DNA of 56,088 nucleotides, the filler included, from Sphacelaria rigidula (lineage: Eukaryota), in assembly GCA_964200075.2 (NCBI GenBank). It is 6 parts of 6 records of this genome, joined end to end, with 100 filler letters (N's around TTAATTAATTAA, not from the genome) between each part and the next. Parts side by side here need not be neighbours in the genome. Positions count along the whole stretch, not along the records: positions 9,366 to 18,630 come from CAXNAA020008886.1; 5 more parts are not named here. The stretch is one strand, 5' to 3'. Made by a program: the position numbers and the translations under genes. Position 1 is the stretch's first letter. Each line of letters begins with the position of its first letter. The notes beneath the pieces are model-generated. The model made no database searches, was not told the DNA's origin, and saw only the letters and a list, made by a program, of their open reading frames with translations. Shown here in pieces: positions 1 through 56,088 of the stretch.

Positions 1-304
1 GGATTTGAAAAGCGGTAATTTCCTTTGTCTTTTTTTCTCCCCTCTAACCCTACCTTTTTTTTGTCCCTCCCCCCCCCCCCCCCCCCCCCCTTCCCCTCCC
101 TTCGCCGCATTTTCAGTGGTCAATGGTCACACGACTAAGGCAAGCAACAAATGAGTACGCCCCCCCCCTTCGCTGCATTTTCTTCAACTTGAATCCGATC
201 GATACATCGATACCGTTTGATTCTCCCGTCCTCTCAAATTATTAGTCTCCAGTAGACGCCATCCCTTCTTTCATGCCCCGCAAAGAAGAACTGCGGTAAA
301 AAAT

Positions 305-652
305 CAGCAGGAGCAGCTGCGCCAACCCTACTTCATCCACCGACCAACCAATCCGGGGATCACACAGAAATCAACCGGACCACAGTTCGTACAGCCATTC
401 CCTCCTTCCAAAACAAGAGCTTGTGTCTACTATACCCCACCCTGGGTGTGAAATGTTACAACAAAACAACATCCCAAGTGTAACCAGCAGCAGTAGCTAC
501 GCCAACCCTACTTCACCCACCGACCAGCCAACCCGGCGACCACACCGATTTCAGCGGCGTCACCGTTCGTACAGCCCTTCCCTCCTTCCAAAACAGGAGC
601 TTGTGTCTACTATACCCCACCCTTGGTGTGAAATGTTCCAACAACACAACAC
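305..652 (+). repeat. Two-copy 180-bp tandem duplication
   Basis: gccaaccctacttca at 321 and 501; ttgtgtctactataccccac at 421 and 601. Confidence 0.9.
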
Positions 653-1197
653 CTCAAGGTGTTGCGAGTACGACGGCTTTTTTTCAAAAAAAGGCGACGG
701 TTGGCCGTAACACCACCCCTACCACGAAGACGACAGACGTACGTACTACACCAACCTGGACATACTTTACTTCATGACGCACTCCCGATAATATGGCACC
801 AGGTGCCACGTGCAACATGTACAAGTTTTCGCTTACCCGATATAGCGCGCACCCATGACAACGCTATTTTCTGTAAATATGTGATACGATCTACGCAGCT
901 CGTGGTGCTACAGCATGCCATCACAAATCCAAGGGGCGAATGGAGATGTAATATAAATGAACATATATACATATATACACATGTATATTTCCCGGCACGC
1001 CCGACCTGTGATGTGTACTCTCCTTGAGGAATGTATGTTCATAGATATGACATCGTGTTTTAGTGTGCATTTGCTCTCTCGTTATAATACGCGGTCTTCC
1101 TCTTCCTCTTGCCTTCATCGCTGCATGAGAAAAATGTTCGTTTGCAGAACACCATGGCCGCCAACTTAGTAGCATATCCTTCTCCATTCCAACATAC

Positions 1198-1256
1198 CTT
1201 GTAACATCCGCTGCTGGACAAAGACCGTATTCGACCGCAGCACCGTGAGTGAAAAT
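1198..1256 (-). other. Possible 3' UTR exon of the scaffold-1 gene
   Basis: Minus-strand acceptor ttttgttacag|, donor AAG|gtatgt; a candidate upstream donor CCG|gtacgg lies at 1549, 22 nt after the stop codon. Confidence 0.35.
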
Positions 1257-1570
1257 CTGTAACAAAAATAAAACGTGGCACACTCTCGTCGCAAGCAAGA
1301 GGATATCGAGGGCAAGGCAAACACCAGCTTTTCACAAGCATTCAGGGCAAGGAGGCTTGGAAACGGTGAACCAGATAAGCGAAACACGAAAATAAAAATG
1401 CCAGATAGTCAACGGTGAGTATACAGACAAAACATTGCTTTGCCTACCTCACTCCCCATCCCCCGGGCCCCCCCGCCCGCCCGGCCCCCGGCCCCTTTTC
1501 GCTATTTCACCCTCTCCACCGCTGTCTCGATCTACGTGCCTACCGTACCGGGCGAGTAGTAAACCCCTCG

Positions 1571-3316
1571 TCAACTCGCAGGCTCTTCTCTGTCCCAGCT
1601 TCTACTGACACTACGGCTACGACTCCCGCTTCGCTGAATAGAGTGAGATTGAAGACCGCGCCCGCCACGACGTGAAACTGCAGCGGCCCTACTCGTTGAA
1701 ATGCCGGTGCCTCCTTCATGCCTTCCATTGATGCTACTGCGACGGCTACCGCCGCCACCACCGCCGCTTCGATTGCTTGCCCCAATCACTCCCACCGCGT
1801 TCCCCTCCCTCCCTGTCCCATCGTCATCATCGTTGCCATCACCATCATCATCGTTGTCGTGTCCAACAGCAAACTCGGACTGCAAAGGCGAGTGCGCTAG
1901 CGGCGAACGTGCCGCGTGGCGTTTGCGGGTGCTCCATCCCTCCTGAGGAGGAGGAAGAGGGAGAGGAGGAGGCGGAAGAAGAGAATGAGCCGTGGCGTGG
2001 TGAGGGTGGTGGGGATAGTGAAACGGGTGATGATGGCCGCCTGTCCACGCCGGCAGCGAGCCAGCGGCGTAGTGGTGCGGCTCTGGGAAACCACCGCCGC
2101 CAATGTAACTCCCAGGAGGTCCGTAGCCTGCATGCACCACAGGCGGCGACGGCGACGGGTAAATAAAGCCACCCGGCGAATAGCTGCTGTAGTAGCTGCC
2201 AGCGGTGCTACCGCCACCGTCACCACTACGCACGTGACGGGCGCCGTCGCTGTGGCGACGCTGCTTGCTCCGACGTCGGGCTAGGCCACCTTCAGTCCTG
2301 CCTTCGCCCGGTCCTGCTCCTCGCTTTCCCCCATTCTCCTTCATGTCCCAGTTGCACCCTTCTTTATTCCGACCTCGCGTGTTGCGGCTCTCGCGATCGC
2401 GACCGCCGTCGTCACCGCGCGTGGCCGGAGTGTTCGCCAGTGCCAAGACCGCCTCCTGTGCGCCGTCTTTTGCCGCGCTCCCACCAACCGCGCTGCCTTG
2501 CCCACCCTTGTCCTCCGACACCAACCCTGGGGCAGCGAAACTATTATCGTCCTCCCAATCGCCACCACCTGCAGCACCGCCGCTCTCGCCGCCGCCAATT
2601 TTCCGCGAGGCACGAAGCGATGCCTCATTCGATGCTCCCCGTTCGTCATCCGATGACGTGTGGCCACCATGACTTGCCTCTGACCCGCTCGGGCGCCGAC
2701 GCCGTTGGAAGCGATGGTGATGCCCGTCCCACCCCGACTCGCGCCTCTCGTCGTCACTATGACCTCGTTTTGAAGAGTAGTCGAAGGGTGGCGGGTACGG
2801 GTTCGCGTAACCGCAGGCGGCGGCATTTCTCAACGCCGCGGCCACAGCCGCCGACACGGTTTCTTGCAAGTTTCGGGCCAAGGGAGCAGCAGCAGGGTCA
2901 AAGGGATTCGACCCGCCTCCATAGGGATGATGTTGACCGAAGGAACTTGGAGGGCAGGCGCTGGCTGACGAAGACGACGCGAAGGCCCTATGTTGTGCGC
3001 TATGACGTCGACGACGGCTACCGCCGCCACCACCTACACCGGAGCTCGAACAGTCATCACCCAATCGAGAGTGATCACGATAGCTTCTGTAGTCATCTTC
3101 GCCGGCCCCAGATTCCGGCGAAAACTCGCTCTCGCGAACATCGCGATCGTCGTGGTGACGGCTGCGGGAAAACGGGGGTGGAGTTGTTCCTCGTCCTTTT
3201 GAGGAACGACGCCCTCGGACATGCCTCCGGAGCTGTTGGTCCGCGTCCGTGCTGCTGCGGCCCCTCTTGAGGTGCGTCTTCATGCTCTGAATGTCCTGCT
3301 GCAGACCCTTTACCGT
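1571..3316 (-). CDS. Last coding exon of an uncharacterised low-complexity protein (short coiled coil, then Gly/Arg/Ser/His/Pro-rich region, RS-like C-terminus)
   Basis: Contains the 570-aa GC-rich ORF. Acceptor ctcaccag| at 3316 is in frame and phase 0, giving DIKQLWT|TVKGLQQDIQSMKTHL across the junction. TGA at 1571-1573. Confidence 0.75.
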   Translation of the reverse strand, partial: TVKGLQQDIQSMKTHLKRGRSSTDADQQLRRHVRGRRSSKGRGTTPPPFSRSRHHDDRDVRESEFSPESGAGEDDYRSYRDHSRLGDDCSSSGVGGGGGSRRRRHSAQHRAFASSSSASACPPSSFGQHHPYGGGSNPFDPAAAPLARNLQETVSAAVAAALRNAAACGYANPYPPPFDYSSKRGHSDDERRESGWDGHHHRFQRRRRPSGSEASHGGHTSSDDERGASNEASLRASRKIGGGESGGAAGGGDWEDDNSFAAPGLVSEDKGGQGSAVGGSAAKDGAQEAVLALANTPATRGDDGGRDRESRNTRGRNKEGCNWDMKENGGKRGAGPGEGRTEGGLARRRSKQRRHSDGARHVRSGDGGGSTAGSYYSSYSPGGFIYPSPSPPVVHAGYGPPGSYIGGGGFPEPHHYAAGSLPAWTGGHHHPFHYPHHPHHATAHSLLPPPPLPLPPPQEGWSTRKRHAARSPLAHSPLQSEFAVGHDNDDDGDGNDDDDGTGREGNAVGVIGASNRSGGGGGGSRRSSINGRHEGGTGISTSRAAAVSRRGGRGLQSHSIQRSGSRSRSVSRSWDREEPAS

Positions 3317-4133
3317 CTGGTGAGATGGCGTGAACCAGAGGCGCGGAAAAGTATGAGAACGGTAAACGTTTACACAAAAGTCATTTTGCGAAGAAAAATT
3401 TCACATGGATTACTTCGCGTCGTTCCTGTTAGTACCAGGTGGCAGGGAAAACCTAGTTCAGTAAAAACTGACACACCCCTGTGCTCTATTTGCCGATGTG
3501 CATGAAAAAACAGAAACAGGAGAGGTGAGTCAGAGGATAAAGCGCACACTCCGTAAGAAGCTATAATGTGTTTCATCATCGAAGTCAAGCGTTGATCAGG
3601 GTGTCGACTCTATTCCCCCCAACGCGAGCTGCTTTATTTGGGACATATTGTGACTTTGGAGAGTGGGGCGGTCTGGAGTGGCATCATGACGGAGGGAGGC
3701 ACTATCAGTGGAATGTCAGGGGAATGGGGGGGGGGGATGACCACCGGCAAGATATGCGGAAGATGTAAATGAGACTCAGCAGTAGTTGATCAACAATTTC
3801 ACAACATGTGAGAGGAAGACAGTAAATCTGATCGACGGAGACGCAATCGTCTACCTTTACCTTTGCACCCGGTAAAACAAAAGCAGGATGGTGTGTGCGC
3901 TCCACAAGAACATTACCAAACAGGCACAGCATCACTAGAAAGTATCGCATACTAGGTAAAGTCGTAGCGTGCGCAACATCGACGACGACGGGGGAAAACA
4001 AAACAGGACACTCGTCAATCTCAGCGGAACAGGTACGAAGTGACACTGTGTTCATCACGATATCGAGCACCCATCACAGAGCGCGCCCCAAATACCTTCC
4101 CCCTCTCGTCTCTGACCCATTGTGCTTGCTCAC

Positions 4134-5486
4134 CGTCCAGAGCTGCTTGATATCATTGGGCGTAGCCTCCAGAGCAGTAGTGCCAGTGCTGCCGCTTGCA
4201 AGCTCGCCCCCCTCTCCCGCCTCTGTCGCCGCGATGCTTGGCTCGGACGACTGCTCCGCCGCCCCCGCCGCAGCAAGTGTACGCATGAGAGCCTGGACCT
4301 GATTTGCCACAGCCGGAAGTGCCGCGGCGGCCACGCCGACGGGATCGGCGGGGGGTTTATCTAGAGCCAGGCTCGGCGTAGCTGCTGCCAAGGTCGCTGG
4401 TGGTGCTGAGACGGGCTCTGGGGCTTCTGAGATGGGGTTGCTGGTGGCAACACCACCATGCGCGGCGAGTGCGGTGGCGGCGGATACGATGTCGGTGGCG
4501 GAGATAGCGGAGCTCGTGGTTGGGATGCTCCTTGTGGAAATATCCGCGGACGAAGGAGAAGCGCTGGTACTGGTATGTGCTGCCTCCTCCGTATCGTTTT
4601 GTCCCTCAGCTTCTTGCCCACCGGCCGACACCTGCTTGCTTCCCGCGTTCAGAGTTGGCATACGGAGAAGGGAAATGCCGTCGATAACGCCACCAACATG
4701 CGCAGTGGATGCTGTGAAGGCGGCGGGGCCCGTGGTTGGCGTACTCGCCGTGAATATGTCTGCGGGGGCAGCAGCAGCGCTGGTGTTGGTGTGCGCGAAC
4801 TTCTCTGAGTCGTGCCGCCTTACAGCTTCTTGCTGACTGTCCGACCCCTGCTTGTTTTCAGCGTTGCAATTTGGCGCACGGTGAGGGGAGATGCTGGCGG
4901 CAACATTACCACCATGGGCGGCGGAGCTGGCGAAGCTCGTGGTTAGGGTGCTTGTCACGGAAATGACCGCGGACGCAGCAGCAGTGCCGCTGTTGGTGGC
5001 CTTCCCCGTATCGTTTTGTCCCGCCGCTTCTTCTTTACTGTCCCGCCCCTGCTTGCTTCCAGCGTTGTGCTTTGGCGCAGAGAAAGGAGAGGCGCCACCG
5101 ACAACGGTACCACCATGCGCGGCAGGTGCGGTCGCGGCGGCGGAACTGGCTGAGGTCGTGGTTGGGATGCCTGTGGTGGATGTGTCTCCAGATGCAGTAG
5201 CAGCGCTGATATTATTGTGTACTGCCTCCTCCGTATCATTTTGTCCCGCCGTTTCTTGTTCGTTGTCCGAGCCCTTTTTGCTTTCTGCATTGAGAGTTGG
5301 CGAGCAGGGGGTGGACATGCTACCGGCAGCGCCACCACCATGCGTGGTTGTTGCGGTCGCGGCGATCGGGCTCGTGGATTGGATGCTTGCTGCAGAAATG
5401 TCCGGGGACGCAGCAGCAGCGCTGGTACTGGTGTGTGCTGCATCGGTTTCTCCTTGTCCTACCGTTTCTTGCTCGCCGTCCGACCC
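4134..5486 (-). CDS. Internal exon (451 codons) with five ~70-aa Ala/Ser/Thr-rich repeats
   Basis: Lies within the 523-aa ORF; acceptor aaaaacaagcag| at 5486, donor ACG|gtgagc at 4134; phase 0-0. Confidence 0.7.
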
Positions 5487-5510
5487 CTGCTTGTTTTTCG
5501 CATTGATACA
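4440..5510 (-). repeat. Five coding tandem repeats of 201-225 bp
   Basis: Units start at 5486, 5273, 5048, 4847 and 4631 (spacings 213/225/201/216); consensus NA(E/G)(S/N)KQGSDxxQExxGQNDTxxAAHT. Confidence 0.85.
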
Positions 5511-5852
5511 TGGAGCAAAGGGAGGGAGACGAACGAAGGCACACCTTAATTCATGCCTCCAGTCGGGATTATCGCGAGACAGAGACTGGGTGCGGCGGAG
5601 CGGGGGACTAATGGGTTTGAGCATGATACGCATACCCAAGGGCAATCAGATAGCACGTGAGCGCCAAAGTCGATGGCAAATACTACAAGCACGAAAATGA
5701 AGCAATAACCGCGGAGAGCCCCCGGGGGGGGTTGGCGACAACGTCCATCGTAAGAAATATAGTACCACAACTACATATTGAGCGACCAAGGGTTGTTTTG
5801 TGAGAGATGTGCTTACAACAGCACCACAGACACAAAGCCCAATTTCACTCAC

Positions 5853-6029
5853 GGTCGATTTGTCCGTCGCGACCTCACTCTCTCCCGTAGGTGTACCCTT
5901 CCTTTCAGTCGCCGGGTCGTCAGATTCCGTTTCGTCGGCCTGTTCATCTCTCTTTTTCTCGCCGGCGCCGTACTCGATCGCGTCGGCGAACACCGCCTTC
6001 TCAACGCCAGGCCCCTCGCTTCGGGCCAC
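5853..6029 (-). CDS. Internal exon (59 codons, acidic: VARSEGPG...ATDKST)
   Basis: Acceptor gtgaaaaaag|, donor ACC|gtgagt; 177 nt, phase 0-0, compatible with both neighbouring exons. Confidence 0.7.
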
Positions 6030-7452
6030 CTTTTTTCACGTTGTGCGTACGCGTGGGAGGATGTGCGGGCGTGTCACGATACGAACGAGGTGAAACAAGA
6101 CACAACCCTGGTATGGCGAGGGAAACGTTTTCTACTCGCGTCAGAGTTTGGTGACAGAAAACACGTGTCTCTTCCCGCCACCGGTGGGTGAACGGTAGAT
6201 TGGCTGATACAAGTACTTGACCGATTGGGGCCTGCGCCGCTTATATATCAATTTCGATTTCCGGCGTGATTCCAGCATATCAAGTCTTCCCACTAGTAGT
6301 GCGAGTTTTGGTTCGAGTCTCCCTTCTCTAAATTTTGTTCGAAACAGATGGGGGGCGGGGGAATTCCACGCGTTGGCGTCGTCGAAAAGCGCACACTGAA
6401 ATCCAGTCGTCGGTACCGCATTGATATAGCGACATGCCCGTCCAATAACGTGAAGTTTCGATCTGCCGGTCTATGAAATCATCAACAATACAGCCGAGCT
6501 CAACAGACCGCGAGGTCTTCGGAAGCGCAGTATGCAAAAGAACACACGGGAAAATGTGCGAGTAGGTCGTAGACGAAACAAAATCAGCACACACAAAACA
6601 CAGATGCAAGAGTAGGTTTTCATTTACCCCCGAATGCCGGCAACAAACGTGCAGATGAATCCTGACTATATATTGTGCGACGGTACGGAAATATTAAGTT
6701 CGTTTCAATCCTATTCCTAGCGGTCAGAATGGTGCGCTGCGCAGATTCAGAAGATAGACTCACGTGCACCGCAGAAGGACAGGGTTTGGACACAGCGAAC
6801 CATGAATCCCACTCGATGTACGCCAGGAGCCAGCCAAGACTGGATAGACACTACTTGACGCACTTGAACGTTAGGCAGCAAATTTCTCCGCTACCAGATA
6901 TTGACTGAATCGTGTCAACCCCTTCAAGGACCGCAGCCGTAGTAAAACATGACACATGGATACATATGTTCGTGCCAAACAGAGGAGAGCCAAATTACGA
7001 ACACGAGGTTTCAGGGCTGGAAAAATCGTTGCCACGCATTCGCCGTGGGTCAACACCCTACGATTGGGCCACAGAGGAGAGCAGCCTTTGGAAATTTACA
7101 TTGATATGTCATCTAAGAAATGCGGGCGCCCGACAGTACATCAACTTAAGGGTCTTCGAAGATTTCCAAGCCGCTTACTTGCAACAGCGGCGTAGTGTGT
7201 GGCCTCGCATCTCAGCTGGTGGTGATCATTTCAACAACATCGCCACGTGAATGTGGGAAACGTTTGCCCGATTCTTCAACAAGTTAAATCCCACAGCATT
7301 CGAGTTTCACTGGTGTCTATCTCTGCCTCTGTCGTAGGTCATCTTTCAGTATTGAAAAGCCGAATCTCTTTCCCCCTGCCGCAACCAACACCGGGGACTG
7401 TCACCTTCAGCGTACACCGGCACTCATTTTTACACTGAAAAAAGAGCAATAC

Positions 7453-7671
7453 CTGCACATCTTTTTCAGCCAAGTCCATTGAAATTTCCTCGGCGCGGTC
7501 AGCCTCAGCGCCGCCGCGAGAACTATGCTTCCCGCCACTGGCGATTTCATCCCACACATCCACTCTCTGCTTTTTGCTGCCGATGCCGACGCTATTTTCT
7601 TGGGGAGGAGCAGCAGTGGCAGCAGCTGGCCCAGCGCTACCGCTCTCCTCTCCTCCCTTGCGCTTTCCCAG
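7453..7671 (-). CDS. Internal exon (73 codons: LGKRKGGEE...LAEKDVQ) with basic NLS-like stretches
   Basis: Acceptor gtccatcag|, donor CAG|gtattg; 219 nt, phase 0-0. The 5' end of the gene was not found in this scaffold. Confidence 0.7.
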
Positions 7672-8690
7672 CTGATGGACATGCACATGACAAAAAGAAC
7701 CAGAGAAGAATCCGCGCAGAAAAACACGCACACGCACACAAACATATGGGAGTGTGGAGCGAAATTAGAAGTACAGACTGGTTCAAAACATGACTTGCTG
7801 GTTTCGCGCTTGGTCAAAGGCGGGTCGTGTGAAGCACGAATGTCCGCTCCAGGGCACACACGAATCCCCTGTTACACTAGCAAGAACCAAAACACGAAAC
7901 GCAAAAGGGTGAACCGGAGGAGGGAATATGTGGATTGCTTATTTTTGGACGTATGCGGCATGTGAACAGCGAGCAGCGTGCTTACGAGAGGAGCAGAGAT
8001 GAACGGGTTCGCCCACGACGCATCCTCGGTTTGAACGACGGATGGGCGGGCGGATGGGCGCGCAAAAGCAGAGTATCGCGGACGCGTTTCGCATCGTGGT
8101 ACCCATGTATGCCCTGCTACTCAACAAGCTAATATATATATATATATTTTTAAAGCAAAATATATTTAACGTCTTGTTTTATCCCAATCGCGGAGCAACA
8201 CTAGGTTATTTTCAGCTTACTCAAGTGCAAAGTAACAAAAAAGCATACTATGCTTCATGGGGTTTTTCTCCCCGTCGCCGCCACTACGCAGCACTCGTCA
8301 GTACCTCGATCATGCCTAATTAGCGTGATTACTGTAAATAAAACGGCCAGGGAGAGGGGTCACACGACTAATAGTACCCACCAGTACATACCATTGTGAA
8401 AACCTTTCGACTCGACGCTTCCGAAACTGCAGCAAGGTGCTTTCTACACGGTAAGAACATCCCCGGAGATAGAGGTTCTGTCGGTCAAAACCGCAGTCTG
8501 GCGGATACGACGCGAAAAAATGCTAATAAACCTCCCCCCATGGCGCCCACCAATCGACTTCCCGACGACACTCGCGCAGAGGGTCAAAACACAAAACAAA
8601 TCCCAATCTATCATAGCCTGGGGGGGGGGGGGGGGTACTGATACTAATGCCTGCCATGGTCAGAAGAACCGAGAGCCTGCGGCCTTTAAA

Positions 8691-8700
8691 NNNNNNNNNN
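8691..8700. other. Intra-scaffold assembly gap (10 N)
   Basis: Ten N bases without the linker motif. Confidence 0.95.
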
Positions 8701-9265
8701 CCTACATAGCCGGGACGGAGCACGCCGGGTTCTCGCCGGACCAGGCTCGCTCTCAGTCACCAAGCGCGAAGCACCGTGGTGTGTTCGGCGAGTCGTATGA
8801 AGGGTGAGCTGCATCCTGCTGAGACTGGTCGACACAAAGCTTACTGATCATCTTGCATTTGGATGACAGCCTCCAATGAGTTGCTTTGTTTTCTGGTATC
8901 GCCACTCCCAGAGACAGCCACCGCTTGTACACTGCCTATGGGGTGTCTCACCATTGCAACACAACGGAGTCTGATCATCTCCTTTGGGCAGAACTGAGGT
9001 TTTCCTACCCTGCCCAATATGATCTAGCTCGACCACCATCATGCGTTACCGCAAAAGAACGCAAGCGTGCTAAAAAACACGGTGAGTTCGTTGCCAAGCT
9101 TACGCCTTAACTGGCGTGTTTTGCAGCGTCATCGCCAACCGGCGCCAACACCTTAGGGGATCATCATAGCTTGGGGGGGGGGGGGGGGGGATTCTCGATA
9201 GAAGAGGATAGTGCGGCGTAAGCATAGAGTGGGGGAGAGCACGCGTCCGAACCCCCGCCCCGGCC

Positions 9266-9365
9266 NNNNNNNNNNNNNNNNNNNNNNNNNNNNNNNNNNN
9301 NNNNNNNNNTTAATTAATTAANNNNNNNNNNNNNNNNNNNNNNNNNNNNNNNNNNNNNNNNNNNN
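9266..9365. other. Artificial scaffold linker (N44-TTAATTAATTAA-N44)
   Basis: 100-nt spacer with a six-frame-stop palindrome at 9310-9321; identical to four other linkers. Confidence 0.98.
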
Positions 9366-9434
9366 AAGGTGGTCTGACACACTTATGAGCCTCTTTTTTC
9401 GTGCAACCAAATACCCCCCCCCTTATCGTAGGAT
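9366..9434 (-). mobile_element. Transposon-like terminal sequence (CATCCTACGATA-G7-TATTTGGTTGCACG...) at the scaffold start
   Basis: Reverse complement matches 18518-18625 at the other end of the same scaffold. Confidence 0.65.
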
Positions 9435-12400
9435 GACTCATGTACATGCTATCGTGCAGCCAATATATATCTTGGACGCGCTCGCGGAGGAATACATTGG
9501 ACGTTTTGGGCATCTAGTTATACATTATTCAACGGCGCCTGCGGACATGAAACTGCCCACAATACTAATACCTACACACTTTCAAATGTCTAATTTGACT
9601 CATCAATATATATATATATATTGCTACACCGATCTATGTTGTGACGGTTGGTCCTTTCGTGTATCGTTCGCCTAATATATATTGGACGCATTGACGCACG
9701 ACATATTGGGGCGGCGATATGTATTGGCGCTTCGAGTGTTGAATATTGAATCGTCGATGTATATTGACCTCGTGCGACAGCCAATATATGATTAGATGAA
9801 TTTATATTGCCGCCTTACCGCACCACATAGTACTCGGCCAAAATACAATGGGATGGCGCGTGCCGTGATATATTTTTCGGTCCATACATATTGCATGTCG
9901 CGCCTTGACATATCGATGACACTATATATATATATATATATTGACTTACCTCGCGTGTCACCATATTGCTCGCCCGATATATTTGACCACCCGACGCGTC
10001 GACATATTGAGCGGGCAATATATATTACATACTTTATTGTACAGAGTGCAGAAGTTTCTCGTGTAGTATCCGTCTTTGGCGCTTAAAAGTCGTGAGGTCG
10101 ATAGATACTGGGAAGAAGTAGGTCGTGCTCAGAACATCCTGCTCGACTCATGTGTTCGGGATAATGCGGAATAAGTTCTCCTTGGTCACCAGGGGGTATT
10201 ATCGACCGTCACTAGTCCGAAAAGCACATTTGATAGCTCTAGCGCAATAAACAGGACAAAAAAATTAAATCAATCCTCTTTAATTGTTCGTGAAAACGAT
10301 TGGAATGGCTTCAATCGAGCAAAAGTACTCAGGGGTAAGAACCTGGGGCTGGGTAATCTGAGGACTCCCGCTTCCCAGTCACCCCGTATATTGTTCAATA
10401 ATGAGCATACATGTGTGTTTTTTTCGAAATGTAACGGGAATGATGAGTACCCCCCAATCACCAAACTTTGAGACCAAATATTTGCTAAGATCGGTGGTGG
10501 TACGTGAAAACACACTGTTCAACCCCCTATTACGAAAAAACCACGATAATGTGTTACTTCAGATGTTGACTACTGTAATCATGTAGGCGTGGAAAGGGGG
10601 GTAAGTTAGTTGCGATCCTGTTAGCCGTCACGTGTGCGCATCCCCAGGTGCAACAAATAAAAGCGAAGACGAAAAATTGGAAGGATGCGTTCGCCATAGC
10701 ATCATTGCACCAAGGCGTACAGACAACACCAACTGGAACCGAGAACAGCGAAAACCATTTGCAAAATATCGACGTTGCCTTGCTCACCACACCACACCGA
10801 ACATGACATCAGACTCTTCTACTTTCACCACACGTCATCACGTCCTGCAGTTTCGTACGGTCTCTAAACCGAGCCGGAAAACGATTCCTCGAAAGCGGAC
10901 AAAAGGCTATTGCGCTCAAACGATGTTATCGTGGGACTGAGGGTAGAGCGTTGATTTAGATTGGGCTTCATCACTCGCTTCAACTTGACCATTTTTTCAT
11001 TCTCTGGGTGCTTTTCCTTGCCTGCAACACTGGCGTGTGCTTGCAGCTACACGTCGATATCCTACTCGGGGATATCAAAAGCTGCAGTGGCAAGCTACTG
11101 CAGGAACCGTATCGGGCCTCGCGGAGGGACACTTGGGAACTGAAACTACTCATTTATTAGTTGACCGCTTCTCACTCTCAATCCTCTCCTCTCCATCACA
11201 AGAGAACACTGTTTTAACGAGGTGCAAGCCAAAAGATCCACCTCGTCGCCAGCTATTTCTCCTTGCACGTTTGCGGTTTTCTTCACGCATTTGTTTTCCT
11301 CTTCACTCGATGCTTGAATACTCTTCGCTGAGACCCGTGGTTACACTCGAGGACAAGAGACGCGCACCCATCATTGAACAACCGCGTTCGGATCCGCTCC
11401 TTCTGATTCAAAACCATCCGTCTGAATGCGTGTTTCCGGTGATTGATTCAGACGTTGCTACAGCATTTTCCATGGGACCTTTTAGAGAGAGGGAAATAAC
11501 GTCGACGAATGAGGATTGCCCCCAACAGATGCTTTTCGCCCCTATTGGGTTGAGGGAAATGACTGCTATCGGAAAAATCGAAGTTTGTCGACCCAGGGGA
11601 TCACAAGAACGCCACCATCAAGCATGGTGCGGCCAGCTGTGCAGACTGAACACATATGAAGATACGGTAGGTCACGTCGAGAACAGACAGCACAGTGTAC
11701 GATGCAGCAACGTTGCATTGCAGCCCGTGCCGCTGTGTGACTGTGTATCCAGTGCCCAGTGCCCACATAGTTGTTGAGTATGTACATGGGGCACAACGGC
11801 AGCAGCATACTGCAGGGTACGTGCAGTGCTGCCGTGCAGACAGGGCAGTGTCGTACATAGCTGCGGACAACGGACAGTACAGCGGCCGCTGTTTCGCACA
11901 CCAAGTTGTCAATTTCAAGTATCACGATGGTCGGGCGTACGCGCCAATTCATTTTCGGAGGTGTACAAAACGGTTTCAAAAACTGCTGTTCTTGGAAAAG
12001 TGTCACTAGCCGATCTTTTGCTTAGTCTTCGCATCAAAGAAAGCGGGCTCAACAACAAGGTTCTTGAAGAAAATATACATTACTCCAAGAAATCGAACAA
12101 TTTGCACATTGGGCAACACATGGTACAGCTGCCGCGGATTTGTTATGGTGAGTTCATTGTGAGGCACCGTTATTCAACGGTGTTTGCACTGTCGCAGCAT
12201 GGTATTACGTGGTACGCGTAATCTGTTTCACGATACGGCGCGATACGGCAACAAAAATTCGCGATACGGTTTTAATGGTGATCGTGTGAGATTTGCATAT
12301 TTGTGCGTGAACCAAGGAAACGTTTATTATACCGCGGAAGACATCCCGGGCAAAGAAAGCTTCGCTTGGTTCGTATTATCTTGCTTGCACTTTCACTTCA

Positions 12401-14189
12401 AGGCTCACTTCAGCCATCGGCCCAGTACTTGAAGCATCATTATTTTTGCACCGTAGAATCTGTTTTGACGGTCTGTGCCATTTGTGTCATCACGTCGGGT
12501 TTTGCGTGTTTCTGCGGCTGTTTCTGGAGGTCCGTCTTCCCGCGTACATTTGTTCTCCACCTGTTGTTCACGCCTCTCCCTCCTTTCTCAAGGTAACAGC
12601 TTTCGTGTGCGTGCCCCCAAAGCAGCTCGAATCATCATATTATAATGTCGGTTGTTACTCGTGAATTGGCAAGGATCGCTTCGTTCTCGATATTTTACGA
12701 CATACCTCCTTCTTCAGCACACCCGTTTCGTCTCACTCTATGGGAGTCTCAACAACGGCGAAATACTGTTGAATTCGTTATTTTCTTGCAACGGATTACA
12801 TCTACCACGGCGTGTTTCTGCACTGGCAACTCTGCGCACTCATCTTCGAGACGCGTTTCATTGCCCTGAGCGTCACTCCAGCTGTACCCCAGTAATGGGA
12901 GGCACCGATAGGCTGCATTTTAACGATGTGTGATACTGACGGAGCTCCGCCTCTAAACAATTACAGCACGCTATGGTATTGTCATCCGAAGCGACGAAGA
13001 CGCGAGCAGGTCGTTCGTGCCTTTCATATGCACACAAAAACCTGCCCCCTCCAGAGCAGAGTGAGGTGCCGATAACACCAAGCCCTGTGCTTCTGAACTG
13101 CATCGCGCGGGAATTGGACGCACGGACTACAGCTATTCGGGTCCCTGGAGATCCACACCTCCGCACGTTCACCGCATGGCCCGTCGATTACCCCTGTCTC
13201 GTGTCACGCCAATGGCTTGTGCCGCAGGATGTCGGTTGGTGAGAGTATGTGCAAGAGTGCTTGTTGCTATATCGACGTGACGCATCAGAGTGTTTCCAAG
13301 CCCAACAATCCGCGAGCTGCCTTGCTTCCATTCGATCCTGTGAATGAGTTTCAGGTATCGATGGTTATACCCTCCAGGCAAGGGGGGCATGAACGGATTA
13401 ACACCGTTTTCTGAGAGGGGTGTATTTCTACGACCCTCCCTAGTTCGTAGGTGTGTCTTGTTCCAGCAGGTGGTGACAGGGGCGACTGATGTAGGCGCAG
13501 CTGGCGACCATCATGCCGCCTGGCTAGTGCCGTATGGCGTGTGCATTGGTATGCACAATCGCCCTGCCGAAGGCCACCGCCGCCACACCTACCGTACAGC
13601 ACCCTTTGCGTACTCACACAGGATAAGGTGGTGTCTCCCAACTGCGTATGGCAGTGACACTATCTACGATAGCCCCCCCAAGAAAAGTGCATGGTTTTGG
13701 GCGGCAATATCTTCACGTAAATTGAAATGGGAAACGCAGAGCACAACGAGAAGCTGGGGATTCCCACGCCTGGGTTCGTTCTAGCCAATGTCGCCATTAT
13801 GAGGCGCTTCATGCAGCCTGGACCCGAACATCAGGCGTTGTATGTCCACTTTTTTCGTGGCACTTTTATCTGGTTTGTGTGTGTGGGGGGCATCGTAGAA
13901 AGTGTTCAGTACGCTGGAAACGTGATGGATCGGCATGTGCTGCCCCCCTCCACATCACCATCCGCCGGGTGCAGGCTTTCGGCATCAATAGTTTATTTGC
14001 TGAGGAATATCACTCACATGAACTCATGGCCTGTTACACCCCCGATTCGAAGTGCACAAAACCGAATGATCGCATGCCCGTCGTGTGTCACGAAAATCGG
14101 ATGGGTAGAGAAACCATACTAGCGACTTCGACCCTGTAGATTTCTGTGCATCTTCGGGCTTCGACACCCCTCTCTTTGACACGGGATTT

Positions 14190-14534
14190 TACAATTTGAG
14201 GATGGATCTGTTTTGGGGGATAAGAAACCCGGAGAATTCAAATCTTCGTATGCACACCAGATCTTCGGAATATGGTTCCATTTTCTAGGTGAAAAACTAA
14301 TTTTGGGGAGTTTCGGGTGTCCGAACAGACGCCAAAATGGTTGCGGAGTTGGTTTTTCACCTACAACCCTAATTTTTTGGTGATCGAGATCCAAATCTGT
14401 ATGGCATGTGGCAGTTGTCAAAAGCTATCAGTAGGTGAAGAAAAGGAACCACATTTCGAATATTTGGTGTGGATACGAAGATTTTAATTCTCCGGGTTTC
14501 TCATCCCCCAAAAACGATCCATCCCCAATTTGTA
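14190..14534. mobile_element. Fold-back/MITE element, family shared with 39966-40466
   Basis: tacaatttgaggatggatc...gatccatccccaatttgta with ~90-bp imperfect inverted arms; internal sequence matches the scaffold-5 copy. Confidence 0.75.
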
Positions 14535-14901
14535 TGATGCCGTATTCTATTCTTGAGCCGTGCCGCCACGCTGCGAGAACACGTACAGAGACAGATAGTA
14601 CGCTTCTTGTCAACACCGCCCCATGTAATGGCACTGCTGCAGCAGTTCTCTCTTCGTCGCCTGCTAACTCCACGCCTGATGTGTCACTTCACTCTGGCCC
14701 ACGTGCCCATATACGACAGAGATATAATGACGACGGTTCACTTAACCTTCACATGGGCACGGCCTCACATTACTTTTCCTGGTTGATTGATGCAGGTTTT
14801 TGCTGGACTGGTCAACCGATCTGCGTTACGGAGTTTGTGGCAGTACGGATCGCAGCAGCAGAAGCACCAGCGAGACTACCGAGGCTTTGTATCTTCTCTA
14901 G

Positions 14902-17553
14902 TGCAGTCGTGGAGGGGACACCTGCTTGTGCACCCACACGAGTTGCACCACGAGAGCATTTTATGGCATAGCGTGTAGCAGGAAAGCGGAGTTCTGCGCC
15001 GCACACGCCCGAGCGAGCATGGTCGATGTCACGAACAAGCGGTGCAGCAAGGAGGGCTGCTCCACAACACCATCGTTCGGTGCAGCCGGTAGCAGGAAAG
15101 CGGAGGTCTGCGCCGCCCACGCTCGAGCAGGCATGGTCAACGTGAGGAGCAAACGGTGCAGGCAGGAGGGCTGCTCCACATACCCATCATTCGGTGCAGC
15201 CGGTAGCAGGAAGGCGGAGTTCTGCGCCGCACACGCCCCGGCTGGCATGGGCAACGTAACAAACAAGCACTGTGGCGAGGATGACTGCTCCACTACACCA
15301 TCGTTCGGTGTAGCCGGTAGCAGGAAAGCGGTGTTCTGCGCCGCACACGCCCGAGCGGGCATGGTCGATGTGAGGAGCAAGCAGTGCAGCGAGGAGGGCT
15401 GCTCAACATACCCATCGTTCGGTGCAGCCGTTAGCAGGAAGGCGGAGTTCTGCGCCGCACACGCCCGAGCGGGCATGGTCAATGTGACGAGTAAGCGGTG
15501 CGGCAAGGATGGCTGCTCCGCAAAAGCATCGTTGGGCGCAGCCGGTAGCAGGAATGCGGAGTTCTGCGCTGCACATGCCCGAGCGGGCATGGTTAATGTG
15601 ACGAGCAAGCGGTGCGGCAAGGAGGGCTGCTCCACAATCCCATCGTACGGTGCAGCCAGTAGCGGGAAGGCGGAGTTCTGCACCGCACACGCCCGCGTGG
15701 GCATGATCAACGTGAGGAGCGAGCGGTGCAGCAAGCAGGGCTGCTCCACAAGACCATCGTTCGGTGCAGCCGGTAGCAAGAAGGCGGGGTTCTGCGCCGC
15801 CCACGCTCGAGCGGGCATGGTCAATGTGAGGAGCGAGCGGTGCGGCAAGGAAGGCTGCTCCGTAAGGCCGTCGTTCGGCGCAGCCGGTAGCAGAAAGGCA
15901 GAGTTCTGTGCGACACACGCCCCAGCGGGCATGGTGAATGTGACGAGCAAGCGGTGCAGCGAGGAGGGCTGCTCCAAACACCCATCGTTCGGTGCAGCCA
16001 GTACCAGGAAGGCGGAATTCTGCGCTGTACACGCCCGAGCGGGCATGGTCAATGTGAGGAGCAAGCGGTGTAGTGAGGAGGGCTGCTCCACAATATCAAT
16101 GTTCGGCGCAGCCGGTAACAGGAAGGCGAATTTCTGCGCCGCACACGCCCGAGCGGGCATAGTCGATGTGGTAGGCAAGCGGTGCGGCAAGCAGGGCTGT
16201 TCTGCTACAGCATCGTTCGGCGCAGCCGGTAGCAAGAAGGCGGAGTTCTGCGCCGCCCACGCCCGAGCGGGCATGGTCAATGTGAGGAGCGAGCGGTGCG
16301 GCAAGGAGGGCTGCTCCGTAAAACCGTCGTTCGGCGCAGCCGGTAGCAGAAAGGCAGAGTTCTGTGCGACACACGCCCCAGCTGGCATAGTCGATGTGGT
16401 AAGCAAGGGGTGCGGCAAGCAGGGCTGCTCTGCTACAGCATCGTTCGGCGCAGCCGGTAGAAGGAATGCGGAGTTCTGCGCTAGACACGCTCGAGCAGGT
16501 GTGGTTCACGTGAGAAACGAGCAACGCGGCAAGGATGGCCACCTGAACCAATTGTTGGTCGGTGCCGGAGCTGGCAGCAAGGTTGAGTTTTGCGCCGCAC
16601 ACGCCCGAGCGGGCACGGTCGACGTGGCACGAAGACGGTGTGGGAAGGAGAGCTGCTCCGCAATACCGTCGTTCAGTGCAGCCGGTTGCAAGAAAGCGAG
16701 TTTCTGCCCCCCACACGCCCGTCCAGGCGTGGTCGATGTGGTACGACGGTGGTGCGGCAAAGAGAGCTACTTAACCCGACGTTCACCCGGTGTAGTCGGT
16801 GGCAGGCATGCGGAGTTCTGCGCCTCACACGCCAGCGCAGGGATAGCCTTCATCAACGGCGATGAATGCGCCTCGCTGCATCATTCTAACCTGGTTCGGG
16901 AGGACGCAAATATCTACCATCATGCTTCATGTGGCTTGGTCATAGGATCTGATCCCAGAGGACATTTCCGGGAAAAAAACCCAGCGAGTGACGGCTTGGT
17001 CGCGGGAGAGACTGGCGTCGGTATCGATGATGGAGGTAAAAACTCTAGCTATCCACCGAATGGCGGCCCCAATACAAATCATCGTGGTCGTGACGCTGAG
17101 TCTCGTCCCAGCTCGGGTGTCATCCGTATTAGGCGACGGGATCCAAATTCCACGACCACGTCGCCTTCCCCCTCGAAACAGCTCCCCGGCGCGGTGGCAG
17201 CAGATGAGGTTACTTTAGGTGGGTCAGAGATGCGCATGAAAATCAAAATGGAAACGACAGTCGCGCCTGCGCGAGTTTTCGAGGGGATACAAACTAGCAA
17301 ACTAGTTACTACGCGATCCAGCAGCTGCGGCATCATAAGCGGCTCCAGCAGGACTGCCAGAAGCAGTAGCATCACCGATGGAAGGAACACGAAGCGGCTT
17401 CGCCGGACGACCCAGGTGCTGCCGGTACTTGATGTGGCAGCCGGGGATGATGTGTTGTCTGAAGACAAGAAAACCGACGTGAAGTTAGAACTGAACGTGC
17501 CCGCCCAGTCTCGTCACGTGTCCGCGGCCTCATCCTGCCTGCGAAAGAGTTAG
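14902..17553 (+). CDS. EsV-1-7 cysteine-rich repeat protein (17 x 38-aa C-x4-C-x16-C-x2-H repeats plus ~230-aa disordered tail)
   Basis: 875-aa uninterrupted ORF with consensus KRCxxEGCSxxPSFGAAGSRKAEFCAAHARAGMVNVxx, recognised as the EsV-1-7 motif (Ectocarpus virus EsV-1 ORF7; brown algal IMMEDIATE UPRIGHT family). The 5' end is uncertain: in-frame TAG at 14899-14901 doubles as a pyrimidine-rich acceptor (ctttgtatcttctctag), and the first in-frame ATG is at 15019. Confidence 0.9.
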   Translation, partial: CSRGGDTCLCTHTSCTTRAFYGIACSRKAEFCAAHARASMVDVTNKRCSKEGCSTTPSFGAAGSRKAEVCAAHARAGMVNVRSKRCRQEGCSTYPSFGAAGSRKAEFCAAHAPAGMGNVTNKHCGEDDCSTTPSFGVAGSRKAVFCAAHARAGMVDVRSKQCSEEGCSTYPSFGAAVSRKAEFCAAHARAGMVNVTSKRCGKDGCSAKASLGAAGSRNAEFCAAHARAGMVNVTSKRCGKEGCSTIPSYGAASSGKAEFCTAHARVGMINVRSERCSKQGCSTRPSFGAAGSKKAGFCAAHARAGMVNVRSERCGKEGCSVRPSFGAAGSRKAEFCATHAPAGMVNVTSKRCSEEGCSKHPSFGAASTRKAEFCAVHARAGMVNVRSKRCSEEGCSTISMFGAAGNRKANFCAAHARAGIVDVVGKRCGKQGCSATASFGAAGSKKAEFCAAHARAGMVNVRSERCGKEGCSVKPSFGAAGSRKAEFCATHAPAGIVDVVSKGCGKQGCSATASFGAAGRRNAEFCARHARAGVVHVRNEQRGKDGHLNQLLVGAGAGSKVEFCAAHARAGTVDVARRRCGKESCSAIPSFSAAGCKKASFCPPHARPGVVDVVRRWCGKESYLTRRSPGVVGGRHAEFCASHASAGIAFINGDECASLHHSNLVREDANIYHHASCGLVIGSDPRGHFREKNPASDGLVAGETGVGIDDGGKNSSYPPNGGPNTNHRGRDAESRPSSGVIRIRRRDPNSTTTSPSPSKQLPGAVAADEVTLGGSEMRMKIKMETTVAPARVFEGIQTSKLVTTRSSSCGIISGSSRTARSSSITDGRNTKRLRRTTQVLPVLDVAAGDDVLSEDKKTDVKLELNVPAQSRHVSAASSCLRKS
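14923..16860 (+). repeat. 114-bp coding tandem repeat array, 17 units
   Basis: Exact 114-nt register with no indels (unit 2 at 15037, unit 17 at 16747); units 15 and 17 have lost Cys ligands. Confidence 0.95.
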
Positions 17554-18063
17554 ATTGAGTGGAGGACCCGTGCAAGCCTTTTCCTCGGCTGATGTTCGAC
17601 AAAGCTTCGTTTCACCATGTGTGGTCGAACCTTGCGAAAAAGCTTCGTTTCACGTCGTGATTTCGCTCGAATCTTGCTATGCATATTAGTTTCTTTGTTT
17701 TCAAGTCAAATAGTGCAGCTATGTTCAGTCAGTGGCTGGGGAGGCGGATGCCACTGAGCCGTTCTTTTCGATGTGTGGTGGCGGATTGTCTCCAGCAATG
17801 GTTCCCGAAGCATGAAGAATCTTCAATCTGCATCTTCTCCTGGTTATCTTACTACTTTCGGCTCGTCACCGCGCAGGAAGGTGCATTTGTAGCCATGTAC
17901 CGCACCGCCACGTTCCGGTGATGCAACTGGTTCATGCAGAATCGATGACGGCGAATAGTTTCGGCTTGAAATCCTGGTGGATACGTTTTCTTATATGTAT
18001 GTTAATGCCGTCTTCGAAAACGTGAGGGCATGAGTATCGTGAGCTATTTGACGACAGCCGACA

Positions 18064-18180
18064 GGGTGCGGGAGTACTGATCTCATCGGCGATACCGAAG
18101 TATTAGGCATGCACCACGGGAAAGATGGGTTGATCCCTCGAGACTACGAAGCCGTCCCAAGGTACGGGATGGGTTGATAG
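18064..18180 (+). repeat. Dispersed repeat, also at 29951-30080 (+) and 31290-31410 (-)
   Basis: Shared ggtgcgggagt...gggaa(g)agatgg(g/a)ttgat(c/t)cctc(g/a)agac motifs. Confidence 0.6.
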
Positions 18181-18517
18181 TGGAATGAAAAAATGCCCAG
18201 CCAGTGCGCTGCTCGTGTACCCATTGTTTTCCTCTCGATACACGGGATGGGATATTCGTACCTAGCGGCAAGAATGCACAGCTGTAAGGTACATCCCCAT
18301 AAGGTAGCACGAAGCTTCGAACTGCTTGGGAATTTCGACACGAGATGGTCACGTACAGCGTAGTAGCACGACGCACATGCATCATGTTGAACGATAACGC
18401 GCAGCATATTTATGGTTGAGGATGTGCGACACCCGTGCCCGCCTGTAAGCCTTGCACCTGCGGGATTATCAAGGTTGTGAGTGTCATTCGACCATTGGGT
18501 TTGGAATGACTTGCGAG

Positions 18518-18630
18518 GCATCCTACGATAGGGGGGGGTATTTGGTTGCACGAAGTAGTATTTGGTTGCACGAAGTAGTATTTGGTTGCACGAAAAACGA
18601 GGCTCGTAAGTGTGTCAGACATCCTTCCAC
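18518..18630 (+). mobile_element. Transposon-like terminal sequence with an internal 3 x 20-bp tandem (gtatttggttgcacgaagta) at the scaffold end
   Basis: Inverted copy of 9366-9434. Confidence 0.65.
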
Positions 18631-18730
18631 NNNNNNNNNNNNNNNNNNNNNNNNNNNNNNNNNNNNNNNNNNNNTTAATTAATTAANNNNNNNNNNNNNN
18701 NNNNNNNNNNNNNNNNNNNNNNNNNNNNNN
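18631..18730. other. Artificial scaffold linker
   Basis: N44-TTAATTAATTAA-N44. Confidence 0.98.
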
Positions 18731-19266
18731 CTTTGTAGGGATGCGAGGTCAATGGTCTTATGACTACGGCATGCACAACCATGAGTAGACCCTCCCCCCC
18801 GCCTCTTGCATGGTCCCAAGGGATCAATGGGAACAACCAGTAGAGGAGAATATTTTCCACAGTGGGTTCAGTCATGAGCGTTCCGCCCGTCCTCGATACC
18901 CCTATCTCTCTATTTCCATCACAAATATAGTCGTGAGACATAAGCCTGTGACCCAATCTGAGTTGCACACGTATTCTCATTTCCCCCTTATCTTACCGCA
19001 TTTTGGAGGTTGTGCATGAGGGGTGCCACATCTTGAGCACGGTCATGTTTCACAAGGGCGGCGACGAGGAAAGACACCGTCTTGGCGCTCGGCCGAGGTA
19101 GGGTGGGTGCTGCACCCATTTCCTGCGTTTTGGAAAGAAATCACACACACATATATACGCAATTCCACAACGCGAGTCACATCTTCACTCGCAGGACATC
19201 TCTTCTTTCCTAAAAAAAGGAAAAGCATGGGTTGTTAACATTTATCTATGAAGTGTCAGCAAATAA

Positions 19267-19267
<1 letters not shown>

Positions 19268-19358
<91 letters not shown>

Positions 19359-19388
19359 GCAACAGCAACAGCAACAGCGACAGCAACA
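19268..19388 (+). repeat. (AAC)n microsatellite grading into (AACAGC)n
   Basis: Directly visible. Confidence 0.95.
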
Positions 19389-19838
19389 TCAAAAATAACT
19401 GAAGTAGGAGGGACCCCCCCCCCTTTCCCGTCCCCGCCCCCGCCCTCAACGGTCTTGTCAATGCCCTTCCCCCTTCCCCCCCTTGAAAAGAAGCGTTATT
19501 GGTTTGGTACAGATGGAAAGTTGTTGAAAAAATTATCAGTAAGCATAAAGTAAATATACACAACAAAATAACGATAAGCAGCGGAAGAAGAAAGTACATA
19601 TGATCAAAGATCACATATCACAACATACCACAACAGATCACGACAGATGACACATCACCACAGACCATACATCACCACATACACCAGTACTGCAGGCTGG
19701 ACGGCCCACATGTGAGGCATAGCTGTGTGGCGGTCAGTCGAAGGGACCTATTGGAATTGGAAAACTATCCTTCTGCAACATGAGCTCCTCCACCATCCGG
19801 TACATTTTTTAGGTTTTGACGAAGAAGAAGCACCTTAC

Positions 19839-19921
19839 GTTTCAACCATGGACATTTTTCGACGGGCTGGGGTGTCATTGGCCCTCCCTCCCCGTAATTT
19901 CGAGTATTCATGGATAATGGT
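19839..19921 (-). CDS. PPR-like gene, exon D (TIIHEYSKLRGGRANDTPARRKMSMVET)
   Basis: Acceptor cccctattag|, donor AAC|gtaagg; phase-0 start continues exon C in an open frame. Confidence 0.6.
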
Positions 19922-20780
19922 CTAATAGGGGCGGAGAGGGGTGTGTGTACAAAAACAAGAGGCGTGAGAGGATTAATTGAACGTTTGATCCATTGGTTGA
20001 TCGTGAGCAAAAAAAGTAAAGAAGCGCAAAAAACATCCCAAAACACAAAACACAAAGCTTAGAAACACAAAAATACGCAAATACACAAATACACAAATAC
20101 ACAAATACACAAGCACACAATTGTAAACCAAAAAGTAAGAACATAAGAGAACCAAATCACTTGAGCTGGCGAAGAGAGACATCGGCGGGGCGAAGGGCTG
20201 TCCTTCACGAAACGGTCCGCCCCCCGCCCCCCGCATTTTATACACAAAATAGAATGTTTATCATCATGGATTGATAAAATTCCCTTCGTTGACAGCGAGT
20301 CTCTTATCAGCTGCTATCGCTGCCCAGGCGCCATGTTGACTACAAAGGACGGCGTGAAAAACACAGCCCATGTACGTGCCGTGATGGTCCTCACGCCTCC
20401 TGCGCACATGATGCTCCACCACGCACAATCATACATATAATGACGCACGCATCTCTTTTGCTCGCAAACGATTGCTCGTGCAATTGTGTGCCCTTTCATA
20501 CCACCACCACCATACCGCAATACACCACACAAATTGTCGCATATCTACTGTGCGAGTTCCGAGGACAATGCCTAGAACCCCCCCGCCCCCCTTCCCCGGT
20601 GCTCCGTCTCGAAAAGGATGCGGAGCCAACGGTCAAACTACTGAGGTACGCAACAAATGAGTACGCCCTCCTCCCCCACGCGAACGAATAAAAAAAAGTA
20701 TATTTCGGGAAAATGGGAGAAAACTCACTGCAGGAAAAGGCTTCCAAAATGACAGCCGCTTGAGGGAGTCTGTAACGTAC

Positions 20781-20894
20781 GTGAAGAATGGAGAGGCCCA
20801 TCTCGGTGTCTCCTTCGTCCTCACACGCCAAAAGCATTTCGTTGTACATGTCCTCCCGTGGCCGAAGTGTTCTGTCATTGCTGGCCCACATGTC
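20781..20894 (-). CDS. PPR-like gene, exon C (DMWASNDRTLRPREDMYNEMLLACEDEGDTEMGLSILH)
   Basis: Acceptor tatgttttag|, donor CAC|gtacgt; 114 nt, phase 0-0; fits the PPR pattern P-x3-YN-x-LL-AC-x3-G-x2-E. Confidence 0.75.
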
Positions 20895-22185
20895 CTAAAA
20901 CATACCAGAGCGCACGTGTGCAGGCCGGGAATACAAAGTATACGTTGTACACAAGAATGGGACTAGGAAAAGAAGAGGAAGAAAAAAAAACAGAGCGCAC
21001 GAACGGTGATGCATGCGACAGAGAACAAAAAAAAACATCATCGACAATATGTAACCAACAGCAACGGAGCAAAATGAACAGGAGAGAGCACGAAGAAGGA
21101 AAGCAGCAGCTGTAACAGCGGCAGCGGCCGCGTCAGCAAAAAATAACTACAACAACAACGAACACAACAACAATAATAGCAATAACAACATCAACAATAT
21201 TGGATCATGACAACACCAGAGCGAGAAAAAGAAGCACACATGGGGAAAAATACAGCAAAGCAAATCCACAACAGAAAAAAACAAGGAATCAAAACACAGC
21301 ATACTAAGAATACGAGAGAAAAAAACCATGAACATTGCCACACAGGCACAAGCAAGTGTGATGGATGATGATGTGCTTGTACTCAGCTTTCTTGTCACTA
21401 TTTTTCCTCGTCATTACAATATATACAGGTTACACTTTGGCTCATTTTCCAGCCCTGCAGACAGGTGCACTTTTGGTGTACTTTTTCATTAGAATTTAGA
21501 GTATATATATATATATATATATTTATTTATTTTTCTGGGCCATTTCGTTCTCCGAAGCTCTGAGAAGCCAGAATTTATTTTGTACTTGAATTCAGAGTAC
21601 ATGTTTCTCGGTCGTATTTCGCTGGGCATTCGGGTGCGTTCCGATACTGCTTTCCGCGTTTGGAGCGTTTGGAGTGCATACACTCTACACGCTTTCCACG
21701 CTGTGTGGCGTGGGGGTGGGGGTTCCGTTTGCTACTGTGCGATGGGTTCCGTTTGACCACCCGAGATGCTACCTTTCGAGCGACCGCGCTGCAGCTCAAG
21801 TCAACCAGACACTGTCCGAATCCCGAACACACACACACACACACTACGTCGGAGTGCAACAGTACAGGCAATAAATAACAGTGCAGCTGAGGTCAAACAG
21901 ACTGCCACACGAGCACCGAAAAAAAGGAGTACAGACGAACCCCAACCGCAAACGTCGCGTAGGAGTGCAAGAGTAGCAGCGAAAAAAACAGTATAGCCGA
22001 ACCCCATAGACAAGCAAGCGATGCTACGATAGGGGTTGCAATTTTTGTTTCTGGTCTCGATTTTGCAGGAGCATAAATATATGGGGCTTACTGCACAACC
22101 CAAATCTCCGGGGACCGGACATGGAGATGCACGCAGGGGCCTTTTCGTGAATCGGCATCATGTTCAGTTTTTTTCACACCTTGGA

Positions 22186-22333
22186 CAAAATAGTGTTAAT
22201 AGTTCCAATAGACAAGAAAAGCACTGCATAAAGTATGGCCCTACTGCGACTATTGTCGGCCGGCAATAGCCGCAATAGGCCCATGCTTTATGCAGCACAC
22301 TTCCCGTCTATTGCATCTATTGACCATATATTG
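22186..22333. mobile_element. Short palindromic MITE, family shared with 42888-43110
   Basis: ctgcataaagtatgg...ctattgtcggccggcaatag...ccatgctttatgcag self-complementary arms. Confidence 0.7.
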
Positions 22334-22540
22334 TGCGGGCTGTGGTCTTTTTCAAGTAAAAATGATGCCGATTCTCAAACTGACCAGTCCACCACCCCGA
22401 GAAACATTTTCCCTCAAAAAGGGCACAACCCCTACCGTAAGCGTCACTCTCCTATCACTCCGTCAAACGAAATCCATACAAAAGGCAACGCGCAAATTTG
22501 TTGCTGACCTATGCCGACAACAAAATCTATGTCTTAGCGT

Positions 22541-22705
22541 GTGACTTTTGGAGACAACACCGTTTCCAGCCCTGAAGAGCACAAGCTGAAGTACCCTGTT
22601 ATGTCCGATCCAAACAATAAAATTTGCAATCATTGCGGTGCAATGCTTTGGGCAGAAGAAACGATTAGCTGTTGCAGTAAAGCAGAATATGTCTTTCCCA
22701 ATTGA
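22541..22705 (+). mobile_element. Helitron Rep/helicase N-terminal zinc-finger remnant
   Basis: Translates ...MSDPNNKICNHCGAMLWAEETISCCSKAEYVFP*, matching the Helitron CxxCxAxxWxxE...CC motif; truncated by a stop. Confidence 0.6.
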
Positions 22706-24435
22706 CGGCATGTGATAGACCGGATTTGTGTGCCAGGGTTTTCAAAATTGAAGAGGACGAGCTTTTGAAAGACCTGAGGAGTATGCCTTTTCGTTTCTGT
22801 TTCTAGACCCTGTTTCGTACGATGGGTGATGTCTGTGATGTGGGATCCGTGGTGAAGCGTGTTTTGAGGGAGATCAGTCCCTACTGTTCGTCAAGTGTAT
22901 GCATTACGTGTTCCCGTTTCTCATATCATAGATTATATCTATGAAGTTGCGGGTATTGCCTGATTATTGTGATGTGGCATTGGACATGTCGATAGTCACT
23001 GCGGTTACGGGCGTTTTTGCGGTGTGATAGTACTGGACTCATGGTTACGAACACTGGTGTGTGTCCGTCACAAGTCCTTGTGTCCTCGGGTGATTGGACG
23101 GCGCAATAATATTTGGCTAATGGTACGAGTGTTACCGGGTGTGGTTCGTCGACGGTGGACGATGTTCCCTATTCGTTGCTGTGGGTGGAAAACGTGAATG
23201 CGTGCCTCCGTGTGTATTCTTCGACGGTGGAGGTCATCATTTACCCGTTCCTGTAACTACGATTATCAAACATCAATAAAACCTCTTGATCGTGTTCTGC
23301 TCCCGGGACATGTGTCACCATACGCACACAGCGAAAAGCACCCCACTTAAAACTATGGCCTGTGCCATTACACAGTGCGAGCAACGATGACCGGTTCTCG
23401 TGTACCTTTGGCTGTCGAATTTTTTCACCGTGGAGGCGTAAGCCGCCGAACCCCTTGTATACATATATATATATATATATAAATATAATGCGAAACCCTA
23501 TTATCAAAACATTGCCATGCGTTTCTGCTACAAAAACGGAGGGCAACACAAAAGCCGCCAACGAAACACACAAGCAAGCAAACAAGCAAACCTTGACTTT
23601 TTGTGCGTGTGTGCCATCAAAAGTTCAAATATGCATGAAACACTCCATGAATACGCAGTAAGTGCCAACAGTAGATATTGCCACTTGTTAGAACATAACT
23701 TTCGCGGAACGTTCTTACTTGATTTGAATATAACCATAGAAATTCGCATCCCTAGCGGGGCTGACAGTCTCAAGTGCTCCTAACTTGCGCAGAGCGCGTC
23801 TTTTTTTTGTCTAAATCGGCCAAAGCCACACTTTGCTCACGCGATACTTGCACGCCCTCGCCCGAGGGTTTTCGTATGCTTTGGTTGGGGTCAGGGCTAG
23901 GGAAAGCTTTATTCTACCAAGTGATAATATGACCTCAGTGACAGAAAACATGTAGGGAAACGAGACAAGCGAAAGGCAGAAGGAGGCCCGAAGAAAGACA
24001 GGTGCGGAGAGGAAAGAAAAAGAGACATCAACAGGACAGACAAGACACACAAACATGAGGCAGATACCAAGGACAGCGAGGAGAAGGCAGACACGATGGG
24101 GGAGAGAGAAACATAGTGATGGAAATAGAACGCGCGACTGCATCACAGCCCGCTGCGGTACCTTACATTTCACGCACGAGTACCATAGCAATGCGGTAGC
24201 CCACAGCCCATTCATGCGATCAGTGAAATACCCGACACGCTTTACTGGAGCAGAAGGGTAAAATTACTTCACAGTTAAAGCAGTGGTACACTCGAACAGT
24301 ACTGGACACAGGAGCAATAAGGTTCAGCACTGTACACACAGAGTAAAAACCAAAGTTCGTCGGTATTTTCACTGTAATATGAATACAACAATGTGCCCTT
24401 ATTTATGCACGATATATATTGAAAAAAAAACATAC

Positions 24436-24512
24436 CTTCATGATGCTTCTTGCCACGCCAACTTTCCCAGTGCTTGCCAGCCCGCTCACAGCCGCCTTGT
24501 AAACCTTGTACG
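24436..24512 (-). CDS. PPR-like gene, exon B (AYKVYKAAVSGLASTGKVGVARSIMK)
   Basis: Acceptor caaaactcag|, donor AAG|gtatgt; 77 nt, phase 1 to 0, bridging exons A and C exactly. Confidence 0.75.
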
Positions 24513-25238
24513 CTGAGTTTTGATAGATAAATAAATGGACAATGACCGACCGAAAATAATCCGTACTGTAAGCGCGAACAACCGACCAAGCAGAGGCACA
24601 CACAGATATATAAATATATATACACACATGTGTGCTGTTCTAGTGCTGAGATGAATGAGTCATAACTAATACATTTCTGACAAGACAAGCGCACACGAAA
24701 CCATACCATTTACGGACGGATGAAAATTCATCCTCCATCACGACCCGGAAACATGTTCATGATTGCGTGACAAACGATATAACCGGCGTATGTTGCTGCG
24801 GAACACATTTCTTCACACAACACCCCCCGAGTGTTTTGTTCAAGGGTGCGTGTCTTGGGTAGGGTATTCCCTATATTTGGGTATATAAAAAAAAATCAAA
24901 CTCTTTGAGTACCCAAAACTTGGGGAGAGCGGTTCTCTACGGTAGGGGTTCGCATTGTCCGAGGCTCGGCACTGTCGAAGCCTCTCGATGACAAACAAAC
25001 ATCTGGGCCTTGGTGTACAGCCTCAAAAAACATTTGGGACTGACGAACAAGTTCAGCCCTACCGTAGCATCATCCCTCGGCAGAGCGTTGAGATCGTCCT
25101 CAACAATGACCAGATGTCGGGCAGAGTAATGCGATTGTACGTACGTAATTTTACCCAATATTTGGGTAGATTTTGGAAATCGCAGCACAAAATTCGGGAG
25201 GGTACACACCCGGGTATTCACCATAACTCAACACACCC

Positions 25239-25242
<4 letters not shown>

Positions 25243-25309
<67 letters not shown>

Positions 25310-25330
25310 TGTGTGTCTGTGTGTGTGTGC
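25243..25330 (+). repeat. (GT)n microsatellite
   Basis: Directly visible. Confidence 0.95.
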
Positions 25331-26916
25331 GTTTCCACCCCTCATCTCTGGTACCCTGCTACTGTGTTGTGACGAATTAAAATGCATAATATGAATAACA
25401 ATCATGTTTTATTTAGATATCAATATAATAGTGAGGCGCGCAGGCTTGACAAAGCGAAGCTGAAATCCTTTGGCCACACGGGTGGATCATCTGCTGGACC
25501 AGCATCATTTTCATCACAAAGGCGGCTGTAATATCCGGATGACTCATCCACGCTCGAAGGTGTAAGAAACTATAAACTACTTGACTACTGTTACAAAATC
25601 GGTGTTTGACCCTTGATCGCCAGGCTGGGTAATACGAATCTCGATTATTTTTCGAGTGAAGATGCCAGTTCAACAGGTGACCCACCCTGGCGGTGAAGGG
25701 TTGGCCATCTTGATCGTCAGGGCGGGCCATCCGACCCTTAGGAGTCTTACTAACGGCAAGTTTTTCTTTTCAGATTTTTTCGACCTTTTCCGAAAAAAAT
25801 AGGATTTTTTCTCAACTTCTCGGAAAACGAAAATGGCGTTTCGGATAAAATATGTAGTCAGGTTCAAGCTGATCTTTTGACTAAGATGGGTGAGAAATCT
25901 GTTGTCAATTTTTTCGGAGAGATGAAGTTTTTTCTCTAGAAAATTCGAAGATTTTGGAGGGAAAAAGCAAACAAACAGACCCCACATAAAGTCTCCTTAC
26001 ATCCATTTTTCAAGTGAAAATGATGGCCAGTTCAGCCGATGACCGACCCGGTCGAAAGTTGAGAGGGTTGTTACCGTTACCGTTCAAAATGCGTCGAAGA
26101 TGGGAAAAATGGCCCCGAGCTGGGACAAATTCACCTCGAAGGATGAACTCATGCACACGCAAAAATATTGTGCTATTTTCCACGTCTCTTATTCGGGGTA
26201 GGCACTAGTAGTAGTAGTCATGACAGCACCCCGTGTGTGGGTGGGTGTCCTCAGATCTCGTGCAGCCATCTGGATACCACCCTCCCCTGATGTACAACAG
26301 CGTAAGGCACGCTCATATATCCATTCGCTTCGTCTTTCAGTTTGTGACATTTGTTTTCCAGGTGATCTTCGGGGGAATCGAGGGCTAAATCTAGATAAAT
26401 CGGCGAAAACAAACAACGGCCCTTTCTTAGGCAAATAATCACACCCTGGACAAAAGATTTGATCGTCATGAAAAATGTACTGTGCACCGTAGCATGGGAT
26501 CAATTGGCTGTTGCAATCGACGCAATTGTCGATACTCAACGCCATACACTTTCGAACAATGGAATCTTTTATCCAGGGTGTGCAAAGAAATACACTTCAT
26601 TCTTCACCGATGTCCCCACAGGGGTACTGTCGAAAGTATCCACCGTCTAAAGCATCCACACGTGCAGCAGTAGGACGAATCAAGTCATATGATTCGTCTA
26701 CCGTTCACTTGTTCGCGCGAATCACTCGCGTGATTCGTGCAAGATTCGCGAGTCGTCGTACACGTCATGAAGTGGCGACCCGAGTTGAGTCTTGGCGAAC
26801 ATCTCTGATTTCACACCAGCTCGGGTGCACCTTATGACCACGGCTAAGTTCGTGGTAGGTCAGTCTCCGTGAGTCAATTGAAACAAAAAACCAAGGTATT
26901 CATCGTCTCAATATAC

Positions 26917-27025
26917 CTGCTAGGCCCTCTGCCTTTGCCGAGTCTACCAGGTCCAACGCCTGCTCCGGGGTAGCTTGGGACACCCCTTTGATCGCCCAAT
27001 AGTACATGTTTATGGAAGACAGCCC
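26917..27025 (-). CDS. PPR-like gene, exon A (GLSSINMYYWAIKGVSQATPEQALDLVDSAKAEGLA)
   Basis: Acceptor gcgcgcgcag|, donor CAG|gtatat; 109 nt, phase 0 to 1; helical PPR-like pattern. The gene is incomplete in this scaffold. Confidence 0.7.
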
Positions 27026-27445
27026 CTGCGCGCGCGCGGCAAAAATATATATGATCAGAAGAAAAATGCACGGAAGCAAAAAAAACCCGTGAAATAAGGC
27101 CCCCTTCCCAATAATTCTTGGGAACTTTGACTTTATTTTGATCAAACAGTGGTCCTACTGCGCGTCATGTGGTTGTATGTGCATTGACCCCTCCCCCCTG
27201 CCCCTGCTGGTGGAAGCTACTGCGGAGTAATAAATGAGCGTGATTCCCCCCCCCAAAAAAACCCCAGGGAATCGCAGGGTGGGAGGGTGAGTCACTTCAT
27301 GTAGGGAAGTGGATCGGTGTCACTTTTCAATACCATGAACACTAGACAATTATAGAAAAAAAGTGTACTGCGAAAAGTATAGAATAATTACCTATTGCAT
27401 CGTAGAAAAGTGCACTGCGAAAGGGATGGACTTTCAAAGTCTATT

Positions 27446-27512
27446 GCAATAGACAAGCAATAGACAAGCAATAGACCAGCAATAGACCAGCAATAGACAG
27501 GCAATAGACGAG
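27446..27512 (+). repeat. Six-copy 11-bp tandem (gcaatagacNN)
   Basis: Directly visible. Confidence 0.85.
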
Positions 27513-27531
27513 CAGTAAACCATAGACTATA

Positions 27532-27636
27532 CTTTCAGCGAGTGTTTCAGCTGTGTTTTGCCTCTGGTGCGTCTATCATGTGGCCACGGCTGGATTCCTG
27601 GGGAGTCAGTTAAAGTGCGACAATCAATCAACCAAT
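27532..27636 (+). mobile_element. Non-LTR retroelement 3' end with a (CAAT)n tail; other copies at 48975-49094 (+) and 52225-52920 (-)
   Basis: Shared ccacggctgga...cctgggg(g/a)gtcagttaa..gcgaca; the two + strand copies end in caat repeats. Confidence 0.65.
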
Positions 27637-27790
27637 ATACTTTACTCAGTACACGTAGTCCTATTATTATTGCACCCTGTCCAGAGTGCGGATTTTTGCT
27701 CTCTTGTTTGTGTTTATTTAACCCCATTCGACCTACACGACGGTTTTGCTGTGCCATGCCCCGCGTAGGCCTTTGATCCGTAGGCTCCTC

Positions 27791-27995
27791 TGTGTTGTCG
27801 TCGTCTCTTCTATTGTGGGCGCCAGTCTACACCTTTCGGTATATGTGGGCGCATCAGCCGGGGTCACGCAGGAGAAGGGTCAACACAGGAGCTTTTTCTT
27901 TTTTACTTGTTTTCAGTACCCCACCTTCCTTCTGCGGTGATTGCCTTTATTTTTATCGCGAAAGGGGTTCAGCAGTCCCTTTTCCTCGTCGACCG
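27791..27995 (-). mobile_element. SINE/LINE-like dispersed repeat; other copies at 43976-44130 and 50676-50775
   Basis: Near-identical cacctttcggtatatgtgggcgcatcagccggggtcac...caacacaggag in three scaffolds; each copy starts in TG-rich sequence (a CA-rich tail on the minus strand). Confidence 0.75.
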
Positions 27996-28095
27996 NNNNN
28001 NNNNNNNNNNNNNNNNNNNNNNNNNNNNNNNNNNNNNNNTTAATTAATTAANNNNNNNNNNNNNNNNNNNNNNNNNNNNNNNNNNNNNNNNNNNN
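27996..28095. other. Artificial scaffold linker
   Basis: N44-TTAATTAATTAA-N44. Confidence 0.98.
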
Positions 28096-28477
28096 CACTC
28101 GAAATTCATTACTGAAGCGTACGGTAGCAGCGATATATAGTTACTCATTCCCTTATTTCATCACCCATTCCTCTCGCAATAATATCATATACCACATCGC
28201 ACAACAGCTATTCGTAAACGTCCTTGGCTCCAGTCTCTCTTTAGTTCCTCCGTTCCAGCTTGGGACGCTCGAGTTCCCGGCGAGATAGCTCTTTCCAGTC
28301 TCTATCTTCGTATCGTACTCGCCGAAAGAAATTCCCATAATCATACACGTGGTGCTTCAGCTCGGCACTGCTATAGCCTTTCCAGGAGGTAGCACATATG
28401 GGCAGAAGCTTCAAGGCATCACTACGTGGGGAAGCGGGGTGCTTCGAGTGCGATGGCGGGGTCGAAGAAACTGTGGG

Positions 28478-28997
28478 GTGATACAGGTGCAAAAGGCTCA
28501 TGACGCAGTATGGGGCAATGGGCTGTGGGAAAATATATCAGGAACTGTGATCAAAGGAAAGGTGTGGACGATGAAGACGACAGAAATGTGCTAAAAGTGC
28601 GATGGTGCTAGACAGGGAAATATCGAAATATTTCGATATTTTGCAAGGAGTCGCACCATGATGTACGTTATCACCCTCTCTACTCGAGGTATTCTTTGAT
28701 GACCTGATACTAGCATTAGACATTGCAAAGCAAGGGGTGAAGTTGCTGAAGAAATTAGAAGCAGTGCAGCTGGCAGCAGCCAAAATAGTACTTTGATGCG
28801 GAAACGGTGTAAATGGCAGCTGGTAAAATAATACTTGGATGCAATAAAACTAGTGAACAAGTTGTGAACAGTACAGATTGCAACAGCTCAGAGAATACTT
28901 GGATGCAGTGAAGTGGGTGAAGGAGTTGGGAACAGTGCAGATTACAGCAGCTACGGGAATTACCTAGATGCTCGAAACAAATGAGTACGCCCCCCCC
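28478..28997 (+). mobile_element. Decayed LINE reverse-transcriptase fragment with internal deletion, tandem-duplicated segment and C-rich 3' end
   Basis: Translates VQKAHDAVWGNGLW...IKGKVW, then after a frameshift AKSAMVLDREISKYFDILQGVAP*CTLSPSLLEVFFDDL. These are the non-LTR RT motifs KAYD-V and GVxQGCxLSP, with stops and frameshifts. Confidence 0.85.
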
Positions 28998-29033
28998 TTT
29001 TGGTGAAGGAGTTGGGAACAGTGCAGATTAAAC

Positions 29034-29312
29034 ACTATATTCGTGAGATCCAGAGTGTAGTTTCAGATTCAGAGTCAGGATTTCAAACGGAAGAACTGTT
29101 TTCTTTGTGGTCGATTCTTATGCGAAACAGTCCGCGTCACTCATCAACCAACATTAGAGGCTGTGAAAACACGCGCGCACGTTCATTACTCGGGTTGGTT
29201 GATTAGTGACGCGAACTGTTTCGCAAAAGAATCGACCACGAAGAATCCAGTTCTTCCGTTTGAAATCCTGACTCTGAATCTGAAACTACACTCTGAATCT
29301 CACGAATATAGT
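29034..29312. mobile_element. Near-perfect fold-back element (~119-bp arms, ~40-nt loop)
   Basis: actatattcgtgaga...tcaaccaac / gttggttga...tctcacgaatatagt with few mismatches. Confidence 0.85.
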
Positions 29313-32300
29313 CTTTGTTGTATGACCATTTGTTTCGTGACAACTTGAGGCTGGTTTTGGGGGGGGAGGCTGTCGTAGAAAGCGTCAGCAGTGCTGACTT
29401 CGTGTTGTACCCACTTTCGGATCGTTAGTGAAAACGTACCTCGCGATGAACAAGAAGTCGGGCAAGTTCCCATATATATATTTATGTGTGTGTGGAGAAA
29501 AACGGATAAAAAAGGATCATTTTCGAAAACCAAAGGCACTCCTCGCATCGCCTAGAATGGTCCTGACCACTCGCCGTCCAAACGTTTCGACCGAAAGAAG
29601 CATTCGGCTACTCTGACAGCAAAAACAGCGGGGGGCAGGCCGGTCGCAAAGCGTGCTCCACGAGCACAAAGCGCCACCGTTTTTGCGTGCTCCAATAGTT
29701 GAGCGAACGTTCGCGGTTTTCTTGCATTGTCGTCCTACCTCCATCTGGGATTTCAACGTCCATCCGCTTGCCGGTCGCTCCCGTAGTCAAATGGTAGAGT
29801 TTACACCATCAGGAGGCCGGAAAGTTCGGCTTGGATACCCAGCGAATGCATTTATTTGGACTTTAGTTTTTTTCATGAAACGTGTTTGACTGCCGTCTTT
29901 GAAAATATGAGAACGTGAGCAGCATGAAGAGTGTACTTGACGAGACTCAACGCGGTGCGGGAGTGTTGATAGTCATGATCCAATCTGCGAGACCAAAATG
30001 CAAGGCGTCTACCGGGGAAGAGATGGATTGATTCCTCAAGACCTAGGACTCGTACCGGGGAAGGATAGGGGTTGAAGCGTGCCAAAATAAAACCAAAACA
30101 AGATCCAGGATATTCATCTGGGTTATGTGGATCTCCCTAATGAACAACCAGATGGTCATCACAGATGAATCCCCATAGCCCTGATGGACGTCCATATCCC
30201 AAATTGATGCCCATACCCCTGATGGGCATCCATGGTGAATGCAGATGAATTCCCCAGATGAATGTGATCTCCCGCATGGAATTTCTACATGGATGTGATA
30301 TCCCACGTGGAAGTTGCACGGATGCAAGACTCCCTAGTCGTTACAGCTCGGGTAAAGTATAGGCCTTGACTGCGATCGGTGTAGACGAATAAACGCCGTG
30401 TATACGGGAATATAACAATGGATGAAGCAAGCGATTTAAACCATGGGATTGACCGCGTCCCTCTCCTTCATGCCTATTTCTTCGCCTAGAAATTGCCTAC
30501 AGCGTGCATAGCTGCTACTTCTGACCAGCCGGCAATACCCACCACCACGACCATCACCCCGAAAGGACCCACAACTCCTGGAAACCTCTGGACTGTCAGT
30601 GTAGGCAAGAGTGTTCCCCGCCGAAGCTCGCAGTCGAGCGGGGCCAACAGTTTGTTTGCAACATAGTTGTTTAGTGTCTATCTATGCACGCCGTAAATTC
30701 AAGCGTGGGTGTTTTGGTTTTAGTGTGCGAATTCCCGTGCAAATATACGCCGAAGTCTCCGCGGAATTTTGTCACAAACCTCATTTCCGGAGTTGGTTGC
30801 TATCTCACATACGGTGGGCAGCATCGTGAGCGATATGAAAAACAACGTACATCATTCGTGCTTCAAAAATTATGTGCACGGTCAATATGGCCCGAGCCAG
30901 TCGCATCCGGGCAAGTGTGGGTACATGAGTACAGGTCGCCAAGGAGGAATCCAACAATCATCGGCGTTTCTTAGGGGGAAAGGAAAACTTGCTTCCAGGT
31001 TCCCCAGGCTACCTTGCTACCCGCTTCCACACACGGTGGTCTTGAAGAGACTCGTTTCTGAAGGTTTAAAAGGGTCGTGTACCATCAAAAGGGTCGTATA
31101 CCATTAGCGACAATATCGTGTCGTGTCAAAACAAATCGATAAAACGTATATCGTCGTGGGTAACATTGTGCGGGGAAGCCTCAGGTGTGAAAATGTGCAG
31201 AGATCGGCGATTGAGCTTTATACAGTAGTATCCGGATTATTATCCATTGGATGGCGGTTCGCTCCGTCGGGGAATGCGCTCTGATTTTCACCTCTAGCTC
31301 TTTTCCTTCCTTAGGACGAGTCCGCAGTCTCAAGAAATCAACCCATCTCTTACCCGGCACACGCCTTATATTCTGGCATCGCGGATTGGATCAGCACTCC
31401 CGCACCGCGCCGACTGTCATCCAACAAACTCAGCCAAAAATGCTCTTTTGCTACTCACGTACGCCCTCACGTACGTCCTCACGACTTTAACGTCGGTGTC
31501 AAGGAAGCTTCCAAGAAAAGGCCACGTCAGACGCATCTGACGGGGGTCGAATCCGCGTCCTTCCGGCCCCAGTGGTGTCCGTTGTACCGTTGGACTATCG
31601 GGAGGCGCCGGCCTGTGCACCGATATTACATAAGCTGTGGGTGGCGCGCGGCGACTGATACCTGCAGTTCCCTGATTAAGCATTTTCTATTAGCGATTGC
31701 ATCTAGAATTTTAAGCTACTGTGCCAAATGATCATCTCGGCGCCTGAGGTCAAGTGCTTCGAGGATTAGGACTTTGATTATCCAGCGAGGTTCGGGAGGA
31801 TCGCAACGCGGTGTACACGGCATATATTGTAGATGGCCACCAGTCGGCCGGCTGGGCGCTCACTCGATCTCCTCGGGTGTCTTCTTGTGCCCAATAAAAG
31901 TACAACAGGCTACTTTGTTCATGATCGGGTGAGCGGATCGGTGTTTCTTTGCTTTTGTGCTCGAAAAGCCGAAGCCGATCGACTTCGCCGTCCCTCCCCC
32001 AACACTCAAAGCCGCACACTACTTCTTGGGCAGCAGGGGTTTGTGAGGGCGGCGAGCTCACCGCTGAAGTTTCGTGCGCGTTACTCGCGCGCGCGTGTGT
32101 GTGTGGGTGTGTGTTGGCTTGATCTGCTCAGTTAGTTTTGAGGAGAAACCGTCCTCACGTACGTTCGACGTCAGGCATAAACTCCGAACCCCACCCATCA
32201 AATACGCCATGTCGTCCAGCTGTTCAGCAACGGTCCCATACGTATGTAAATATTCGGACGTGCATAGCACTCGATACTCTTGGCGTGGCCATCTCACCTG

Positions 32301-32879
32301 TACTGTTGAAACTGTTATGGTCCTGAGACGCGCGGTCACGTGCTGCTCATTGTGGCCCACGCGCGAATACCCTACGGCGCGCAGCGTACGTGTGACAGCG
32401 GCCTTTCCTATGCACAGCCGTCACTTCTCCACCAGAACGTCTAGTATGATTTTCTCCCCAGAAAGCCTGGCCAACGACGGCTCACTGACGTCTGGGCGCT
32501 AAAAGGATGAACTTCGTCGTGCTGCCCAATTATTACTTTTCAGATGTACTCACCATGCCCGCTTGTTCCCGATACATGTTCGAGCCGATCACTCATATTC
32601 TTCTGACTTCTGTGCACGTTTGTTGCAAGTCTGAGTCGCAAGTATGCGGGGCCTGGTTTTACAGGGAGAGGAAATGAGAGCGCATATATATCGAGGTTCC
32701 GTCGGCTGTCTCATCAATGACGTCTCACGAACCAGGGGCGGCCGGCCGTGTTGGCTGGGACTTCGCCACAACTAGCCGGTGTTTTTGCGACAAAGGCAAC
32801 GCCGTATTTCCCAGCGGTACGGAGCCCCAAGTAATAACCATCATGGCTTGTTAGCCTTGTTGTGTTATCCTGCAACTGC

Positions 32880-33358
32880 CATTCGGGATATCGTATCAAT
32901 CAGGAACACCCATCTGGAATATAAAAAGCTTCTCTGAATCTGTTCGGGGTATCAATGTTCAAATGGAATATCCATCGGGATCTAGAGATTCGTCTAGGAC
33001 GCCCATCTGGGATATAAACATCCGTATGAGATACCCATCGAGCATGAGGACGCCCGCCTGGAATATGGATATCCGTCTGAGATATGGATATCCGTCTTGG
33101 ATACGGATATTTATCTTGGACGTCTATCCAGGGTGTCCATCACGAATACTCACCTTGGTAATCGATCAGGAGTGTCCATGGTCCAGGCTGATGTCCATAT
33201 CGGACGAAGATGTGCATACACCAGATGAACGTCCCAGATGGACATCAATACGCCCAGTCGGTGTCCCAGAGGAATGTTCCAGATGAAAATGATATCCCGG
33301 ATAGATGTTCAAGATGAATGTGATACGCCAGATAAAGGTTGCGGGATAATGCAAGACC
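32880..33358. repeat. Degenerate element built from ggatatccatct-like subrepeats; related copy at 30105-30330
   Basis: Subrepeats switch orientation midway; both copies end in atgcaagac. Confidence 0.55.
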
Positions 33359-34213
33359 GTGCCTAGCGTTCGATTCATGGCGCTCCACCGACCGCGAGGT
33401 TAAACAGTTTTGGTACGGCTGACATCTCCGAGTGCCGGCCATTTGCCAACAGTCACGGCAGCGCCATTCAGGTTGTATCCGATAAATATTCTTGTACCTT
33501 TTGGGAGCTTTGACCCTTGCTTTTTCCTCCGTCGCTCTCCGCACGCTCGTAGGCATGTGGTGTCAGGCTTTTGCCTTGAGGCCAATTTCGGACACGTTAG
33601 ACTCCTCGATTTGGCTGACGTTCTGGGATGGCACCACCAGTCGGTTCAGTCATGGAACTCGCCCCCACCCATGGCGTGAGCTCTACTCTCCGAGGGAGAA
33701 AGGGTGGGGGAGGAGGGGTGGGAGCAGGATCCGCTCGAGAGAGCAAAAGTTAAGATGCGGCTCTTCAAGGTGTCCAGTGCAGTAGGCCATGGCGACCTTT
33801 GCATCAGATAAGAAGCTCAGGCTGCGCCTGAGTTTCAGTCCCTTATGAGCGGGCCGCTACTGAATTCGGGTGGCCGAATTTCTCGTAGACACACGCAAGT
33901 GCGGTGTGTATTCGGCGTTGAACTATTGATGTATTTCGACGAGGATAATGCACCCACGAACACCCGTTGAACGGGCGTAATTTGAGCAATTGCTGCAAAC
34001 CTTCAGGTGGCAGTTTTGAATCGCTGCACACTAACCATATTCAAAAGATACGGTTGTATCCGTTTCCGTAAAACAATAGTTTATAACCTCTCTCAGTGAA
34101 AAACAATAATATACAGCTTTGCCTGCCCATCCATTGACGTTTTCTCCGTCCATTCCACCTGCACCGTCCGCCCTTACTTTGTCTCGTTATCATGCATTAG
34201 GAACACGTCGCAC

Positions 34214-34323
34214 TTCGAGATATCCGTGGATTGAAGCGGACTCCGTAGGAACATGTTGGCCGTTATGGTGCACGCAATGATGAGCGTGTATGGAGGGCGA
34301 GAAGCAAACTTCTCGGCACGTTT
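34214..34323 (-). CDS. Candidate isolated exon of unknown product (KRAEKFASRPPYTLIIACTITANMFL... or an alternative frame)
   Basis: Long pyrimidine tract ending caagcag|, donor GAA|gtgcga; two frames are open; no partner exon confirmed. Confidence 0.3.
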
Positions 34324-34848
34324 CTGCTTGAAGGTCAAGCAGGGCAAACAGGGGAAGGTTGACGGAAGGGTGATCGGAAAGAGCGCATGTGATAAGAGAC
34401 AGGATCAGGAGGCCACAACAGCACAGACAGGCGAAAGTATTCCAGACCCAAATGTCAAATCCGCTGAAAGAAGTGGGCGCAGCACGGCAACATCTCAGAG
34501 AAAGAGTGTGGAAGAAGACAAGGGAATGAGGAAGCGGCAGGGAGAATGACCAAAAAAACATTCAACGGGATCGTGGCCGGGTTCAGTGCGTGTCAAGCCT
34601 TGCTGTCGCCTCTGTCTGAGGCGCTACGAGAGCTGCGAGTGGGGGACTATAGCGGCGTAATGGAGGACGGTTTCCCAATGGATTAATTTTACCCGTAAGC
34701 GCCGAGTATTTTTAGCATAGCACCCTCGCGTCCATGCGACAGAGGTCCGCGCCGTTCCTACCAAAGGTAGGTATGGTGTAGACCTTTGTTGCCTGGAGAC
34801 GAGGGCATTCTAGCTATAACCCTTGGTTCTTTGCCCGAAAAGTCGACC

Positions 34849-35490
34849 TCAACTAGTCCCAGACGTCGCCATATAGCCTCGCCCCCTCATCGGGAGATCG
34901 CCTGCCAATTCGCCTTCGAGGAGCGACTCTTCTTCGGCGGCGCACGCACGACAGAAGCCCATCCTACGGTAGCGTGATCGCGTTGGGCATTGAGGACCCC
35001 CTGCCTGGACATTTACCCCTACACCGCTGTGTGCATATCGCTGCCTCTTGAACAGACACCATGATAGCTTGTATTCTGCATGACGTAGAAGTATTGCGCA
35101 AGAAAAGGGCAGGAAACTTCGGAGGGTCGGCGACAACAAGCAGTGGTCGTTGTATGTGGACGTCACTACAACGATCAATAACCCTCGTCACCGATCCTCC
35201 AAAGTTACCCCCCCCTGTTGCGTGCATCAGCATCTTGACGTACACTAGCTCTCGCTGGGGCAACCAGAGTGAAGCATGACGTTGGATGTTACTCCTGGGC
35301 CAGCGGCATGTACGCAGTGGTGGAGCGGCAAAAATGTGTGTCGCTATGGGGTCCCCGATGCCCAACGCAATCGCGCGACTGTCGAATGTTACTCTGCGAT
35401 GAGAGCGCTACCGAAGAAAGACCGCTCCTTGGGAGCGAACTGGCAGGCGGTCCTGTCGCAGGGACGGGGCGTTTACGGTGTCCTAGTTGA
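34849..35490. mobile_element. Diverged ~640-bp palindromic fold-back element
   Basis: Complementary pairs tcaactag/ctagttga, cgcctgcca/tggcaggcg, gcgttgggcat/atgcccaacgc and ggagggtcggcgac/gtcaccgatcctcc are nested around ~35160. Confidence 0.75.
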
Positions 35491-37360
35491 AGCATCGGGG
35501 CATTGTTTTACGCGTAAATCGTACATGCCATTAGCCTGATGACAGGGGTAAAAGTACTGTCCGGTACTGGATGCTCGGGAGTTCTACCGATAAACCTCGT
35601 TTGTCTAGAAACTACGGTGCTTAACAGAGAATTCTACCCTTGAAGGACCAATGGACGCTGCCCCTGTGTACACACAGAGTTGGCGCTTGAATGAAAGCAT
35701 CTTGGCGTCCTCACAACTCTCTACTACCATAATATAGACTTCAGTGTCCAACAGTATCATGTACGTTGATGCATCTCATTATATACCCTGGGTTGAGTTC
35801 AGTACAAAGTCTACGTAAGAAGGCTGAAATTGCACTTCTTTAGCCGCCGTACTCTTTACTCCTACGTCCACCAGGAGAAATGGACGTATTCGGCTGCGGA
35901 GTTTTCAGGGTGAAAGGGGCGGAGTTGTCACTGCGTGATTTTTCATCTACCGCCAGCGTTTTCTAATGTTGAAGCGTTCTCAGAACGTTCTGAGATCCTG
36001 GCCTTCAAGGGATGAGTGTTGGCACTTTTGAGTGCTGTGGCACACTCGGCAGTGTAATCGGTGCGCGCATACTCATGTGAAGAATACTTGGAGCGATACA
36101 GAAGGGTTGTGTTTAGATTCGGGGTGTGATACCGAACCGCAAGAAGAACAGACTGGAAAAAAACTGAGGTAGAATACGACATATAGGCGCCATCGAGACC
36201 AGTCGAAGTGATCATTTTTCATCTAGCGTCTATCTATGTTGCTCATGTTTGTGCTCTTTCTGCTAACCTCCATCATGTAGAAAATAGTATACGCGGCAAT
36301 CGTGTTTCCGCGACATGGCTGAAAGGACCTGTCCTCCCCATCTGTATCGGATGAGAACGTAGCGTGATCGTGGAAAAGCGTAGTTGAGCTTCGGGGGCAG
36401 TTTGAGAGGAGGATAGAACATTTGAGGTAGCAGCTGGCCTTTTGAACACTCGCACTGATGTGCTGGACTAAGAGGGGAGGGTGAGACGGTCCGAATGGGA
36501 GGAGATTTCTCGTGGTATGTCTGCCTTCCTTGTTAATCGTTTAGGAAGGGGGCGTATAGCAGGTCAATTTTCGGAAGTTAACATAGTGCTGGTTAAGCGA
36601 CGGTGGCCAAACACGCGGTGGGCGCCCTGAGTTTCGAATAACAATAAGTACATTAGCTCGTGAAGTGTCGGGACATGCATAACCGACGTCGTGTTCAGAT
36701 TTGGTAATGAACGCGGGCTGTTACGGTTGATCGATGTGCAATCCTTTCATGCTTGGGTGATGTTTCACGAACAAAGGGGATACTTTAAATCTGAGATAAT
36801 CACCTACCGGCGTAGTCAGATCTGTATGGCTCAAATTGCCCTAATGTAGCAGAAGTATCTTTGTTTGTGGTGAACGATTATGGAGGTACTCCGTTTCCGG
36901 GAGATAAGCAGAGAAGAAAATCGAGAGTGACAGGAATCGGACTTAGGTTGTAACGATGAAAAATGGAGATGTGAGCTGCATTGGGACGTTGTTGCCTGGA
37001 GACCGCCAACACCCCAAAGAGAGGAAGGAGGAATACACAAGGAGACATCTTTGACGGTGCATGCAGTGGGCTAGCAGGAGAATCAGGAATGAGGAAACGA
37101 CTATTTCGTATGTTTTATCCTGCTCTGTTCTGTACGTACATGAAGGACACGTGTAGGATGCCAACTAATTTCCACCGGGTAATTGAGTGAGAAATCAATC
37201 ATTGGTGAAGGAGAGCTTTCATCGGGAAGTGGGGGAGGGCGGGGGGGGGGGAAAGTCGTCGAAAATCGCGGGGGGGGGGGGGGGTAGGGGAAAGTTGGGG
37301 CGGCCGGGGGGCAACGGGGGTGCCCCGGGGGGGGGGTTTACGATCTGGTAGAAGGTTCTT

Positions 37361-37460
37361 NNNNNNNNNNNNNNNNNNNNNNNNNNNNNNNNNNNNNNNN
37401 NNNNTTAATTAATTAANNNNNNNNNNNNNNNNNNNNNNNNNNNNNNNNNNNNNNNNNNNN
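37361..37460. other. Artificial scaffold linker
   Basis: N44-TTAATTAATTAA-N44. Confidence 0.98.
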
Positions 37461-38390
37461 ATGGTCTTATGACTATGGCATGCATGATCATGAGTACACC
37501 CCTCCCCTCCCTACCCCCCCCCCGCGCGTCTTACCTTGGATGCAGCTCCGGCGGCGGGCGGCGGGGGCATTCCGATGCCGTTCTCGTGGGCCTCGTGTCC
37601 GGCCGTTTGTGGCGTGGTCAGTGCGACGTAAGGGCAGGGCGTCCTTGTGCGATCGCGGGTAGTGATCCACCTGCTTCCATGTTGTTTTTTAAGTCGGTAG
37701 AACGTTACATAATACGGTACAGTCACTGAGGTCGTGAATATCCACGTGCCCGCAACTTAATTTCAACCACATATAACAAAGTAAAAAAAATAGTGATCTT
37801 CAGCGTGTTCGTATATTGAGGCCTCCTCCGTACCGGATCCCAAAGTACCGAAACCAATAACGCCTCCCCGGAAAACATTATATCCATGTTCTTCGTTTAA
37901 TCTTTACCATACATCGTGACATTCCACCGCAGTGATTGTAACTTTGACTTGAAACACACAAAATCCAGACGTGAGTGGCTCTTTTGATTCTGAAACGAAA
38001 AGGTGCCCATCGTGTGTCCCATGTCGTTGTACGTGCCGCCTCAATTTTGCCTACTGTGCCTACAAAGGCCCTGCGACGTGCTACCGTGGGATCACGTATT
38101 ATCCACAACGATTTCAACGAGGCACCTCGAACAACACCACACTGCTCGGCGGCATTGACCGCACTGCACCTCCCGAACCAATCGAGTTTGGTTTTCTTAT
38201 TTCCCCGGGCAATATACGCCGAGACATGGCGTGAGTACTCCCGTGTTCGGATTTTCCAAGTATCGCTGCGATAGTTATGTATACTCGGGCGTACTGTGTA
38301 TACATATATTTTTAGATATATTCTTTGATACCTGGGTATTTGACACCAACCAGCTGAAAAATATACAGAGTATAAGCAGGAAACACTTGC

Positions 38391-38497
38391 CCTGGAGCTG
38401 TGCCCCACACGACGTACGCATCGAAGCCCGCCCCGAGCAAAAACGAACAGAGGACCATCGCGAAGTCGAAGGAGTCGCCAACGGTCCACTCTAGCAC
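38391..38497 (-). CDS. DRC7: Dynein regulatory complex subunit 7, exon D (VLEWTVGDSFDFAMVLCSFLLGAGFDAYVVWGTAP)
   Basis: Matches the DRC7/CCDC135 motif G-x2-FDF-x2-LCS-L-G-G(Y/F)DAY; acceptor acacacag|, probable GC donor GG|gcaagt. Confidence 0.85.
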
Positions 38498-38771
38498 CTG
38501 TGTGTGTGTATACCGTCAGTACTACACAGCATGAGCACATTTGTTGATATGCAGTAATCGAACACGAGGCAGCCAGAGTCTCCCGAGAAATCAATCCTGC
38601 TGCTGCCATACCGCACTGTATTTCAAAAGGGCGCATATCGTGCGCGTAAATTCGAGGCATTAGCAACGTGTCTGCTGTAGTAGCCGCGGGCGTCATGGGG
38701 CACTGCCTCACCGTCTTCACCGTTACTCAGTGCAACCAAAGCGAACGGTTGTCTTTCGCCCAGTTACACAA

Positions 38772-38970
38772 GCAGGTCGGCTCATAAGAGTCGAGGTTGT
38801 CGAAAAATCAGGCTGAGCTTTCCATAAAAAAGAAAATAAGAAAAGGTGTTCAGTCTCAGCCACAAGCGCTACACTAAGTCTCGTATAGTAGGCCATGATC
38901 GACCTTTTCATCAGATAAGAAAGTCAGGCTGAGTCTGATTTTCAGTTTCTCATGAGCTGGGCCGCTACTG
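38772..38970. mobile_element. Small MITE-like element with a CAGTAGCGGCCC terminus; right half repeated at 33782-33862
   Basis: gtaggccatg...catcagataagaa...gggccgctactg shared between scaffolds 4 and 5; left end is degenerate. Confidence 0.55.
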
Positions 38971-39965
38971 CATATAGCACCTGCACCCATGTGTGTGTGT
39001 ATAGCAGACGAATGAATTTCACAGACGGACAAGAATACCAAATCAAAGGTATCTTTTGTACCCGGAATTTCTGAGCTTTTGCTCTCGATTAAATCAGTTT
39101 CTCGTCTTCGCGTCTGAATTGGTCACTGTCTGATTATTCATTTGACTCTCTGGACGTTCCGAACGTACCTCTATGCCACTAGAGAGTTTCGAAAAATGTT
39201 TCTTGGCATCATAGAGTCAGAATGGAAGGACGTCAGAGTGAAAGCTTTTTGAAAGTTCAGAGTGGACGCCGAAAAGTTCACGGCGGAAGCTGACGTGCGG
39301 TGGCTTGACGTTGATTTTTTTGCTGCAATGATTGGCCACAGGTTTCCGCGTATCGACCAGCGTCCTGTTCGAAAATGCATAGGTCAGTACAGCACTGACT
39401 GTACTACAAAAACGGTAGCGAGTTTGTGTTGTACCGTACCCTGCTGCATCGTACCGTACTGTACACAACGCTTCACTGCGCTTGCACTACTTCACTGCAC
39501 GACGGTGCACTAGAGAGCACTGCAGAACCCTACAACAACAGTACATTGCGGTCCGGTGAAGTTTAGCGATACCGTGCAGACAGTGCAGTACTTCCAAACA
39601 ACAGGCAAAGCCGTATCGCACTGATTTTCCAACATGCCACCCATAACAGTGGTGCAAGACGCCATGACCTCTAACGGGGCGGCAATGCAGCCAGGTGTGG
39701 CAATGCTTGTGCGCTGTAGACTACGAACCGTTCAAACCGTCTTCTGCCAGCTGAAGCTGGCAAGAGTGAAGAGCTACACTCAAGGCAACGTCTTGTGCCC
39801 GCCGAGCATTTCAATTTCTCGCAACACAACCAAGTGAATGCTGATACCATGGCGACGTCAGGGTCCTCCGACTGCGATACCAAGCGTTGCTACTTCGTGA
39901 ATGGTACATTGTGATGAGCATCATAGTTGTGATGAATGCCATACTTTGCTTGTTAGGATACAGAC

Positions 39966-40466
39966 AGCCGACCATCGAGATTGAGGATGGAGCTTTTCAT
40001 TGACGATGAGAACTCGGAGAATTAATATCCCCGCATCCCCACCACAACTTCGAAATATGGTTCCATTCCTTCACCTACTGGTCGCTATTGAAAAGTACTA
40101 CACGTCATGCAAATTTGGATTTCGGTAACCGAAATGTTGGGGTCCTTGGTGAAAAACTAATTTCGGGGAATTTCGGCGATCCGATCGGATGACCTCAATT
40201 CCCAAAAATTGGTTCTTTATCTGAGACCTCAACATTATGTTTATCGATCTAATCACCTGAATTCCCCAAAAATATTTCTTTATCTAGGACCCCAACATTT
40301 CGGTTATCGAAATCCAAATTGGTAGGGCGTGTAGCAGTTGCCAATAGCTACCAGTAGGTGAAGGAATGGAACCATACATCGAAGATTTGGGGTGGATACG
40401 AAGATTTTAATCCTACGGGTTCGCATTCTCAATGGAAAGCTCCATCCTCATTTTCGATGATCGGCT
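39966..40466. mobile_element. ~500-bp fold-back element (arms >200 bp)
   Basis: agccgaccatcga...tgaggatggagc / gctccatcctca...tcgatgatcggct; tatggttccattccttcacctactggt / accagtaggtgaaggaatggaaccata. Confidence 0.85.
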
Positions 40467-40899
40467 ATTCATATTGATTGCGTACTAGCTGTGGCCGCGG
40501 TGGTGGGGGTGGGGGTGATTCTTTTTTATTCTGCTACGAAGTTTGAAGAGGCACATCGGTTTTCAGAGTGGAGCGCCCCGCACCGAAGTCTAACTCTGAA
40601 AAGTTGACTCTGAAAGACGTTTTATAGTGGAACGTGTACCGTTACCGGCTTTTCCCTCCCCCACTCTGACTCTAAAATGAGAAAAAAAACATTTTCCGAA
40701 ACTCTCTTTTATCCGCGATGCTCACGTATCGTACATAGCACATAAACAAAAGGAATTGCAAATGTGAATACATGTGAACCTCAGTGATAGTAGTTGATCT
40801 CTCTCAGATTAGCAGAGCGGAACTAATCACTGGCCCATCAAGTGAGTGGCGTCTTCTAAATATTTTTTGCGACGATTCATATCCCAAAAACAAAACAAT

Positions 40900-42475
40900 C
40901 TACTAGCCGGGCCGGCCAAGACGCGGATTTAAGCTCTCATATCAATATCTCATCGACACAGACGAGTTGGGCCGTGATCTGCATATCGTATCCATCATCT
41001 GATCATGGGGAAGGTGCCCATGAGGTCAAAAGTCTGGGTCGATTTCTTTTCGTTGATTAAATTCCAGGTCTCCTATACCGTACGGAGATAGCATCCATAA
41101 TAAAGTCTATATACACCCCGAACGATATATAGAGCGGCTGGTGACGAGTTTTGGTGTGGACATTCCCTGGAGCACGGGGAAATGATCGACAACCTCAGTT
41201 TTGCCTATTTCGTTATCTGTCTCGAAATATAGCACACATAAGTTTATATACTAAAATCAATATATTTCGAGCAGAGGCACTTGGTGCATTAAATTTGGGT
41301 ATTGCGTCTCTCTTTTTGAGAGTTGTGCTTTGAAATTTCGTGTGGGGAATCGCTGGTGCATGACGAAAAAAAAAATGCTCACTTTTGTGTTTTTTTCATC
41401 TTGTTTATCATTTTTTTTCACTTTTTTCGGGGAGTTTGAAGGGAAAATGGACAATGCTCTCGGACCTCATCTTAGTTTTTCAGCTCAACTTTAAGAATTG
41501 AGATTCGAAACTTATCATGAAGAATTGCAAAGGCATGCCGAAAAAAAAAATGACCTTTAAAAAACAATCGTGGGAGGTATGGGCGGTCTCGTAAAACAGG
41601 TCTTCACCGTACCAAAACGTCCTAAACGAGTGAAAAAATATATATATTCAAGCCGCACGGGACCCGGGGCTGCGCCCCGGACCCCGTTCGTCTTTTTCAA
41701 CGGTCTCGGTGTTCTTGCCTTGCCAAGCCCTCGTGAGAATAGATCCTCTCTCGAAATGTTCATGCCCGCCGGAAACATTGGAGGAGCACCGCGATCGCGC
41801 GTCCGTTCGAACGGTCGCGAACGCATGTGTACCCCACAAAGTAAAGCACGAATCCGCTAACCAGGTCCCTAGCACTGGCACTGGCCCGAACAGTCATCTC
41901 CCGCGGCGGGTGCGGAGGAACTTGCACACTAAAATCAGCAAAAAATCTCGCGGACGCCCCGTTACAAAGTATGCTTGACGCTCGTGAGTTCGAAATATTA
42001 TATATATACTTCTATATCAACCTTTCCCGCTTTTGTTGGTTGGTAACGGCCTACTGTAGCGACGTCCCACACAAAGATTCCAAACACAAGTATCAAACCT
42101 GGGCCGGCGAATGGCCTGGAAAATATTGTTCCGAATTTCGCCCGGCCCGGTTTCCGAATCGTCCCGTCTCACCTCAATTTTGCGAGTTGGACTTTGACAT
42201 TTGGTACGGAGGAAGAATAGGGCATGCTAAAGTGCTGTCGATCGAGACGTGCATATAAATATAACTTTTTTCGTGAGTTAACGGTATTTCCTGATATCTA
42301 GATACTGATTATAGCCATTAACTCACGACGAAAAAAAATCTGCGCGTCCCGATTGACGGCATTTTAGCATGCCCTATTCTCCCTCCGAACCAGATTTCAA
42401 AGTCCAACTCGCAAAATTGAGGTGAGACGGAATCTGCAAACCACAAATTCGCGTCTAGGCCGGCCCAGCTCGTAG
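40900..42475. mobile_element. Non-autonomous DNA transposon with ~31-bp TIRs and a 3-bp AAT target duplication
   Basis: ctactagccgggccggccaagacgcggattt versus the reverse complement of aaattcgcgtctaggccggcccagctcgtag; aat flanks both ends. Confidence 0.7.
42164..42430. mobile_element. Fold-back MITE nested inside the 40900-42475 element
   Basis: ccgtctcacctcaattttgcgagttggactttga / tcaaagtccaactcgcaaaattgaggtgagacgg are perfect ends; pairing continues inward. Confidence 0.85.
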
Positions 42476-42887
42476 AATCGCGCGATTACTCCGCCGATCA
42501 AATATCTCAAATAAAAACAAAAAAGTCGTTGCCCGTCCTACAAAATATGAAAATATGACACACGCATGTAATTAAATGAATGCCTTCGGTACCTCTTGTT
42601 CTAGTTCTATTTAGACAGTACAAGATGCCGATTTTATCCCGTCTATCCTCAATTCACTACTCGTATATTCAAAGCTGAAGTTGCGAACTATCATTGAAAA
42701 GGAAAACCATTTCCCGTCCTGGTCACAGCGATTGAAAATAAACAACAATGGTTGCTCGTCTTCCCGTGATGACGGCAACGCTGAAACCCCCGCTTTGCCG
42801 TAAGTACACAAATATATGCCTGGAAGTCACATTTTTTTATATGCATATCGGAAATTGATCGTCACAACGTTCCAGACTCTGAACAAC

Positions 42888-43110
42888 ATGTGGTCAATAG
42901 TTACCACATAAAAAAATTACTGTGTAAAGTATGGACATATTGTAACTATTGTCGGACCGCCGACAATATGAGGTCATCGGGTGCAATATAACAAAATGTA
43001 CCGCGTAATGTATGGGCTTATTGCAACTATTGTCGGCGGTGCCACAATAGTTACAACAGGTCCATACTTTACGCAGTCGTACATTTTTCTATTGCAACTA
43101 TTGACCACAT
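42888..43110. mobile_element. Palindromic MITE
   Basis: atgtggtcaatagtt / aactattgaccacat; gtaaagtatggac / gtccatactttac. Confidence 0.8.
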
Positions 43111-43387
43111 ATTGTCCTCCTGGATGTGCAACACTCACAAACGGTCGAAGGAAATCTGCGTCGAGGCAAAGGTCGTTCCGACGGGGGGGGGCGGTGCGAC
43201 GGAGCCCGAACGGGTCCCACGATATGAATGCGCCTAGCTCTAGAGGACCTTCGACCGAAGGCGGCAACACCTTCCTCGACTACAGTACTGTGGTACTTTT
43301 CCTTAGGTGCCCTGGCTGGAGCGTGTTCCACAAACGACTGACTAGGACTCACTGATCGTTATATCGTTACATGGTTATAGTACGTAC

Positions 43388-43496
43388 CTGTCCCGGGGAA
43401 GGCAAGGTGCCCGGTGGCTCGGTTGGCCTCTCGAGCGGCTCATAATGCAGGAAGTTGGAGACAAACTCAGCGCATTTTTCCAGGCTGTAGACTTCC
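43388..43496 (-). CDS. DRC7: Dynein regulatory complex subunit 7, exon C (EVYSLEKCAEFVSNFLHYEPLERPTEPPGTLPSPGQ)
   Basis: Acceptor ctaacacag|, donor CAG|gtacgt; 109 nt, phase 2 to 0; DRC7 CAxFVxxFLxYEPL...LPSP motif. Confidence 0.9.
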
Positions 43497-44275
43497 CTGT
43501 GTTAGCGTGAGGCAAGAATAAAATAAAATAGGGCGCACACGCATACGAAAAACACAACGTGCGCGCGCATTCACTCAGGAATGAAAAATAAAAACACGAG
43601 AGAATTCCCCTCATATTTTCCGCTGTGTAGAGATTCTCATTCTTTACCCCATAGTCGACGGTAGAAGACAGAAAATAATGATATTTACTTCCTGCTCGTA
43701 CCTTAACCCTCTGACCGCAAGCATAGGTCATCCGTTGATTCAGCATCGATTTCACTCGAAGAATAGCTGCATTGAACCAGATGATTTCACCTCGCTGTCA
43801 ACGGGTTAATTGGGCTCTAAAACAAAACGAAGCGAAGCATAGGTGAAACATGTAGATTTTTTTTTTTTCTCTTGCCGATCCAAAGGTCGACTCATAGGTG
43901 CCGCTCAAGATTCTCTAAACCTATCCCGACACACAGATGAACAGTCGCTCGAGGAGACCGCGATGGCGTGGTTGATGTGTGTTGTCGTCCCATTTATTCT
44001 GGGCACCAGTCTACACCTTTCGGTATATGTGGGCGCATCAGCCGGGGTCACACAGGAGGAAAGTCAACACAGGAGCTTTTTATTTTTCATTTGTTTTCCA
44101 CCTTCCTTCTGCGGTGCTTGCCTTTATTTTGGCGTACCGAATTAACCATAAGCTACTGCAGTATTTCATCATGTTTTATCACGCACGTTGCAACAATCAC
44201 AATTCCCTTCCCCGCAAAGTATTACGCCGGAAACGTGTCCATATTTTCCTCCCTCGTACTCATGTGGTCCCTCGC

Positions 44276-44424
44276 CTGTAGGGTAGCAGTGTCGGTCGAA
44301 GAGTGGTGCACACGAACTTCTCAACGCCGTACTCGTTTGGAGCAGTCAAGAAAAGCCGCCTCCGCCCGGGGTATAGCTGTTCGAACTGCGACCTGAAGTT
44401 CCCGATGTACTCGAGGCATAGGGC
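44276..44424 (-). CDS. DRC7: Dynein regulatory complex subunit 7, exon B (ALCLEYIGNFRSQFEQLYPGRRRLFLTAPNEYGVEKFVCTTLRPTLLPY)
   Basis: Characteristic NFxxQ...LxxxPxNExGVxKFVCTTLRPT motif; acceptor ccaacacag|, GC donor CAG|gcgagg; 149 nt, phase 0 to 2. Confidence 0.9.
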
Positions 44425-45950
44425 CTGTGTTGGTGTGTGTGTGAGTATTTAAATAGTTTTTTTGAGACAAGAAAGGAGATTGATACGAGTAGTCTAGCGT
44501 CACATGAGCTTTTTGAATAGCGACACTCACACATATACATATTTACATATATATGTTAGGAACTTTGTGCAGAAGAATTTGCAGACGAAACTCAACTTAC
44601 CAAGATACATCGACTCACTAAACGAATCGATACTCCGAATTAGAAAAGGTGATCCTGCAAAATGCGTTTGTTCATCCGTACTTGATGTATTGTGTATGTT
44701 GTATGGGCCTTGTAAGGAGAGTATCACAGTAGCCGACAGGTGTTCGTCTGCTGTAATTTTGGCAGGGTTAGCAGCCGCCAGCCGTGTCCTGACATCCCCA
44801 TGCAGTAGGTGCAGCAAAACGCCCGCACGCTCGTTGATGTTGCTGGAACTGACGGTGTTACGCATGGCCTAATGAACGATTGCCATCGCACCACCACAAG
44901 ATACTCGTCATTTCCAAGTTTGATTTTCTAGACACAGACGGTGCTCATGACACCGACACCTGTACCGCATAAAAAATCCCGTCGACAGTCTCCTGTCAAT
45001 AAAAGATATAACCTGTCTTGCTTCGAGAACGCAGGATGGGTAGGTGTGTTTCCAAAAAACTCGAGGTTGAAAAATGGATTCGGAAGGCGCGATAACGCAG
45101 GGTGTTGTGGTGGTCGTGTAGTCGGCACGACTCTTCCCGTGTAGTTGTGACACTCAACTCCGTCGTGCGTCGCAGGCCACATGTAGAAAGGCTTGCTGCT
45201 AGGCGTACGTCGAGGCGTACTCAGTGCTGTACCAACGGGACATATAACTCTGAACGAGAACAGAAGACAGCGGTACTCGTCATTGCCATTGTACACGTGC
45301 ACACTTGGAACATGACACTCTGCGCACTACGTGGCGAAAATGAAATTTCTGGTGTCGGAGAGTGCAAGCAAATTGCAATGAAAATAGATGATTGTCATTG
45401 CTGCTCTTGTACTGTTTTCTTCGCAGTACAATACACAAATACTCCGCACAGTCATTCCAGTAGTGAGATGGGTTTTTCTCACTGCGAACACCGCTCTTCG
45501 AAGACCATCACCACAGTTCGTGGTTAGATCATACCGACATTTTATTTCCGTCTCGTTTCATGTGTTGCGGTGTAAACGGTCCAGTGTGCTGGCGCGTGCC
45601 TCTTGTGGTGACGAGTGTACGATAAAATATCAAGGGTTGAAATCAGAGGCCACTCTCTCCATGGTCGATGGCTCGGTGAGCACGCAAACGTTTTAGAGAC
45701 ACGACTTTTTAATCCCGCGTATTGATACCCGTGGCCGACCCGCCCACAAGGACGATATTCTTGGCTAACACAAATTGGATCTCCATTCTTTATAACTCTG
45801 ACGTTCGTACAGAGTTAAGTATTCCTCGTCTCTTCTTCGATACCCATTTATATGTATGAGATTCTCGATGTGGGAATTCCCACAGTCTTTTTTACTCTTC
45901 CGTCGTAACCACCTGCATTTATTTTCCTTTCGTGAAGCACAGTATCGTAC

Positions 45951-46037
45951 CTCTTTGTTGGAGTTGCTGGTGTATCCCTCAGGTGGGCTCTCATGGGCAC
46001 CGGATTCAGCGTCGGCTCGCAGTTGACGAGTTCTCAC
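45951..46037 (-). CDS. DRC7: Dynein regulatory complex subunit 7, exon A (VRTRQLRADAESGAHESPPEGYTSNSNKE)
   Basis: PxxYxxNSxKE motif that precedes the exon B motif in DRC7; acceptor gagctgcag|, donor GAG|gtacga; phase 0-0. Confidence 0.8.
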
Positions 46038-46724
46038 CTGCAGCTCGAACAAGCAAACACATCAACAGCCAGGTCGTCCGGCAGACTTCGTGCAGCGTTG
46101 ACCCCTTCAACTGTAGTCACTGGTGGTACTGCACGCACGCGTACATTATGCGCGCCCTGGCACGCTGTCTCAAATTACAGCGCACCGACACGTTTCAATA
46201 TTGGCGCGGAAGCTCGGAAGCTCGGTAGTCGCCACGCTACCAGGTGATTACGCTACTACTCTGAATAGTACTTCGTACAACTTTAGCTTCCGCCCTTTGC
46301 CTTCCCCGCGTGCGTGAACTCTTTGACCGCCCGCAGATGGATCCCTGATTCTGAGAGTAACTTTTGAAGCAAAAATAAATGGGCAATAAATACAAAAGGG
46401 TAGACACTGATTCTTTCGGAACAAAAAAGGGTCGAGGATTTTTCGCTTTGGGGCGCGGCGCTGCACGCAGGCTGAACGCCTCAAAAACACGCTCCAGCGC
46501 CCCAGCCCCATGCCCAAGGTGTCCGGGCAGCATGCCCGACCATTTGCTTTCATTTTCACAAGTGTTACTAGCCTGAACTATGGCGCCGAAAATGAGAGCC
46601 TGTCAGAGTACCTTTTTTTGTAAACGAACCAGGAGGGTACTCTGACCGTGCCCTCTGCTAATATTTCATCTCTCACCCTCTTTTGTTCACCTGTTGACCC
46701 ATTTTTGTGAAGTGGTGGCCGTAG

Positions 46725-46824
46725 NNNNNNNNNNNNNNNNNNNNNNNNNNNNNNNNNNNNNNNNNNNNTTAATTAATTAANNNNNNNNNNNNNNNNNNNN
46801 NNNNNNNNNNNNNNNNNNNNNNNN
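46725..46824. other. Artificial scaffold linker
   Basis: N44-TTAATTAATTAA-N44. Confidence 0.98.
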
Positions 46825-48557
46825 GAAGTCGGTGTTCGGTGGCGTAAGGTGTCGCCACTGGGGCGGGTACGGCGGGGGTCGGGGAGCGACACGTTTGACC
46901 GCGTTGCTCGTGCCCCCGTCGGGGAGTACCTTTCGCTTGACGGCTGTCTTGGGGGCGGGCTGCGCGGGTGAGCCTGCTACCGCGAGCCCGGGGTTTTGGC
47001 GACCGATGAGGCTGCTGGGGTGGCCGTCGGCGGTGAGCGTTTTTACACGGGTGAACGATGGCACCGGCGCCGCGGGGCCCTGCCCGTTGGCGGGTGGGGC
47101 GGCAGGAGACTCCATGCGTAGGTTCAATCCCGCGTCCCTGCATTCTGTGAGCCACCCGTTGATGTCGTGGTTAAAGTCAGTGATTATGCGGGTTTTGACG
47201 GCCGCCTCGTCTCTGTGTAGAGAGGCGTAATTTTTCCCCGTGTACGCGTCCAGCGCCGACGCCATCCTCGTCAGTTCTCCTGTGATGAAGGCTCGCCTAT
47301 CCCGCCCGCCGCCGTTGTCGGTGGTGCCGAAGTTGATGATGGTCAGCGCCTTGGTGAATGTTGTGACATGGGCCTCAGCGCGAAAGTAGTTTTTTTTTAT
47401 GCCAGGCGGCACCGGGGAGTGGAAGTTGGTGACGTCTACGTCGGTCAACGTCTGGAGATTGCTCAGCATGCCCCGGTTGGTGTCGGCCACGTCGCGGAGT
47501 TTTAGTTTCAAGTTTGCGTCAGACATGGGAATGGAAATGGAGACCCCGCCCCTGAGGATGTGGAAGAGTGCCTTGTTTTCGTCCGAGAGCCAGCTGTTGA
47601 TCTCCCGCTTCTCCTGCATTTCTTCGGCCTTCTTCGTACTGGCGGGGGCGGCGTTGGCCGCTCCCATTGCATGCATGAGTTGTTGGATCTGACCCCCTCC
47701 CCCGCCACTGAGAAGTTGAAGGAGTTGGTGGATCGGGGATTGCGGCTGTGCTTGGTGGTATTGCTGTGGTTGCTGTTGATGGAGTTGTTGTACGTGGTGC
47801 TGGTCCGGCTGCGGTTGCTGTTGTTGCTGCGGCGGCTGCGGTTGTTGGTGTTGGTGCTGCGGTTGTTGGTGCTGCTCGTGCTGCTGAGGTTGATGCTGTT
47901 GCTGCTGCTGTTGCGGTTGATGATGATGATGTGGCTGCGCCTGTTGGAGTTGGTGATGCGGTAGTGGCCCTCCGATGGGTGGCGGCAGTGGGGCGCTAGG
48001 GCAAGCGGGGAGGCCCCATTTACTCTTCCCCCCGCCATGTGCTGTTGCTGTGCGGCGCCCGCCGGCTGCTGGCCGACCAGGCCTTGGACGGCCCCGCCTT
48101 GCTGTTGTGGTTGTCCGTACTGGAGAAGATGTACCTGCTGTTGAAGGTTCGAGATTGTCTGGCTCTGTTGCTGCTGTCGGTGGAGGCTTTGCTGGTGTTG
48201 TTGTTCCATGTTGATGTTTGTTTTCGCCTGTGCCTGCAGGATTTGAGCTAGAATGTCTGATGGCTCGCTTGGGCTTGGTGGGGGTCCGAGTAGCGGTGGG
48301 GGAGGTGCAGGTGCGTCAGTATCCAGCTGGCCTGCACTACCTTGCGGGCGGGCATGCCGGTTGACGGAGATCGGGTTGCTGTGCGTGCCTCCGGCTGGTG
48401 GTGCCGAGGCTCGGCGTGGTTCCCTTCCTGCGGTCCTTCCCTCTTTTGCTCCTACCGTTGCTCGAGCTCCTGATGTGCTGTGGGGGTGTTGGCCTTAGCT
48501 TTGCGAAGCTGCTCCTCCCGCTGCTGCTGTTGCTCCCGATGTTGATGTGTTGTCCAT
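46825..48557 (-). pseudogene. Decayed intronless ORF (Gln/His/Pro-rich N-half, globular C-half), possibly a retroelement ORF1/gag; truncated by the scaffold end
   Basis: ATG at 48557 is in frame with the 47508-48209 ORF apart from one TAA (48495-48497). A 1-nt frameshift in a C run near 47990 joins it to the 46777-47676 ORF. Confidence 0.55.
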
Positions 48558-49579
48558 TGTAAAAATCGATCAAGTGCCAGGGACTACTGTACTACTGAGA
48601 CTGCTGGCGTGTCGCTGACTGGTCAACTGGTCTCGAGTGATACTGTCTGCTTCTTTGGTGGTCTTGCACCAGACCAGTCTCGCCCGCTTGAACCAACTCT
48701 GCGGCGTTTGCGCCTTGGACACGCGATCCCTTATATCTTATTTCAACTTCGGCATACGCAAGAGTACATCCCTTAAAATTCGTCATCCGCCAACATAAAC
48801 CTCGTATTCATACTGGATACAACCAGTCTTGAGTCGTTTTCCGCAAGCAGTTTTTTTCCAGATTGAACTGCCTTCGAAGCCTAGATTTGCACACAGGTAC
48901 AAAAATGCGACGGTTCTGCAAGTGACGGTTAGTCCGCAATATTTGTGTACAGTACCCATGTTCCTTTTTTTTTTTCACCGAGTGTTTCAGTTTTGTTTTA
49001 CTTGGGTACGTTTATCATGTGACCACGGCTGGATCATGACTCCTGGGGGGTCAGTTAAAGGGCGACACTCAATCAAGCAAGCAATGAATCAATCAGTACT
49101 GCTGCAAACAAGATGCAACAAAAGGTAACACAACGCCTCCACACCGAGCAATCATTGACCCACGGTAATCTTTGTTTGAGAGAAATCTGTCCAGTATTGG
49201 ATGAGAGCTGGCCGCGTGCGTGTCAAATTGCAATTTAAAACGTTCCGTTGTCGACTGTGAGCGTGTGCCGTGCGCGCGTCTCATGCAAATAATCATTTCT
49301 CACCGAAGTCTGAACCTTTGTGAGCAAGGTCACGCACAACATGCTCAGCTGATGAGCAGCTATTGATCGAGCTGTGCGCTTCGTTTTGTGAGGACGGTAC
49401 GATCCTCAGGTTCACGTTTGTTGTTTTGAGTTGTCTGTCGATAAGCCTTTTTTGGTTATGCCCCCTGTCAAGGGCACATTTTATGTTCCGTGTCACAAAA
49501 TCACTCTTCTTGCCGAACTGATTTTTGCACCGGCACCGTAGGTAAGGTAGGTACCCGGTACCGGTGTTTGGGACATTTC

Positions 49580-50085
49580 ATACCCTACCGATACCGGTCC
49601 AATCCGGTATTTTCAAAAGCTATACCTACGATACCTGCGATACCAGGGTATTTCGAGATTCCAATACTTACCGCACCCGCCAAATCCGGTATTTTCAAAT
49701 GCGATACCTACGATACCTACGGTACTAGGGTATTTCGAGATTTCAGTACCTACCGCACCCGCCAAGTCCGGTATTTTGAAATGCCAATACCTACGATACC
49801 TACGAACGACACGAGGGTATTTAAAAAATTTAATACCCTACCGTACCCACCAAATCCGGCATTTTCAAATGTCATACCTACGATACCTACGATGCCAGGG
49901 TATTTCGAGATTTCAATACCTACCATACACGCCCAACCCGGTATTTTGAAATGGCATACCTGCGATGCCTACGATACCCGGGTATTTCGAGATTTCAAAA
50001 CCCACCATACCCGCCCAACCCGGTATTTTAAAATGTCATACCTACGATGCCTACGATACCAGGATATTCCGAGATTGCAATACCT
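49580..50085 (+). repeat. ~82-bp tandem repeat, about 6 copies (transposon subterminal-like)
   Basis: acccgccaaatccggtattttcaaatg..atacctacgatacctacga..ccagggtatttcgagattt; units at 49675 and 49757 are 82 bp apart. Confidence 0.85.
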
Positions 50086-50164
50086 ATACACGTGCACTAT
50101 ATATTCCGCCGCCCCCCCTGTCCAGCAGCTGGAGGCCCCAGCAGAAGAATTCCTTCCGCACGTG

Positions 50165-50540
50165 TTGGTATTTATCCGCGGATATTCATACAAGTTTAGC
50201 GGATAACCGTATCGTTTTCACGGATTACTGCGACGGTGCACTTTGGGGAATTGATGCGGTTTGTGCGGTTTGTTCCATGGAGGGGGGCGAACCGCTCCGT
50301 GAAAAACTCCATGCCACGGATATCGGCTCCGCAATAATCCGTGCATTTGTAGCGGGCGGATATATCCGCTCCGTGACAATGCGTGATTTTTCCCATTGAC
50401 GAATATGCGCTCCGTACCATATTCGAAAAATCCGCTCCGCACCATGACATTTTCATTGGCGGATATCCGCTCCGCTGCGTGAGGTTTCGAAAAAAAATAA
50501 TCCGCATCGCAGAGCGGTTTGTCCTCGATACACATCCCTG
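50165..50540. mobile_element. hAT-like relic with repeated ATCCGCTCCG motifs, ending in CATCCCTG
   Basis: The right end read inward is CAGGGATG (Ac-like TIR start); the left TIR was not found. Confidence 0.4.
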
Positions 50541-51417
50541 ATATTTTGCCCGATAAGAGCCCGCCTGAACCCGGTATTTACTTGACGGAAGCTTCGGGTA
50601 AATTGGGTACGATCGCAATGCAGTGTACTCTACAGTACTCTACCCCAAAATTGGGTACAGTTGGGTATGATCTCAGTGTGTGTTGTGTGTTCTCGTCCCA
50701 TCTATTCTGGACGCCAGGCTATACCTTTCGGTATATGTGGGCGATTTAGAGGAAGGCCAACACAGGAGTTTTTCTTTCAGCACTCTTCCGAAATACTGAG
50801 TAATAGTTGGGGTATTTTGAGGAACCTGCGATTCGTTCCCAGGAAATTGAGGTTCCTTCCTCTCACTACTGTACAGCTCTTGTGTTTGTCTGGCGCTGTG
50901 GTGGGTCTGTCGAGTACAGCTGAGAAGAGCTGCTGGGACGGTCGCAGCAGAAGCGCCCTCGAGGAAGTATGGAAGAAAATGGGAAAATATGCCGAAAACC
51001 TTTTTCTGTTTGTTTATTAATCATTTTTTTCATGCACCATGGATTCCTTGCTGACCCAAGCCCAAAAGTTGAAGGTTTGGGGAGAACTAACGAATAGGTG
51101 GGGTGCGCCAAACTCAGCGATACAAACAAACCACGAAGTAGAATTGCTCCGCACTATTACCGTCGACGTTCTACCCGTTACTTTGACGGTTATTTGAGCA
51201 CTCTTTACTCACCAAAGTCTTCGGTTCAAACAAGTTAGACACAACTGGCGACGGGCTAAGCCCTCGATCCTTTGACCGCCACTCCAACATAAGGCTATCT
51301 GTGTCAACTCTCCTGAAACTGTCACACATCCTACCAACTACTGAACGTGTGGTCATTTCCCAACGACTCAAATATCACCCCGTTTGCACACAATCTCCGT
51401 CGTAGAAAACCCCTGTC

Positions 51418-51674
51418 GACAATTTCTACGTTAGCCCCCCCTCCCCGAAAAAAAGCCCAACATTGTCATCAAGAAAATGGTCATACAGCGCCTGATGTTC
51501 GGTTTTAGGCTGTATGAAGCGCGCTTCATATGAGCGACATTTGCGGAAACAAACTCAAGCGGGGGAAATCCCAGCTGCTCGTTGTGCGCGGCTTTTCTCA
51601 TTTCGAATTACGTGTAGATTTTGCCTCCCCAAACCAGCCACTTTTCCGGGGGGGGGGCTATCGTAGAAAGTGTC
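51418..51674. mobile_element. MITE with GACACTTTCTACGATAGCCCCCC-type TIRs; solo ends at 13656-13690 and 29359-29386
   Basis: gacaatttctacgttagcccccc / ggggggctatcgtagaaagtgtc. Confidence 0.65.
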
Positions 51675-52274
51675 GGTTATCTTGACTAGTTTAGCTAGAG
51701 ACGGACAACTGAGGTCGCAATTTTGTGAAACGGTATAATTCCAATACTCCATCTACACGAATATTTGGTTGGGTATGATCTCAATTCTTCACCGAAATTT
51801 GGGGAAAGTGTTGTTGTTGTCTTCACATCCAAAACCGTTCCGATATCTGCGCGGTACATTCGTACTGGGCATCTGACGCGGACGCCTTCCGTGGTCACAG
51901 GCTGGCTACTTGATAATTAGGTATGAAGAAATCAAACAAAGCCAAAAAATTAAATCGACCTAGAGTAAAACTCGCAAAACGCGATATAAGCAAAACAGGG
52001 ATAAATAATAAAGAAGAGAAAGAATGCATATGGCTAACCTTGTGTCAGTAGTACCGGGTGATGATCATCACTTGGGTATTATCTCGGTGTCACTGGCGCG
52101 TAAGTGACGTCGTCACGTCACGTCGCAGACTACCTTGGCTGTGGGGGCGAATGATGACCACCGCCAACAAAAAAAGCGTCTATTGTTTCATTGCGCCGTA
52201 AGTACATACGTATATATTTTCTGCCGCACCTCAACTAATCCCCCAGGAATTCAGCCGTGGTCATTATACACATA

Positions 52275-52870
52275 CTTCCTCTGTCCCATAAGTCTGTATC
52301 GTTATGTTTGTACGAGCCCTCAACGATGTCCGATTTGATTGTCGATTTTTTGGTTTCATTTGTTGGTGTTTTTTTAGCAAGAGGGTTAGTTTTTTGTACA
52401 ACGTGGGTGCTCGACCCGTGCAGCATCGCGGCCGAGAAAAATTAGGCCGGTCAAAACATGGCCATATTTCGCTCTTTTCCCCAGTGAAGCATCGGGAACC
52501 CGGGAATTGCGAAAATTTGTGAGAAAAAATGTGAAAAACCGCGAAATCACCACTGATTTGGATACCTCCATGACGTTAACCTACGCACGCCCCATGTAAC
52601 AAATTTTCAACATTTAATCGCGAGTGCCCGACGTAAAAACGTCCAAAATCGGTCAATATCGGGGTATAAGTGGCAAAAAAAGGGCCAAAATGGAGTGCAA
52701 TTCGACATAGTTTTGGTATTGAAAACAAGTTTTTTTTCGTATTATTTTTCCTAGTCAGCTTCGTCTGTGCGTCATCTCTCTAACGAGCCCAACTGTAGGA
52801 TGATCGTCAGCGTTGTAACACCAAAACGATTAAACGCCCATAACGATACAGACTTATGGGACAGAGGAAG
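52275..52870. mobile_element. Tc1/mariner (Stowaway-like) MITE with perfect 32-bp TIRs and a TA target duplication
   Basis: TA|cttcctctgtcccataagtctgtatcgttatg ... cataacgatacagacttatgggacagaggaag|TA. Confidence 0.9.
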
Positions 52871-53411
52871 TAATAGACGTACTCGAGATGAAAACAAGAT
52901 GAAAACACTCGCTGAAAAAAATCAAAGAAGAGAGGAAAGGTTGAGCAATCAAGGTGGACTGAAAAAAAATAGGGGGGGGAACAAAACAAAACAGAGATGC
53001 CGGCCTCTACAACATGGCCTCGGTGGGAAAGGTCTCGCGTGAAAACCGAATATTAATTCCCAATCTTCAAAAACGAACAACCGTGGGAACAGATTGCGAC
53101 TCATCTATATACAGTTCACTATTTTGTTGGGCTGTGAACTGGCAGGTCTGGCCAGTTACTGTAGTTTTTCCAGCGGACGGTACATCGATGTATTTCCAGT
53201 TAATCGGTTGATTGATGTTTTCCCCCGTTCATCGGTCGCCAATTAACTGAAAAAACATTGGCGGCGAGCTGCGAAGCCGCGAGCCCCAACACCCCCCCCC
53301 CCTCGACTGGTGAGGGGGCCTCGCGGGAGCGCCGCCAGAGACGAGAAAAAAAGGGATTCTTTTCTTGTTTTCGCTTGAAAAAATGTGGATGTAAAAAACG
53401 TGAACGCTCAC

Positions 53412-53483
53412 ATTGAGGAGCAAAGATGCCCAGATGGCATGATGATTCCGTTCAAGGCGGTGAGCGACTCGAAAATGATCCAC
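53412..53483 (-). CDS. Candidate exon of an unknown gene (VDHFRVAHRLERNHHAIWASLLLN in phase 0)
   Basis: Acceptor gtatgctgcag|, donor AAT|gtgagc; 72 nt; open frame. Confidence 0.45.
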
Positions 53484-54379
53484 CTGCAGCATACAGCAGC
53501 AGAGACTCTCCGCGAGGAGCAGAGGATGGGAACGAGGAAGCCAAGGCTGGCAGCACGTGAGAATAAGAGCGAAAAATTAGTCACATCCGGGCCGACAAAC
53601 ACGCGAGTGGTTAAATAGAAAGCCATGGCGTATTTCGTATTTTGTGGTCGCCTGTTACGCCTCTTATGTATTTTTCGGGTGTCGGGCAATGAGACAAAAA
53701 AACCTTGGCATATATCCGCTATACCACTTCGAGGTGTAGTGCACCGCTGCTTCATGCGTCATTGACGCACACCAAGTAACACCGCAGAAGAACCACCGAT
53801 CAAGGACAAAAACAACAACGATAGTATGCGGAGTGATCCGACAAACAATATCGTCCACAGCACCTGCAATACCCACTATATTTGTCCGTTCTTGTACCTC
53901 TCCACCAAACATCAAATAATTACAAATTGCAGGTGGATATGTTTAGGGGATGTGAGCCATGGAGACATTTATATGCGTCGAAGTATTTTCGAAAGAAGTG
54001 CGAGTATACTCTCCGGTCGTGATGTGTGGTCTTGTTCACCGTAAGAAACAAATCCATCCGCAATTCGTAAAATCCCCCGCCAACAAGATATTCTGACATG
54101 TAAGGACAATTGTCTGGTACGGGAATGAACGGAGCTCGAAATTGGTCGGTAAAAACACGGCTTTTTACAACCTGTGCGTGATTTTCCGAAGCTCTTGAGC
54201 GTACATATACCAATACGTTTGTCAAATGGAGTGTATCACTCAATACGTGGTCAATGCAAACACGAGGAGAGAACAAACAGCACCGATTTATGGTACGCCA
54301 CGGAAGGAATAGAAGGCAACAATACCTACATGAACTAAGCCACAGAATATCCCCCGCTCCCTCCCCCGCCACTCCTCAC

Positions 54380-54416
54380 CTCTAGACACTTGGGTTGGCG
54401 TCGAGTGGCAACGGCG
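54380..54416 (-). CDS. Candidate exon upstream of 53412-53483 (AVATRRQPKCLE)
   Basis: Acceptor ttgttttacag|, donor GAG|gtgagg; 37 nt; can end in phase 0. Confidence 0.4.
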
Positions 54417-54709
54417 CTGTAAAACAAGCCATCAAAACCTAGACATGTACAGACTGTCACCCTACATATACCGGGGACCGCCACTAGACGAAGAAGGTCC
54501 CGGACCGACGGACACAAGATTCAATAACCTGAACAACCCTAAGGTTTCCCCCAGAAGCACACAAATTGATATAGACATGATACACCGAAGTTGTTTTCTT
54601 CCCCCTAATTTTACCACTTCTTTTCCTTAGCCATTCTGTTTTTCCTTCCTTTCTAGTACTTTCCTTCTTTTCTCTCTCTACATTTCTCCCTTTTCCGTTT
54701 TTTATTTTC

Positions 54710-55750
54710 AACCTGTCACTACACAGGCCGGATACAGACATGAAATAGGGGAGCTAACCCTCCTTTTTATTTAACCTACTACGACACAGCCCAGACATGG
54801 GCATGGAATTAAGAAGCTGACCCTCCTTTTTATTTAACCCACCATAACACAGCCCGGATATAGACATGGAATGTAGAAGCTCACCCTTTTTCTTTAACCT
54901 ACCATAACACAGCCCGGACGTGGACATGAAGAAAAACAGCTAACCCTCCTTTTTCTTTCACTTACCATAACACAGCCCGGACATAAACATGGAATAGAGA
55001 AGCTCACCCTCCTTTCTCTTTCGCTCACCATAACACAGCCCGGACATAGACATGGAATAGAGAAGCTCACCCTCCTTTTTCTTTCACTTACCATAACACA
55101 GCCCGGACATAGACATGGAATGAAGCAGCTAACCCTCCTTTTTCGATAACCGGCGATAACACAGCCCGGGCATGGACATGGAATAGAGAAGTTCACCTCC
55201 TTTTTCTTTAACCTACCATAACACAGCCCAGACGTGGACATGAAGAAAAACAGCTAACCCTCCTTTTTCTTTCACTTACCATAACACAGCCCGGACATGA
55301 ACATGGAATAGAGAAGCTCACCCTCTTTTTTCTTTCGCTCACCATAACACAGCCCGGACATGGACATGGAATAGAGAAGCTCACCCTCCTTTTTCTTTCA
55401 CTTACCATAACACAGCCCGGACATAGACATGGAATGAAGCAGCTAACCCTCCTTTTTCTATAACCGGCGATAACACAGCCCGGGCATGGACATGCAATAG
55501 AGAAGCTCACCTCCTTTTTCTTTAACCTACCATAACACAGCCCAGACGTGGACATGAAGAAAAACAGCTAACCCTCCTTTTTCTTTAACCGGCGAGAACA
55601 CAGCCCGAACATGGACATGAAATAGAGAAGCTAACCTTCCCTTTTTTTTTTCACCTACCATAACACAGCCCGGACATGGACACGAAATAGAGAGGCTAAC
55701 CTTCCTTCTTCCTTAACCGACCAAAAGACAGCCCAAACATGAACGTGGAA
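54710..55750 (+). repeat. ~63-bp minisatellite (about 17 copies) with a 5-monomer, 314-bp higher-order repeat
   Basis: Monomer accataacacagcccggacatagacatggaatagagaagctcaccctcctttttctttcactt; the diagnostic variant gacgtggacatgaagaaaaac recurs in monomers starting at 54901, 55215 and 55529. Confidence 0.95.
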
Positions 55751-56088
55751 TTGCGAAAAATAACAGATCTACTGTCCCATGTCAAGTCGAAAACCCCCCG
55801 AGATTCTCTCCCCAGTATCATAACAAACGTAAGACAATAATAAATCCAAAACCTAGAAGTGTAAACAACATCGTGGAGGTTCACCACCTTACATGCAAAT
55901 CGAAAGTGCAGAAGATATAACCAGTACGAATAAGGCAGGGTCATTACCCCCCCCATTAAAAATTTCATGGAGGTTGGGGTCTCGTGGTGAGATACCTGTA
56001 AAACCTTACCGGCTTCCAGTAGGCGGTGGACGTCTGGTCAGCCATTTCCAGAATTTTTCGACATTAGGTGCAAAACGCGCCTAATGAA

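Follow-up and report, generated by a model that had tools for sequence, protein, structure and literature searches.

A locus of Sphacelaria rigidula that encodes tandem copies of a cysteine-rich repeat raises the question of whether the residues that differ from copy to copy form a modular recognition code and, if so, for which ligand. The locus lies within a stretch of 56,088 nucleotides that was analysed as a whole and is referred to here as the window. A sequence-only reading of the window had proposed an EsV-1-7 array with a TALE-like pair of variable residues at positions 10-11 of each unit.

The Pfam model EsV_1_7_cys (PF19114) matched one open reading frame (ORF) of the window in 17 stretches (687.8 bits with a cut-off of 25; E value, 1.2e-212). 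The ORF at 14902-17553 is a new member of the known EsV-1-7 (IMMEDIATE UPRIGHT-type) family of brown algae and giant viruses; the nearest sequences to its protein were EsV-1-7 family members of Sphacelaria rigidula. According to the available parts of the published accounts, EsV-1-7 is one of the largest gene-family expansions of brown algae, with 2018 proteins in 31 genomes forming the largest orthogroup; the developmental regulator IMM belongs to it, and the molecular function of the family is called unknown there. The features of the locus are as follows.

14887-14901, + strand: candidate 3' splice site read from the sequence, with a pyrimidine tract and a terminal AG
14902-17553, + strand: open reading frame of 883 codons plus a stop codon (17551-17553), with the PF19114 match
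14923-16860, + strand: EsV-1-7 array, 17 units of 114 nt (38 aa) without indels
14923-15036, + strand: unit 1, divergent, with 62-70% DNA identity to the core units and the four ligands kept
15037-16518, + strand: core units 2-14, thirteen intact Cys3His modules with 71-92% DNA identity among themselves
16519-16632, + strand: unit 15, degenerate, C3 to R and C8 to H
16633-16746, + strand: unit 16, ligands intact, sequence divergent
16747-16860, + strand: unit 17, degenerate, C8 to Y
16861-17550, + strand: non-repeat tail of 230 aa, Ser-rich, pI 9.3
17131-17139, + strand: basic cluster RRR in the tail, read from the sequence
17392-17406, + strand: basic cluster KRLRR in the tail, within a GRNTK-LRRT stretch common to the Sphacelaria rigidula protein P0004

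This ORF probably corresponds to the last exon, or the main one, of its gene. The candidate splice site shares its AG with the TAG by which the frame is closed upstream. From 14902 onwards the frame is open, and it contains no ATG before position 33 of unit 1. Scanning of eight neighbouring long ORFs detected no families, save a weak TFIIA-like low-complexity match. Contigs of runs X1 and X2, the RNA type of which is only guessed, matched pieces between 15050 and 18371 with 0-1 letters different, and matches of run X7 covered 30 of 30 bins. No joint in the read contigs led cleanly into the frame at its 5' end, and those within the array resembled repeat collapse.

When the + strand was divided into 114-nt steps from 14923 onwards, it yielded the 17 units of exactly 38 aa that the sequence-only reading had counted, and Tandem Repeats Finder reported a single array at 14975-16833 with a period of 114, 16.3 copies and 78% matches. 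The pattern C-x4-C-x16-C-x2-H fitted 15 of the 17 units; C25, H28 and A29 were present in all 17, C3 in 16 and C8 in 15. Judging from these four invariant ligands, each unit may be expected to bind zinc. The units at the ends (1, 15, 16 and 17) shared only 52-76% DNA identity with core units. The tail together with unit 17 shared 45% identity with the P0004 tail over 271 aa (E value, 2e-50). Since unit 17 aligned with the last repeat of P0004, which is just as degenerate, its decay is ancestral. Repeat number is labile, with 17 units in this array and approximately seven in P0004 in front of a common tail. The tail is of low complexity and contained no Pfam domain and no enzymatic or nuclease domain; its RRR cluster could be nuclear-localisation-like. 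The whole protein has a net charge of +56 and a pI of 9.6, in agreement with the basic scaffold described earlier.

Positions 10-11 of the successive units read TR, TT, TY, TT, TY, AK, TI, TR, VR, KH, TI, AT, VK, AT, NQ, AI and TR, exactly as reported before. Position 11 had the highest entropy of the 38 positions (2.63 bits, seven residue types) and the highest non-synonymous difference. Ten distinct codons occupied it in the 17 units, and 78 of 136 unit pairs differed there at two or three bases, while the flanking codons were conserved in core units 2-14 (tgc 12/13, tcc 10/13, tcg 11/13 and ttc 11/13); the multi-nucleotide changes amid conserved neighbours were thus reproduced, as was a second variable patch at positions 35/37/38. 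In the core units, codon 11 was the most variable, followed by codons 37 and 10, and five of the six nearest pairs differed at site 11. The units of this array are unusually uniform (mean difference, 0.335; family median, 0.52).

Rates were compared between pairs of extant repeats, in place of ancestral reconstruction. The pN/pS ratio between units was 0.59 for all 17 units and 0.48 for the core, and the repeats are under purifying selection. At site 11, 5.0 non-synonymous differences were counted across all 17 units against 4.9 expected under neutrality (omega approximately 1.0), and sites 10, 11 and 37 pooled over all units gave a pN of 0.242 and a pS of 0.263. In the core units, sites 11 and 37 changed at about twice the synonymous rate (omega approximately 2.0), a difference that was not significant (P = 0.08 and 0.06, respectively). 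Variation above the neutral expectation, which the code proposal had called for, was therefore not obtained.

Across 37 uniform arrays of the family, the sites that varied most between repeats were 38 (0.72), 11 (0.71), 13 (0.59), 37 (0.57) and 35 (0.56). Position 10 reached only 0.28 and ranked in the top three in one of the 37 arrays, so that the variable pair 10-11 proposed for the window is not supported as a pair. Sites 9, 16 and 17 varied freely between proteins, yet only at 0.27-0.34 between repeats of these arrays. Adjacent repeats shared residues at sites 29, 15, 23, 30, 16, 5, 19, 6, 4, 27, 31, 9 and 17, and hardly at 11. Site 11 showed no coupling with 35/37/38 (z ≤ 1.6).

The same five sites were conserved between corresponding repeats of related arrays. 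In 10 clear related pairs, sites 11, 13, 35, 37 and 38 differed in 27 of 235 cells, compared with 173 of 611 at other sites that vary as much between repeats, and five new non-overlapping pairs gave 9 of 115 compared with 114 of 345; the five sites thus changed 2.5 to 4 times less often than the others. Site 11 had changed in 5 of 47 aligned repeats where 12.7 changes were expected, and site 35, where the choice between N and D is one transition apart, in 1 of 47. This strong contrast requires pairs with clear repeat-level correspondence, a filter that was picked after the first sample had been seen. In all 20 matched pairs taken unfiltered, the contrast was weaker (150 of 440 cells for the five-site class against 461 of 1144; P = 0.025), and site 11 differed in 37 of 88 cells with 40.5 expected (P = 0.26); because cells are not independent, the P values are too small. 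These figures come from other family pairs, as the array in the window had no repeat-by-repeat correspondence with relatives (excess identity at most 0.08).

Two classes of variable site can thus be distinguished, one (11, 13, 35, 37 and 38) repeat-specific and conserved between relatives, and the other array-wide and drifting; position 10 falls outside the repeat-identity class. This division is a new result of the comparison, and its conservation signal hinges on pair selection. Of the repeat-variable code sites proposed from the sequence, the part that stood is that a few fixed sites behave as repeat-specific determinants, now as 11, 13, 35, 37 and 38, and the part that fell is position 10. 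The available parts of the literature report no demonstrated EsV-1-7 ligand, as the earlier reading had also held, and our literature search found no proposal of variable-site classes or of a ligand for this repeat.

Structure prediction described the units as separate modules. The two-repeat model reached a pLDDT of 91.7 and the six-repeat model a pLDDT of 82.1 with a pTM of 0.39; the repeats thus model confidently one by one, and given this pTM the superhelix of a TALE-like array is not confident. DSSP assigned short strands and one 3-residue helix to each unit of the model, as in small predicted zinc knots. The best BFVD neighbour of the two-repeat model was the EsV-1-7 protein of Ectocarpus virus 1 (Q8QNQ2; TMq 0.79; E value, 5.9e-9; 55% identity), with predicted structures on both sides of the comparison. 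Of 23 BFVD neighbours at E ≤ 1e-3, four were named Endonuclease and one DNA primase. Searches of PDB sequences with five repeats returned no matches at E ≤ 10, Foldseek comparison of the six-repeat and two-repeat models with the PDB returned none at E ≤ 1e-3, and the ESM Atlas with PF19114 excluded provided no usable match.

Relatives of the protein were also surveyed for attached domains. The 10 relatives whose non-repeat parts were largest had no second Pfam domain, and viral contigs searched with the window protein contained no relatives. A degenerate motif pattern applied to the viral contigs detected 15 loci, two of which (L008 and L014) were read. At L014, a giant-virus ORF (4850-7087) carries 14 repeats together with a conserved C-terminal domain, and 23 of 61 members of the family of this domain carry EsV-1-7 repeats. 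Site 11 was among the most variable sites of the L014 array, at rates that were about neutral. The C-terminal domain had no meaningful Pfam, PHROG or NCBIfam match and no match among PDB sequences, singly or as a profile, and its Atlas leads were a cluster auto-named 'Endonuclease (Fragment)' (0.92) and a DUF559 cluster (0.86). It contains the motif P-D...E-x-D-E-x-x-H, which may resemble Vsr/DUF559. The available text of a published report describes a Tc1/mariner transposase of Ectocarpus, TcMar-2_Ec32, with an N-terminal EsV-1-7 domain (PMC12477816).

The reading that we tentatively prefer is that the array is a string of beads that binds a polyanion, with DNA likelier than RNA, and that gains specificity through side chains at fixed sites. 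Each 38-aa unit would fold alone around one zinc ion, held by C3 and C8 from a knuckle and by C25 and H28 from a short helix. Because the linkers between units are short, the array would form beads on a string and not a rigid solenoid. A long polyanionic ligand, more probably DNA than RNA, would be bound through many weak basic modules, and single modules would contribute specificity through position 11 after the knuckle, the strand-linker patch 35/37/38 and, in other family members, position 13. The mode would be that of C2H2 finger arrays rather than a TALE-style cipher of one repeat to one base. A DNA ligand is suggested by the charge of the protein, by family fusions to a transposase and to viral proteins named as endonuclease or primase, and by the conserved viral C-terminal domain. 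An extension of this reading, which we consider unlikely at present, is that EsV-1-7 arrays form a new class of modular DNA readers working through 11, 13 and 35/37/38, including an Asn/Asp switch at 35, with approximately 2000 developmental regulators in brown algae and with virus and transposon arrays that aim nucleases, primase and transposase.

A protein-protein interaction scaffold would account for the same sites in another way. Its modules would offer specific surfaces as in LIM or B-box, and the identity sites would be contacts with partners or packing contacts between modules. The top PDB fold rows for the models, weak as they were, belonged to protein-binding zinc modules (nsp13 zinc-binding domain, LIM and B-box), and contacts with proteins would predict conserved repeat-specific residues just as well. 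Within one repeat, sites 35 and 38 co-vary, as packing residues might, and Ectocarpus EsV-1-7 genes carry no other Pfam domains according to the available part of their description. We regard such a scaffold as improbable, yet as one of the two strongest competitors of the DNA-binding array.

The other competitor, which we rate equally low, is the absence of any code. In a generic basic zinc repeat, the loop residues under the weakest constraint would be those of position 11 and the linker patch, and they would drift neutrally after unit duplication; the repeat may bind nucleic acid or chromatin non-specifically, and the degenerate ends would reflect a lack of homogenisation at array edges. 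This is consistent with omega near 1 at sites 10, 11 and 37 over all units and likewise in the viral array, with the null result for site 11 in the unfiltered same-repeat test and with the labile repeat number. Moreover, family-wide entropy exceeded 3.2 bits at about a dozen sites, and many sites differed at 0.6-0.8 in 145 arrays. However, drifting sites should also drift between corresponding repeats, where the five sites change less often than comparable ones, and the N/D choice at site 35 was kept in 46 of 47 aligned repeats.

An RNA reader, with each module placed on one or a few bases of single-stranded RNA as in PPR, PUF or CCCH proteins, is less probable still. The PPR code uses N/D choices. 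The N/D dichotomy at a conserved repeat-specific site, the Cys3His ligand set and the basic charge would suit such a reader, but the fusions seen are to DNA-acting enzymes (the transposase and the proteins with endonuclease and primase names), and Pfam matches to CCCH or other RNA-binding families were absent.

A strict TALE-like cipher, in which positions 10-11 would be a repeat-variable di-residue that reads one base per repeat along a superhelix, is very improbable. The exact unit length, the variability of position 11 amid conserved flanking codons and the rank of position 10 as third most variable in the core of this array argue for it. Against it, position 10 is quiet in the 37 uniform arrays, the two most variable sites carry only 12.1% of the between-repeat differences in the window array (median of 9.6% in other arrays), the inter-repeat geometry is not confident, and the modules are strand and short-helix zinc knots rather than helical repeats; the TALE likeness first proposed is accordingly not supported. 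Hardly any weight can be given to a decaying or non-functional gene, whether a viral-insert relic or a recent tandem expansion that has lost translation: the missing ATG at the 5' end of the frame, the zinc ligands lost in 2 of 17 units and the high-copy dispersed repeats directly upstream would fit, but the frame is open for 883 codons with pN/pS of 0.48-0.59 between units, the tail and degenerate last unit are conserved with P0004, and a splice-acceptor-like site lies exactly where the frame opens.

The conserved repeat-identity sites and the recurrent attachment to DNA-acting enzymes turn a cysteine-rich repeat into a testable DNA-reading hypothesis, which names the residues to mutate and the proteins for binding assays. 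If the DNA-binding reading is true, a recognition code could be derived from the viral and transposon fusions, the insertion sites of which are knowable; zinc fingers and TALEs would be joined by a natural modular DNA-binding scaffold, and the recruitment of a virus-shared domain for brown-alga development would be explained. If it is false, a structural or protein-interaction role is more likely for the EsV-1-7 family.

Among known systems, the EsV-1-7 family itself is the closest, having the repeat, the ligand spacing and the 38-aa period in common with this array. A spacing of 38 was the commonest among its relatives (149 of the successive repeat pairs counted), and the best 150 cluster representatives had at most 13 matched stretches, compared with 17 here. 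IMM has a unique amino-terminal domain followed by five repeats, as far as the available description goes; the exon in the window encodes 17 repeats with no N-terminal non-repeat part. Giant-virus arrays and TcMar-2_Ec32 belong to the same repeat family and predicted fold, and in them EsV-1-7 repeats are joined to further domains, while the window protein has only its low-complexity basic tail.

The SBP domain profile (PF03110) also aligned to the repeat, with positions 1-40 of its 75 matching one unit from the first Cys. The profile reached 26.5 bits on the whole ORF and 30.3 bits on six repeats, and matched 10 of 79 family members (best E value, 1.8e-9); no single stretch passed, so the score is summed over repeats. 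The SBP domain of approximately 76 aa comprises Zn-1 (canonical C3H), Zn-2 and a bipartite NLS, and its DNA binding requires the C-terminal zinc site, according to the available text of PMC10796333. The half with the second zinc site and the NLS is absent from the repeats of the window, and the Foldseek lists for the repeat models contained no SBP structures. With an alignment limited to profile positions 1-40 and a weak summed signal, the repeat was rejected as an SBP domain.

TALE arrays, like PPR and PUF arrays, resemble the window array in that the tandem units are of exact length, the end repeats are degenerate and variability is position-specific; they differ in that its units form no helical solenoid and its identity sites 11, 13, 35, 37 and 38 are not an adjacent pair. 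For C2H2 finger arrays the likeness would be one of functional analogy. The ORF had no C2H2 Pfam match, the beta-beta-alpha finger was absent from its model, and the C2H2 unit of approximately 28 aa contrasts with 38 aa and Cys3His ligands here. C2H2 arrays consist of independently folded zinc modules with short linkers and with a few module-specific sites conserved between relatives, and the models of the window array behave in a C2H2-like way, with high local and low global confidence. By this analogy, the array appears closer to C2H2 finger arrays than to a TALE.

Unit cutting, Tandem Repeats Finder and Pfam all confirmed the sequence-only reading of 17 EsV-1-7 units of exactly 38 amino acids. 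The gene presents the following features:

14887-14901 (+): pyrimidine tract ending in AG, a candidate 3' splice site abutting the frame opening exactly (sequence reading)
14902 to stop 17551-17553 (+): open frame (ORF reading)
14923-16860 (+): 17 tandem units of 114 nt / 38 aa each, without indels (stepwise unit cutting)

Tandem Repeats Finder reported a period of 114 with 16.3 copies over the same array, and the Pfam model EsV_1_7_cys (PF19114) covered all 17 units (E 1.2e-212); membership of the EsV-1-7 family is certain. The ligand pattern C-x4-C-x16-C-x2-H was intact in 15 of the 17 units, with two Cys lost in unit 15 and one in unit 17. DNA identity was 71-92% among core units 2-14 and 52-76% between these and the end units (1, 15, 16 and 17). 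The pN/pS ratio between units was 0.59 for all units and 0.48 for the core, indicating that purifying selection acts on the repeats. The array carries a net charge of +56 (pI 9.6), and no second EsV-1-7 array was found elsewhere in the window. The antisense open frames across it (14961-16505 (-) and 15403-16770 (-); longest 514 codons) are most simply a by-product of its GC-rich periodic repeat composition.

The frame at 14902 is not opened by an ATG; because the tract and its AG also end exactly at this point, the exon bearing the array is probably not the first of the gene. A basic, Ser-rich tail of 230 aa directly follows the array. Both this tail and the decayed last unit recur in P0004, another Sphacelaria rigidula protein (45% identity over 271 aa, E 2e-50), which has only about seven repeats; decay of the terminal unit is therefore ancestral, and the number of repeats is labile. 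The closest relatives were exclusively members of the brown-alga family (47-62% identity), and repeat-by-repeat correspondence with the window array was found in none of the nearest ones.

Upstream of the gene, three stretches (10935-11241, 13698-14004 and 14312-14618) had contig depth in the thousands in 4/4 runs, with adjoining bins near zero to tens; this is the appearance of dispersed repeats present in many copies, probably pieces of transposons. Translations of the ORFs 14119-14421 (-) and 14435-14700 (+) contain a similar peptide, ..NHI.. IWC.YED.NSPGF.SPK.DPS.., suggesting that an inverted duplication has its centre at about 14428, shortly before the array. One N run lies at 8691-8700; others, 44 bases long and in pairs, lie near 9266-9365, 18631-18730, 27996-28095, 37361-37460 and 46725-46824 and recur about 9365 bases apart, a regular spacing that looks like masking rather than assembly gaps. 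Further long ORFs lie in GC-richer stretches:

1571-3400 (-): 609 codons
4074-5645 (-): 523 codons
46777-48315 (-): 512 codons

A Pfam scan of these three ORFs returned no family, except a weak TFIIA-like low-complexity match for the last.

The residues originally read at positions 10-11 were exact on re-reading of the units. The accompanying codon remark was also borne out: flanking codons are near-fixed in the core even at silent sites (tgc 12/13, tcc 10/13, tcg 11/13 and ttc 11/13), whereas codon 11 is diverse, with 10 distinct codons in 17 units. Site 11 was the most variable position across the 17 units (2.63 bits, seven residue types), but the outcome of the rate comparison varied with the unit set chosen. 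With all 17 units, eight independent nearest pairs gave 5.0 non-synonymous differences at site 11 against 4.9 expected at the synonymous rate, and sites 10, 11 and 37 pooled gave a pN of 0.242 against a pS of 0.263. With the 13 core units, site 11 changed at 1.96 times the synonymous rate of the array over all pairs; six independent pairs gave 6.0 differences against 3.0 expected (P 0.08), site 37 reached P 0.06, and the two sites combined gave 11.3 against 5.7 expected (P 0.014-0.031). Site 11 differed in five of the six nearest core pairs. These results place its rate at neutral or somewhat above, and diversifying selection is no more than suggested. The claim of exceptional variation at positions 10-11 is neither overturned by the near-neutral all-unit rate nor clearly rescued by the core-unit excess.

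Variable sites were then compared across the family using canonical repeats taken from sets of relatives. In comparisons between proteins, position 11 is only one of about a dozen saturated sites, and position 10 usually holds K, T or R. Among 37 arrays as uniform as this one (mean between-repeat difference at most 0.40), repeats of one array differed most at sites 38 (0.72), 11 (0.71), 13 (0.59), 37 (0.57) and 35 (0.56). Low scores were obtained for sites 9, 16 and 17 (0.27-0.34) and for position 10 (only 0.28), so that positions 10 and 11 do not behave as a variable pair.

The same repeat was also followed between related proteins. In a first sample of seven related pairs, 4 of the 32 aligned repeats differed at site 11 and 1 of the 32 at site 35. 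All 20 matched pairs without filtering, several of which had no repeat-level correspondence, showed no effect (site 11 differing in 37 of 88 repeats against 40.5 expected). In a replication with five new clear pairs (23 repeats), the numbers differing were 0 at site 35, 1 at site 37, 2 each at sites 38 and 13, and 4 at site 11; at each of sites 4, 9, 16 and 31 the number was 10-12 of 23. The five-site class (11, 13, 35, 37 and 38) had been fixed beforehand on non-overlapping proteins and was compared with other equally repeat-variable sites. It changed in 9/115 against 114/345 cells in the replication set (Fisher P 2e-8), 27/235 against 173/611 in all 10 clear pairs (P 8e-8) and 150/440 against 461/1144 in all 20 matched pairs unfiltered (P 0.025), P values which overstate the effect because the correspondence filter was chosen with the results of that first sample already seen and because cells are not independent. 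Despite this, the direction was consistent over the pair sets.

Mutual information analysis demonstrated residue sharing between adjacent repeats at sites 29, 15, 23, 30, 16, 5, 19, 6, 4, 27, 31, 9 and 17, with hardly any at site 11 (z 2.1). Sites 35 and 38 were coupled to each other, and no coupling of site 11 to 35, 37 or 38 was detected (z at most 1.6). Taken with the same-repeat conservation, these results indicate that the family's variable sites are of two kinds, array-wide sites and repeat-identity sites; no published account of the latter was found in the portions of the literature searched. Repeat-identity sites are expected from a modular recognition surface. They are equally predicted by module-specific protein contacts or packing, which speaks for one of the two main rivals, that the array is a protein-interaction scaffold; we consider this rival unlikely.

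Structure prediction gave a mean pLDDT of 91.7 and a pTM of 0.57 for a two-repeat model, and 82.1 and 0.39 for a six-repeat model; the modules themselves are thus modelled with confidence, but not the way they are arranged relative to one another. In each predicted unit, short strands form around residues 14-16, 24 and 33-35, and the last two ligands sit on a helix of three residues (26-28). Foldseek found no fold resemblance in the PDB for either model (best E 1.2-2.1; the top non-significant rows were the nsp13 zinc-binding domain, LIM and B-box), and a PDB sequence search with the repeats gave no match. Comparison with predicted viral structures gave 23 neighbours (E<=1e-3), headed by EsV-1-7 of Ectocarpus virus 1; four are named Endonuclease and one DNA primase.

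Fusions bear on the ligand. [quoted passage not shown] On a giant-virus contig, locus L014 (4850-7087 (+)) encodes 14 EsV-1-7 repeats, each 37 aa long, and then a conserved C-terminal domain of ~190 aa with the invariants P-D...E-x-D-E-x-x-H...R-x-N-P-D. This domain had no match in Pfam, PHROG, NCBIfam or PDB sequences, and 23/61 of its relatives also carry an EsV-1-7 repeat. The relatives P0034, P0061, P0079, P0217, P0226 and P0243 are annotated with further precomputed Pfam domains (ETF, rhomboid, reverse transcriptase, PF14205, PF10967/PF03457 and PF14223), which may reflect either genuine fusions or the merging of gene models.

The PF24906 "WRKY19 zinc finger domain" is also matched by EsV-1-7 arrays, including relatives P0008, P0010 and P0234, and by 2/79 members of the alignment of relatives. 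A second giant-virus locus, L008 (11449-12762 (+)), scored 78.7 bits against it without any single passing stretch. These matches raise the possibility of a relationship between the WRKY19 zinc finger of land plants and the EsV-1-7 repeat, whose family the accessible published text describes as absent from land plants.

The most likely mechanism, which we favour only tentatively, would be binding of DNA or another nucleic acid via module-specific contacts. The second main rival, a code-free basic repeat, is improbable. The first zinc site of the Pfam SBP model aligns to single repeats, and SBP Zn-1 is canonically C3H in the part of the source available (PMC10796333). The SBP signal is a sum over repeats spanning only half the domain, and this half is other than the one reported, in the text accessible, as needed for DNA binding (bioRxiv 2024.09.13.612952). 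The proposed analogy with TALE does not hold for the fold, for the concentration of variability or for the 10-11 pair; what survives of the modular-reader idea is a set of fixed positions, with family-wide support, that give every repeat of a basic zinc scaffold an identity of its own.
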